From: an uncultured Candidatus Saccharibacteria bacterium
GTDB lineage: Bacteria; Patescibacteriota; Minisyncoccia; Minisyncoccales; GWA2-38-27
Assembly: GCA_964583485.1 (NCBI GenBank)
Contig: CAZOVC010000004.1
Coordinates: forward strand, 1 to 44,941
Reading direction: 5' to 3'
Length of the DNA stretch: 44,941 nucleotides
The translations under genes and the position numbers were made by a program. Positions 1 to 44,941 of the stretch are shown piece after piece. The notes below the pieces were generated by a model. That model did not search any database, was not told where the DNA came from, and saw nothing but the letters and a program-made list of their open reading frames with translations. Within the stretch, counting starts at the first letter, position 1; every line of letters begins with the position of its first letter.

Positions 1-2
1 AA

Positions 3-395
3 GATTTGAATATTGCTATAGGAATAAGAAAAAGAATAGTCGGAATAACAGGCACGACCTATAAACCCCTTGATAATCAGCATCAAATTAGAGAAGCCCT
101 AGAAAAAACAGTCAAAGAATTAAATAAAACAACTAATGCCTTTTCTAAGGCCTTATTTGTAATACTTCTTCTTTCCTACATTCAGCCATTTCAAGACGGA
201 AACAAACGCACCGCCAGATTAATGGCTAATGCCGTTCTTTTGGCAAATAATGTTTGTCCGCTTTCTTTTAGAAGCATAGATGAAGCTGATTATAAAAAAG
301 CAGTTATTTTGTTTTACGAACAAAACAATGCCGGCTTTTTTAAAAAGCTTTTTGTTGAACAATTTAAATTCGCAGTAAAAAACTACTTTTTATAA
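3..395 (+). CDS. Fic/DOC family protein, C-terminal part (runs off left edge)
   Basis: Fic-like motif QPFQDGNKRTAR; frame is open to the window edge. Confidence 0.85.
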   Translation, partial: DLNIAIGIRKRIVGITGTTYKPLDNQHQIREALEKTVKELNKTTNAFSKALFVILLLSYIQPFQDGNKRTARLMANAVLLANNVCPLSFRSIDEADYKKAVILFYEQNNAGFFKKLFVEQFKFAVKNYFL

Positions 396-476
396 AAAAA
401 GTTCGAGAATAATTGCTGAGGATTAATACAGAGAAGGGGATTATGAGGATTTTGAAAAGGGTGTGAATAACTGCTA

Positions 477-504
477 TTGACAACACTTTTGGCTGATGTA
501 TATT
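477..504 (+). promoter_or_regulatory. sigma70-type promoter for acidic small ORF
   Basis: TTGACA 477-482, 16 bp spacer, TATATT 499-504. Confidence 0.55.
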
Positions 505-557
505 TATATTTAAAAGGTTGATTCTTTTGTAAATTTAGCAAATTAATAATTAATAAA

Positions 558-701
558 ATGTTGCCAGAGAAGTTAAATTTTTATAATTATGATGAATTAG
601 ATGAAACAGATGAACTGGATGAATTAGATAAATATAATATAGAAGAGAGAGAGGAAAATGAAGAGTTTGAATATGACGAAGAAGATGAAGAAGAATATTA
701 A
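558..701 (+). CDS. 47-aa highly acidic small protein (not in supplied ORF track)
   Basis: ATG..TAA, MLPEKLNFYNYDELDETDELDELDKYNIEEREENEEFEYDEEDEEEY; promoter upstream and hairpin terminator right after the stop. Confidence 0.6.
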   Translation: MLPEKLNFYNYDELDETDELDELDKYNIEEREENEEFEYDEEDEEEY

Positions 702-702
702 T

Positions 703-738
703 AATAAAAGAGGCGTCAAGATTGACGCCTCTTTTATT
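703..738. terminator. bidirectional intrinsic terminator
   Basis: perfect 17-bp inverted repeat aataaaagaggcgtcaa / ttgacgcctcttttatt. Confidence 0.85.
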
Positions 739-742
739 TTGC

Positions 743-771
743 TTGACAAGTTTTGATAATGAGTATATACT
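743..771 (+). promoter_or_regulatory. sigma70-type promoter
   Basis: TTGACA 743-748, 17 bp, TATACT 766-771. Confidence 0.8.
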
Positions 772-773
772 GT

Positions 774-803
774 AAATAGTAACTTGAAAAATAGTAACTT
801 GAA
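774..803 (+). repeat. 15-bp tandem duplication in 5' leader
   Basis: aaatagtaacttgaa x2. Confidence 0.8.
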
Positions 804-848
804 ATTAGAATTATATAAAAGTAATTAATAGCAAGAAAGGGGAATGAA

Positions 849-1223
849 GTGAAAGCTAAAGACATTATAGCTAAGATAGCAGAAAGCTTGGAATATTATA
901 AGTTGGTTAAACTTTGGAGTTCCGAAGATAATAACACCAAAGATTTACCACCAGAGATTGTCCAAATAGTTAAGGGCTTGAACAAAAGAATATATGAGGA
1001 AAAGCAATCTTTTTTTCGTAGTTTTGGACTAAAGTCGCGTGAGCCACATGCAAATACAATTACTTTTAAAGTACCTCAAGATATTCAAACTGCCAAAAAT
1101 GAATTTGACAAAGAACTAAAAGAACAAATGCTTGTTTTTGTTGAACTTATGGATTTAATACCAGCGGGAATCTTGTTTCCAGCATTAAAAGAGGATTTAG
1201 TGCCAGAACCAATTGCTATCTAA
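849..1223 (+). CDS. hypothetical protein (GTG start)
   Basis: 124-aa ORF with own promoter and terminator; no recognised motif. Confidence 0.7.
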   Translation: MKAKDIIAKIAESLEYYKLVKLWSSEDNNTKDLPPEIVQIVKGLNKRIYEEKQSFFRSFGLKSREPHANTITFKVPQDIQTAKNEFDKELKEQMLVFVELMDLIPAGILFPALKEDLVPEPIAI

Positions 1224-1234
1224 CTCGAAAAAAC

Positions 1235-1266
1235 AAAGGACCCGAGTAAAATATCGGGTCTTTTTA
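1235..1266 (+). terminator. intrinsic terminator
   Basis: ggacccga / tcgggtct stem followed by T tract. Confidence 0.75.
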
Positions 1267-1277
1267 TTGTGCGACAT

Positions 1278-2237
1278 TTATTCTTTTAGATTTTTTCCAC
1301 TATGGAATTTGCGGTGAATATCGCGTAATCTTTTATTGGTGACGTGAGTGTAAATTTGAGTGCTGGTAATACTTTTGTGGCCTAAAAATTCCTGAATGGT
1401 TCTAAGATCAACCCCTTGACTTAAAAAATCAGTTGCTAGACTGTGCCTAAGGGTGTGCGGAGTAGTAAAAATTGGCACACCAGATAAAATCGCATAGTTT
1501 TTAACAACTCTTTCTATAGAACGGGCTGTTAAACGAGCGTCTGTATCTTTCCTAGCTCTATAATGGATAAATAGAGCTTTTTCTTTATCATTACGCGTTT
1601 CCAGATATTTCTCGAGCCAAGACAAAGCCCTTTCTGAGAGATAAACAGTTCTAGGATAACCTCCTTTGCCAATTATACTAAGTTCAAAGTCCTTTTTATT
1701 TCTTATATTTGTGAATTGTTCACGATTTAGAGCTACTAATTCAGCTATTCGGAGGCCTGTTGAAAATAAAGTTTCCAAAATAGCCCTGTCTCTCAATCCT
1801 ATTATATTTTTAGTATCAGGAGCCAATAAAAGTTTCTCAATCTGTTCTAAATTAAGGAATTTTACAGTTTTTTCTCTTCTACTATCTTTTGGGAGCCTTA
1901 TTTTGTCTGAAGGAATGGAAACTATATCTTTTGCTGAAAAATAGCTTAGAAGGGCTCTTAGAGCGATTAAATAGTAGTTCTGAGTAATTTTCTTTAGAGA
2001 TTTGCCTGTTTTTGGGTCTATATTACGAGATAGAAAAAGGCGATATTTCCAAACATCTTCTGATTTAAATTGATGTGGTTTTATATTTTCTTTATTATTT
2101 TTCTTCAACCAAAAGACAAACTTATTTAAATAACGTTGATAATTCTTTTGAGTATTATCTGATAAACCTTGTTCTACTTCACAATAGTCTAAAAAATCAG
2201 GGATATGTTCAATAATGCTTATATTTGATTTTTTCAT
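1278..2237 (-). CDS. XerC/XerD-type tyrosine recombinase
   Basis: GLRIAELV, HTLRHS, LGH, TQIYTH catalytic motifs plus N-terminal SAM-like domain. Confidence 0.93.
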   Translation of the reverse strand: MKKSNISIIEHIPDFLDYCEVEQGLSDNTQKNYQRYLNKFVFWLKKNNKENIKPHQFKSEDVWKYRLFLSRNIDPKTGKSLKKITQNYYLIALRALLSYFSAKDIVSIPSDKIRLPKDSRREKTVKFLNLEQIEKLLLAPDTKNIIGLRDRAILETLFSTGLRIAELVALNREQFTNIRNKKDFELSIIGKGGYPRTVYLSERALSWLEKYLETRNDKEKALFIHYRARKDTDARLTARSIERVVKNYAILSGVPIFTTPHTLRHSLATDFLSQGVDLRTIQEFLGHKSITSTQIYTHVTNKRLRDIHRKFHSGKNLKE

Positions 2238-2380
2238 AGTTATAGGGAAGAGCTCTTTGAATTGTCGCTTTACCTTTATTGTCCGACATTCCTTATATTT
2301 ATATTAACCCTCTCCCCTAACCCCTGTCAACCCGTTGAAAGTGGATAACTTCTAACCGGGTTAAGTGGAAAAAACTAAAT

Positions 2381-2410
2381 AAAAAAAGAGCCGTGTGTTT
2401 TAGACGGCTC
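2381..2410 (-). terminator. intrinsic terminator
   Basis: GAGCCGU/ACGGCUC stem plus 7 U on minus strand, just after ORF 2420-2761. Confidence 0.75.
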
Positions 2411-2419
2411 AATTTAGCT

Positions 2420-2761
2420 TTATTTTTCTGTCGTAACTGCAAACATCATAACACTCTCAATCCCTAATTCTTTTATTGCTATTGTTTTATCATCATGGTA
2501 TTTCCAGTTAGTAAAATCATTTTCACTGTGCTTTTTTCTTTCAAGAAATCCCCCTCCTTCTAAATTAATTCTTGTGATTTGACGCAACGGACATGTATTT
2601 GGTTCTTTAGACATAACTTGACCATATACTTTTTGATCCTTGAAAAGCCAAATCTTTAATTTTCCTCCCACGTTAACGTGATCAAGAACAGCCGTTATTT
2701 GACTTTGTGTCATTTCGCTTACTTCTACCTCATCTTTTACTTTATCTTTTACTGTCGTCAT
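2420..2761 (-). CDS. hypothetical protein
   Basis: 113-aa ORF followed by terminator. Confidence 0.65.
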   Translation of the reverse strand: MTTVKDKVKDEVEVSEMTQSQITAVLDHVNVGGKLKIWLFKDQKVYGQVMSKEPNTCPLRQITRINLEGGGFLERKKHSENDFTNWKYHDDKTIAIKELGIESVMMFAVTTEK

Positions 2762-2867
2762 ATTTCACTTCTTTTCTTTTTAAAACATTCAATATTTTTT
2801 TGTTAAAGACGCTGATTCAAATTAACATATATCAAAAAACTTATCAATAGGCATTAAATGTGGATAC

Positions 2868-3266
2868 TTATTTTATCAGTTCCTTGAGCCGCTGCCACAG
2901 GGATTTCGTGGTTTTGGGTATTTCTTCTTTCATTTCTTGTGTTTCCTTTTTAAATTCCTCTTCAACTCCTGATTTTCTTTGTTCAACTTCTTTTCCTAAA
3001 AAAGAAAGAATCTTATACCAAATATTCTTAAACCATGGTGAAACATAATCTAGCATTTTTTTCCAAAAAACTAAAGATTCCTGCCAGGTTTTATTTAATA
3101 CTTCTGGAAAACCAGTTAAAATTCTCTGGCCCAATGTTTTTGCCTCTTCTAAGGTCTCCGGCGCTTGTGTAACTTCTTGAGCTAAAACATTAGGTATGGC
3201 AAAACTTAATAAAAAAGTGATTATCAAGCTTAATAAAACTATTTTTTTATAATAAAACATATGCAT
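2868..3266 (-). CDS. hypothetical secreted/membrane protein
   Basis: N-terminal signal-like hydrophobic segment ending VLA-QE; overlaps gltX stop. Confidence 0.75.
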   Translation of the reverse strand: MHMFYYKKIVLLSLIITFLLSFAIPNVLAQEVTQAPETLEEAKTLGQRILTGFPEVLNKTWQESLVFWKKMLDYVSPWFKNIWYKILSFLGKEVEQRKSGVEEEFKKETQEMKEEIPKTTKSLWQRLKELIK

Positions 3267-4773
3267 CTTGCAAACGCTTTAGGGTTTTTTCTTTTCCTAA
3301 AATTTCAGCAATTTCAAAAGGGCCGGCTGATGCTTTCTTGCCTGTTAGAGCCGCCCTGAACGGCCAAAGCGCTTCTCCCCTATCTCCTTTAGATATTAAA
3401 GATTTTTCTATATTATTTCTATCCCATTTGTCTATTTTAGACAATACATCTATGGTTTTGTCAAGAGAAGCTTTTACTTCTTTTTCGGTCATATTTTTCC
3501 AAATAAGCAATCCTCTATCATAGACCAATTTATCTTTGAAAAAAAAGTTAGTTAATTCAGTAATTTCTGAAAGTTTTTTCAGCCGTTCTTGATAAACAGC
3601 AACAACTTTTTTGAGATAATCAAGATTTACTTCCTCCTTTGTTTCAATAATCTTATACTTTTGACTAATACTCATTCCCCCATAAGCTGGTGGATACGAT
3701 TCTGTTATAAAAACTGGTTCTAACAGCCCTTCTTGAACTAAATAAGGAATGCATAATTCTGTTAATTTTTCCAAGGATTTTTGACGGATGTAAAAACCGT
3801 TTAAAAAGTCCAATCTTTTAATATTAAAAATTGCTCCTGGTTTTTGAACTCTTTCTATTGAAAACTCTTTAATAAGGGATGCAAAAGAGAATATTTCTCT
3901 TTCAGTTCCTGGATTCCAGCCCAAAAAAGCTAAAAAATTAATTATGGTTTCGGATAAATAACCTTGTTTTTTGTATTCGGCCATTGATACTGCTCCATGC
4001 CTTTTGCTTAATTTACTTTTATCCGGACCTAAAATTAAAGGCAGATGCGCATATTCTGGTTGAGAAAAGCCAAGAGCTTTTTGCAGGAGAATCTGAATCG
4101 GAGCATTAGGCAAAAGATCTTCTCCTCTAATTACATGGCTAATTTTCATTTCAAAATCATCTACTACCACAGCAAAATTATACAAAGGATCATTTAAATC
4201 TTTAGCAATAACAACGTCTCCGATTAAACTGCTGTCAAACTCTACTTTTCCACGAACTAAATCATTGAATACTATTTTTTGCGCAGGCATTTTAAACCTA
4301 ATAATAGATTTTTTTCCATCAGCTAAGTTTTTCTTGACTTGTTTAGAAGAAAGCTGAAGACACTTCCCATTATAACGAGGAGGCAATCCCCTGCTCATTT
4401 GTTCCTGCCTTTGGTCTTCTAATTCTTCTTCTGAACAAAAACAATAATAGGCCTTGTTTTGTTCTAATAATTTCTTCAGATATTTCGTATAAATATCTCC
4501 TCGTTCGCTCTGCCTATATATGTCCTCATCGCTTTCAATTCCTAACCATTTTAAGTTATCAATAATATCTTGTTCAAACTCTGGCTTAGACCTTTCAACA
4601 TCAGTGTCCTCAACTCTTAAAATAAAGCTGCCTTTGCTTTTCTTGGCAAAAATATAATTAAAAAGCGCTGTTCTAGCGCTGCCAATATGAAGAAAACCAG
4701 TTGGCGAAGGAGCAAATCTGGTCCTGACTTCTCCTTGTTTAATAAACTTAAATTTCTCAATAATTCCCATCAT
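3247..4773 (-). CDS. gltX: glutamate--tRNA ligase
   Basis: RFAPSPTGFLHIGSAR, HVIRGED, KLSKRHG; start moved to ATG 4773 to avoid overlap with mrdA. Confidence 0.97.
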   Translation of the reverse strand: MMGIIEKFKFIKQGEVRTRFAPSPTGFLHIGSARTALFNYIFAKKSKGSFILRVEDTDVERSKPEFEQDIIDNLKWLGIESDEDIYRQSERGDIYTKYLKKLLEQNKAYYCFCSEEELEDQRQEQMSRGLPPRYNGKCLQLSSKQVKKNLADGKKSIIRFKMPAQKIVFNDLVRGKVEFDSSLIGDVVIAKDLNDPLYNFAVVVDDFEMKISHVIRGEDLLPNAPIQILLQKALGFSQPEYAHLPLILGPDKSKLSKRHGAVSMAEYKKQGYLSETIINFLAFLGWNPGTEREIFSFASLIKEFSIERVQKPGAIFNIKRLDFLNGFYIRQKSLEKLTELCIPYLVQEGLLEPVFITESYPPAYGGMSISQKYKIIETKEEVNLDYLKKVVAVYQERLKKLSEITELTNFFFKDKLVYDRGLLIWKNMTEKEVKASLDKTIDVLSKIDKWDRNNIEKSLISKGDRGEALWPFRAALTGKKASAGPFEIAEILGKEKTLKRLQDAYVLL

Positions 4774-4796
4774 TATTTTAATATACCACAAAATCT

Positions 4797-6587
4797 CTAT
4801 TTCGTAAAATACCACTGCAGTACTTCTTTTGCTACTGGCAAAACAGCTGACTGGAGTCCTTTTATATCCTCAATCATAATTATTAGGACGATTTGGGGGT
4901 CATCATAAGGAGCAAAAACAGCAATCCAATTGTCATAATAATTAGGCCGGAATGTTTCAGCAGTTCCGGTCTTAGCAGCAGCTGAAACTGGCAAAAAATT
5001 TAATAAGGTGGCTGAAGCATAAGGACTTCCCTGTCCTGTTACAGCCATTCTCATTCCCTGTTTAACAATTTTAAGGTTTTCTGGATTAATAAAATTTTCT
5101 CTTAAAATCTCGGGTTTGATTTCTTCAATAAGATTTTTTTCGCTGTCTACAATTTGTTTAACAACTTGGGGTTTATATAGAGTTCCTTTATTAGCTATAG
5201 CCGCAAAAGCAGAAGCCACTTGAAGAGGGGTCACTTTTATATCACCCTGACCAATGGAAAGATTATAAGTATCGCCATCCCACCAATCCTCTTTTTTAAC
5301 TTCTTTTTTCCAATCAGGAAAAGGAATAAAACCATTAGTTTCCCCTGGAAGGTCAATGCCAGTTTTTTTGCCCCAGCCAAAAAGCTCAAGATATTTTTTA
5401 ATTCTTGAGGGGCCTAATCCTTCCTGGTCTTTATATCCTGCTCCAACTGTATAAAAATAAACATTACAGGATTCAGCAATTGCTTTTCTCATATCAGTTA
5501 AACCATGGACTCGCCAATCTTGTTTTTCAGTAAAGGCTTCTGGGTCATATCTGTTGGGAATAATAATCTTTCCTTGACAATTAATTTTCTTGGAAGGAGA
5601 AATTATTTCTTCTTCTAAAACAGCTGAAGCAATTAAAGGTTTGATAGTAGAGCCAGTTGGATATAAACCTGCTATCGCCCTATTGAAAAGAGGGTCTTGT
5701 TTTTCAGGGTCTTCCAGAAGATTTTTAAGGGCTTCTTGGTCAGCTCCTTTGCTAAACAAATTATTATCATAACTAGGTATATTAACTAAAGCCAACACTC
5801 CTCCGGTTTTTGGATTCAAAGCCACGCCAACTGCTTTTTCAGCTCCTGTATTTTGGAGAACGTTATTAAGAGTTTGTTCAATTTTCTTCTCTAATTCCGA
5901 ATCCAGCCACAAAACTAAACTCTTTCCTGACTCTGGCAAAGAAATTATTTCTTTTGATAATAGATTTCCAAAAGCATCTCTTTTAATTCTGGTTTTTCCT
6001 GGGTTTTTTTTTAGAATCTCTTCATATGACTTTTCAAGACCGTCTCTGCCAACATATTCCTCATCACTTTCTTTTCCAGTATAACCAATCAAATGAGCAA
6101 AGATTGAACCTTCTTTGTAATATCTAATAGAATTTTGCTCAATTTGAAAACCAGGAAATTGAGCAATTTTTGTCTCAAGTAAAACTAATGTCTGGTGGTC
6201 AAGGTTATCATAATTACCTTTAGTAATTTCTTCCACTTCTTTTAAAACTCTCATTCTTTCTGACTCATCTTCAGGAAGCTTATTTTTATCTAAAACTAAA
6301 TCAAAACCCGGCTCGTTAAAAACCAGCTGGTTGCCCTGACTATCATAAATTACTCCTCGTTCTGCTTTAATTGAATGAAATATAAATTTGTTTTCATCGG
6401 CTAAAACAGAATATTTTTTATTTTCTAAAACCTGAAACTGAAACGTTTTAACAAAAAGAACAAAAAGAAAAATAATAAAAAAAAGCAAAACCCCCTTAAG
6501 GATTTTTTTAGAAAGAGGGATTTCTAACCTCGCAAGCTGGTCTAAGAAAATCTCTTGCGGTTCAATGTCTTTATTGAATTCGAACAT
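4797..6587 (-). CDS. mrdA: penicillin-binding protein 2
   Basis: RGVIYD, GSTIK (SxxK), SCN (SxN), KTG motifs; downstream of mreCD. Confidence 0.93.
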   Translation of the reverse strand: MFEFNKDIEPQEIFLDQLARLEIPLSKKILKGVLLFFIIFLFVLFVKTFQFQVLENKKYSVLADENKFIFHSIKAERGVIYDSQGNQLVFNEPGFDLVLDKNKLPEDESERMRVLKEVEEITKGNYDNLDHQTLVLLETKIAQFPGFQIEQNSIRYYKEGSIFAHLIGYTGKESDEEYVGRDGLEKSYEEILKKNPGKTRIKRDAFGNLLSKEIISLPESGKSLVLWLDSELEKKIEQTLNNVLQNTGAEKAVGVALNPKTGGVLALVNIPSYDNNLFSKGADQEALKNLLEDPEKQDPLFNRAIAGLYPTGSTIKPLIASAVLEEEIISPSKKINCQGKIIIPNRYDPEAFTEKQDWRVHGLTDMRKAIAESCNVYFYTVGAGYKDQEGLGPSRIKKYLELFGWGKKTGIDLPGETNGFIPFPDWKKEVKKEDWWDGDTYNLSIGQGDIKVTPLQVASAFAAIANKGTLYKPQVVKQIVDSEKNLIEEIKPEILRENFINPENLKIVKQGMRMAVTGQGSPYASATLLNFLPVSAAAKTGTAETFRPNYYDNWIAVFAPYDDPQIVLIIMIEDIKGLQSAVLPVAKEVLQWYFTK

Positions 6588-6867
6588 ATCTCTTAAAAAT
6601 TAATTTTATGAAAATTGCTAATCCCGCTAAAATTAAAACATAAAAACCAATAAGGCGACCAGAAAATATATCTAAAAAGAATCCTCCGATAAGACCATTA
6701 ATCACTCCAAAATAATTCCTTCTTTTTTCTAAGAAATTCCAAATAATTACCGAAATTAAAACAAGATTTGGAACTGCATTAAATATAGTAAAATGAACCA
6801 AAAAACTGGTTTGAATCAAAACCAAGAAATAAAAAACAATTATTGAGATTAAAATCTTCTTAAACAT
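6571..6867 (-). CDS. mreD: rod shape-determining protein MreD (short)
   Basis: hydrophobic ORF between mreC and mrdA; PNLVLI and GGFFLDIFS patterns. Confidence 0.75.
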   Translation of the reverse strand: MFKKILISIIVFYFLVLIQTSFLVHFTIFNAVPNLVLISVIIWNFLEKRRNYFGVINGLIGGFFLDIFSGRLIGFYVLILAGLAIFIKLIFKRYVRIQ

Positions 6868-6872
6868 AATAG

Positions 6873-6920
6873 TTGTGATAAGCTTAGCTTATCGGTACCG
6901 ATAAGCTAAGCTTATCACAA
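6873..6920. repeat. perfect 48-bp palindrome made of two inverted hairpin units
   Basis: ttgtgataagcttagcttatcggt|accgataagctaagcttatcacaa. Confidence 0.95.
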
Positions 6921-6923
6921 TAC

Positions 6924-7709
6924 TTAAAACTCTAAAATAATAAAAAGATTATTTGTTTGGGAAATATCAAAAAATGGTTCAATTTCTGCTTGCTGAAAAG
7001 GCTCAACATCGCTTCTCTTGATTTTCTTGATTCTGCCAACCAAAAGTCCTTCTGGGAAAATTCCCCCAAGAACGCTAGTTACAACAATATCGCCTTCATA
7101 TATATTTTCTTCGCGAGGAATAAGGTCAAACAAAATTCTAAAATTTCCCTGGCCTTTTACAACTCCTGAAATATCACCTATTTTGGCGTCAAAAGAACTT
7201 TCTTCATACGAGATAAGCATTACTTTTGAGAAATTATCATAAACCTCGCTAATTTTTCCTACTAAAACTCTTTGCTGAGTAATAACTGGCATATCTTTTA
7301 AAATATTGTCTTGAGCGCCTTTATCAATTAAGATAAAATCTTGGGAAATATCCTTGCCAATTATTTGAGCTAAAGATAATTTAAAATCTTCTTGAAGTCC
7401 CAGGTCTAATGCTTGTCTTAAGCTTTTATTTTCCTTGTTTAAGCTTTCTAAAGCAACAACCTGGCCAAGCAGTTCTTGATTTTCAAGTTTAAATTCATCT
7501 AATTCTTGTTTTAATGTTTTTACTTGCGCAACGCCTTGTAAAAAATCAGACGTGCTATCCCCTGCCCTGAAAAGAACTTTCTGAATTGGCGCAGAAAAAA
7601 AATAAAACAAGCTTCTAACTTCTTTTTGGAAAAAATTCATCAAAGAAACAACCAAAACCGCTGCAACAACCATTATCAAAATCTTGTTTTTCTTTAAAGA
7701 GAGTTTCAT
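6924..7709 (-). CDS. mreC: rod shape-determining protein MreC
   Basis: TM, coiled coil (ENQEL, ENKSLRQAL), IDKG, LVGKI, GDIVVTS, FPEGLLVG. Confidence 0.93.
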   Translation of the reverse strand: MKLSLKKNKILIMVVAAVLVVSLMNFFQKEVRSLFYFFSAPIQKVLFRAGDSTSDFLQGVAQVKTLKQELDEFKLENQELLGQVVALESLNKENKSLRQALDLGLQEDFKLSLAQIIGKDISQDFILIDKGAQDNILKDMPVITQQRVLVGKISEVYDNFSKVMLISYEESSFDAKIGDISGVVKGQGNFRILFDLIPREENIYEGDIVVTSVLGGIFPEGLLVGRIKKIKRSDVEPFQQAEIEPFFDISQTNNLFIILEF

Positions 7710-7736
7710 ATATTATATTTTACTCCAAATTAAGCC

Positions 7737-7771
7737 AAAATAAAAGGGCCCGTTGTAACTAAACGAACCCT
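7737..7771 (-). terminator. intrinsic terminator
   Basis: AGGGUUCGUU/AACGGGCCCU stem (two G-U pairs) plus U tract on minus strand. Confidence 0.75.
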
Positions 7772-7782
7772 ATTTTCTATTT

Positions 7783-7980
7783 TTACCACTCTTTCACAAT
7801 TTTTAATAATAATTTGGGAGTTCGGCTTATTCCAGTATGCTGTGACCTACCGGCCTGCCGTTTCAAAAAATTCTCGCACTCTGATAAAGCCTCATCATCG
7901 TTTTCTTTCTCAAATATCTCTCCGGCTTTACTACTTCAACCCATCAATTCTTGACTGTAAATAAATCTATACTTTGCCAT
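7783..7980 (-). pseudogene. 65-codon small ORF with one in-frame TGA at codon 15
   Basis: MAKYRFIYSQELMG*SSKAGEIFEKENDDEALSECENFLKRQAGRSQHTGISRTPKLLLKIVKEW; TGA at 7936-7938; consensus promoter upstream, terminator right after TAA. Confidence 0.55.
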
Positions 7981-8040
7981 GTTTTATCTCCCTATTAAAT
8001 TTTGAAATATCAATTTTTTTAGGGTTAATTTTCTACTTAC

Positions 8041-8069
8041 ATTATACACCCGTTGTGTAGATTTGTCAA
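8041..8069 (-). promoter_or_regulatory. consensus sigma70 promoter
   Basis: TTGACA (8069-8064), 17 bp, TATAAT (8046-8041). Confidence 0.85.
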
Positions 8070-8075
8070 GGAGGG

Positions 8076-8105
8076 TTGACAAGTGTTCTTGGAATTTGTT
8101 ATACT
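8076..8105 (+). promoter_or_regulatory. sigma70 promoter, back-to-back with the previous one
   Basis: TTGACA 8076-8081, 18 bp, TG-T-TATACT ending 8105. Confidence 0.75.
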
Positions 8106-8111
8106 TAAAGT

Positions 8112-8249
8112 AGTAAATATGAGTTTTTGCGGAGTTGAAATGCAGAAAGTCGGCTCTACTGCGGGGTGCAAGTAGACTAGCAATAGTATCGAAAGCACTA
8201 CGATGAGGAACCGCCGTTCCTCCAGCTCCACAAAGGCTCATATTTTTTT
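8112..8249 (+). ncRNA. candidate structured small RNA (multi-helix junction)
   Basis: 23-bp closing stem 8115-8137/8223-8245 with three G-U pairs and one mismatch, four abutting internal hairpins, promoter just upstream, U run 8243-8249. Confidence 0.55.
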
Positions 8250-8638
8250 AAATATTTATTATCTGTCCTAAAGACAGTTGCTATATTTATTTCTCTTGTG
8301 TTTTTATCCTCTATAGAACAGAGGTATTTTTTATTTTTTAATTCTTTAACTAAACAAAAATCTCCTCTCTTTCCATTTCTGTTTTTATATATATTATCTG
8401 GATATCTTACTATTTTATGTAAGTTCTGAATAATAAAATCATACTGTTCAGCAGGCTTTTGGTCATATATGTGTTTAAGTACCTTAGTGTTAATATATAC
8501 GTTATTTGAAGAAAGATTAACGCCTCGCCTTACCGCATAATTTAAATGACACAATAATATTTTCTTGTTGAGGTTCTCCCGGACGGAAGGATCCTCTGCG
8601 ATTGCGAGGCAGCAGGTTTTAATAAGCCATGTCGGCAT
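8198..8638 (-). CDS. putative PBECR/RelE-like (BECR-fold) ribonuclease-type protein
   Basis: LKHIYDQK...IVRYPDNIYKN...RGDFCLVK...IATVFR pattern recalled from PBECR-like proteins; not database-verified; start uncertain. Confidence 0.5.
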   Translation of the reverse strand: MPTWLIKTCCLAIAEDPSVRENLNKKILLCHLNYAVRRGVNLSSNNVYINTKVLKHIYDQKPAEQYDFIIQNLHKIVRYPDNIYKNRNGKRGDFCLVKELKNKKYLCSIEDKNTREINIATVFRTDNKYLKKYEPLWSWRNGGSSS

Positions 8639-8657
8639 AGAAGAATAATAGAAAATT

Positions 8658-8918
8658 ATGTCAAAAAAAATAGAGAAAAGCTATCGGGAAAGTGACGAAT
8701 ACAAGTCGCTGATCGATGACTGCAAATCAACATTAGTAGAAGGGATATTCAATGCCAGGATGGACGTGATCATCACCCACGGCAAGATAGGAGAGAGAGT
8801 GGCCACAGACAAACTCTACAAGAAATACGGGAAAGGGCGCCGGCCAGGGCTAATAAAAGCCCTTACGGAAAACAAAGGAGTGATGCAATGCTCGAACTAC
8901 AACAGTTTCGGTAAATAA
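8658..8918 (+). CDS. short protein resembling the DUF1016/YhcG N-terminal helical region, possibly truncated
   Basis: EYKSLIDDCKSTLVEG...ARMDVIITHGKIGERV...YGKG, then unrelated tail. Confidence 0.4.
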   Translation: MSKKIEKSYRESDEYKSLIDDCKSTLVEGIFNARMDVIITHGKIGERVATDKLYKKYGKGRRPGLIKALTENKGVMQCSNYNSFGK

Positions 8919-8935
8919 AGAATAATCTTAAACAG

Positions 8936-8968
8936 AAGGTCCCTTTGAGGAAATCAAAGGGACTTTTT
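8936..8968 (+). terminator. intrinsic terminator (possibly also serves the convergent rRNA transcript)
   Basis: gtccctttga-ggaaa-tcaaagggac followed by T tract. Confidence 0.8.
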
Positions 8969-8983
8969 TAATTAAAAATATTA

Positions 8984-9109
8984 TGGCCACTATAAGAGAG
9001 CTACCTACTTTCGCCCAAAAGGACTATCATCGGCCTTGAGAGATTTCACTTCCGAGTTCGAAATGGGATCGGGTGGAGCACTCCCAGTATAACTCCCTTA
9101 TAGTAGCCA
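8984..9109 (-). rRNA. rrf: 5S rRNA (ends approximate)
   Basis: CCCGAUCCCAUUUCGAACUCGGAAGUGAAA core, GCGAAAGUAGGU; long terminal helix. Confidence 0.93.
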
Positions 9110-9253
9110 CAATAAATAAATTACTAGCATTAATTGTTAGCCAACCTAATATGATTTATTAGTACTGCTCAGCTAAACCCGTTACCGGGCTTACACTTAC
9201 AGCCTATTAACCTCGTCATCTTCGAGGAATCTAAGAATCCTAATCTTGTGGTG

Positions 9254-9286
<33 letters not shown>

Positions 9287-9403
9287 CTTCCCAACTTAGC
9301 TACTCAGCAGTGCTCTTGGCAGAACAGCTGATACACCAGAGGTTAGTTCAGTCCGGTCCTCTCGTACTAAGACCAACTCCACTCAAGATTCAACGCCTGC
9401 GGT

Positions 9404-9434
<31 letters not shown>

Positions 9435-9520
9435 GAACCCAGCTCGCGTAACGCTTTAATTGGCGAACAGCCAAACCCTTGGGAGCTGTTCCACCCCCAG
9501 GATGCGTTGAGCCGACATCG

Positions 9521-10330
9521 CTCTTCTCTATTATTACTAATAGTATGGACTATATCTTCACCCGCCACAACTTTTTAGACGTTGGCGGGGTTGGCGTATT
9601 ATAGTAGTTTGAACCTACTATCCCTTGATTTTCATCAAGAAGTCTCTACGGGGTCTCACTTAATTTATATCGCATTGTAGGAACTATATAAGGATTAATT
9701 ATTCTTCTAAATCTATCTGCACTTCCCGTTCTTATTCTAATTCTGTAATATATTTTATCTCGATTCAGTGAACTCTCAATTCCATACTCTTTTTTCAACG
9801 TTTCTATTAATCTTTTCTGAGACAAATAATCAAATCCTTGAGTGTTCAAGTAATAAGTTTTATAGGTTTTACTTCCATCATCCATAAACCATACTGCCAT
9901 TATCAATGAATTTAACTGAAATTCTGGCACAATCTTCTTTCCATTTTGATAAAACTTCTGATAAATTTCGGTCAAATCTGGATGTTGTCGAGTAGAAAAT
10001 CTATATGCTATTCTTGTTCCATTTCCTTTTCTTCGTCTCGGCGGAGTTATTACTATTCTTTTCAATGCTTGATATTTCCAATCTATATAGAATTTTTGTT
10101 TGATGCTACTATCAATCTCAAAAAGTGCGTTTTTTCTTCCGGGAACAATTCTTAAATATCCATCACCTAAAACTGATCCTACAATTATTGATTTTTCTTT
10201 TTTGGTGAGACTTCCCACGGTATTGTCCATTATTATATTTTAACATAAATTTTAATGGATTTCACCGTTATAAGCCACTTTTTTGTATGACATTACTGTC
10301 ATAAGACCCCGATTTGCCGGCAATACTTTG
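9521..10330 (-). mobile_element. group I intron (IA-type, extra P7.1/P7.2 hairpins) at about L2500
   Basis: splits GAGACCU|CGAUGUCGGC; IGS GGGUCUU pairs with exon GAGACCU with U-G at the splice site; R element CGUAGAGACU, S element GAAGAUAUAGUCC, terminal G. Confidence 0.93.
9646..10230 (-). CDS. intron-encoded double-motif LAGLIDADG homing endonuclease
   Basis: IVGSVLGDGYL and AVWFMDDGS motifs. Confidence 0.92.
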   Translation of the reverse strand: MDNTVGSLTKKEKSIIVGSVLGDGYLRIVPGRKNALFEIDSSIKQKFYIDWKYQALKRIVITPPRRRKGNGTRIAYRFSTRQHPDLTEIYQKFYQNGKKIVPEFQLNSLIMAVWFMDDGSKTYKTYYLNTQGFDYLSQKRLIETLKKEYGIESSLNRDKIYYRIRIRTGSADRFRRIINPYIVPTMRYKLSETP

Positions 10331-13002
10331 AGGTCTCGAACAGGGCCGTTGATATGGACTCGCGGGCCCTACTAAGCTGTTATCCCCGGGGTAGCTTTTA
10401 GCTGATAATCTTCGGATTTTCTATTAAAATCCGTCGGTTCACTAAGTTCTAGTTTCCTAACTGCGCAGCATATCCGCCTTGCAGTAAAGCCAGCTTTTGG
10501 CTTTATCCGACAACTCCGATTTCCATCCGGAGCTAGCTGACCTTTAAACGCCTCCATTACCTTTTAGGAGGCAAGTGCCCCACTTAAACTGTCTATTAAA
10601 CACTGTATCCCGTTGAGCGGGATTAGAATTAAGATTTTGAAAGAAAGGTGTTTCATTGTTGACTCCACCCCGCCCAAAAGCAAGGTTTCAAAGTCTACCT
10701 TCTACGCTACGCATCCAAAACCAAAATCCAATATCTAACTACAGTAAAGCTCCCGGGGTCTTTCCGTCTAGCCGCAGGTAACCGGCATCTTTACCGGTAC
10801 TGCATTTTCACCGAGCTGCTCCTGGAGACAGTTCCCCAGTCGTTAAGCCTTTCATGCGGGCCAGAACTTACCTGGCAAGAGACTACGCTACCTTTGGACG
10901 ATTATAGTTATCGCCGACGTTCACTGGCGCTTCGAGCAGTCAGCCCAATCCCGCAAAATGCGAAAAAGGACCGCCGCTGTTAACGTTCCAGCACTGGTCA
11001 GGCCTCAACCCCTATACATCCTCTTGCGAGTTTAGCAGGGATTTGTGTTTTTGATAAACAGTCGCCAGGGTACTTTAGCTGCGGCCCCCGCTAAGCGGGG
11101 GCAAGGCATATTCCGAAGTTACGCCTGCTTTTTTGCCGAGTTCCTTCAGGAGCTTTCACTCGTTCACCTTAGCACACTTATGCCAACCTACCTGTGTTGG
11201 TTTGCGGTACGGACCCAACATCTCTATTTCTCATAGGCTTTTCTGGATAACTTATTCAACAAGTTCGCTTTGCCCGAAAGCAAAGCTCAACTGTAAATCC
11301 AATAATACAGCTTGTCTCCTAAATTACGTCACCTTTCGAAAAGATGCTGAGGGGCCGGAATATTAACCGGCTGTCCATCTCTCGTCTACCTTTCGGTAGA
11401 CGGATTAGGCCCGCCTAACCCTTGGATGATTACCATTGCCAAGGAAACCTCAGGTTTTCGGTGTGCCGCTTTCTCAGCGGCATTGCGGTTACTCATGCCA
11501 ACATTCTCACTTTCTAACACTCCGCTCTGCCTTACAGCAAAGCTTCAAAGTATTAGAAACGCTCCCCTACCATCCCCGCTAAGCGGGGATTCTTATCTTC
11601 GGTATCAAGCTTTAGTCCCGTAAATTTTTGGCGCAAAATTCCTTAGCTAGTAAGCTGTTACGCACTTTTCAAAGGCTCGCTGCTTCTAAGCTAACCTCCT
11701 AGCTATCAGAGGAACTTCACCTCCTTTAAAACACTTAGCTTGATTTAGGGACCTTAGATTAAGATCTGGGCTGTTTCCCTTTTGACTATGGAGCTTAGCC
11801 CCCACAGTCTAACTGCCTTACTTAAATTTCCAGTATTCGAAGTTTGGTAGGAAAATCCGAGCAAAGCCCAAAATAATCCTTCCAGTGCTCTACCCCTGGA
11901 AACAATAATAAGACGCTAGCCCTAAAGCTATTTCGGGGAGAACCAGCTATTACCAAGCTCGATTAGCTTTTCACTCCTTACCACAGCTCATCCCAGAGTA
12001 TTGCACGGCTCACGGGTTCGGGCCTCCCCCCCCTTTTCAGCGGAGTTCACCCTGGCCATGGCAAGCTCGCTTGGCTTCGGGTCTCTTTCACCTTCTTAAT
12101 AAATGCGCTATTAACGCTCGCTTTCGCTTTGCTTCCATCCCGAAAGGACTTAAACAAAGAAGGTAAAAGAACTCGTTGGCTCATTCTTCAATAGGCACGC
12201 CATCAGTCGCCTAAGGCGACCTCTGACTCCTTGTAAGCAAAATGGTTTCAGGTACTATTTCACCGCCCTTACCGGGCTACTTTTCACCTTTCCCTCACGG
12301 TACTGGTTCACTATCGGAGATATCAAGTATTTAGCCTTGGCCAATTAGTCTGGCCTGCTTCCCACAGGGTTTTCGTGTCCCGTGGTACTCAAGTAAGATA
12401 GTAAGGAGCGCAAAGAAATTTTCAAATACGGGGCTATTACCCTCTATGGCTGCCCTTTCCAGGGTCATTTTTCTAATTAACCTTGTCTAAATGTTCTCCC
12501 TCAAAAGTATTCCAGTGTACCCGGAATACTCCCGACACTACCCTCTTACAACCCCCCGATGTTACATCGGGGTTTGGGCTTCTCCTTTTTCGCTCGCCGC
12601 TACTCAAGGAATAAAAATTTTTCTCTTTTCCTCCGCTTACTGAGATGTTTCACTTCAGCGGGTTTGCTCTCGCCTAAGGCGAGTAATTTCGCTTATCGCG
12701 AAATCGGGTTTCCCCATTCGGAAATCCCCGGATCAAAGGTTGCTAAACACCTCACCGAGGCTTATCGCAGTCACGCCACGTCCTTCATCGCCTTGATATC
12801 CCAAGGCATCCACCATCTGCTCTTAAATTAATGGTTGGCTAACAATTAATGCTAGTAATTTTATTCAGTTTTCAAAAAACTTTCCGATAAAACAAAAACC
12901 GCTTTGGAAGCGGATTTATCAAAGTATACTCAAAAATCCAGAATCTAACCGCTCCTTTTATTTTTATCCATAATTGTCCTTATGTTTCTCATATCTCTTT
13001 TA

Positions 13003-13030
13003 ATTGTAGCAAAGTAAAAACCCTTGTCAA
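13003..13030 (-). promoter_or_regulatory. dedicated 23S-5S promoter
   Basis: TTGACA, 16 bp, TACAAT, about 170 bp upstream of 23S. Confidence 0.75.
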
Positions 13031-13056
13031 GCCCCTGTACAGCCCTGTAAATGAAT

Positions 13057-13094
13057 AAAAGAAGCCAAGCCCCTATTCAGGAACCTAGCTTCTT
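13057..13094 (-). terminator. terminator insulating the 23S promoter from upstream genes
   Basis: 16-bp stem with G-U pairs, loop GAAU, U tract on minus strand. Confidence 0.7.
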
Positions 13095-13116
13095 GAATTT
13101 CCAAAAATAATTTTAT

Positions 13117-13800
13117 TTATCCCCTTAGCTTATTTCTTAAATCTTGAAGAACTTCTGATGCCACGTCCTTTCCTCCCAAACCAAGCGAAAGACCAACCGC
13201 CAAAACAATTATTGCTACAATTCCCCGGAATAAATCTGCCATAAAAACCTTTCCAATTCCAAGCTGGTATAAAATAGTCAAAATTGCGAAAATCCAGATT
13301 GACCATTTCACGATTACTCCAACAATTTGTCCATATCCCATTTTAGCGCCTTCTACCGCTGCTCTAACAATCTTCTCTAAAACATCGGCGATAATCACTG
13401 CTACTACAAAAATGAAAGCGGCAACAATCACATTAGGCAAGAAAGGCAAAACTTCCCCCGTCAGAAACATAGTTAATTCGCTAAATCCTAAAATCTCAAC
13501 CGCTGCTGCCAAGAAAACAATCAGCAAAACCCATTTAAAAATAGCTCCGATAAAAGAAGAAACATCTGCTTTTATTTCAGCTTTTTCCAAAGCGGTTTTC
13601 CATCCGCCTTTTTCAAAGATTCGGTCAAACTTTATTCTTTTCAAGACTTCAGCTACTAACTTTCCGATGGCGATGGAAACAAGCCAGCCAATCAGAAAAA
13701 CAATAATTGCTCCAACAAGATTAGGAGTAAAATCAATAAATCCTTGCCAAAGATTTTTCAAGGCAATAATAGTAGTATCAAACCAATCTGTTAATATCAT
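13117..13800 (-). CDS. multi-TM membrane protein, MscS-associated TM-helix (CmpX-like) family
   Basis: PNLVGAIIVFLIGW and FLPNVIVAAFI repeats; ends GLGGKD. Confidence 0.75.
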   Translation of the reverse strand: MILTDWFDTTIIALKNLWQGFIDFTPNLVGAIIVFLIGWLVSIAIGKLVAEVLKRIKFDRIFEKGGWKTALEKAEIKADVSSFIGAIFKWVLLIVFLAAAVEILGFSELTMFLTGEVLPFLPNVIVAAFIFVVAVIIADVLEKIVRAAVEGAKMGYGQIVGVIVKWSIWIFAILTILYQLGIGKVFMADLFRGIVAIIVLAVGLSLGLGGKDVASEVLQDLRNKLRG

Positions 13801-13923
13801 ATTATTTTATGTTTACCCATCACTACCAATTTCATTGGTGTGAGGATAAAATTGATACTTGTTATGCCGACCTTTCTTATTAAAATATTATACCATACCC
13901 AAACAACCTTACCCTGTGGAAAA

Positions 13924-14685
13924 CTATTCTTCTGGTAATTTCTTGCCAAATGCTTCAAAAGCTCTTAAAATTTCTAAAGGCACTGCAAAAACAATAGTAT
14001 TTGACTGGTCAGAACTTATATCATTAATTGACTGAAGAGTTCTCAAGTGCAGAGCTCCTTTTGATTCTGATAAGATTTGAGCAGCTTTAGCCATATTATC
14101 AGCGGCAATTACCTCTCCCTGAGCTTTAATAATTATTGCTCTTTTTTCTCTTTCTGCTTCTGCCTGCTTGCCAATAACCCTTTTCATTTCTTCTGGCAAG
14201 GTTATATCTTTCAACTCAACATTGATAACTTCAATTCCCCAGGGATCAGTAGCTTTATCTACAATAGTTCTTATGTTTTCCGAAACCCTGTCTCTCTGGG
14301 AAAGAAGCTCATCTAAGTCAACCTGGCCTACAGCATTTCGCATTGTTGTCTGAGCTAACTGAGAAATAGCATAATAAAAATTCTCTACCTCTAAAATTGC
14401 CTTATCAGCACTTCGGACTTTATAGTAAATAACAGCGTTAACGCTCACTGAAATATTATCCTTAGTTATTGCTTCCTGGCTTGGCACATCTACCGCTTTT
14501 ACTCTTAAATCTACTTTTCTATGGGATTGAATAATAGGAAAAACCAATCTCCATCCCGGATTCATCAAACCAATATACTTGCCGAGCATAAACTTTACTC
14601 CTTTTTGATACTGATTAATCTGTCTGATAGAAATCAAAATAATGAAGACAATTATTCCTAAAATTATTAACATTACATTTGTCAT
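13924..14685 (-). CDS. SPFH/band 7 (slipin/stomatin-like) protein
   Basis: ITKDNISVSVNAVIY, AQTTMRNAVG, TDPWGIEV, QAEAERE, LHLRTLQ. Confidence 0.93.
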   Translation of the reverse strand: MTNVMLIILGIIVFIILISIRQINQYQKGVKFMLGKYIGLMNPGWRLVFPIIQSHRKVDLRVKAVDVPSQEAITKDNISVSVNAVIYYKVRSADKAILEVENFYYAISQLAQTTMRNAVGQVDLDELLSQRDRVSENIRTIVDKATDPWGIEVINVELKDITLPEEMKRVIGKQAEAEREKRAIIIKAQGEVIAADNMAKAAQILSESKGALHLRTLQSINDISSDQSNTIVFAVPLEILRAFEAFGKKLPEE

Positions 14686-14749
14686 ATTTTTAAATTTTTA
14701 AAATAATTTAATTGATTATTAACCTTTCCGACCTTTTATTTGATTTTAT

Positions 14750-15010
14750 TTAAAATTGAATAACGTATAATCCTTTTTTCTTGATTTCCTTTTCCTGACT
14801 AAAATCATTGAGTTTGAATTTCAAAAGGTATTTTACATTCTTTCTAATCTTTCTGCCAGTATATTTTTTAGTTTTTGGATTCCATTCTTCTAAAACCAAA
14901 ATATCTCCTTGTTTAATTCTAAAATCAGCCAATCTTAATTCAAATTTCTTCTCGCCCGACTTCACAAGATTAAACCACTCTGGCCAAATTTTCTTTTTAA
15001 TCATTGCCAT
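14750..15010 (-). CDS. ASCH/DUF3850 domain protein
   Basis: KKIWPEWF..V.SGEKKFELR..D..GD.L.L.EW. Confidence 0.8.
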   Translation of the reverse strand: MAMIKKKIWPEWFNLVKSGEKKFELRLADFRIKQGDILVLEEWNPKTKKYTGRKIRKNVKYLLKFKLNDFSQEKEIKKKGLYVIQF

Positions 15011-15242
15011 AGATTTTATTTTTAATTTTATTTATTTCAACTGGGTCCTCTAATAGTTCCCCTTTATGTAATTTATATAGAAGAGGAATAACCCCACAAC
15101 TTTTACATTTTCCCCAAGCACATTTTCCCGAATTTTCTTTTGACAATTTCTGACAAAGTGCGACCTCTCTATCAAAAATCTCCTTATTGATAATATCTTT
15201 CTTCAATCCTGTTTTACAAGTTAATTTAGTTTTATTTTTCAT
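14997..15242 (-). CDS. small Cys-containing hypothetical protein
   Basis: C..CAWGKCKSCG; overlaps next gene in the operon. Confidence 0.65.
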   Translation of the reverse strand: MKNKTKLTCKTGLKKDIINKEIFDREVALCQKLSKENSGKCAWGKCKSCGVIPLLYKLHKGELLEDPVEINKIKNKIYGND

Positions 15243-15333
15243 AGTTTTATTTCAATCAATTTTTTGATTTTTTAAATAAACTCGGTTTATTAATTTTTAT
15301 TTAAAACTAGTTAAAACTAAACCGAGTCTAGTT

Positions 15334-15358
15334 TTGCGTTAAGCTAAGCTTAACGCAA
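15334..15358. repeat. intergenic inverted repeat with C-UUA-G cap
   Basis: ttgcgttaagct-a-agcttaacgcaa. Confidence 0.85.
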
Positions 15359-15359
15359 T

Positions 15360-15821
15360 CTATAAATCAGAGTTGACACTATTTTTTTTAGCAATAAACT
15401 TTTTTAAAATTTTCTCGCTCGGAGAAAAAATAGGATTTGGTAAATTATCTAAATTAAACCATCTCCATTCAGTAATCTCATCCGGCTCCATAATCTTTGG
15501 TTCTCCTTCAAAATCTCTACATAAAAATCCTATAGTAATAAAATGAGCATCTGAAACTTTATCACTTGTAACGCTTATAATTTCCAACTTATCCTTATTT
15601 GGATTAATTCCAGTTTCTTCAAAAACCTCTCTGCAAGCAGAATCCTCTAATTCCTCTTGAAAATGAAGCTTACCTCCAGGCATTGTCCAACTGCCTTCAC
15701 CATGAAGCTCGCTATCTGCTTTCGCAGCATCACTATGCCTTTTCCCAAGCAAAACTTTATTATCTCTTAAAATCATCACTCCAACCCCAACCCCTGGTTT
15801 TTTATTTATATTATCCTTCAT
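15360..15821 (-). CDS. Nudix hydrolase
   Basis: Nudix box GGKLHFQEELEDSACREVFEETG. Confidence 0.92.
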   Translation of the reverse strand: MKDNINKKPGVGVGVMILRDNKVLLGKRHSDAAKADSELHGEGSWTMPGGKLHFQEELEDSACREVFEETGINPNKDKLEIISVTSDKVSDAHFITIGFLCRDFEGEPKIMEPDEITEWRWFNLDNLPNPIFSPSEKILKKFIAKKNSVNSDL

Positions 15822-15830
15822 AAATTTTAA

Positions 15831-16508
15831 TTAGTTTTCTCCCCTTGTTTCTTTCTCTAACCTATCTAAAAAACTCTTAAAATATTCCGTCCTTTCTTGG
15901 GCAAGCTCTTTTGCTTCTTTGGTATAGAGTTTATCTTTTAGGAATCTTAATTTCGTCTCAAATTCTATTTGAGGACTATGACTAGTTTTATCTTGTACTC
16001 TGCCATTTATCTTTCCTCCGAGATTCTTTTTAATATATTGTTCAAGATTAGGATTTGAATAAATATTAGCATTATTCCTTCCAACCCAAACAAAAGCTCT
16101 GGCAACACCAATAGCACCTATTGTATCAAGTTTATCTGCGTCAAATAAAATCTTAGCCTCTATTGTTTGAGGCTCATTTCCTGTTCTATATCTATGAGAA
16201 ATAATACAATCTTGAACATGTTTTATTTTATCTTCAGAAAAACCGAAATCTCTTAATATTGGTCCTGCCATATTAGAACTTAAAACAGCGTGATCTGTTT
16301 TTCCTGTAGAATCATCATCTTCTTTAACTCTTGCTATATCATGGAGTAAAGCTGCTGCTTGCAGAATATCTAAATCAACTCTTTCCTTCTTAGCTAAATG
16401 CAGACATAGATTATATACTCTAAAAACATGGTCCATCTGATGGGCAGAACAAGAACCAGAAAGCTCTTTTTCAACAATTTCTTTAATTTTCTCAAACTTC
16501 TCTTCCAT
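15831..16508 (-). CDS. HD-domain metal-dependent phosphohydrolase
   Basis: H..DHVFRV, ALLHDI, HRY, DADKLD. Confidence 0.9.
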   Translation of the reverse strand: MEEKFEKIKEIVEKELSGSCSAHQMDHVFRVYNLCLHLAKKERVDLDILQAAALLHDIARVKEDDDSTGKTDHAVLSSNMAGPILRDFGFSEDKIKHVQDCIISHRYRTGNEPQTIEAKILFDADKLDTIGAIGVARAFVWVGRNNANIYSNPNLEQYIKKNLGGKINGRVQDKTSHSPQIEFETKLRFLKDKLYTKEAKELAQERTEYFKSFLDRLEKETRGEN

Positions 16509-16639
16509 AAATTTTATTCAATCAATTTTTTGATTTTTTATTTAAAAAGGTTCCTAACCCCTTTTTCCACATTGTCAATACCCTTATCTGTGGAAAAGTA
16601 AAAAATGGGCACTCTCCCGTTTTTTGCTAAAATTTTTAT

Positions 16640-17458
16640 CTATTTATAACGTTGCCAATTGACTTTTGTGCCTCGTTTATTTTCAACCTGTTGACCGTCA
16701 GGTTTTTTGGCGAGGATTAAATATTTAAATCCTCTTAAAAAGAAATTAAATTTTTGAGCCCGGTAGTGCCAGACTCCGGTATTAGAGCTTTGACCTCTTC
16801 TTGTTACGCAAATCATATCTATAGGTTCAAATCCAGTTTTTTCTATCAAGGTCTCATAAATTTTAAAACCTACGGGGGTGAACTTTCTTTTTACCCATTG
16901 ATCTCCAATTAACCAACCTATAACCTTTCCTGGTTTTAAAACTCTGTAAATTTCTTTCGCTACTTTCTCTAATTCTTCATAAAAATTTGGGGCTTCTGCA
17001 GAAATTTTTCCGATATCCATCAATTCATCTGAATATTTGACATTGTCTCCATAAGGAGAATCTATGAAAACCATATCTACAGAATTCTCTTCAAGAGGAA
17101 TCTTACGAGAATCATTTTTAATAACTTTTGGATGTTGAGGATTAATATCATAACCAATTGCTTTTCTATCTTCCTCTTCGCATACATCAATTGTAGTTCC
17201 ACTTCCGGCCATCGGATCAATCACTAAATCTCCCGGTTTTGTGTAACGCTGAACCATATTCCAAATAATGAAAGCAGGAGTTACACCTTGAAATTTATTG
17301 TTACCTTTTGGCTTTTTACCATAACTTTGTCTTGGATAATCCCAAAGCGTAGTCGTTTCGAAAGACGGCTTTTCGTCCTCTATTTTTTCCTCCTTTAAAT
17401 TCTCTTTCAAGGGTAATATTTCCTTATTATTTTTTTTATTCTTTATTTCTTTTGGCAT
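16640..17458 (-). CDS. amino (N4-C/N6-A) DNA methyltransferase of a type II R-M pair
   Basis: SAM motif DPMAGSGTT, catalytic-like FIDSPY; overlaps upstream nuclease. Confidence 0.85.
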   Translation of the reverse strand: MPKEIKNKKNNKEILPLKENLKEEKIEDEKPSFETTTLWDYPRQSYGKKPKGNNKFQGVTPAFIIWNMVQRYTKPGDLVIDPMAGSGTTIDVCEEEDRKAIGYDINPQHPKVIKNDSRKIPLEENSVDMVFIDSPYGDNVKYSDELMDIGKISAEAPNFYEELEKVAKEIYRVLKPGKVIGWLIGDQWVKRKFTPVGFKIYETLIEKTGFEPIDMICVTRRGQSSNTGVWHYRAQKFNFFLRGFKYLILAKKPDGQQVENKRGTKVNWQRYK

Positions 17459-18137
17459 AAATTAAATTTTTTAAATCAATTAGAAATTTATCAAATTTTT
17501 TAACTTTCTCGCTTTCTTTAATTTCTTCCTCGCTCATCACATAACTTCCATCTGTATCAATTTCCACTATTGCTCTCCCTTTTTTAGCCGGTTCTCTAAC
17601 ACTTAAAGTTTTATCTTCATCTGGCGTAATAAAGAAAACTTTAATATGTTTAGTTACTTCATCTTGGTTAAGTTTTATTTTCCAATAACCGGTTTGCGCA
17701 ATTCTTTCTCTTAAAGTAACCTTGCTTGAAATTACAGCAATTATCTTATAATCTTCGGGGTTATAGATAATTATATCCACATCAGGCAAATGAGCACCAA
17801 ATTCACCATAATCAACTAAAAGATTTCTTTTTACTCGACTTAACTCCTTTGAAAGATTTTTACTATTTATCCTTTCTAAGGTATTTCCTTCTATTATTTT
17901 TAATCCTAATTTCTCTACTTCATCTTTAATAATATAAAGAATCAATTTCTCCAAATTCTTTCCTTTGAATGCTCTCCAAGATTGTTCATGATCTCCATTT
18001 GGCGTAGGCGACTTCAGCCAATCCTTTTTATGTAATTCTTTGCCTTCTCTCAATAATTCTGAGATATACTTAAAAGCATCGTTCCCATATTCTTCTTTTT
18101 TCTTTTCGTAAAGTTTTACTAAATCTTCAAATCTCAT
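17436..18137 (-). CDS. type II restriction endonuclease, BsaWI/Cfr10I-like
   Basis: EQSWRAFKGKNLE, PDVD, ISSKVTLRERIAQ pattern. Confidence 0.8.
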   Translation of the reverse strand: MRFEDLVKLYEKKKEEYGNDAFKYISELLREGKELHKKDWLKSPTPNGDHEQSWRAFKGKNLEKLILYIIKDEVEKLGLKIIEGNTLERINSKNLSKELSRVKRNLLVDYGEFGAHLPDVDIIIYNPEDYKIIAVISSKVTLRERIAQTGYWKIKLNQDEVTKHIKVFFITPDEDKTLSVREPAKKGRAIVEIDTDGSYVMSEEEIKESEKVKKFDKFLIDLKNLIYAKRNKE

Positions 18138-18210
18138 ATTATTTATTATAGCTCATTTCTGATTCTTTTTCTATTTTATCTTTATTTCCAAAAAATTTCA
18201 AGGAAAACTA

Positions 18211-18235
18211 AAAAAAAAGCGAAACCTATCGCTTT
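18211..18235 (-). terminator. terminator after tRNA-Ile/greA/tRNA-Ala
   Basis: AAAGCGA/UCGCUUU stem plus U tract. Confidence 0.65.
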
Positions 18236-18344
18236 CGCCTCTCAATTTTTTGAATTAAATTTTTTGTATTCATATATAATAGTTTATCAAATTTGCAACT
18301 TTTTTTTCAAATAGACAGAATTGTCCCGATAATTTTTATGGTTG

Positions 18345-18416
18345 TGGACTCGGTGGGAATCGAACCCACGATCTTCGCATTGCAAATGCGACGTTCTGCC
18401 ACTAAACTACGAGCCC
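18345..18416 (-). tRNA. tRNA-Ala(UGC), CCA not encoded
   Basis: cloverleaf, anticodon loop UUUGCAA, G3-U70 pair. Confidence 0.95.
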
Positions 18417-18417
18417 G

Positions 18418-18870
18418 TTATTCAATTTTAAGAATTTTGCATTTAATCCTATTATCCCCTATCTTCTTTTCTATTTTATCTCCAACAGATTTATTCAAAA
18501 TAGCTTTACCTAAAGGCGACTCATAGGAGATTTTCCCATTTAACGAATCTACCTCGCCTGGCCCTACAATTTCAATGTTTTCTTCTTTTTCATCTAAAGA
18601 AATTAAAACTTTTGAACCAACTTGAACTTTTCCAGTTTGCCTATTTTCAACTATCTCTGCGCTATTAATTCTATTTTGAATTTCTAAAATCTTTCCTTGT
18701 AAAAATGCCTGTCTTTCTTTGGCATCTGTATAAGCTGCATTTTCTTTAAGATCGCCAAAAGAAGCAGTATGTTTAATAAGACCTGCTATTTCTTTTATCT
18801 TAACAGTTTTTAAGTAATTTAACTTCTTCTTAAGTTTTTCTAATCCTTCAGCAGTAATATATTCAGCCAT
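18418..18870 (-). CDS. greA: transcription elongation factor GreA
   Basis: ITAEGLEKL, GDLKENAAY, ISYESPLGKA; true start ATG 18870 (the longer ORF runs through tRNA-Ile). Confidence 0.93.
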   Translation of the reverse strand: MAEYITAEGLEKLKKKLNYLKTVKIKEIAGLIKHTASFGDLKENAAYTDAKERQAFLQGKILEIQNRINSAEIVENRQTGKVQVGSKVLISLDEKEENIEIVGPGEVDSLNGKISYESPLGKAILNKSVGDKIEKKIGDNRIKCKILKIE

Positions 18871-18872
18871 AG

Positions 18873-18944
18873 TGGGCGCGGAAGGAATCGAACCTTCAAC
18901 CTCTTCTTTATCAGAGAAGCGTTCTACCACTGAACTACGCGCCC
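18873..18944 (-). tRNA. tRNA-Ile(GAU), CCA not encoded
   Basis: cloverleaf, anticodon loop CUGAUAA. Confidence 0.95.
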
Positions 18945-18953
18945 GATATATGA

Positions 18954-18982
18954 ACTTTAGCAAAAAATAAAAAGCCTGTCAA
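18954..18982 (-). promoter_or_regulatory. promoter for tRNA-Ile-greA-tRNA-Ala
   Basis: TTGACA, 17 bp, TAAAGT. Confidence 0.65.
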
Positions 18983-19134
18983 AAGCTTCTTATTCGCATA
19001 CCTTCGGTTTCTTAGAGTTGTTTCGACTCGAGAGTAATCGACATTTAAGGTTATCGATCAATACCTTAGTATTAAAGAGAGAATTCTCACTCTTCAATTC
19101 CAATCGACGCTAACTCGCCTAAGACGAGTTTAAA

Positions 19135-20620
<1,486 letters not shown>

Positions 20621-20754
20621 AAAATAGAGTCGGAACAACTCTAAAAAACCGATTTTTTAAAGAACAAATCAGGAAGAGACTTCCTGACTATCAAAGCTCT
20701 TTATGCTTTTGTTTGTTTTCTTAATTCATATATTTTGTCTCTTCTCTGTTCTCT

Positions 20755-20782
20755 ATTTTACTTTTTCAAAAAGGTTTGTCAA
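20755..20782 (-). promoter_or_regulatory. 16S promoter
   Basis: TTGACA, 16 bp, TAAAAT, directly after tRNA-Thr. Confidence 0.7.
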
Positions 20783-20783
20783 G

Positions 20784-20856
20784 AGCCGAGGAGAGGATTT
20801 GAACCCCCAAACCTTCGCTTTACAAAAGCGCTGCTCTACCATTGAGCTACCTCGGC
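20784..20856 (-). tRNA. tRNA-Thr(UGU)
   Basis: cloverleaf GCCGAGG/CCUCGGC, loop UUUGUAA. Confidence 0.9.
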
Positions 20857-20860
20857 AAAA

Positions 20861-21202
20861 TTACTTTCTTCCTCTTATTCTTTTCCAATAATCTTCTGAA
20901 AACTTCTTTCTATTCTCAATAGATTTCTGGCGCAGTTTAGATAATAAATTACTTGTTTTTTTATCGGTTTTTAAAGTAAGAATTCTAAACTTAGAAAGTA
21001 TTTTCTGCAATAATAATTCTTTAGAAGAAAAGGACTTAACTGTTCCATTATTTTTAATCTTATATCCGAGTTTCCTAAAAATCCTTGACCTTTTAATCTT
21101 TGTTTCCGGCAACTCATTCAAAACTGGAATCTTCTTAATTATAATAATACTCATACCTATAAACCCGATAAAAAATATAATTGTAGCAAATAATACTATC
21201 AT
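20861..21202 (-). CDS. hypothetical membrane-anchored basic protein
   Basis: N-terminal TM, Lys-rich; in tsf operon. Confidence 0.75.
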   Translation of the reverse strand: MIVLFATIIFFIGFIGMSIIIIKKIPVLNELPETKIKRSRIFRKLGYKIKNNGTVKSFSSKELLLQKILSKFRILTLKTDKKTSNLLSKLRQKSIENRKKFSEDYWKRIRGRK

Positions 21203-21204
21203 AG

Positions 21205-21651
21205 TTATATCTCGTATCTTATAAATCTCTTTATCTCTATATTTTCTCCTAATTTAGAAACATACTTCTCAATCAGTTCCTTAATTGTTTTTGTTTCATC
21301 TTTTATCCATGGCTGAGACATCAAATTAACTTCTTCAGATTCAATAGCGGCAATCTGCAAGCAAATTTCATGAGCTAATGCTTTAAAGTCGTCTGATTTG
21401 GCAACAAAATCAGTTTCACAGCGCAGCTCTATCATTGCTCCAACTCTTTTATTGGCATGAATATATGTATCAATTATCCCTGGTCCTGTTTCTCTGTTTG
21501 CTTTTTTGCCAGCCAGTTCTTTCCCCCATTTTCTTAAAATCTCTTTTGCTTGAACAAAATCTCCTTCTGCCTCTTCAAGCGCTTTCTGGCACTCTGAAAC
21601 AGACACACAAGTTTCTTCTCTTAATTGTTTAACTTGATCTATTGAAACCAT
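21205..21651 (-). CDS. tsf: elongation factor Ts (short form)
   Basis: VKQLREET, ELRCETDFVAK; follows rpsB. Confidence 0.95.
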   Translation of the reverse strand: MVSIDQVKQLREETCVSVSECQKALEEAEGDFVQAKEILRKWGKELAGKKANRETGPGIIDTYIHANKRVGAMIELRCETDFVAKSDDFKALAHEICLQIAAIESEEVNLMSQPWIKDETKTIKELIEKYVSKLGENIEIKRFIRYEI

Positions 21652-21653
21652 AT

Positions 21654-22391
21654 TTATTTCTTTGCTTTAATTATAACATCTTTTATCTTTTCCAAGATAT
21701 ATTTCACTGAACTGATAGCGTCATCATTGGCTGGAATTGGATAATCAGCCAAACTCGGATCAACATTAGTATCTGCTATACTAATAATTTTAACTCCTTT
21801 CATCTTTGCTTCTTTAACCGCCAAAGCGTCTTTTTTCATATCTAAAACAAAAATAGCGTCTGGAAGCCCCTGCATATTTTTTATTCCTCCAAATTTAGTT
21901 TCTAAGTCGCTTAATTCTTTATCTATTTTAGCTTTTTCTTTTTTAGTATACTTTTCCAGCTCGCCTTTTTTCTTTTTCTCCTCCAATTCTTTAAAATATT
22001 CTATCCTTTGTTTAAGGGTTTTGTAATTAGTAAAAGTTCCTCCCAGCCATCTTTCGGTAATATATGGCAAATCGCATTCTTTGGCAAAATCCTTTGCCAG
22101 TTCTTTAATTTGAACTTTTGTTCCAATCAAAAGTAATGTCTTATTTTCAGAAACAATTTCTTTAATAAACTCAAGAGCTTGCTTAAACTTTTCTTCAGTT
22201 TTTTCTAAATCAATAAGATGAACAGAGTTTCTATTTCCAAAGATATATGGTTTCATTTTAGGATGAACTCTGGAAGTCCTGTGACCAAAATGCAAACCAG
22301 CCTCAACCATATCATCTTGGCTAAGCTTGAAATCATCTTTTTTAGTTTCTTTTTTCTTTTTTTCTTTCTTTTCTACTTTTTCTTCTATCAT
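21654..22391 (-). CDS. rpsB: 30S ribosomal protein S2
   Basis: AGLHFGH, RWLGGTFTN, IPANDDA; start set at ATG 22391. Confidence 0.97.
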   Translation of the reverse strand: MIEEKVEKKEKKKKETKKDDFKLSQDDMVEAGLHFGHRTSRVHPKMKPYIFGNRNSVHLIDLEKTEEKFKQALEFIKEIVSENKTLLLIGTKVQIKELAKDFAKECDLPYITERWLGGTFTNYKTLKQRIEYFKELEEKKKKGELEKYTKKEKAKIDKELSDLETKFGGIKNMQGLPDAIFVLDMKKDALAVKEAKMKGVKIISIADTNVDPSLADYPIPANDDAISSVKYILEKIKDVIIKAKK

Positions 22392-22486
22392 AGTAATTTT
22401 AATAATAGCATATTTAAATTTTAAATCAAGAAAAAAGGCGCGGAGTTTATTTTCTTCTGCGCCCACTTCATAAACCTGTCAAAGAT

Positions 22487-23056
22487 TTAGAAAACCCTGG
22501 AAAACCAAGTGAGGAGTCGGAGAAGAAATAAAGATAAAGGACGAGGAATAATAAATGGCTTAATGACTGCATTCTCTTCAAATGCTTTTTCTCTTGCTAA
22601 AAACATTACTACAACTATTGTTTTTCTATCCCCTATTCTGCCTTTAGCAATACCAATACCAACATCAATAAAATTCTCATTTAAAATATTTTTAGCGTGT
22701 GAAGGAGAATTAATCCAGGCATCTATTAAAACTTTTGGATCATTAACATCAATAGCTAAGTTTTCACCTGCTGCCGCATAATCATAATCTACTTTATCAA
22801 GCCAGACCCAGGGCGGTTCGCCATCTGGTCCTGTATGGTCAAAATAATTTCTGGCTATTATATCTTCTGCCTTTAGTTGGGCCGCCCGGGTGAGCTTCTC
22901 ATTTATTTTAAGTTTTTTTTCTCTAAGCGGATTTACTTCTTGAACAATAAGTTGTTGAGTTAAATTAGCAAGAAACTTATTTATTTTAAAATCAAGAAAA
23001 GAAAAAATAATTATTATAAAAACAAAGATGAATAAAATAGATAAAATTATTTTCAT
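22487..23056 (-). CDS. CAP/SCP domain protein
   Basis: LTRAAQLKAED, YFDH, AGENLA, WINSPSH..NIL. Confidence 0.9.
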   Translation of the reverse strand: MKIILSILFIFVFIIIIFSFLDFKINKFLANLTQQLIVQEVNPLREKKLKINEKLTRAAQLKAEDIIARNYFDHTGPDGEPPWVWLDKVDYDYAAAGENLAIDVNDPKVLIDAWINSPSHAKNILNENFIDVGIGIAKGRIGDRKTIVVVMFLAREKAFEENAVIKPFIIPRPLSLFLLRLLTWFSRVF

Positions 23057-24462
23057 AATAAAAGCTTGCCTACAACTACTAAACGTTTTTTATCTGAAAA
23101 AAGCGGTGAACAAGTAATCAAAGTAATAATTGATTCATCTGTCTGCTCTAAAACTTCTATTGCTTCAGGGCTCACAATATTAGAAGATATTACTATGTAT
23201 ATATATTCTTTGCTTTTCCAATAAATATAAATCAAATCGTCTTGCGCAATTTTATCTAAAAGATAAAACGTTTCTTTATGCGGGGGTTCATATTTAAATC
23301 TATGACCAGCCAAAACAGTATTACTCCCTAAATCAGGGGTAGAAGTATCAGGCATAAGCCAAGCTCCTTTTTCCAAGGCCGATTCATTATTACCCAAAAC
23401 AATCGGAATTTCTACTCCAATCCTAGGGATTATAAGCCAATCGCCTTCTATGTCTTTTATAGCGCCTTCTGTATTTTTTGTTTCTTCTGTCTCAGTTATT
23501 GGCATTGATAAATTATATTTAATAACAGGAATAAATGGATATATCAAAACAATTAAAGCGCCTGCAATTAAACCGCCGAACAATATTATTTGTATTATTT
23601 GCCTGTATTGTTTTACAAAGATACTAATCAATCCCAAAATACCAACAAGTAAAACAGCTAAACATCCAAGAACAAACCAAGCAAAAGAACTTATTCCTGT
23701 GTGAGGAAGCCGTTCTGGTTCTGGTTCAATAATAATTTCCTCTCCTTTTACTTCTGGTATCCGAACTTCAATTACAGCATCATCTGAAATTGCTTTATGA
23801 TTACTTGATGTGAGTTCAGCTATGTTTTTATATTCTCCTGCTTCAATATCTTCTGGAACTATAACTTCGTAATTTATTATTCTTAATGCTCCGGGAGAAA
23901 GATCTTCAAGATTCCATTCGTTTATTGTAAAACCAGTATCTTCAAGCATCACATTTCTTGCAGTTCCTGAACCTATATTTTTTACTACAATTGTATAATT
24001 TATTACAGCTCCTGGATTAGTAAAGTCCTGTTCAACTGTTTTTTCAATCTTTAATCGAGGAGGATTATATCCTCCTCCACCACCTCCATTTGATGCTAAA
24101 GGCGGACTTGGTTCGGGTTCGGGTTCAGGTTCGGGTTCAGGTTCGGGTTCAGGTTCGGGTTCAGGTTCGGGTTCAGGTTCGGGCTCTGGCTCGGGTTCTT
24201 GACTTTGTTCCTGACTCTGGCTCTGGCTCTGCTCTCCTTCTCCTTCCTGCTCCTGAGATTGTTCCTGACTTTGCTCATAAGAAGGACTCTGAGAAGAACT
24301 CTGGCTTTGTTCATAATATTGATACTGAGATTGAGATTGGCTTTGGGACTGATTTTGAGACTGACCTTGTTCAAGCGCTAAACAAATCTTTGGACACAAA
24401 AAACTTACGGCTATAACCGCGCTAATCATTAATAATATCCTTCTAAATGCTTTCTTTCTCAT
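23053..24462 (-). CDS. surface protein (signal peptide, QS-rich, EP repeat, DUF11-like, LPHTG) fused to a C-terminal sortase domain
   Basis: LPHTG plus two TM helices; sortase LAGH...TLITC...R; start at ATG 24462 or 24495. Confidence 0.85.
   Translation of the reverse strand: MRKKAFRRILLMISAVIAVSFLCPKICLALEQGQSQNQSQSQSQSQYQYYEQSQSSSQSPSYEQSQEQSQEQEGEGEQSQSQSQEQSQEPEPEPEPEPEPEPEPEPEPEPEPEPEPEPSPPLASNGGGGGGYNPPRLKIEKTVEQDFTNPGAVINYTIVVKNIGSGTARNVMLEDTGFTINEWNLEDLSPGALRIINYEVIVPEDIEAGEYKNIAELTSSNHKAISDDAVIEVRIPEVKGEEIIIEPEPERLPHTGISSFAWFVLGCLAVLLVGILGLISIFVKQYRQIIQIILFGGLIAGALIVLIYPFIPVIKYNLSMPITETEETKNTEGAIKDIEGDWLIIPRIGVEIPIVLGNNESALEKGAWLMPDTSTPDLGSNTVLAGHRFKYEPPHKETFYLLDKIAQDDLIYIYWKSKEYIYIVISSNIVSPEAIEVLEQTDESIITLITCSPLFSDKKRLVVVGKLLL
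24108..24195 (-). repeat. (Glu-Pro)n coding microsatellite
   Basis: ggttcaggttcg 12-bp units. Confidence 0.95.
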
Positions 24463-24626
24463 ATCTTTTTTATATCTTCTAAATAAAAAACCCAAAAATC
24501 AACTAATAAAATTAGCCTTAATATTGAGCTTTAAACGACCTTCCCCTTAAATAAAAAGAGCGATTATCAAAAAAAAGAACTATTATCAAAAAAGAACTAA
24601 AAAAAGAACAACAAGGGGATATTCTT

Positions 24627-24655
24627 ATCTTAAAAAAATAATAAACTTCTGTCAA
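24627..24655 (-). promoter_or_regulatory. promoter for sortase-fusion/CAP operon
   Basis: TTGACA, 17 bp, TAAGAT. Confidence 0.7.
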
Positions 24656-24674
24656 CCAAAATAGGTAAAAAATA

Positions 24675-24705
24675 AAAAGGGGCGGTCATTTTGACCGTCC
24701 CTTTT
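24675..24705. terminator. intrinsic terminator
   Basis: aaaaggggcggtca / tgaccgtcccttt inverted repeat after ORF 24716. Confidence 0.75.
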
Positions 24706-24715
24706 GCTGTTAAAA

Positions 24716-25645
24716 TTATCGGGGCTTTTCCATGGTTTCCTTTAGGTCTTTTACCGCTGCTGTAAGCTTTTCTATTTGCTCGCTGAGTTTATCGGTTTTG
24801 TCCGACTGGACAATCTGCCGAATAGGAACTTGCCGAGGAAGCACTTGCCGAGAAAGCGGCTCAGACATAGTTCTTAGCGGGGACGGTGGCGGCAATGAGG
24901 TTTTACTCCTCACAAGAGGGGTTAAAATAATCCCCGGCTCGCCTATTTTTTTGATTGAGGCCCTGCCAAAACCAATACCTGCGGCAAAGGCACTGTCTTT
25001 TCCAGCAGATACAGCGCTAAAAGGAAAACCGAATGTTTTGCCGGAAGTAACGGTATTTAAACCATCGTTTCCGTCGTTAAGTAAAACCATATTGGCTCCA
25101 TTATTCATAGCAAGCATCAAGCCGTAAGCAAAAACAATTAATTGAGTAAATCTCCCATTCCCGCTTACATTGATGGCAAGCATTATTGAGTGTCCTCCCG
25201 ATATCTCGCTTAATTGCCTATTAACCTTGACATCAATAGAATCTGTTCTGGGAAGATGAGAGGGAATAACCATTTTTTTAAATCCCCAGCCGAATTCAGC
25301 GCCTAAGACGCCGGTATGTTTTAGTATATTCTCAACTTCTTTTCTGGTCCAGGTTCTTTCCAAATATTCTTTGGGAATACCGTATTTGTTCCAAAAGAAA
25401 ACTTCTTCTTTTGTTGGAGGAATTAAAAGATGCTCTGGCATTTGCGACTGGACCGCCTGAACTTTTCTGTCAAAATTAACTTGGACTCCAGCCGTTGCGC
25501 TTCCCCCTTCTCCGCCATATGCTTCTTGTTGTTGTTTTTGTTTCGTTTTTTGCTCTTGCTCCATATTTATATCCTGGCCAAGAGAAATGCCGCAGACAGA
25601 AACCAACATCACAACCATCACAATCAAAATAATTCTTTTCTTCAT
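24716..25645 (-). CDS. hypothetical secreted protein
   Basis: signal peptide MKKRIILIVMVVMLVSVCGISLG; start set at ATG 25645. Confidence 0.75.
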   Translation of the reverse strand: MKKRIILIVMVVMLVSVCGISLGQDINMEQEQKTKQKQQQEAYGGEGGSATAGVQVNFDRKVQAVQSQMPEHLLIPPTKEEVFFWNKYGIPKEYLERTWTRKEVENILKHTGVLGAEFGWGFKKMVIPSHLPRTDSIDVKVNRQLSEISGGHSIMLAINVSGNGRFTQLIVFAYGLMLAMNNGANMVLLNDGNDGLNTVTSGKTFGFPFSAVSAGKDSAFAAGIGFGRASIKKIGEPGIILTPLVRSKTSLPPPSPLRTMSEPLSRQVLPRQVPIRQIVQSDKTDKLSEQIEKLTAAVKDLKETMEKPR

Positions 25646-25710
25646 TTCAGTACCTTTCCAAAAAAATTTTAAAAGACCTCTTCCAAAGACACTCTTTGGA
25701 CTAATAGACA

Positions 25711-25738
25711 ATTATAAACAAAGTAAAAAATATGTCAA
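25711..25738 (-). promoter_or_regulatory. sigma70 promoter
   Basis: TTGACA, 16 bp, TATAAT. Confidence 0.8.
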
Positions 25739-25790
25739 GGATTTTGCAAAAACTTGATTTTTCTGGAGCTTTTGATAATATAAATAATAC

Positions 25791-26003
25791 ATGAAAAAAG
25801 ACATACATCCTAAATATTATCCACAGGCCAGGGTTATCTGCGCCTGCGGCAATACATTTACAGTCGGTTCTACTAAAGAACTGATAGAGGTTGAAATTTG
25901 TTCGAAATGTCATCCTTTTTATACTGGAAAAGAAAAGATTATTGATGCTACGGGAAGAGTAGAAAGATTTAAAAAGAGATTAGCCAAAAAGAAAAAGAAG
26001 TAA
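25791..26003 (+). CDS. rpmE: 50S ribosomal protein L31 (Zn-binding type)
   Basis: [29 protein letters not shown]. Confidence 0.97.
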
Positions 26004-26004
26004 T

Positions 26005-26736
26005 ATGCCGGAACAAAGTTCAGTAATAATAGAAATTCGGGCTGGAGCAGGCGGCGGAGAGGCTGCTCTTTTTGCCGCTGACTTGTTTAAAATGTATTCT
26101 AAGTATGCTGCTTCACAAAATTGGAAGCAGAAAACATTAGATTCTCATTCAACTGAATTAGGAGGAATCAAACAAATAACTTTTGAAATAAAGGGCGAAG
26201 ATACATTCTCTAAAATGAAATACGAAGCAGGAGTTCATCGGGTTCAAAGAATACCAGAAACAGAAAAATCAGGAAGAATTCATACCTCAACAGCAACAGT
26301 AGCTGTTCTTCCAAAACCAAAAACAACAGAAGTTAATATAAGGGAAGACCAGCTAAAAATTGATTTTTACAGAGCTTCGGGCCCAGGAGGTCAAAATGTT
26401 AATACAAGAGACACGGCAATCAGAATCACACATGTTCCAACTGGCTTAGTTGTTGCTTCTCAGACAGAAAGAAGCCAGTTTCAAAATAAAGAAAACGCAT
26501 TATCAATTTTATCAGCAAGATTATTAGAAAAAAAACAAACAGAAGAAATTTCCAAATTAGGTGGTGAAAGAAAAGCCCAGATTGGCTGGGCTATGAGAGC
26601 AGAAAAAATTAGAACCTATAATTTTCCGCAGGATAGAATCACCGACCACCGGATAAAAAAGAAATTCCACAACATTGAAGATATAATGAATGGAAAATTA
26701 GATAAGATGCTCAAAACCCTTCAAAAGAACCTTTAA
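26005..26736 (+). CDS. prfA: peptide chain release factor 1, N-terminally short
   Basis: EIRAGAGG, GVHRVQRIPET (PxT), SGPGGQ. Confidence 0.9.
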   Translation: MPEQSSVIIEIRAGAGGGEAALFAADLFKMYSKYAASQNWKQKTLDSHSTELGGIKQITFEIKGEDTFSKMKYEAGVHRVQRIPETEKSGRIHTSTATVAVLPKPKTTEVNIREDQLKIDFYRASGPGGQNVNTRDTAIRITHVPTGLVVASQTERSQFQNKENALSILSARLLEKKQTEEISKLGGERKAQIGWAMRAEKIRTYNFPQDRITDHRIKKKFHNIEDIMNGKLDKMLKTLQKNL

Positions 26737-28143
26737 TTATTTTATCTTGGCAATGTCGGATTCGTAGGATTTGGTAATTGCCATTACTGGATAACCGTAA
26801 TCTCTTCGATAAACATCAGCATATCTTGATTTATACCAGCTAGGTCCTGCAAAATAGCTTAAAGCGGCATTAAACTCTCCATTATAAGTTTGTTTGGCTG
26901 CTTGATAATCTGCTAAATACAAAGCAGCTGCTAAAAAAGCGTCTTTAATATCCCAGGGATCGCCCGGTTCTCCAGTAATTGCCTTAAGCCGGTCTCTATA
27001 TATCATCCAAGTGCTTGGAATAAATTGAGCAGGACCCATTGCTCCTCCATAACCGTAACTCATTGGACAAGATACTGGAGTAGCGTAAGGATCTCTTCCT
27101 AATTCTCCAGTAATCTCTAAAAATGGACCTACGTCTCTGGTAGGCTTCATTACGCGTGAAAGTTTTCTGCCAGTGCTAATAACCTCTCCTGCGCCTGTTG
27201 CCGGGTTTTTTAAATAGCACTGGCCAACATTCTTTCCAATATTTGATTCTTGAGTCAAAACAGCTAATAAAAACGCCGGTCTAACTCCAGTAATACTCTC
27301 TACTTGCTTTGCTATCTCATAGGCCTGGCCAAAAGTAGGAGCTTCAGACACACCTATTAATTTAAAAATTCTGGCTCTAATCTCTGCCGCTTTTTCATCA
27401 ACCTCTCTTTTCTCTTCAAGATATTTTTGATATTCTTTTTCAGTTAGTTTTAAATAATATTCTTGCTCTTGTTTTGTCTCAGCGTTTTCTCTATTTTGAA
27501 TAGTTTGAATTTCTACCATATGTTCCAAATCTCCCTTCTCTTCATCTAAAGATATTCCCTGCTCTTCTAAGTTTGTTTTCAAGAGCTTAATATCCTGTAA
27601 AAGTTCTTTGCTTTTTGAGTTTAAAAGCTCTAAAGCAACTATATTATCAAAGAAATCAGAAATTTCCGGCTCTGAAAATAATATTTCTATTATTGGCTTT
27701 TGGTCTTCTTCATAAATAGTTCTTAAAATATTGACTAGTTTATCTTTTGAATCTTCTATTTTCAAAGAAGTTTTTTGAATAGAAAAATTAGTGTCTTCAA
27801 TTTGAATCCCTAAATCTTTAACAATCAAATTGCTTTGGTTAATCTGATAATTTAAGTTTGTTATTTTCCTTTTTAAAGAATAAATTTTGTTCTCAAGGGT
27901 CTTTTTTTCTTCTCCAGTTTTATCAAGGTCTTTTTCAATTTCTTCGCTCTGCTCTCTGTAATATCTTTCGCACTTTTCTAAAAGCAAACGACATTCGGTC
28001 GGACTGAGTTTATCGCATTGCTCTTCTATTTTTTCTATTTGACAAACCTGTTCAAAATCTTCAGCAAGAACAAAACTTGGCACAAATAAAACCAAAAATA
28101 AGATAAAGAGTGAAACTAATTTGTTATTTTGATTTTTTTTCAT
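26737..28143 (-). CDS. secreted coiled-coil protein with lytic transglycosylase (MltB/SLT-like) domain
   Basis: signal peptide, long coiled coil, TQES, GAMGPAQFIPSTW. Confidence 0.85.
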   Translation of the reverse strand: MKKNQNNKLVSLFILFLVLFVPSFVLAEDFEQVCQIEKIEEQCDKLSPTECRLLLEKCERYYREQSEEIEKDLDKTGEEKKTLENKIYSLKRKITNLNYQINQSNLIVKDLGIQIEDTNFSIQKTSLKIEDSKDKLVNILRTIYEEDQKPIIEILFSEPEISDFFDNIVALELLNSKSKELLQDIKLLKTNLEEQGISLDEEKGDLEHMVEIQTIQNRENAETKQEQEYYLKLTEKEYQKYLEEKREVDEKAAEIRARIFKLIGVSEAPTFGQAYEIAKQVESITGVRPAFLLAVLTQESNIGKNVGQCYLKNPATGAGEVISTGRKLSRVMKPTRDVGPFLEITGELGRDPYATPVSCPMSYGYGGAMGPAQFIPSTWMIYRDRLKAITGEPGDPWDIKDAFLAAALYLADYQAAKQTYNGEFNAALSYFAGPSWYKSRYADVYRRDYGYPVMAITKSYESDIAKIK

Positions 28144-28816
28144 TTTCTTCTTCTTTTTCTTCTTTTTTCTCTTCCTTTTCTTCTGCCTTCTCTACTTCTT
28201 CTACTTTTTCTTCAATTGGCTTTTCTAATTCTTCTTCTATTTTTTCTGTCTCTGAAGGAGCAACAAGAGCCACAATCTCATTTTCATCTTTTTGAACTGC
28301 AACGTCCTCTGGCAATTTTAAATCTTTTACTAAAATTTCATCATCAAAAGTTTTTAACCCGTCTATATTTACTTTAATTTGATGTGGAAGATTTTGAGGC
28401 AAAGCCTTAACCTGTATTTCCGAAATCTCGCGGACTAAAGTTCCACCAAGCTCTTTAACCGCCGGCGCTTCTCCTTCAAAAACAATTGAAACAGTTGCTT
28501 CAACTTCTTCTGTAAGAATTGGTTGATAAAAATCAGCATGAATAGGTTTTCCGGTTAATGGATCTTTTTTAACTTCATGAATTAAAACTGAAAATTTCTT
28601 AACTTGCCCTGAATTTACTGAAGGGTCAACTTGAAGTGAAATCAAAGAACTTTCCCCTGCTTCTTTATATACATTTTCAAACTCTTGTGAATTTAATTCT
28701 ATAGAGAAATTCTTTATCTCTGGTCCATATAAAACAGCGGGCAGGATGCCCCTCTGCCTTAATTTTTTTACTTTTTTTCCTTTAATTTCTCTTTTTTTAG
28801 CTTGGAGGATTAACAT
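28124..28816 (-). CDS. rplY: 50S ribosomal protein L25 (Ctc form)
   Basis: LRQRGILPAVLYG, HADFY, EAPAVKELGG, acidic tail. Confidence 0.95.
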   Translation of the reverse strand: MLILQAKKREIKGKKVKKLRQRGILPAVLYGPEIKNFSIELNSQEFENVYKEAGESSLISLQVDPSVNSGQVKKFSVLIHEVKKDPLTGKPIHADFYQPILTEEVEATVSIVFEGEAPAVKELGGTLVREISEIQVKALPQNLPHQIKVNIDGLKTFDDEILVKDLKLPEDVAVQKDENEIVALVAPSETEKIEEELEKPIEEKVEEVEKAEEKEEKKEEKEEENEKKSK

Positions 28817-28830
28817 TAGGATTTTTAAAA

Positions 28831-29052
28831 TTAAGATTTTTCAATGCGAATGCATTGAACTGGACAGGCCTCAACTGCGTTTTGATTACATTCAACTTCT
28901 CCAATATCTAATTCGTAATTCTCGTTCTTAGAATTAAATTCTGAGCCAATTAATTTAGCTTTTCCATTGCTATCCATTTCCCAATATTTTGGGCATATTG
29001 CTGCGCAAGAACCACAACCAATACACTTTTTATGCTCTTGGACAATTTTCAT
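28831..29052 (-). CDS. ferredoxin
   Basis: CIGCGSCAAICP ... CPVQCI. Confidence 0.92.
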   Translation of the reverse strand: MKIVQEHKKCIGCGSCAAICPKYWEMDSNGKAKLIGSEFNSKNENYELDIGEVECNQNAVEACPVQCIRIEKS

Positions 29053-29056
29053 ATAG

Positions 29057-29497
29057 TTATTTTATTAAAAAATCGTTGGAATAGAGCTTTTGACCTTCTT
29101 TAAAAACTTCATTAGTATTACATCCAATACAAGCTGAAATGCCAATCCTATGGAATCCTGTTTCAATGAAAGGTATAACAAGCTCAAATGCTTTAACTTG
29201 TCTTGAGTCAATACAGCTCTCGTTTAAATTTCTATCCAGGCAATCTTCATAACGGTAAGAGCTCCATTCTCCGTTTTTCTTCTCAATATTATAAGGATAA
29301 CAAGAAGAAAAACAAATACTTTCCTTTAAATTATTTTCAATTTTTACTTTTAAAACGTCTCCTGCTCTATATTCTTTTGCGTTAGTAATAATATCTACCT
29401 TTTCAGAAACCTCTGGAGGAATTAACAAAGCTGCTAAAATTATTAAACCCAAAACAATTAGACCCGCTAATATTATTAAAATATCTTTTTTGGTCAT
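29057..29497 (-). CDS. hypothetical membrane-anchored protein with Cys pairs
   Basis: N-terminal TM, beta-rich domain; ATGA-coupled to fba. Confidence 0.75.
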   Translation of the reverse strand: MTKKDILIILAGLIVLGLIILAALLIPPEVSEKVDIITNAKEYRAGDVLKVKIENNLKESICFSSCYPYNIEKKNGEWSSYRYEDCLDRNLNESCIDSRQVKAFELVIPFIETGFHRIGISACIGCNTNEVFKEGQKLYSNDFLIK

Positions 29498-30294
29498 ATT
29501 TTCACCCGATTAAATAATTTCAATTTTTCTTCAACCTTTTCCTGAACAGCTTTCTGAACTTTAGGCAAAATCTTATAAGGTTTAATTTCTTGAGCTTTTA
29601 AGCTCTTTGCCAAAGTTCTTTTCCAAACTAATCTTAATTCAGTATTAATATTGATTTTAACAATCCCGGACTTAATCACCTTTCTAATCTGAAAATTTGA
29701 AATTCCTGATCCTCCATGAAGAACCAAAAAAGCATTTACCCTGTTATTGATTTCTTTTAATCTTTCGAAATCAAGTTTTGGGTTTTTATACATACCATGA
29801 ACATTCCCTATTGCTATTGCCAAACTATCTACTTTTGTTTCTTTAATAAACTTTTCTGCCTCTTTTGGAAAAGTTGAACCTCCTTTTTTAATAGGATCTA
29901 ATTCTCCTTCAACTAAAACCCCTTTCTTATGAGCATACTCTACTACTTTTTTAGCATATCTTATATTTTTTTCAAGTGGCAAGCCGGAACCATCAAAATG
30001 AACTGCTGAATATCCAAAATCAATAGCTTTTTTAATATAATCTAAATCCTGGCCATGGTCAAGATTTAAAAACGCAGAAACCTTGTATTTAATTTTAGAA
30101 ATCTCAACTAAAGCTAAAATCTCTTCTAGGCCTAAAAACTTACTTTCTCCTTCAGATGTCCCAAGAATCACCGGGCTTTTCATTTTCTGAGCAGCTGCTA
30201 AAATCCCTCTCAATTGTTCAAAGGTTGAGAAATTAAACTGGCCAATAGCAAACTTTTGTTTTTGGGCTTTTTCTAAATAATCTTTTAATTGCAT
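29494..30294 (-). CDS. fba: class II fructose-bisphosphate aldolase
   Basis: LDHG, FDGS, GNVHG, LHGGSG, KININT. Confidence 0.92.
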   Translation of the reverse strand: MQLKDYLEKAQKQKFAIGQFNFSTFEQLRGILAAAQKMKSPVILGTSEGESKFLGLEEILALVEISKIKYKVSAFLNLDHGQDLDYIKKAIDFGYSAVHFDGSGLPLEKNIRYAKKVVEYAHKKGVLVEGELDPIKKGGSTFPKEAEKFIKETKVDSLAIAIGNVHGMYKNPKLDFERLKEINNRVNAFLVLHGGSGISNFQIRKVIKSGIVKININTELRLVWKRTLAKSLKAQEIKPYKILPKVQKAVQEKVEEKLKLFNRVKI

Positions 30295-31271
30295 AACTTC
30301 TTTTTCTCTATATTTATTTTTCTAAATTTCTCATTATTTTTTAATAATCCTTGTTTAGCTCCCCATTGTTGCATACAAGATGCTGAATTAGCTACAGCTA
30401 ACTGAATAGCATATTCTATATCTTCTTTTTTAATAAATCCGGAAACAAAACCAGAAGTAAAGGCATCGCCGGCGCCTGTTTTATCAGCTATTTTTATTGT
30501 TGGCGTTTTAGTTTGATAAAGATTTTTATTATCAGAAATTAATGTTCCTTTAGAAGATCCTATTATAGTAATACCAGAACACATTTTATCAAGTTTTTTA
30601 AAAATTTCTCTTTTTTGTTTATAAGGAATTTTAGTTAATAAACTAGCTTCTTCTTGATTTAAAAACAAAACATTAATCTTTTTAAGAATTGTTTTAAGCG
30701 TTGCTGTAGGCGAAGAAAGCTGAGAATTACCAGGATTAAAAGCAATTTTAATCTTGTTTTTGGAAGCGAAATCAATAATGTCTTTGGTGAGTTTAGACGC
30801 TTTTCCTGAAAGCGGAGCTAAATAAAACCATTTTGTTTTTTTTAATTTCTTCCAAGGAATATTTTTCTCCCCCAAAAGCTCTGAAGCTCCTCTATAAGCT
30901 AAAACAGTCCTCGCCTTATTAGAACCAGTGTTGAAAATAACCGAATAATTAGTTGGTTTTAAATTTGTTTTGGAAACGAAACGAGTACTTATGCCAATTT
31001 TTTTTAATTCTTTAATAATTTCTTCACCTGCTAAATCCTTTCCTATTGTTCCAAAATAAGCTGTTCTAAATCCTTGTTTAACAAAAGTAGCTGCTGTATT
31101 AGTTCCTCCTCCGCCGGAAAAAAGATAAATATCTTCAACATCAACTTTTGAACCCAAATTAAAACAAATTCCTTTGCCTTTAATAAATTGTTTGCTTTTC
31201 AGCTCTTCATAATTTTTCGGTTTCAAAAAAACATCCCAAGTAGCCGACCCAAAAGTTATAATATCATACAT
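30285..31271 (-). CDS. PfkB family carbohydrate kinase
   Basis: GGGGTNTA, DKTGAGDAF. Confidence 0.92.
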   Translation of the reverse strand: MYDIITFGSATWDVFLKPKNYEELKSKQFIKGKGICFNLGSKVDVEDIYLFSGGGGTNTAATFVKQGFRTAYFGTIGKDLAGEEIIKELKKIGISTRFVSKTNLKPTNYSVIFNTGSNKARTVLAYRGASELLGEKNIPWKKLKKTKWFYLAPLSGKASKLTKDIIDFASKNKIKIAFNPGNSQLSSPTATLKTILKKINVLFLNQEEASLLTKIPYKQKREIFKKLDKMCSGITIIGSSKGTLISDNKNLYQTKTPTIKIADKTGAGDAFTSGFVSGFIKKEDIEYAIQLAVANSASCMQQWGAKQGLLKNNEKFRKINIEKKKLCN

Positions 31272-31293
31272 AATAAATTTAAATATTTAATAA

Positions 31294-31824
31294 TTATGGA
31301 CATCCGCAACAACTCCACCCATAAGTACAATTGGCATCATGGATGCCACCACAAATCTTATATCTCTCTCCATTTTCTAAATCAACGCACAAACTATAGC
31401 ATTGATCTTGGCCTTGACTTGTATAGCGATAATAATGAGAGGTGTTATTCAGCGGATCAACAGGAAGCTTAACTATATATCCTCCCCCAACTAAAGCATC
31501 TTTTATAAAAGCGTGAGCTGGAACCGTGTCATGATCTGACCAATCATCCTCATCACAAGGACAATTATTACAGGCGCCACGGCTTGTATCACCACAACAG
31601 GCCGTACTACCCCAGTTTGGATACTTATCATTATCATCATAATATAATTCCAAAGCCGTTTGAACAGCCCTTAATTCTTGCTTTCTTCTCGTATCTCTTG
31701 CTCTTTCTCTTGCTTTTCCCACACTCACTAAAACAATACTAGCAATCACTCCAATAATAGCAATAACAACTAATAATTCAATTAGGGTAAAAGATTTATT
31801 AAAAAATTTATACTTCTGTCCCAT
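31294..31824 (-). CDS. type IV pilin/GspG-like protein, Cys-rich
   Basis: KS-FTLIELLVVIAIIG, ARDTRR, LPVDP; start set at ATG 31824. Confidence 0.88.
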   Translation of the reverse strand: MGQKYKFFNKSFTLIELLVVIAIIGVIASIVLVSVGKARERARDTRRKQELRAVQTALELYYDDNDKYPNWGSTACCGDTSRGACNNCPCDEDDWSDHDTVPAHAFIKDALVGGGYIVKLPVDPLNNTSHYYRYTSQGQDQCYSLCVDLENGERYKICGGIHDANCTYGWSCCGCP

Positions 31825-31833
31825 TTTCTTATT

Positions 31834-31861
31834 CACTGCCGTGCGCTAGCGCACGGCAGTG
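31834..31861. repeat. perfect 28-bp palindrome (REP-like), copy 1
   Basis: cactgccgtgcgctagcgcacggcagtg. Confidence 0.9.
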
Positions 31862-32373
31862 CGTTTATTTTTATAAGAAGTTAAAGATGGTGTAAAAAGT
31901 AATGCTTCTTTTTCTTTAGATGAATCGTCATCTAAACTTTCTGAAACTTCATCAATTAAATTATGTAAAAGAAAATATAAGGGATATTGTTGTTTTACCT
32001 TTTCAAAATAAGATGTTTGAGTTTTTTCTTTTTTCTTTTGAATTTTTAATCTTCTTTTTCTATCTTTAAGTAATCTTTTAATTATTATTTTATATCCGTC
32101 TCCTTCTTTTGTTAAAACTTTTTGAACATTATTAATTTTTCCTGTACCAACTCCTAAAATTTGGGATATTTGATCATAAGTAAAATTAGCTGATAAAAGC
32201 GTTGCTACTTCTATTCTTCTCATTAAGGTTGCGATTTCATCAGCGGTTAATAAATCCTTAAAAAATAAACGTACTTCTTTTCTATCTTTCAAAGAATCTA
32301 TAACATCATAAAACTCTGCTATCATTTGAATCCTTTTTTTCTTTGGCAAATCATTTAGATGAAAAGTTCCCAT
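31846..32373 (-). CDS. YerC/YecD TrpR-related protein
   Basis: FFKDLLTADEI...RRIEVA.LL...TYDQI...LGVG; start set at ATG 32373. Confidence 0.85.
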   Translation of the reverse strand: MGTFHLNDLPKKKRIQMIAEFYDVIDSLKDRKEVRLFFKDLLTADEIATLMRRIEVATLLSANFTYDQISQILGVGTGKINNVQKVLTKEGDGYKIIIKRLLKDRKRRLKIQKKKEKTQTSYFEKVKQQYPLYFLLHNLIDEVSESLDDDSSKEKEALLFTPSLTSYKNKRTAVR

Positions 32374-32381
32374 ATTTATTT

Positions 32382-32409
32382 TACTACCGTACACTAATGC
32401 ACGGCAGTG
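32382..32409. repeat. degenerate copy 2 of the 28-bp palindrome
   Basis: tactaccgtacactaatgcacggcagtg, 22/28 identical. Confidence 0.8.
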
Positions 32410-32413
32410 TTTA

Positions 32414-34774
32414 TTATTTCTTTTTTGCTAAACTTAAAATTGTTTTGATTACTGTATCGGGATTTAAAGATATGCTTTCAATCCCTTGCTTTTGTAAAAA
32501 CTCTGCAAATTCTTCATATATTGAAGGCGCTTCGCCGCAGATTCCGCAGTATTTCTTCTTTTCTCGACAAATCTTAACAACCCTGCTAACCATTTCTTTT
32601 ACTGCTTCATTTCTTTCATCTCCAATATATGCAATTTGAGCATTATCTCTGTCTATGCCTAAAACTAATTGAGTAAGATCATTACTGCCAATAGACATAC
32701 CGTCAAAAATCTTCAAGAATTCTTCAGCTAAAATAACATTAGAAGGAATCTCGCACATCACATAAGTTTTTAGCTCACCGAGACCAAATTTTTTGATTAA
32801 ATCCTTTACTTTCTTGCCTTCTTCAATAGTTCTGCAAAACGGAACCATAACTGAAATATTTTCCAAGCCAAAAACATCTCTTGCCCTTTTTATTGCCTGA
32901 CATTCCATTTTAAAAGCCGGCTGAAAACTCTCATCAATATATCTGGAAGCTCCTCTAAAACCAAGCATTGGGTTTGACTCTTCTTTTTCAAAAAGTTCTC
33001 CGCCAATTAAATTTCTGTATTCATTAGTTTTAAAATCAGAAAATCTGACAATTACTTCTTTAGGATAAAAAGCAGCTCCTATCTGAGCAATTCCTTCAGC
33101 TAATTCTTTTATAAAGTACTCTTTTTTATCTTTATGTTCTATTGTTATCTGCCCAATTTTTTTCTTTAATTTTTTATTTTTTAAATCTTTATAGTGATAA
33201 AGTGCCAAAGGATGGACTTGAATTTTTTCAGCAATTATAAATTCTTCTCTGGTCAAACCCACGCCATTGTTGGGCAGAAATGAGGATTTGAAAGCGATTT
33301 CCGGCGCGCCGATATTGAGCATTATTTTTGTTTTTAAATTAGGAATCTTTTTTAAATCATATTCTTTAATCTCAAACAATATCTTGCCTTCAAAAACCCG
33401 GCCATTCAATCCTTGAGTGCAGTCAACAGTAACCATCCTGCCTGTTTTTAATATTTTGCTGGCATTTCTTGTTCCAACAATACTAGGAACACCGAGCTCA
33501 CGAGAAACTATTGCTGCATGACAAGTTTTTCCTCCTTCATCAGTAATAATTGCTGAAGCTAAGCGCATTATCGGCATCCAGTCAGGATCGGTCATTTTAG
33601 TTACTAAAACTTCTCCTTGTTTAAATTGACCAATCTTTGAAACATCAGAAATAACTCTTACCTTACCTGCGCCGATCTTATCGCCAATAGCAATGCCTGT
33701 TAAAATCGGTTTCTTTTTAGTTCTAATTTCATATTCTTTATAAGTTTTGCTGTTTTTTGGGGTATGAACTGTTTCAGGCCTTGACTGAACTATAAAAAGC
33801 TCGCCTGTTTTTCCGTCTTTAGCCCACTCAATATCCTGATGCTTTCCATAATGATCTTCAATTTTACAAGCCCATTGAGCCAAAACGAGAATATCTTTGT
33901 CATTCAAAGAAAATCTTAATTGATCTTTTTCTTTAACTTTTACTTCTTTTAATCCTCCTTTCTTGGCATAAATATACTTTTTAGTTTTCCTGCCTAAATT
34001 TTTAACAATTATTGATTTGAATCCTTTTTTAAGAGTTGGCTTAAAAACATAAAATTCATCAGGAGTAATCTTTCCTTTAACAATCATTTCCCCTATTCCC
34101 CAAATAGAATTAATTAAAACAACACCGGAAAAACCTGTCTCAGTATCCAAAGTAAAGATCACGCCGGAACAAGCCAGGTCGCTTCTAACCATTTTTTGAA
34201 CTCCAACTGAAAGAGCTATTTTTAAATGGTCAAATCCTTTTTCCTCACGATAAGAAATTGACCGGTCAGTAAATAAAGAAGCCATACATTTCTTAACAGA
34301 ATCCAATAACTGCTCTTCTCCCTTAACATTAAGAAATGTTTCCATCTGACCGGCAAAACTAGCAGTTGCCAAATCTTCAGCCGTAGCAGAAGAACGAACA
34401 GCTACGTCAACATTACTCTGCTTGTATTTCTTGCTAAGCTTTTTATATGATTTTATTATTTTCTTTCTTAAATCATTGGGAAATTCCGCATTAAGAATTA
34501 AATCTCTTGATGCTTTTCCGGTTTTTATTAAACTATCCAAGCTTTTAGGATTAAAGTTTTGGGAAATATTCTTTAATTCTTTATCAATTTTATTCTTTTT
34601 TAAAAAATACCAAAAGGACTTTGAAGTCAAACAAAAACCGTTTGGAATATTCACCTCTTGTTTAGTCAAACCCCTCACCATCTCGCCTAAAGAAGCATTC
34701 TTTCCCCCAACTAAAGCCCCGTCATCTTTATTTATTTCTTTATACCAAAGAATATATCTTAATTTTTTCAACAT
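32414..34774 (-). CDS. ppsA: phosphoenolpyruvate synthase
   Basis: VGGKNASLGEM, AVRSSATAED, QSRPETV, TCHAAIVSRE, SIGSNDLTQ. Confidence 0.97.
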   Translation of the reverse strand: MLKKLRYILWYKEINKDDGALVGGKNASLGEMVRGLTKQEVNIPNGFCLTSKSFWYFLKKNKIDKELKNISQNFNPKSLDSLIKTGKASRDLILNAEFPNDLRKKIIKSYKKLSKKYKQSNVDVAVRSSATAEDLATASFAGQMETFLNVKGEEQLLDSVKKCMASLFTDRSISYREEKGFDHLKIALSVGVQKMVRSDLACSGVIFTLDTETGFSGVVLINSIWGIGEMIVKGKITPDEFYVFKPTLKKGFKSIIVKNLGRKTKKYIYAKKGGLKEVKVKEKDQLRFSLNDKDILVLAQWACKIEDHYGKHQDIEWAKDGKTGELFIVQSRPETVHTPKNSKTYKEYEIRTKKKPILTGIAIGDKIGAGKVRVISDVSKIGQFKQGEVLVTKMTDPDWMPIMRLASAIITDEGGKTCHAAIVSRELGVPSIVGTRNASKILKTGRMVTVDCTQGLNGRVFEGKILFEIKEYDLKKIPNLKTKIMLNIGAPEIAFKSSFLPNNGVGLTREEFIIAEKIQVHPLALYHYKDLKNKKLKKKIGQITIEHKDKKEYFIKELAEGIAQIGAAFYPKEVIVRFSDFKTNEYRNLIGGELFEKEESNPMLGFRGASRYIDESFQPAFKMECQAIKRARDVFGLENISVMVPFCRTIEEGKKVKDLIKKFGLGELKTYVMCEIPSNVILAEEFLKIFDGMSIGSNDLTQLVLGIDRDNAQIAYIGDERNEAVKEMVSRVVKICREKKKYCGICGEAPSIYEEFAEFLQKQGIESISLNPDTVIKTILSLAKKK

Positions 34775-34864
34775 GTTATTATATTATATATATTATACCC
34801 CATTCCCAAAAATCAAAAAAGGTGGAAAACTAAAAAGCCGGGGTCAATGTATCCCGGCGTTTTT

Positions 34865-35338
34865 TTATAGGTTGAGTTTACGGAATTCAAATAATTTTGG
34901 TTCTTGGGATTCTCGCCATTTTTTATTAGGACTGGGTTTAAATACTATAAGTCCCTGCTTTTGAAAAAAGTTCTTGGCTCTAATATTATTCGCGAAAATA
35001 TCTAAAACAAGTATTTTATAAGCTTCTCTTTTAGCAAACTCCTTTATTTTCTTAAGCATTAATTCGGCTAAGCCCTTGCCCCTAAATTCTTTAGCCACAT
35101 AGAATCTTTTTATTAATCCTTTTGTTTTTGATAATCTTTTTATTCCTCCGCAAGCAATAATTTTTTTTCCTTTTTTAGCAATAAAAAATACTTCTTTGGG
35201 TCCTTTAAAAAATTCTTTTAGATTTTTAAATCCATAAATAAATCTTTTATCCCATCCCAACTCCTCAAAAATCCCTAAACAAAACTGATAGGCCTGTTTA
35301 ACGTCTTTCTCTTTAATTTTCTCGATTTTAATATCCAT
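34865..35338 (-). CDS. GNAT family N-acetyltransferase
   Basis: IKRFYV...FRGKGLA motif A. Confidence 0.9.
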   Translation of the reverse strand: MDIKIEKIKEKDVKQAYQFCLGIFEELGWDKRFIYGFKNLKEFFKGPKEVFFIAKKGKKIIACGGIKRLSKTKGLIKRFYVAKEFRGKGLAELMLKKIKEFAKREAYKILVLDIFANNIRAKNFFQKQGLIVFKPSPNKKWRESQEPKLFEFRKLNL

Positions 35339-35340
35339 CT

Positions 35341-37257
35341 TTATTTTTTAATAATCTTTTTGAGCTGGCTAACGCTTTCCGGATTAGCCAAAGTGCTTAA
35401 ATCGCCTAAGGATTCGCCAGTAAAGAGTTTTCTTAAAATTCTGCGCATTATTTTTCCTGATCTTGTTTTGGGCAAATCCTTAACAAGATAAACCTGCTTT
35501 GGCGTAGCAATCGGACCTATTTCTTTTCTTAATTGAAAAACCACCTGTTTTATTATCTGGTCCTGGGATTTCTTTACTTTAGAAACCACAAAAGCAATTG
35601 GAACCTGGCCTTTTATTTTATCATCAATTCCTACTACAGCGCATTCAGTAATATCTTTGTCTAAAGCAATAGCGCTCTCCATTTCTCCAGTGGTTAATCT
35701 GTGACCAGCCACTTTCATTACATCATCAGCCCTGCCAACAACCCTGATTAAGCCCTTTTCATCGCGATAAGCCCGGTCACTGGTAAAATATGTCTTTTTA
35801 CCGTAATGACTCCAATAAGTTTTTAAATACTTTTCTGGATTTTTATAAACACCGCGCAGAAGACCGGGACTAAACGGAGGAAGCAAAACTAAATTGCCTT
35901 CTTTGTTCGGACCTAATTTCCTGCCTTTTTCATCCAGTATTTCAAATCTTAAACCAGGAAAAGGCAAACCGGTAAAAGTTGGCTTGAACGGTCCGATTCC
36001 AGGCAAAGAAGTAATTAGGATTCCTCCGGTTTCTGTTTGCCACCAAGTATCAAGCAAAGGGCGTTTGGTTTTTCCGATTTCTTTGAAATACCATTTCCAG
36101 GCGGCCTCATCAATCGGCTCGCCAACCGAAGCAATAATCTGGAGAGTATCAAATTTACGGCCCTTAAGAAACTTTGTTCCGTATTTTTCAAACATTCTCA
36201 CAGCAGTGGGAGCAGTATAAAAAGTAGTTACTTTGTATTTTTCAATTATATCAGCCCACCTATTTGGTTCGGGCCAAGTAGGAAGACCTTCAAAAATTAT
36301 AAAAGTAGCGCCGGAAAGCAAAGGACCATAACAACTATAAGTATGGCCAGTGATCCAGCCAACATCGGCGGTGGACCAGAAGATATCATCGTCTTTTAAA
36401 TCAAATATCCACTTAGCAGTAGCATAAGCCTGCACAGTATAACCTGCGCAGGTATGCACACATCCCTTAGGTTTGCCAGTGCTTCCGCTGGTATAAAGTA
36501 TAAATAAAAGGTCTTCTGAATCCATTGACGCTGGTTCGCACTTATCGCTTTCTTTCTCAACTAATTCCTGCCACCACAAATCTCGGCCGGCCTTCATCTT
36601 AACTGGATTGCCTGCTCTTTTCTTAACAACAACTTTTTTCACATCTGTTTTTTTTATTCCTTCATCAGCATTTTTCTTCAAATCAATAATTTTACCTTTT
36701 CTATAATAACCGTCAGCAGTTATTAAAACTTTAGCCTTAGTGTCCTGAAGCCTTATTTGAAGAGCTTTAGAGCTAAAAGCTGAAAAAACAACAGAATGAA
36801 CGGCTCCAATGCGAGCACAGCCTAACATTGCTATTATTACTTCAGGAATCATAGGCAGATAAATACCAACCCGATCCCCTTTTTTAACTCCTAATTTCTT
36901 TAAACCATTAGCAAATTTATTAACTTCTCGGAATAAATCATAATAAGTAAAAACACGCTGTCTTTCTTCAATTGGTTCCGGCTCCCAGATTAGAGCTACT
37001 TTATTTTTTCTTTGTTCTAAATTCCTGTCCAAAGCATTTTGAGTAATATTTATTTTTCCTCCAGTAAACCACTGAAAATACGGAGGTTTATGAATAAAAA
37101 CTTTGTTCCACTTTTTAAACCAAAATAGCTCTTTGGCTAAATCCTCCCAAAACTTAACTGGATTTGCTTCAGCCTTATTATAAATTGATTTATCATTCAC
37201 CAAGGCCTTTTTCTGAAATTCCTTATCTGGGTAATATAAGTTTCCTTTTTTGAGCAT
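35341..37257 (-). CDS. acs: acetate--CoA ligase (AMP-forming)
   Basis: YTSGSTGKPKG, DTWWQTETG, PKTRSGKIMRR. Confidence 0.96.
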   Translation of the reverse strand: MLKKGNLYYPDKEFQKKALVNDKSIYNKAEANPVKFWEDLAKELFWFKKWNKVFIHKPPYFQWFTGGKINITQNALDRNLEQRKNKVALIWEPEPIEERQRVFTYYDLFREVNKFANGLKKLGVKKGDRVGIYLPMIPEVIIAMLGCARIGAVHSVVFSAFSSKALQIRLQDTKAKVLITADGYYRKGKIIDLKKNADEGIKKTDVKKVVVKKRAGNPVKMKAGRDLWWQELVEKESDKCEPASMDSEDLLFILYTSGSTGKPKGCVHTCAGYTVQAYATAKWIFDLKDDDIFWSTADVGWITGHTYSCYGPLLSGATFIIFEGLPTWPEPNRWADIIEKYKVTTFYTAPTAVRMFEKYGTKFLKGRKFDTLQIIASVGEPIDEAAWKWYFKEIGKTKRPLLDTWWQTETGGILITSLPGIGPFKPTFTGLPFPGLRFEILDEKGRKLGPNKEGNLVLLPPFSPGLLRGVYKNPEKYLKTYWSHYGKKTYFTSDRAYRDEKGLIRVVGRADDVMKVAGHRLTTGEMESAIALDKDITECAVVGIDDKIKGQVPIAFVVSKVKKSQDQIIKQVVFQLRKEIGPIATPKQVYLVKDLPKTRSGKIMRRILRKLFTGESLGDLSTLANPESVSQLKKIIKK

Positions 37258-37289
37258 GTTATTTTATTATACATCATTTCCAAAAAAAA

Positions 37290-37317
37290 CAAAAAAGAGC
37301 GAATAATTCACTCTTTT
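37290..37317 (-). terminator. terminator after gap
   Basis: AAAAGAGUGAA-UUA-UUCGCUCUUUU. Confidence 0.7.
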
Positions 37318-37336
37318 CTAAATTTTCTATTTTCTA

Positions 37337-38308
37337 TTACAACTTCTTGCCTACAAATTCGGCAAACTCGGCCAACCGGCAGGCGTAGGCATATTCGTTG
37401 TCATACCAAGCAAGGACTTTAATTAAAGTATTATGCACATCTGTTAGCGACAAATCAACAACTGCAGAATAAGTATCTTCAATATAGTCAGTAGAAACTA
37501 ATGGTTCTTTTTCCACTCCTAAAATTCCTTTAAGCTCTTTTGATTTTGCTGCTTTTTTAAATACTTTATTAACCTCTGCTGCACTAGTTGCTTTCCTCAC
37601 CTGAACAACTAAGTCCACAATTGAAACAGTGGGAGTAGGAACCCTTATAGCAATTCCATCTAATTTTCCTTTTAATATAGGGATAATCTTGCCAATTGCT
37701 TTAGTGGCTCCGGTGCTGGTTGGAATAATATTTAAACCAGCGGCTCTTGTCCTTCTTAAGTCCTTGTGAGGCAAATCCAAAATTTTCTGGTCATTAGTAT
37801 AACTGTGAACAGTAGTCATAAAACCCTTAACAATCTTAAAATTATCATTTAAAACTTTTGATATTGGGGCTAAGCAATTAGTAGTGCAAGAACCCATATC
37901 CATAATATTATCTTTTTCAGCATTATATTTCTCTTCATTAACGCCCAAAACAAAACCTGGAATCTTTTTATCTTTTCCAGGAGCAGAAATAATTACTTTT
38001 TTAGCGCCTGCTTTAATATGTTTTTCAGCTCCTTTTAAATCAGTAAAACGACCAGTGCATTCTAAAACAATATCTACTCCTAGTTTCTTCCAGGGAAGTT
38101 TCTCCGGTTCTGCTTCGGCAAGCATATCGCCAGTAATTTCTTTATCATATCTTCCATATATAGAATCGTACTTCAAAAGATGAGCCAATGTTTTATTATC
38201 TGTTAAATCGTTAATAGCAACAACTTTCAAATCAGGATGGTTATCAAGGATTCTTCTAAATGTAGGACGGCCAATACGACCAAAACCATTGATAGCAATT
38301 TTTATCAT
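37337..38308 (-). CDS. gap: type I glyceraldehyde-3-phosphate dehydrogenase
   Basis: INGFGRIGR, SCTTNCLAP, WYDNE. Confidence 0.97.
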   Translation of the reverse strand: MIKIAINGFGRIGRPTFRRILDNHPDLKVVAINDLTDNKTLAHLLKYDSIYGRYDKEITGDMLAEAEPEKLPWKKLGVDIVLECTGRFTDLKGAEKHIKAGAKKVIISAPGKDKKIPGFVLGVNEEKYNAEKDNIMDMGSCTTNCLAPISKVLNDNFKIVKGFMTTVHSYTNDQKILDLPHKDLRRTRAAGLNIIPTSTGATKAIGKIIPILKGKLDGIAIRVPTPTVSIVDLVVQVRKATSAAEVNKVFKKAAKSKELKGILGVEKEPLVSTDYIEDTYSAVVDLSLTDVHNTLIKVLAWYDNEYAYACRLAEFAEFVGKKL

Positions 38309-38314
38309 AAAATG

Positions 38315-38554
38315 TTAATCTTTGATTTTTAACAATTGTATTATTTTTTCTCTATCAAACCCAATAACGACCTGTCCGTCAATTTCAATCACAGGTACTC
38401 CCATTTGGCCTGATTTTTCAACCATTTCATCCAAAGCTGTTTTATTTTGCGAAACATCAATATCTTCAAACTCAATATTATGCTCTTTTAAAAACTCTTT
38501 TAAAGTTACGCAATAGGGACACATTGAAGTGGAAAAAACTTTTACTTTTGGCAT
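38315..38554 (-). CDS. glutaredoxin/NrdH-like redoxin
   Basis: CPYC, GVPV, GFD. Confidence 0.92.
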   Translation of the reverse strand: MPKVKVFSTSMCPYCVTLKEFLKEHNIEFEDIDVSQNKTALDEMVEKSGQMGVPVIEIDGQVVIGFDREKIIQLLKIKD

Positions 38555-39255
38555 ATTTCAGCGGGTTGATTATTTGTTAATTCACAAATTAAGCTAGTTA
38601 GGTTTTTTGCTTCTTGCTCTTGCCCTGAATTTTCTCCCGAACCAACTCTATAATATTTGCATCCTAAGACTAAAGCTGGAACGCCTCCATCACTGTATTT
38701 TTCAAAAATATCCGCATCGTTATCCAAACTTATATTATTATGAAATGATATATATCCCTCAAATTCCGATGCTACTTTTTCAATAATTGGACGCTCCCAG
38801 ATGCAATGAGGACAGGTCTCAGAACCAAAAAAATAAACAATTGGTTTATCATCTTCCATACAAATCTCATCACTGCTTACTGAAAAATTCCCGATTGTCT
38901 GATTTGTCTCTTCTGCCGATGCTTCAATCTCTATTAAATCAATTACCTGTGGAAAAATAAGTTTTCCATTTTTTGTTATACGCCACTCTACTTCTTCTTC
39001 TTCAACTTTAAACCTAACTTTATACAACCCATCTTCTTCTAATGTTTCTATCAAAGAAATAGGAGTTTGTCCTTGCAGGATATTTTCATCAATAAAACTT
39101 ATTACTCTTTCGCCTGCTTCTTCTAAAGACAAAACCTCTCCTTGCTCTTTTATTGCTTCTTCTGCTGAAGACCTTATATAATTAGTGTAAATAATTACTC
39201 CGGTAATTAAAAGACCAACTGCAATAATAACGACTGGTATTGTTTTGTTATTCAT
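38542..39255 (-). CDS. membrane-anchored thioredoxin-fold protein
   Basis: N-terminal TM; CPHC and GVP. Confidence 0.8.
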   Translation of the reverse strand: MNNKTIPVVIIAVGLLITGVIIYTNYIRSSAEEAIKEQGEVLSLEEAGERVISFIDENILQGQTPISLIETLEEDGLYKVRFKVEEEEVEWRITKNGKLIFPQVIDLIEIEASAEETNQTIGNFSVSSDEICMEDDKPIVYFFGSETCPHCIWERPIIEKVASEFEGYISFHNNISLDNDADIFEKYSDGGVPALVLGCKYYRVGSGENSGQEQEAKNLTSLICELTNNQPAEICQK

Positions 39256-39901
39256 ATAGTTTAGTATACTTTATTAAACCAGCGTAGTCAATCTCAAGAT
39301 TAATAATATCTTTGTCTGAAATTTTCTCAAGATATTTTACAAGCGCTCTCAAAGAATTATGACTGGCAACTACTAAAACATTCTGGCCCTTTTTTAAATC
39401 TTTTTCTATGTATTTTTTGTAAAAAGGAATCACTCTTTTGTAAACGTCTTTTAAGCTTTCCCCGCCTCCGGGCGGAGAAACGTTATAACTTCTTCTCCAA
39501 AGATGAACTTTATCTTTTCCGTATTTAGCCATGGTTTCTTTTTTGTCTAAACCCTCAAGTTTTCCATAATGACGTTCGTTTAAATTTTTTGTAACGTATA
39601 CTGGCATAAAATTTCTTGGACCTTCAAAATAATCGCCCCATTTCTGAGTTTTTCCTTCGTCACGAGAAATAAAAATTGGATATTTTTGCTTACCAGCTTC
39701 TAAAATACGCGCTACTGTATCTATATTTCGAAAAAGAGGCGAGGTAAAAATTTCATCAATACGAACCTGAAAAATTTCCTTAGCTTTTTTAGCAGCATCT
39801 TTTTTTCCATCTTGACTGATTGGCACATCTGTCCAACCAGAAAAACGATTTTCCAAATTCCATTGAGATTTAAAATGCCTTAATAAAAATAATTTAGCCA
39901 T
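39248..39901 (-). CDS. gpmA: 2,3-BPG-dependent phosphoglycerate mutase (divergent)
   Basis: RH..SQWNLENRFSGW.DV, LNERHYG.L.G, WRRSY, PPGGGESL. Confidence 0.88.
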   Translation of the reverse strand: MAKLFLLRHFKSQWNLENRFSGWTDVPISQDGKKDAAKKAKEIFQVRIDEIFTSPLFRNIDTVARILEAGKQKYPIFISRDEGKTQKWGDYFEGPRNFMPVYVTKNLNERHYGKLEGLDKKETMAKYGKDKVHLWRRSYNVSPPGGGESLKDVYKRVIPFYKKYIEKDLKKGQNVLVVASHNSLRALVKYLEKISDKDIINLEIDYAGLIKYTKLYE

Positions 39902-39905
39902 AGTT

Positions 39906-41081
39906 TTATTTTAATTCTTTTTCAATTTGAAGCAAGCGATTATACTTCGCCAACCTCTCTGACGTAGCCGGGGCGCCGGATTTGATGAAGTCGGCGCCCA
40001 CGCCGACGGCCAAGTCCGCGATAAAATCGTCCCTGGTTTCGCCTGACCGGTGAGAAACAATAATCTTCCAGCCGTATAACTTTGCTAATTTTACCGCCTC
40101 CAAGGTCTCGGTTATTGTGCCAACTTGGTTTGGTTTAATAATAACTCCGTTGCAGGATTTGTTCTGCTCTGCTGTTTTAATTCTGGCTATATTTGTTGTC
40201 AAAAAATCATCGCCAACAATAATTATTTTATCACCCAGCTTTTTTGTAATTGTTTGAAAACCCGGCAAATCCGTTTCCGCAAAAGGGTCTTCAAAAAATA
40301 TAATCGGATAATTCTTTGTTATTTTTTTATAAAACTCTAATAAATCCCGGCTATTAATATTTTTATCGTCTAATTTGTATTCGCCCTCGGAAAAAAACTG
40401 GGAAGCGGCGCAATCAAGGCCAATTTGGGCCTGGCAGCCATCAATCGCCTGCATAAGATAATCCAAAACTTCCTTATCGTTGAAAATCGGCGGAGAAAAA
40501 CCGCCTTCATCCCCTATCTTGACAGCTTTTCTGCCGAACTCTTTTTCTAAAATATTTTTTAGTTTTTTAAAAATTTCTTTGCCAATTTTAAAATTTTCGG
40601 AAAATTTCTCATATTCCGGGATTACCATAAATTCCTGAATTTCTAAACTATTTTTGGCATGGACGCCGCCGTTTACGATATTAAAACATGGTCTCGGCAT
40701 CCGCCAATCTTCAACTTCTCTAATATATTTATAAAGGGGTAATTTCTTGACAGCAGCGCCGGCCCGGCACACAGCGATGGAAACCGCTAAAATGGCATTG
40801 GCGCCCAATTTTGATTTATTTCCAGTACCGTCTAATTTAATCATTATTTCGTCGATTTCTCTTTGTTTGGTCTGGTTTCTGCCGACGAGCTGGAGAGCGA
40901 TAATTTGATTTATATTTTCAATTGCTTTTCCCGCCTCCAGAGCAACCGCTTCGTATTTTCCTACGGAAGCGCCAGCCGGAACCGATGCTTTAAAAAAACC
41001 CTGCTCGGTTTTTAACTTAACCTCAACAGTTAGTTCTTCTCTTGAATCTAAAATTTCTTTGGCCTTAATATCTTTAATCAT
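39906..41081 (-). CDS. eno: enolase
   Basis: KLGANAILAVS, GDEGGF, KPNQVG, SHRSGET; start set at ATG 41081. Confidence 0.95.
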   Translation of the reverse strand: MIKDIKAKEILDSREELTVEVKLKTEQGFFKASVPAGASVGKYEAVALEAGKAIENINQIIALQLVGRNQTKQREIDEIMIKLDGTGNKSKLGANAILAVSIAVCRAGAAVKKLPLYKYIREVEDWRMPRPCFNIVNGGVHAKNSLEIQEFMVIPEYEKFSENFKIGKEIFKKLKNILEKEFGRKAVKIGDEGGFSPPIFNDKEVLDYLMQAIDGCQAQIGLDCAASQFFSEGEYKLDDKNINSRDLLEFYKKITKNYPIIFFEDPFAETDLPGFQTITKKLGDKIIIVGDDFLTTNIARIKTAEQNKSCNGVIIKPNQVGTITETLEAVKLAKLYGWKIIVSHRSGETRDDFIADLAVGVGADFIKSGAPATSERLAKYNRLLQIEKELK

Positions 41082-41129
41082 AAGTATTGGGAGACCCGAT
41101 CTCCCAATACTTTGGGAGATCGGGTCTCC
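41082..41129. repeat. two overlapping inverted repeats filling the trxB-eno spacer
   Basis: 13-bp IR 41082-41094/41100-41112 and 18-bp IR 41090-41107/41112-41129. Confidence 0.9.
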
Positions 41130-41130
41130 T

Positions 41131-42048
41131 TTAGCTTTTCTTTTGAATATAATTATAAGCGGCAAGCGCGGCTTTTGCTCCTTCGCCTGCAGCTGTAACA
41201 ATTTGCTTAACCACGCCAACGTTCAAATCGCCTGCCGCAAAAAGCCCTGGAGTTTTTGTCTGGCAGGTTTCATAATCAACCTTAATTTCATCTCTTTCAT
41301 TAAAATCAACCAGGCCTTTTATATAAGAAGTTGCCGGCTGATATCCAACTTCAACAAAAATACCTTCAACTTTTAATGTTTTCTCTTTTTTAGTTTTTTT
41401 ATCTTCGTAAATTATTGAATCAACAAAATTTTTACCTCTAATCTCCTTTAAACAAGTATTAGTAATTATTTCCGCTTTGCCGCTTTGTTCAACTGTTTTT
41501 TGATTTGCGTCAAAAGCCTTAACTTCCGGCCCAAATTCTAAAATATATATCTTTTTAGCAATTTTAGCCAAAAATATAGCGGTTTCAAAACCAGCATTTC
41601 CCCCTCCAATTATAGCTACTACTTTGTCCTTAAACATTGGTCCGTCGCATACAGAACAATAACTTACTCCTTTTCCAATAAACTCTTTTTCTCCAGGAAC
41701 TTCTAATGGACGCGGATCAGCACCTGAAGCAAGAATCACGGCTTTTGCCTGAAACTCCTTTTTCTTAGCAAAAACCAAAAAACCATGCTCTGTCTTTTCA
41801 ACCTTTCTTACTTCGTTCATCTCAATATCAATCTTCTGTATTTTCAAATGCTTTTCCATTTTCTGAACTAACTCAATTCCAGGAATTGATTCAAATCCGG
41901 GATAATTCTCAATACTAACAGCTTTTTTGGCTATCTGGCCTCCAAAACTCTTAGTAATTAAAAGAGTTTTTAAACCCAAACGACCAGCATAAATCCCAGC
42001 TGTCATCCCAGCCGGCCCCCCGCCGATAATAATTAATTCATATTTCAT
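41131..42048 (-). CDS. trxB: thioredoxin-disulfide reductase
   Basis: GGGPAG, GKGVSYCSVCDG, GLFAAGD. Confidence 0.92.
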   Translation of the reverse strand: MKYELIIIGGGPAGMTAGIYAGRLGLKTLLITKSFGGQIAKKAVSIENYPGFESIPGIELVQKMEKHLKIQKIDIEMNEVRKVEKTEHGFLVFAKKKEFQAKAVILASGADPRPLEVPGEKEFIGKGVSYCSVCDGPMFKDKVVAIIGGGNAGFETAIFLAKIAKKIYILEFGPEVKAFDANQKTVEQSGKAEIITNTCLKEIRGKNFVDSIIYEDKKTKKEKTLKVEGIFVEVGYQPATSYIKGLVDFNERDEIKVDYETCQTKTPGLFAAGDLNVGVVKQIVTAAGEGAKAALAAYNYIQKKS

Positions 42049-42049
42049 A

Positions 42050-42811
42050 TTACCCGGCCAGCCAGCCGCCGTCTACAACTACGGTGGAACCAGTCATATA
42101 AGAGGACTCATCTGATGCCAGAAACAAAACTAAATTAGAAACTTCTTGAGCATCTGCCAGGCGATGCATTGGAATCCTGGCTAAAATTCCTTTTTCTTGT
42201 TGATGGTCTTTCCTAATTGGGTCAATCATTAAAGTATCAATCATTCCGGGAGAAACAGCATTAACCCTGATATTAAGAGGCGCCAGTTCTACGGCCAAGG
42301 CCTCGGTCATTCCCACAATTCCTCCTTTGGAAGCGCAGTAATGAGCAATATTGGGGAAACCAATCCCCTGCTGGCCCATAGCCACAGACGCAATATTAAC
42401 AATCACTCCCTTTTTGTTTTTTGCCATTTCTTTTGCCGCTGCCTGGGCGCAAAGAAAATATCCCTTAAGATTTATATTTATCGTTCTATCCCATTCTTCT
42501 TCGGTAAGTTCTAAGAAAGGTTTAAACTGACAAATTCCAGCATTATTTACTAAAATATCCAACCTGCCCCATTTTTTTACTGCCTTTTTAACCATTTCAT
42601 CAGCTTCTTCTTTTTTGGAAACATCGCATTTTACAGCCAAAGCCTCGCCTTTTTCTTTTTCAATTTCTTTTACTACTTTTTCACAATCTTCCAAAGAAAT
42701 ATCAGAAACAACTACCCTTGCTCCGGCCTTAGCCAAAGTTAAAGCATGGGTCCTGCCCATACCTCTTCTGGCGCCAGTAACAATAGCTACTTTATTTTTT
42801 AAATTAAACAT
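42050..42811 (-). CDS. short-chain dehydrogenase/reductase (FabG-like)
   Basis: TGARRGMG, NNAG, YCASK. Confidence 0.92.
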   Translation of the reverse strand: MFNLKNKVAIVTGARRGMGRTHALTLAKAGARVVVSDISLEDCEKVVKEIEKEKGEALAVKCDVSKKEEADEMVKKAVKKWGRLDILVNNAGICQFKPFLELTEEEWDRTININLKGYFLCAQAAAKEMAKNKKGVIVNIASVAMGQQGIGFPNIAHYCASKGGIVGMTEALAVELAPLNIRVNAVSPGMIDTLMIDPIRKDHQQEKGILARIPMHRLADAQEVSNLVLFLASDESSYMTGSTVVVDGGWLAG

Positions 42812-42834
42812 CTTTAATTAAGTTAATTAAGTTT

Positions 42835-43713
42835 TTATTTTAGAAAACGACCTTTTATAATTTTAGGAATCGCTTCAATTAAATCGGTGGCCATTACTGA
42901 TTCTCCTAATTTTTTGCAAGCTATTTCCCCGGCCAAATCATTAATTAAAATCCCAGCTTGGGCTGCTTCAAAAGGACTTATCCCTCTGGATAACAAAGCC
43001 CCGCAAACGCCAGCTAAAGTATCTCCCATACCGCCGACGGTCATATATGGCGAACCAGCTTTGGCAATAGCAACTTCTTTGCCGTTAGAAATTATATCTA
43101 TTTTTCCTTTTAGTAAAATTGTTGTTTTAAGCCGGCCAGCTTCTTGCTGAACTATCTTTATTTTATCCTCGTCAGAAAGTTCAGCCACTTCTTTTCCTGT
43201 CAAAACGAAAAATTCGTGAGCATGGGGAGTAATCAAAGACGGCTGGTCAGATATTATTTCTGGTTTTTTCCCTAAAGCATAAATTCCATCAGCATCAACA
43301 ACAACTGGCACAGAAACTCGAGATAAGTATTCCAAAATTGTTTCTTGGGTTTCTGACGACCTTCCCATTCCTCCGCCAATCACTACAGCTGTTTTCCCTT
43401 TAGCAGCGGCTTTAGCTGATTCAGTCATTAAAATTAAAGTAACTAAGTGCTCTTTGTTCAAATGAACTCCTTGTAGAGGATAAGCTGCTAAATTAGGGCT
43501 AAAAGAAGCAATTATATCAGCTGCTCTTTTGGGAGCAATAATTCTAACCATATCTACTCCTGTCTTAAAAGCGGCCAGAGCTGAAAAAGCCGGAGAACCG
43601 CTGTAAAATTCTGAACCGCCGATAACTAACAAAAGCCCGTAATCGTATTTTCTAGCAGTCGCGGGCCTTTTTTGATAAATCTTTTTTAGAATGGATTTAT
43701 TTACTTCAATCAT
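42835..43713 (-). CDS. nnrD: ADP-dependent NAD(P)H-hydrate dehydratase
   Basis: IGGSEFYSGSP, VVDADG, ITPHAHEF, GGMGDTLAG. Confidence 0.9.
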   Translation of the reverse strand: MIEVNKSILKKIYQKRPATARKYDYGLLLVIGGSEFYSGSPAFSALAAFKTGVDMVRIIAPKRAADIIASFSPNLAAYPLQGVHLNKEHLVTLILMTESAKAAAKGKTAVVIGGGMGRSSETQETILEYLSRVSVPVVVDADGIYALGKKPEIISDQPSLITPHAHEFFVLTGKEVAELSDEDKIKIVQQEAGRLKTTILLKGKIDIISNGKEVAIAKAGSPYMTVGGMGDTLAGVCGALLSRGISPFEAAQAGILINDLAGEIACKKLGESVMATDLIEAIPKIIKGRFLK

Positions 43714-44591
43714 ATTATTTTTGATTCTTTTAAATAATCTTTCAGTTCTGGACCGTATTGGGGATGTTTTAAAGAAAGGTAAAGGTTTGATTTAAGCCAT
43801 CTTAGTTTATCCCCGCATTCAAGCCATTTTCCTTCAAGCTCATATCCGTAAATCACTTTCCCGTCCCTAAGCATATAATTATTAAAAACTTCAGCTAAAA
43901 TAATCTCATCTTTTTTGCTTGGTCTGGCTTTTTTCAAATAATCAAAAACTTCAGGAGTTAAAATATATCTTCCAATAACTGCCAGGTCAGAAGGAGCTTG
44001 TTCTAATGACGGTTTTTCTATAATTTTCTTAATTTTAAAAAAACGATTAGCAATTTTCTCAACACCAACTATTCCATAATGAGGTATTTTCTCCTTAGGC
44101 TGACGATTCAAAGCAATAACTGGTTTTTGGCATGTTTTAAAAACTTTAGCTAATTGAAAAACACCAGGAATTTTTGAGTCAATTATATCATCTCCAAACA
44201 TACAAGCCACTGGTTCATCACCTGTAAATTTTGCTGCTTGCAAAATGGCGTGACCATCTCCTAATGGCTCTTTCTGCATAACATAAGAAAAAGAAAGGTT
44301 TTTACAAAGCTCTTCTAAGTTTTTAACTTCAAATAAAATATCTTCTTTTTTCTTTTCTTTTAAAATCTTTTCTATTTTTGGACACGGCTTTAAATAATCT
44401 AAAATTTTCTTGTTCTCCGGTTTTAAAACAAAAATTATTTCTTTAATGCCTGACTGCTTTGCTTCAGAAATAATATATTGTATAATCGGCGCATCCACTA
44501 TTGGCCAAAGTTCTTTTGGCACCACTTTTGACAAAGGCAGAAATCTTGTACCTAAACCGGCGATAGGTATGATAGCTTTTTTTATTTCCAT
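43710..44591 (-). CDS. galU: UTP--glucose-1-phosphate uridylyltransferase
   Basis: AIIPIAGLGTRFLP.SK..PKEL, QKEPLGDGHA. Confidence 0.93.
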   Translation of the reverse strand: MEIKKAIIPIAGLGTRFLPLSKVVPKELWPIVDAPIIQYIISEAKQSGIKEIIFVLKPENKKILDYLKPCPKIEKILKEKKKEDILFEVKNLEELCKNLSFSYVMQKEPLGDGHAILQAAKFTGDEPVACMFGDDIIDSKIPGVFQLAKVFKTCQKPVIALNRQPKEKIPHYGIVGVEKIANRFFKIKKIIEKPSLEQAPSDLAVIGRYILTPEVFDYLKKARPSKKDEIILAEVFNNYMLRDGKVIYGYELEGKWLECGDKLRWLKSNLYLSLKHPQYGPELKDYLKESKII

Positions 44592-44941
44592 TATAATCTA
44601 TTGTTATTTTTTCTACGAAAAATTGCAGGAGTTTCCCAGATTTTTTCTCTTTCTATTAGTTCTTTTTCTTCTTCTTCAATGACCTTTTTTACTTGAAGAG
44701 CGTTTCGTCTAACTTTTCCGCCAATTTGTAAAACAGGCGTTGGAAAAGATGGTTTTGGTTTTGGTTTTGGTTTTAGCCGAGGCTTAGGTTTTGGTTGAGG
44801 TTGAGGTTGAGGTTTAGGTTTTGGCTTCCTTTCAGGTTCTGGTTGAGGTTCTGGTTGAGGTTCAGGTTTTGGCCTTGGCTTAGGTTTTGGCTTAGGTTTT
44901 GGCTTAGGTTTTGGCTTAGGTTTTGGTTTTTTAATACTCTT
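44591..44941 (-). CDS. ftsZ: probable C-terminus of FtsZ (partial, not in ORF track)
   Basis: open frame [10 protein letters not shown]...[28 protein letters not shown]; WETPAIFRR resembles the FtsZ C-terminal peptide DIPAFLR; TAATG overlap with galU. Confidence 0.6.
44755..44930 (-). repeat. PK/PE/PQ coding repeats
   Basis: ttttggcttagg 12-bp units and related 6-bp units. Confidence 0.9.

Follow-up and report, generated by a model that had tools for sequence, protein, structure and literature searches.

How can a protein-coding gene be expressed when almost nothing separates it from a tRNA gene on either side? The question is raised by greA in a 44,941-nt stretch of DNA (the window) from an uncultured Parcubacteria (Paceibacterota) bacterium. 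On the minus strand, a promoter-like site is followed by tRNA-Ile(GAU), the dinucleotide CU, greA, a single C, tRNA-Ala(UGC), about 100 nt and a terminator-like hairpin. The features of this unit, in window coordinates, are:

18954-18982, minus strand: promoter-like site TTGACA-17-TAAAGT with TG before it, ending 9 nt upstream of G1 of tRNA-Ile
18873-18944, minus strand: tRNA-Ile(GAU), 72 nt, G1 at 18944, discriminator A at 18873, without CCA (Rfam, 78.7 bits; ARAGORN)
18871-18872, minus strand: 2-nt spacer CU from the tRNA-Ile discriminator to the greA AUG (sequence reading)
18418-18870, minus strand: greA, 150 aa, ATG at 18870-18868, TAA at 18420-18418 (Pfam, 1grj alignment, homologues)
18417, minus strand: 1-nt spacer C from the greA TAA to G1 of tRNA-Ala (sequence reading)
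18345-18416, minus strand: tRNA-Ala(UGC), 72 nt, G1 at 18416, discriminator A at 18345, G3:U70, without CCA (Rfam, 73.9 bits; ARAGORN)
18214-18243, minus strand: predicted intrinsic-terminator-like hairpin, then nine consecutive T, about 100 nt past tRNA-Ala

The two spacers reported in the initial annotation, 2 nt from tRNA-Ile to ATG and 1 nt from TAA to tRNA-Ala, are exact to the base when the minus strand is read, and the Rfam ends are the same.

Both flanking tRNA genes score far above the Rfam gathering score of 29 in a covariance-model search of the window. Their stems are intact, their anticodons correct and their cloverleaves match the covariance model; the alanine identity pair G3:U70 is present. 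ARAGORN identifies Ile(GAT), Ala(TGC) and, elsewhere in the window, Thr(TGT), each end being one base longer because the C after the discriminator is counted in. The bases past the discriminators are CTA in tRNA-Ile, CAA in tRNA-Ala and CTT in tRNA-Thr, so that CCA is not encoded; the initial annotation was correct in stating this for the two neighbours of greA. An encoded 3' CCA is not universal in bacterial tRNA genes, and it is found in none of the clade's tRNA-Ile or tRNA-Thr genes or of the near-clade tRNA-Ala genes. CCA addition after transcription is thus implied. A C directly follows the discriminator in nearly all these tRNAs, in the window and in the relatives. Since C74 disfavours RNase Z in Bacillus subtilis, the exact 3' cut site of tRNA-Ile is uncertain.

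Judged from its sequence, ORF 18418-18870 encodes a genuine GreA. The product contains the N-terminal coiled-coil domain (PF03449, E-value 4e-23) and the C-terminal globular domain (PF01272, E-value 5.8e-20), both full length, and E. coli GreA (1grj, E-value 4e-21) aligns with it over its whole length (residues 5-150), tip GDLKENA included. The coiled-coil tip reads GDLKENAAY, compared with GDLKENAEY in E. coli. Residues D40 and E43, the counterparts of the acidic tip residues D41 and E44 of E. coli, which we take to be catalytic, are invariant in 29 relatives. With dN/dS of 0.1-0.45 among close relatives, the gene is under purifying selection. An antisense ORF of 77 aa (18293-18526, plus strand), which overlaps tRNA-Ala and greA, was judged spurious.

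The start codon requires particular care at such a junction. The Pfam and 1grj alignments begin at residues 4-5, residue 4 matching Pfam profile position 2, and the protein has no internal methionine; these features place the start at ATG 18870. Homologues are mostly 148-154 aa long, and their alignments start within 3 residues of the window ATG. The start proposed initially is therefore upheld. Of the 107 related loci fetched, the junction was read in 44; in every one of these greA starts with ATG, as it does in the window. A longer ORF of 181 aa, opening at TTG 18963, was rejected as greA, its extension running through tRNA-Ile and the promoter-like site. Some database versions of the protein are 170 aa long.

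The unit occupies the former 16S-23S spacer of a split rRNA operon. The neighbouring features are:

22466-21654, minus strand: rpsB, upstream of tsf
21651-21205, minus strand: tsf, between rpsB and the 113-aa ORF
20861-21202, minus strand: 113-aa ORF, last gene after rpsB and tsf, its TAA 4 nt before tRNA-Thr (ORF list, sequence reading)
20784-20856, minus strand: tRNA-Thr(UGU), without encoded CCA (Rfam, 63.1 bits; ARAGORN)
20755-20782, minus strand: promoter-like site TTGACA-16-TAAAAT upstream of 16S, 11 of 12 consensus matches
19137-20621, minus strand: 16S rRNA (Rfam)
8992-12840, minus strand: 23S and 5S rRNA half of the split operon (Rfam), with 23S at 12840-9137 and 5S at 9100-8992

The order 16S, tRNA-Ile, tRNA-Ala, 23S, 5S and the strand are retained as in the canonical bacterial spacer with tRNA-Ile(GAU) and tRNA-Ala(UGC). 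In contrast to that arrangement, greA here lies between the tRNAs, the unit has its own predicted promoter and terminator, and 6.3 kb separate 16S from 23S-5S. Six protein genes and a predicted terminator intervene between tRNA-Ala and 23S, and the rRNA genes do not form a short linked operon. Within the 23S rRNA gene we also observed a LAGLIDADG ORF (10230-9646). In CPR bacteria, split rRNA operons and rRNA spacers containing tRNAs and protein genes have been described (PMC8172020; bioRxiv 10.1101/705046). PMC8172020 makes no mention of greA or of abutting tRNA junctions.

The hairpin at 18214-18243 is likely to be the end of the transcription unit, and no terminator is predicted within the unit itself. 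A promoter-like site of the form TTGACA-17-TAnAAT precedes tRNA-Ile also in loci L082-L088, L099 and L103, and with a weaker -35 (TTTACA) in L105; in the window and in all these loci its distance to tRNA-Ile is 9-12 nt. This conserved site, together with the terminator after tRNA-Ala, would tie greA to the tRNA transcription unit. We infer that tRNA-Ile, greA and tRNA-Ala are co-transcribed as one precursor between these predicted signals. The RNA-labelled sequencing runs matching the window and L085, one each and of unassigned type, contain unrelated tRNA-like fragments only; among the read runs over the region, X1 gives DNA-type coverage and X25 consists of tRNA and 16S pieces only.

Relatives were obtained from a scan of a genome collection with alignment, which gave at most 57% identity among the matches listed; closer ones came from a metagenome scan and 12 exact-protein look-ups. 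The tRNA-Ile/greA/tRNA-Ala unit was found in 17 related Parcubacteria loci. Conservation of the spacing, proposed initially as a check, is partial: nine loci have a 2-nt CT as the tRNA-Ile-to-ATG spacer, one has a single nucleotide, and the other seven have 13-93 nt. On the 3' side, 0-3 nt separate the greA stop from tRNA-Ala in ten loci, and up to 125 nt elsewhere. Of all parts of the unit, the greA-tRNA-Ala linkage is conserved most widely (about 27 loci). A CT identical to that of the window occurs in L082, L083, L085, L087, L088, L099, L103 and L105. Within the close clade this identity alone is weak evidence, dS being only 0.13-0.33; it is the distant lineages that carry the argument. The 2-nt CT spacers span four lineages. 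The same A-CT-ATG junction is seen in the window clade, L099, L103 and L105, with GreA identities down to about 60%, a divergence at which synonymous sites should be saturated. The presence of the unit in 17 other loci and the recurrence of A-CT-ATG in four separate lineages argue that the tight layout is not due to chance. Abutment by tRNA genes within a few nucleotides on both sides, as in punctuation of the mitochondrial type, is found in the window (2 and 1 nt), in L099 (2 and 0 nt) and in L101 (1 and 2 nt, with an A-C-ATG junction).

Remnants of the form CACT-ATG are found at greA where tRNA-Ile has been lost or displaced (L084, L089, L090, L091 and L095). In three of these, the close relatives L084, L089 and L090, tRNA-Ile is lost and greA has, on sequence reading, its own promoter and a leader of about 40 nt. 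These ordinary leaders, along with the seven loci with spacers of 13-93 nt, indicate that the tight tRNA-Ile/greA junction is tolerated or used, not obligatory, as far as the sequences go. Genes reported as 'tRNA-???' upstream of greA in L040 and L064 were rejected as tRNA-Ile, being tRNA-Cys-like genes followed by a terminator. The junction also occurs at other genes, as tRNA-Ala-CT-ATG-ychF in L017 and tRNA-Ala-TT-ATG-ORF165 in L100.

The sequence 5' of the greA start is the tRNA acceptor stem, and greA has no Shine-Dalgarno site. The host appears to have dispensed with this pairing. The 3' tail of the window 16S rRNA is GGATCATCTCATAT in place of GGATCACCTCCTTA, the anti-Shine-Dalgarno core (CCUCC) being gone, and the tail is degenerate across the clade. 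At positions -20 to -4, a 5-mer Shine-Dalgarno match was found in none of 33 window genes and a 4-mer (GGAG or GAGG) in one of the 33. A -10-like hexamer ends 6-8 nt before the ATG in 7 of 34 window genes. In a sister clade, TTGAAA-16/17-TAAAAT or TAAGAT ends 5-8 nt before the greA ATG in 6 of 10 loci (shuffle control: mean 0.13, maximum 2 in 2000 shuffles), which suggests that greA is leaderless there by transcription start. In the minimum-energy fold of the window precursor the tRNA-Ile cloverleaf is kept, and its helix is predicted to end 3 nt upstream of the AUG. On the unprocessed precursor a ribosome would thus find no single-stranded stretch on which to land.

The initial annotation had proposed that tRNA excision releases a near-leaderless greA mRNA, in the manner of mitochondrial punctuation. 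This proposal is partly supported: the layout is as described and recurs in relatives, with the spacing conserved only in part. A punctuation-type reading is supported by the loss of the anti-Shine-Dalgarno, the promoters abutting start codons, the tRNA-Ala-CT-ATG-ychF junction, and the promoter and terminator around the unit. We hold it somewhat probable that the tRNAs are excised, yielding a near-leaderless greA mRNA that is then translated, with cleavage sites and translated RNA species as postulated here. About 2-5 nt of leader would precede tRNA-Ile in the transcript, which would end at the terminator about 100 nt past tRNA-Ala. RNase P would cut exactly 5' of each tRNA G1. As CCA is not encoded, an RNase Z-type endonuclease would have to cut at the discriminator or beside it, and CCA would have to be added afterwards. 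The same cuts would free a greA message of about 456 nt, its 5' end lying 0-2 nt before the AUG and its 3' end 1 nt past the UAA, to be translated as a near-leaderless mRNA. Such translation would suit a host in which Shine-Dalgarno and anti-Shine-Dalgarno sequences do not pair and in which messages routinely begin at the AUG or immediately before it. As long as it is attached, tRNA-Ala probably protects the 3' end of the message; the RNase P cut at this tRNA would both mature it and start the decay of the message. GreA output would thus be set by the tRNA promoter and by the kinetics of tRNA processing. Genes for RNase Z, the CCA-adding enzyme, the RNase P RNA or protein and tmRNA were not found in the 45-kb window, which is one piece of the genome.

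The predicted leader is 2 nt long, not 0, which counts against efficient leaderless translation; extra 5' bases lower leaderless translation in E. coli. With only 1 nt past its stop codon, the message might also be subject to tmRNA rescue. The fate of such a message has a parallel in the E. coli secG-leuU transcript, in which RNase P releases an mRNA that decays with a half-life below 30 s (PMC2241853). A stable, fully excised and UTR-less greA mRNA is therefore not a given. The same observation favours a different account, in which most GreA is made from RNA that has been processed only in part: tRNA-Ile would be removed, tRNA-Ala or the 3' part up to the terminator would stay attached as a stabiliser, and the UTR-less species would be a short-lived decay intermediate. 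The longer 3' spacers of L100, L088 and L103 form hairpins of the kind that protects 3' ends, and the wide conservation of the greA-tRNA-Ala link also fits. However, this account differs from excision of both tRNAs in timing only and still needs the cut between tRNA-Ile and greA; after RNase P cleavage, gaps of 0-1 nt are too small to form a protective structure, and tRNA-Ala has to mature. We consider it rather unlikely.

The variable spacers (1-93 nt on the 5' side and 0-125 nt on the 3' side), the three close relatives in which an ordinary promoter and leader replaced tRNA-Ile, and the packing of the whole window would all be expected if the junctions reflected neutral genome compaction, without expression logic, any layout keeping greA in the old rRNA spacer being good enough. 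The tRNA-Thr gene illustrates this packing, with the preceding ORF 4 nt away on one side and, on the other, the -35 hexamer of the 16S promoter-like site beginning 1 nt past its discriminator. Compaction does not, however, account for the recurrence of the CT dinucleotide and the 2-nt length in four lineages at saturated divergence and at tRNA-Ala/ychF, nor for the purifying selection on greA, and initiation 3 nt from a tRNA helix would still need a route. It appears to us quite improbable.

The two RNAs could also be mutually exclusive, trimming of tRNA-Ile destroying the greA 5' end, so that each transcript gives either mature tRNA-Ile or translatable greA RNA, with the proportion of the two outcomes serving as a regulatory switch. 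Downstream endonuclease cutting followed by 3'-to-5' exonuclease trimming, as in E. coli, does exist in bacteria. Yet this route is typically taken by tRNAs with an encoded CCA, unlike those described here; one product would be wasted per transcript, and translation from an unprocessed 5' end capped by a tRNA would be left unexplained. Such a switch seems highly improbable. An annotation artefact, with greA starting elsewhere or the flanking tRNAs being pseudogenes, is scarcely credible: the 181-aa ORF is formally present and some databases give 170 aa, but the extension crosses a tRNA and a promoter, the alignments and the lack of an internal methionine favour ATG 18870, and neither tRNA, at 74-79 bits, shows a damaged stem or lacks its identity elements.

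Excision of a near-leaderless greA mRNA resembles mitochondrial tRNA punctuation, reportedly described by Ojala, Montoya and Attardi in 1981. In both cases the message is directly flanked by tRNAs, so that processing enzymes would set both mRNA ends, and a leaderless mRNA without UTRs would be translated without Shine-Dalgarno pairing. In contrast to the genome-length polycistron of mitochondria, the present case concerns a single gene on a bacterial chromosome, with its own promoter and terminator. The greA stop codon is complete and needs no polyadenylation, there is a 2-nt leader, spacers in relatives reach 93 nt, and processing here is predicted. E. coli has operons led by tRNA genes, such as thrU-tyrU-glyT-thrT-tufB and metY-rimP-nusA-infB, where nusA encodes a transcription elongation factor. 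These likewise have tRNA genes upstream of, and co-transcribed with, genes of the expression machinery, but their spacers are long, translation is led by Shine-Dalgarno sites, CCA is encoded and tRNA excision sets no start context. In secG-leuU, as proposed for greA, a tRNA follows the mRNA and one RNase P cut both matures the tRNA at its 5' end and sets where the mRNA ends; its spacer is 14 nt, against 0-1 nt for greA, and secG is preceded by an ordinary leader, not by a tRNA (PMC2241853). The greA layout is a variant of already known tRNA-mRNA co-transcription and punctuation.

Leaderless mRNAs made by cleavage have a precedent in those reportedly generated by MazF (Vesper, 2011). The greA message would share with known leaderless mRNAs an AUG at or within a few nucleotides of the 5' end and the lack of a Shine-Dalgarno site. 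Its 5' end would arise by tRNA 3' maturation instead of transcription start or a toxin, carrying a 5' monophosphate and a leader of 1-2 nt. Leaderless mRNAs are documented in Actinobacteria, Deinococcus and archaea (PMC4633059, PMC4681348). Our literature search found no description of greA between tRNAs or of bacterial tRNA punctuation, and none of anti-Shine-Dalgarno loss or leaderless initiation in Parcubacteria/Patescibacteria.

More tentatively, a Parcubacteria branch without Shine-Dalgarno pairing might routinely make near-leaderless mRNAs, and mRNA 3' ends, by tRNA excision, with a discriminator-CU-AUG register for greA, ychF and a transporter component, and with GreA supply set directly by tRNA synthesis and processing. 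Such a system would be a free-standing bacterial counterpart of mitochondrial tRNA punctuation; we regard this generalisation as possible, not as probable. If RNA mapping confirms the proposed ends, tRNA punctuation, deemed a hallmark of mitochondria, would also have evolved in a large uncultured bacterial group without Shine-Dalgarno initiation. The locus would then be a concrete and testable example in which the 5' end of a leaderless mRNA arises by tRNA 3' processing, not by transcription start, and in which a transcription fidelity factor is expressed in fixed proportion to tRNA output. For annotation, the versions of 170-181 aa show that gene callers already place the start of this greA wrongly, within the tRNA. 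In CPR genomes, starts 1-2 nt past a tRNA should be permitted, and gene calling should not depend on models of ribosome-binding sites.

A comparable gap had been pointed out initially between the 113-aa ORF (21202-20861) and tRNA-Thr, whose G1 is at 20856. The 4 nt given for it are real on sequence reading. The order rpsB, tsf, small ORF, tRNA-Thr is found also in L096, L099, L100 and L103, where the ORF and the tRNA are separated by 1, 20, 2 and 1 nt, respectively.

The greA gene of the window is placed directly between tRNA-Ile(GAU) and tRNA-Ala(UGC) on the minus strand, and the junctions read ...tatatc/GGGCGCG...CGCGCCC-A/CT/ATG GCT GAA ... GAA TAA/C/GGGCTCG...CGAGTCC-A/caacc. The features are as follows.

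20621-19137, minus strand: 16S rRNA (Rfam)
18944-18873, minus strand: tRNA-Ile(GAU) (Rfam, 78.7 bits; ends identical to the sequence reading)
18872-18871, minus strand: CU spacer between tRNA-Ile and greA
18870 (ATG) to 18420-18418 (TAA), minus strand: greA (sequence reading)
18417, minus strand: 1-nt spacer C between the greA stop and tRNA-Ala
18416-18345, minus strand: tRNA-Ala(UGC) (Rfam, 73.9 bits; ends identical to the sequence reading)
18243-18214, minus strand: predicted terminator, a strong hairpin and a nine-T run
12840-9137, minus strand: 23S rRNA (Rfam)
9100-8992, minus strand: 5S rRNA (Rfam)

Sequence reading and Rfam ends thus confirm that greA begins 2 nt after tRNA-Ile and stops 1 nt before tRNA-Ala, as the initial annotation had stated. 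It was also correct that neither tRNA encodes CCA: the discriminators are followed by CTA and CAA, and by CTT in tRNA-Thr, the third CCA-less tRNA of three in the window. ARAGORN makes the tRNAs one base longer because a C follows each discriminator. A promoter-like TTGACA-17-TAAAGT with a TG in front ends 9 nt upstream of G1 of tRNA-Ile; within the unit itself, no terminator was predicted. Downstream of tRNA-Ala and ahead of the terminator (18214-18310, minus strand), a promoter-like TTGAAA-18-TAAACT is followed after 7 nt by an ATG, from which a 15-codon mini-ORF (MNTKNLIQKIERRKR) extends into the terminator hairpin; both may be due to chance.

The ORF at 18870-18418 is a bona fide GreA, as judged from its sequence. 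It matches both Pfam GreA domains at full length and aligns with E. coli GreA (1grj) over residues 5 to 150, with the acidic tip GDLKEN in the aligned part. The homologues identified number more than 500, most of 148-154 aa; when 29 of these were aligned, the alignment started at most 3 residues from ATG 18870. The window GreA contains no internal methionine; upstream, TTG 18963 is the sole in-frame start and would run through tRNA-Ile; it was rejected, as was an annotation artefact as the explanation of the junctions. The dN/dS ratio of greA (0.1-0.45) indicates purifying selection. In one close relative (L087, 1176-1436), codon 87 of greA is an in-frame TAG (TCAAAG to TCATAG), which either marks this greA as a pseudogene or stems from an error in the assembly.

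With the 16S, 23S and 5S genes all on the minus strand, tRNA-Ile and tRNA-Ala hence represent the classical spacer tRNAs of an rRNA operon whose parts have become separated. From upstream to downstream, the region comprises rpsB, tsf, ORF113, tRNA-Thr, promoter, 16S, promoter, tRNA-Ile, greA, tRNA-Ala and terminator, then genes for a BsaWI-like restriction enzyme, a DNA methylase, HD, NUDIX, SPFH and MscS-like proteins, and finally 23S and 5S. The DNA runs containing the window sequence are salt-marsh metagenomes. Judged by the names that its relatives bear in the databases, the window belongs to Parcubacteria/Paceibacterota.

Related loci carrying greA homologues (designated by L numbers) were gathered by a genome-collection scan, a metagenome scan and exact-protein look-ups. 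Among the matches listed, the order tRNA-Ile, greA, tRNA-Ala is present in at least 17 loci beyond the window.

Gaps from tRNA-Ile discriminator to greA ATG / from greA stop to tRNA-Ala G1 (nt)
Window and L081 (near-identical copy): 2 / 1
L082: 2 / 7
L083: 2 / 8
L085: 2 / 10
L087 (internal stop in greA): 2 / 10
L088: 2 / 50
L099: 2 / 0
L103: 2 / 80
L105: 2 / 3
L101: 1 / 2
L097: 13 / 0
L106: 18 / 125
L096: 20 / 0
L100: 30 / 24
L001: 43 / 1
L104: about 90 / 0
L095: about 93 / 2

The conservation of spacing that the initial annotation proposed as a check is thus partial: a 2-nt spacer, always CT, is found in nine loci and a 1-nt spacer in L101, whereas seven exhibit 13 to about 93 nt. The GreAs of L099, L103 and L105 share only about 60% identity with that of the window, and a rough neighbour-joining tree, which took in L099, L103 and L101 but not L105, sets those three apart from the window clade; the A-CT-ATG junction is therefore old or recurrent. 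Three loci with 86-89% GreA identity (L084, L089, L090) have lost tRNA-Ile and exhibit their own promoter and a leader of about 40 nt, still ending in ...CACT-ATG. Remnants of the junction are also seen in L091 (CCACT-ATG) and, after an inserted hairpin element, in L095 (CCCACTATAAAT-ATG). A common hairpin element (AACGTAATAAATTTT...AAAATTTAAACGTT) takes up the longer tRNA-Ile-to-greA gaps of L001 (3950-3991), L095 (about 55-145) and L104 (about 2911-3000); it is an inserted palindrome or, alternatively, a structure with a role in processing or regulation. In L106 (about 2920-3000), a partial 3' half of a second tRNA-Ile, located between the intact tRNA-Ile and greA at 18 nt from the ATG, is a rearrangement remnant.

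In loci with sufficient flank, 16S is usually upstream and 23S downstream of the unit; no 16S was found within 2 kb of tRNA-Ile in L083. A promoter is also predicted ahead of tRNA-Ile in L082-L088, L099, L103 and L105. Almost every tRNA-Ile, tRNA-Ala and tRNA-Thr gene of the clade has a C directly after the discriminator, mostly without CCA (T in tRNA-Ala of L088 and L100); CCA is encoded by tRNA-Ala of L095 and by several tRNA-Ala genes of the sister, Staskawiczbacteria-like clade (L003, L012, L017, L031, L036, L040, L056, L058, L064). This sister clade possesses 16S, greA and tRNA-Ala with stop-to-tRNA gaps of 4-52 nt, and lacks tRNA-Ile. Within the close clade (L082, L083, L085, L088, compared with window 18345-18944), nucleotide identity is 93-96% for tRNA-Ile and 92-93% for greA, and just 71-79% for the abutting tRNA-Ala; the promoter region also diverges. 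The limits of the similar block fall at or near both junctions, a pattern suggesting that a tRNA-Ile-greA block has recombined or been exchanged.

Tight junctions are not confined to greA. In L017 (762-1908), greA is followed by 4 nt, tRNA-Ala, CT and the ATG of ychF, whose product has a canonical N-terminus (MSLSIGIVGLPNVGKS); in L100 (3481-4053), two bases (TT) separate tRNA-Ala from the ATG of a 165-aa protein similar to the S (substrate-binding) component of ECF transporters. The 4-nt gap initially reported between ORF 20861 and tRNA-Thr is real, the stop of the 113-aa ORF (21202-20861) lying 4 nt upstream of the tRNA. The rpsB-tsf-small ORF-tRNA-Thr block is also upstream of 16S in L096, L099, L100, L103, L104 and L105. 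Gaps of 0-4 nt between stop and tRNA recur at this small ORF. The rpsB-tsf-ORF113 operon seems to terminate in a tRNA rather than in a terminator. The -35 element (TTGACA) of the 16S promoter starts 1 nt past the tRNA-Thr discriminator (20755-20863, minus strand).

The 3' tail of the window 16S (19137-19150, minus strand) reads GGATCATCTCATAT against the bacterial consensus GGATCACCTCCTTA, having lost the CCUCC core. Tails were read in L003, L017, L031, L036, L040, L056, L058, L064, L087, L096, L097, L099, L100, L103, L104 and L106, and the loss is graded: GGATCATCTCCTAT in L096, L097, L099 and L103, GGATCATTTCATTT in L100, and GGATCATTTTTTT in the Staskawiczbacteria-like loci. GGAG or GAGG at -20 to -4 is carried by 1 of 33 window genes, none of the 33 has a 5-mer Shine-Dalgarno match upstream, and the preceding 20 nt are 80% A+T. 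A -10-like hexamer ends 6-8 nt upstream of the ATG in 7 of 34 genes (e.g. TATAAT-7 nt-ATG at 18137, TATAAT-8 nt-ATG at 34774 and 37257, TTGACT-17-TATACT-7 nt-ATG at 39255). This geometry, which would place the transcription start at or beside the AUG, is only suggestive because the genes are few and the sequence AT-rich. Stronger evidence is provided by greA of the sister clade: within 70 nt upstream, TTGAAA-16/17-TAAAAT, TACAAT or TAAGAT ends 5-8 nt before the ATG in 6 of 10 loci (L012, L017, L031, L040, L058, L064), against 0.13 on average and never more than 2 in 2000 shuffled trials, and no match was obtained when the search window was slid by 9-24 nt. There, greA would thus be leaderless by transcription start. 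In the window clade, tRNA-Ile sits where this promoter would be, leaving 2 nt.

Elsewhere in bacteria, transcripts of CCA-less tRNA genes are cut at the discriminator by an RNase Z-type activity, so that the RNA downstream begins with a 5' phosphate, and CCA is then added to the tRNA. With RNase P cutting 5' of G1 in both tRNAs, as expected from established tRNA biology, the predicted product would be a 456-nt greA message, 5'-P-CUAUG...UAAC-3'OH. Its leader would be 2 nt with a cut ahead of the post-discriminator C and 1 nt with a cut behind it (1 or 0 nt in L101). In the predicted precursor fold, the tRNA-Ile acceptor helix reaches to 3 nt upstream of the greA AUG, so the unprocessed RNA would lack a single-stranded ribosome landing site, with no Shine-Dalgarno pairing to make up for it. 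Release of the 5' end from tRNA-Ile followed by leaderless-type initiation thus seems most likely. For E. coli secG-leuU, a single RNase P cut creates both ends and the freed mRNA decays in less than 30 s (PMC2241853); by analogy, tRNA-Ala would be expected to act as a temporary 3' cap, its excision triggering decay.

Translation mainly from partly processed RNA, which differs from the preferred release and leaderless-type initiation in timing only, is unlikely. We give less credit to neutral compaction of the junctions: the variable spacers and the ordinary leader of three relatives speak for it, but the recurring CT register and the tRNA-Ala-CT-ATG-ychF case argue against it. That each transcript takes one of two mutually exclusive processing fates is quite improbable.

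Punctuation by tRNAs is known in mitochondria, and tufB and metY-nusA are bacterial tRNA-mRNA co-transcripts. A further such co-transcript is secG-leuU (PMC2241853); CPR rRNA spacers contain tRNAs and protein genes (PMC8172020), and leaderless mRNAs are known (PMC4633059, PMC4681348). In the literature searched, we found no description of greA between spacer tRNAs, of bacterial tRNA-gene junctions of 0-2 nt, or of Parcubacteria that have lost the anti-Shine-Dalgarno sequence or initiate without a leader. The reading given here draws on sequence and comparative evidence.

The 23S gene (9137-12840, minus strand) exceeds the model length by about 780 nt and has a LAGLIDADG homing endonuclease ORF inside it (9646-10230). 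Hence it probably carries an intron; the 16S genes of L001 and L040 have group I introns as well. Overlapping ORFs for the BsaWI-like type II restriction enzyme and an N4/N6 DNA methylase (16640-18137, minus strand) lie between tRNA-Ala and 23S, the restriction gene having TATAAT 7 nt upstream of its ATG. Finally, a class I release factor (26005-26736, plus strand) of just 243 aa is missing roughly 100 residues from the start of the PCRF region (domain 1), and its ATG is located 1 nt past the rpmE (L31) stop codon.

Follow-up and report, generated by a model that had tools for sequence, protein, structure and literature searches.

In the stretch of DNA analysed here (44,941 nucleotides from an ultra-small bacterium of the Patescibacteria; the window), a single open reading frame encodes a sortase joined to an LPXTG-bearing protein, and we hold with moderate confidence that this gene is a true fusion, preserved in evolution, between the gene of a dedicated sortase and the neighbouring gene for its substrate, forming a self-contained surface-anchoring cassette. 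Sortases and LPXTG substrates are the textbook case of separate genes. We found no description of a natural sortase-substrate fusion in the literature on Patescibacteria, CPR and Parcubacteria sortases, sortase fusions, CAP and DUF11/CLIPPER, which otherwise offers engineered fusions and general statements that CPR bacteria commonly have sortases. Public sources label the fused proteins merely 'sortase family protein', a label that names the sortase only, indicating that the substrate half has been overlooked. A fusion that nature has preserved over long divergence would mean that the sortase reaction can be organised inside one polypeptide.

Architecture of the fused gene

The gene occupies positions 23053-24462 of the reverse strand (ATG start at 24462, TGA stop at 23053-23055), its frame being open already from a TTG at 24495, and encodes a protein of 469 aa. 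From the N-terminus, this protein is composed of a signal-peptide-like segment, a Q/S-rich region, (EP)15, Gly6, one CLIPPER/DUF11 domain, LPHTG, a TM segment, the loop KQYRQ, a second TM segment and the sortase (Table 1). The initial annotation had given this domain order, and each element that it named was found by translation, hydropathy or Pfam/NCBIfam analysis; the EP stalk that it described is present, with the small correction that 15 EP units are consecutive and 2 further EP lie just before LPHTG. Because 21 further proteins, all from unrelated samples, have the identical order of parts, the architecture is far beyond chance. To judge from the sequence upstream, the fused gene may have its own promoter.

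Table 1. Features of the fused gene and its surroundings (positions in the window; aa, residues of the fused protein)
Feature	Position	Strand	Basis or remark
Membrane CAP/YkwD-domain protein, 189 aa	22487..23056	-	PF00188, E=7e-13
Sortase catalytic domain, aa 340-469	23056..23445	-	Pfam/NCBIfam, PDB sequence matches, AF2 + Foldseek
Arg460 (KKRL)	23083-23085	-	catalytic triad
Cys451 (TLITC)	23110-23112	-	catalytic triad
His387 (AGH)	23302-23304	-	catalytic triad
Acidic flexible linker, TM2 to catalytic domain, aa 313-339	23446..23526	-	low pLDDT in AF2
TM2, sortase signal-anchor, aa 289-312	23527..23598	-	ends in conserved YPFxPxIKY
Cytoplasmic basic loop KQYRQ, aa 284-288	23599..23613	-	matches N-terminus of free-standing sortases by eye
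TM1, hydrophobic part of sorting signal, aa 259-283	23614..23688	-	hydropathy + alignment
LPHTG sorting motif, aa 252-256	23695..23709	-	predicted scissile bond T255-G256
CLIPPER (DUF11) Ig-like domain, aa 135-245	23728..24060	-	Pfam PF01345
Gly6 linker, aa 126-131	24070..24087	-	translation coordinates
(EP)15 repeat, aa 89-118	24109..24198	-	6/12-nt tandem DNA array at 24110-24198
Q/S/E-rich low-complexity region, aa 30-88	24199..24375	-	translation
Signal-peptide-like N-terminus, aa 1-29, MRKKAFRR-ILLMISAVIAVSFL-CPKICLA	24376..24462	-	hydropathy peak aa 4-31; cleavage site inferred
Promoter-like site TTGACA-17 nt-TAAGAT	24627..24655	-	upstream of fused gene; consensus match only
Terminator-like hairpin of upstream gene	24683-24697		consensus match only

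The CLIPPER domain matched PF01345 with E=5e-9 (36.9 bits against a cut-off of 24.6) and was modelled with AF2 as an all-beta, seven-stranded, Ig-like beta-sandwich with a pLDDT of about 97; a PDB search with its sequence returned no match. K141, D175 and N213 are candidate isopeptide residues and are conserved across the fused relatives in the alignment, and an intramolecular Lys-Asn isopeptide bond with a catalytic Asp is found in only some CLIPPER members (PMC12617251). A Gly-rich linker ahead of the CLIPPER domain was also found in relatives. The N-terminal passenger is variable among them, including in EP copy number, and the window holds the minimal version consisting only of Q/S-rich sequence and the EP stalk. 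The labels 'adhesin' and 'host attachment' first given to this protein are baseless for the window's copy, in which no recognisable binding domain accompanies the low-complexity sequence and the single Ig-like stalk domain.

Fused and split relatives

Independent assemblies from JGI, ENA, Logan and NCBI contain 22 fused proteins, that of the window included; identities, where measured, are 43-59%, and several 90% clusters contain members from more than one sample. GCA_964394985.1 is one of the complete genomes with the fusion. Giant multi-CLIPPER proteins swamped a search of 1.84 billion representatives with a profile of the whole module; it added eight fused representatives but gives no count of group size. 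The conserved C-terminal module comprises the CLIPPER domain, LPXTG, a TM segment, a basic loop, a second TM segment and the sortase. LPxT[G/A] and the catalytic triad were kept in 22/22 fused proteins, and all 17 TM-containing members have LPxTG. The TM hairpin is lost in five relatives (L010, L017, P0011, P0166 and P0179), yet motif and triad are kept in all of them, the motif reading LPxTA in three; selection thus appears to hold motif and enzyme together. Among the 22 members, the motif is separated from the first sortase strand by 26 to 109 aa, in frame throughout, and the acidic linker likewise differs in length among relatives, invariably in frame. Neighbour-joining of the sortase domains placed 21 of 22 fused members together, but with a bootstrap of only 7/60, a value too low to establish one origin of the fusion; P0004 may be an independent fusion. 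The longer sortases P0040-P0049 were scanned for an LPXTG motif ahead of the enzyme and rejected as fusions; they are class E-like or have long N-terminal extensions and carry no substrate half.

In sister lineages, the same parts are encoded by two abutting genes, the first for a CLIPPER protein with a canonical C-terminal LPXTG-TM-basic tail and the second for the sortase. The junction in L004 reads TAA-ATG with zero gap and in the same frame, whereas in L003 the two genes overlap by 11 nt. These split pairs mark the N-terminal half as the substrate to which the sortase is dedicated and indicate that the fusion was derived from an adjacent pair. (The upstream ORF of L016, a candidate substrate, was dropped; it has no sorting signal.) The initial annotation had proposed that the sortase and its own LPXTG substrate form one chain and had regarded two separate genes in relatives as evidence to the contrary. 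Two genes do occur, in the sister lineages only, while a group of relatives has a single ORF; the split pairs thus reveal the origin of the fusion rather than refute it. In L004, one base change in the TAA would suffice for an in-frame fusion, and a stop codon between two genes in the window could likewise have been lost through faulty sequencing or assembly, or through a recent mutation that inactivated the gene. However, the 22 fused sequences from independent assemblies and the many in-frame length changes at the junction, with both halves conserved, make such an origin barely credible, and an assembly artefact was rejected as effectively refuted on this comparative evidence.

The start of the sortase gene in the split relatives falls exactly at the position of the TM1-TM2 loop, and a TTG codon (Leu294) is located at the start of TM2 in the window's gene. 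Both would suit an internal start near the loop, from which a free sortase would be made in addition, altering translation and leaving the function unchanged. The window's loop, however, contains no ATG, GTG or evident ribosome-binding site, the full-length fused chain would still be produced, and the mechanism is impossible for the TM-less variants; we consider two products from this ORF quite improbable.

The fused gene is followed by a gene for a membrane CAP-domain protein, the two genes sharing 4 nt where the start of the second overlaps the stop of the first (ATGA). In 14 distinct related loci, the gene immediately after the sortase, fused or split, encodes a CAP domain; nearly all loci have this arrangement, and the CAP neighbour named in the initial annotation was thereby confirmed as conserved. 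The conserved gene order is hypothetical, fusion, CAP, rpsB and tsf. This translationally coupled CAP-domain membrane protein is probably a third component of the cassette, and the combination of CLIPPER, LPXTG, sortase and CAP partner with highly variable passengers would mark exposed surface proteins of uncultivated, probably symbiotic bacteria.

Sorting signal, catalytic domain and proposed processing

The window protein carries the LPXTG motif, the hydrophobic segment and the positively charged tail of a sorting signal in that order (aa 252-288), although its score with the sorting-signal HMM TIGR01167 was below threshold (13.4 against 15.9). The signal is internal rather than at the extreme C-terminus, being followed by 181 aa more (TM2 and the sortase), whereas that of the split relatives is C-terminal. 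According to the positive-inside rule, TM1 would cross the membrane inwards and TM2 outwards; the extracellular placement of both LPHTG and the catalytic domain, as originally proposed, was supported by comparison with the split and fused relatives. The KQYRQ loop would then have two roles, ending the sorting signal as its charged tail and opening the sortase as its N-terminal tail. The free-standing sortase P0009 starts with MLTKQYKKTL, which resembles the loop, and basic residues were found at this position in 17/17 TM-containing fused members.

Neither the 45-kb window nor 188 kb of related loci yielded a further LPXTG signal, and no second sortase was found in the window. One substrate and no second sortase would fit a one-enzyme, one-substrate system. 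Single-target sortase systems include class B sortases and the 'marine' class GN sortase.

AF2 modelled the domains of the window's module and of P0011, a TM-less relative, with confidence, but in both models the LPXT[G/A] segment (LPHTG in the window) was disordered and undocked, with a pLDDT below 50; we read these two models as neutral on docking in cis. The undocked motif, the TIGR01167 score under the cut-off and the drift to LPxTA in three TM-less relatives would also be expected if LPHTG-TM were a relic of the fusion, the protein being a two-TM sortase that permanently shows its stalk and acts on substrates encoded elsewhere in the genome or has lost its catalytic purpose. Against this reading, which we regard as unlikely, all 17 TM-containing fused members retain L, P, T and G although the linkers on either side cannot be aligned, the triad is invariant, and no further candidate substrate was found in the loci examined.

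The catalytic domain matched PF04203 over aa 344-467 (E=1.8e-25, 89.6 bits against a cut-off of 26.6) and TIGR01076 (74.7 bits against 39.35), and its sequence matches in the PDB were SrtC and SrtA. It was modelled as an eight-stranded beta-barrel of the sortase fold with a pLDDT mostly of 80-96, and Foldseek aligned it to class C (SrtC) and class A (SrtA) structures with a probability of 1.0 and an rmsd of 2-3 A over about 133 aa. The His/Cys/Arg triad is invariant in an alignment of 38 sequences as well as in the fused members. However, the class C HMM NF033745 gave 86.1 bits, below its cut-off of 160, and the class D/E HMMs NF033746, NF058671 and NF033747 gave 62-66 bits, none reaching the cut-offs of 140-165. 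Class C sortases are distinguished by an N-terminal lid covering the active site and by a C-terminal membrane anchor (PMC8225981). In the AF2 model of the window protein, no lid was placed on the active site, the segment before strand 1 being disordered, and there is no C-terminal membrane anchor, just 6 residues following the Arg strand. By its profile scores, the enzyme is assigned to an unclassified Patescibacteria sortase group.

These data also bear on whether the protein polymerises in the manner of class C systems, with a second copy resolving the acyl-enzyme through a lysine or its N-terminal amine to give a covalent fibre at the price of one single-use enzyme per subunit. The nearest matches in sequence and structure are class C pilus sortases, CLIPPER domains as a family are stalk domains of the isopeptide type and typical of pilins and fibrillar adhesins (PMC12617251), and the TM-less variants, which cannot adjoin membrane-bound lipid II, retain motif and triad. 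Nevertheless, the class C score of 86 against 160, a lid and C-terminal TM that were not seen, a pilin-motif lysine that was not identified and a single substrate-type gene per locus, with tip and base pilins absent, make polymerisation improbable in our estimation.

Under the favoured reading of a dedicated sortase fused to its substrate, the N-terminal part would be exported by the Sec system, and TM1 and TM2 would form a hairpin that holds LPHTG on the outside, about 2 residues from the membrane and next to the point where the 27-aa tether of the catalytic domain emerges. Cys451 would attack the T255-G256 bond of its own or of a neighbouring chain, and the passenger-CLIPPER part would become a thioester acyl-enzyme. 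By analogy with other sortases, the acyl-enzyme would pass the passenger to an acceptor with an amine group, for which a peptidoglycan precursor is the likeliest candidate, so that the N-terminal part would end up on the cell wall, while a two-TM sortase of 214 aa beginning at Gly256 would stay in the membrane. The fusion would supply equal amounts of enzyme and substrate, side by side; the cost of one enzyme per substrate could instead indicate a single-turnover or regulatory role. A further, more tentative proposal, which we would not yet favour, is that the protein is an autocatalytic, possibly single-turnover device that anchors or ligates itself in cis, the TM-less relatives being secreted, membrane-independent units that join their passenger covalently to another protein or a foreign surface. 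If so, it would represent a natural 'sortase tag with built-in enzyme', with which episymbiotic Patescibacteria, a group with a poorly understood envelope, might build or attach surface structures.

Comparison with known systems

Among the closest counterparts are the split Patescibacteria pairs, which share the sortase group, the CLIPPER-LPXTG substrate, the downstream CAP gene, the gene order and the position of the enzyme right after the sole nearby substrate. Their substrate gene has a stop codon after the charged tail, whereas the window's gene has none and runs on from the TM of the substrate into the N-terminal tail of the sortase, so that one polypeptide contains the TM hairpin. Further afield, the arrangement is reminiscent of Hedgehog/Hint autoprocessing and of autotransporters, where a passenger that varies at the N-terminus is processed or anchored by a conserved module at the C-terminus; Hedgehog forms a thioester intermediate, from which its N-terminal part is transferred to an acceptor. 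The resemblance goes no further than analogy, the proteins being non-homologous and unrelated in fold and chemistry.

The substrate half resembles the CLIPPER/DUF11 stalks of fibrillar adhesins (PMC12617251; PDB 9IFR) in Pfam family, predicted Ig-like fold and K/D/N at positions compatible with an isopeptide triad, but the window protein has a single CLIPPER domain beside the anchor, whereas the stalks have long tandem arrays. The enzyme half shares the eight-stranded barrel, the His-Cys-Arg triad and TLxTC with class C sortases (S. pneumoniae SrtC, 3g66; GBS SrtC1, 4g1j and 3tbe), from which it differs in scoring under the class C cut-off, in having no lid, C-terminal TM or pilin cluster and in having its substrate in cis.

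Engineered SrtA-LPXTG fusions, which cleave themselves (PMC4658790, PMC2901362), likewise carry the enzyme and an LPXTG motif within one chain and count in favour of the proposed reading. TM-less natural variants could serve protein engineering as compact, soluble, self-processing sortase modules. The engineered tags are artificial, soluble, built in the order enzyme-motif-cargo and used for cargo release in vitro, whereas the window protein is natural, arranged as cargo-motif-TM-TM-enzyme and predicted to be embedded in the membrane.

A single-chain gene and its relatives

In a frame already open from a TTG at 24495, the fused gene encodes 469 aa from an ATG start, and hydropathy, motif searches and profile HMMs recovered every element that the initial annotation had listed for the chain. 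Two long ORFs over the Q/S and EP repeats, 24090-24416 (+) and 24096-24374 (-), were rejected as genes, being by-products of repeat composition. The EP-coding array comprises 14.8 copies in the window; its length differs among close relatives, with fewer EP units in the related locus L006 than in L007, and the L008 assembly carries a run of N within the repeat. From these sequences, the stalk looks hypervariable in length and hard to assemble.

Locations of the fused gene, its parts and the other features discussed
Feature	Location	Remarks
Fused gene	window 23053-24462 (-)	
Signal-peptide-like N-terminus	aa 1-29	
Q/S-rich region	aa 30-88	
(EP)15	aa 89-118	coded by a 6/12-nt tandem DNA array, window 24110-24198
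Gly6	aa 126-131	
DUF11 domain, single	aa 135-245	PF01345, E=5e-9, exceeds cut-off; Pfam's present name CLIPPER
LPHTG	aa 252-256	
Two hydrophobic segments	aa 259-283 and aa 289-312	KQYRQ between them
Sortase domain	aa 344-467	PF04203, E=1.8e-25; TIGR01076 exceeds cut-off
Sortase catalytic residues	His387, Cys451, Arg460	Cys451 in TLITC
Promoter-like site and upstream gene's terminator	220-nt spacer ahead of fused gene	clear hairpin terminator at 24683-24697
CAP/YkwD (SCP-like) gene	window 22487-23056 (-); L001 9299-10195; L002 9599-10522; L003 1338-2381; others	domain extracytoplasmic
Secreted-protein gene before fused gene	window 24716-25711 (-)	
Lytic transglycosylase-like gene	window 26737-28143 (-)	
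TM-less fusions	L010 3186-6173; L017 689-3793	
rRNA operon	window 8992-20621 (-)	interrupted
16S rRNA	window 19137-20621	
BsaWI-type restriction enzyme	window 17436-18137	inside rRNA operon
DNA methylase	window 16640-17458	inside rRNA operon
23S rRNA	window 9137-12840 (-)	
LAGLIDADG_2 homing endonuclease ORF	window 9646-10230 (-)	within 23S; E=8e-41
5S rRNA	window 8992-9100	

With aa 125-469 as query, a search of 5.8 billion proteins found six that align over the full span, share both Pfam domains and are 43-59% identical, and in addition a partial protein, P0011; these come from JGI, ENA, Logan and NCBI. The LPXTG-TM-TM-sortase architecture, for which a search had been proposed from the sequence alone, recurs in relatives as an uninterrupted chain, the order in every full-span relative being LP[HEKN]TG, TM, basic loop, TM and sortase. 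Scanning one genome per GTDB species yielded an uninterrupted ORF in eight further loci (L006-L011, L017 and L018, the last being the same contig as L001 (P0005)), and a representative library contributed eight additional fused proteins. Altogether, 22 fused sequences were found, the window's included; LPxT[G/A] and the His/Cys/Arg triad are preserved in each of the 22, the motif stands 26 to 109 aa ahead of the first sortase strand and in frame in every case, and several of the 90% clusters bring together proteins from more than one sample. The number of intact sequences, their in-frame junctions and the multi-sample clusters therefore exclude an artefact, be it an error of assembly or a newly arisen pseudogene, and we are nearly certain that this is a genuine and functional fusion. 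On the NJ tree of the sortase domain, which bears on the number of fusion events, the grouping of fused members had a bootstrap of 7/60.

Split and TM-less relatives

The same sortase group also occurs with substrate and sortase as two abutting genes, in L003, L004, L012, L013, L015, L019, L020 and L021. In L003, the CLIPPER protein ends in ...ELPDTG-TM-...NRNKKSFGNFAY-stop and its gene runs 11 nt past the start of the sortase gene, with a CAP gene next after the sortase; in L004, a 1043-aa CLIPPER protein ends in LAATG-TM-LRRKYLS-TAA, a stop followed at once, with the frame unchanged, by the ATG of the sortase. The remaining loci are similarly arranged. Since these relatives place a CLIPPER-LPXTG gene beside the same sortase, gene order identifies the window protein's N-terminal half as the cognate, adjacent substrate of its sortase. 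This supports the earlier reading of a sortase fused to its own LPXTG substrate, and little besides a lost stop codon would be needed to create the fusion. Across the 45 kb of the window and 188 kb from related loci, the only other LPXTG-type C-terminal signals were those of the substrate genes directly upstream of split sortases, and no second sortase was found within the window.

P0009 is a free-standing sortase whose N-terminus, MLTKQYKKTLII...YPFLPAIKYY, resembles VKQYRQIIQII...YPFIPVIKYN of the window when the two are compared by eye. This argues that the cytoplasmic loop is equivalent to the N-terminal tail of the sortase itself and at the same time provides the sorting signal with its charged tail. 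A rival explanation is that an internal start in the fused gene yields a free sortase.

Both TM segments are absent from five relatives (L010, L017, P0011, P0166 and P0179), in which 26-42 aa separate LPHTG, LPHTA, LPNTA or LPYTA from the first sortase strand and all three catalytic residues are retained; these modules close secreted multi-domain proteins about 750-1000 aa long. Because P0113, with two TMs, and L010 and P0166, with none, have a long N-terminal architecture in common, the hairpin was probably lost after fusion. The retention of motif and triad in the TM-less proteins suggests selection on motif-enzyme coupling, not on membrane co-localisation alone, and these versions may be soluble self-processing modules.

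Proposed processing and genomic setting

The signal peptide would place the N-terminal part outside and, by the positive-inside rule, KQYRQ would lie in the cytoplasm, so that both the LPHTG motif, set about 2 residues from TM1, and the catalytic domain, on a 27-aa linker after TM2, would emerge on the outside from a single helical hairpin. If the enzyme follows the mechanism established for sortases, its Cys451 would attack T255-G256 to form a thioester with the passenger-CLIPPER part. The amine acceptor to which this part is then handed would most plausibly be a peptidoglycan precursor, while the two-TM sortase starting at Gly256 would remain in the membrane. Proximity favours cleavage in cis; cleavage in trans between neighbouring chains is equally compatible. 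The fused sortase likely processes the motif, the rival reading being that LPHTG is an unprocessed relic; the chances that the acceptor is the wall are about even, with pilus-like polymerisation as the rival. The window also encodes a 468-aa secreted protein with a long coiled coil over its N-terminal half and, at the C-terminus, an SLT_2 lytic transglycosylase domain, and this gene, also present at the syntenic position in L002, fits a peptidoglycan wall in the organism.

An AF2 model of aa 125-469 (38-sequence alignment) had a mean pLDDT of 86, with about 97 for the CLIPPER sandwich, mostly 80-96 for the sortase barrel and below 50 for the LPHTG segment and the post-TM2 linker; it rendered the two TMs as a single long helix, which we read as an artefact of membrane-free modelling. 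Motif and linker were also disordered, and the motif undocked, in the model of the TM-less P0011. With the motif disordered in both, the AlphaFold check suggested by the initial annotation confirmed the predicted sortase and CLIPPER folds but showed no docking, on which the models are uninformative.

The CAP-domain gene described earlier as coupled downstream encodes 189 aa and begins 4 nt before the fused gene's end (ATGA), and the order secreted hypothetical, fusion, CAP (with this overlap), rpsB and tsf is common to the window, L001 and L002. A CAP-domain membrane protein, for which an alignment was made, lies directly 3' of the sortase at 14 distinct related loci, fused or split; no sortase-CAP link was found in the literature searched. 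The window's CAP copy has no counterpart of the ~100-aa linker present in its relatives. The product of the gene before the fusion is secreted, ~310-330 aa long and without a Pfam family, and its positional counterparts have only 28% (L001) and 17% (L002) identity. Among fused proteins, the C-terminal module is constant and the N-terminal passenger variable (SdrD_B, SpaA-like, extra CLIPPER domains, Cys-rich repeats or EP repeats; total length up to ~1100 aa), the window's passenger being the minimal form, with low-complexity sequence only.

The MAG labels of related loci are Patescibacteria, Candidatus Nealsonbacteria, Portnoybacteria and Spechtbacterales, and the window has two CPR hallmarks, a 23S rRNA that probably bears an intron and an rRNA operon that is interrupted. 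Here, 16S is followed by tRNA-Ile and tRNA-Ala, and ~5.5 kb of protein genes, including those for HD, NUDIX and SPFH proteins and a mechanosensitive-channel TM-helix protein, part these from 23S and 5S. The 23S gene probably holds an intron, because at 3704 nt it is longer than the 2925-nt model and a homing endonuclease ORF lies inside it; a LAGLIDADG ORF also occupies the syntenic position in L001.

Comparison with known sortases and fusions

HMM, triad and fold make the enzyme a member of the sortase superfamily; Foldseek gave an rmsd of 2-3 Å to class C and class A sortases, and the best PDB match by phmmer was SrtC 3g66 (E=3.6e-14). The enzyme did not reach the NCBIfam cut-offs for class C, D or E and, unlike class C sortases, has neither a lid nor a C-terminal TM; it falls in an unclassified Patescibacteria sortase group. 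A sortase has been reported in more than half of CPR genomes (PMC6744442), and no source that names the present proteins is more specific than 'sortase' or 'LPXTG-site transpeptidase (sortase) family protein'. The substrate half is a CLIPPER member in which a candidate isopeptide triad (K141, D175 and N213) is conserved, and its sorting signal has the motif, hydrophobic segment and charged tail but not the defining C-terminal position. No natural sortase-substrate fusion was found in the full-text literature searched, sortase reviews included; the only enzyme-substrate fusions there are engineered self-cleaving SrtA-LPXTG tags (PMC4658790, PMC2901362).
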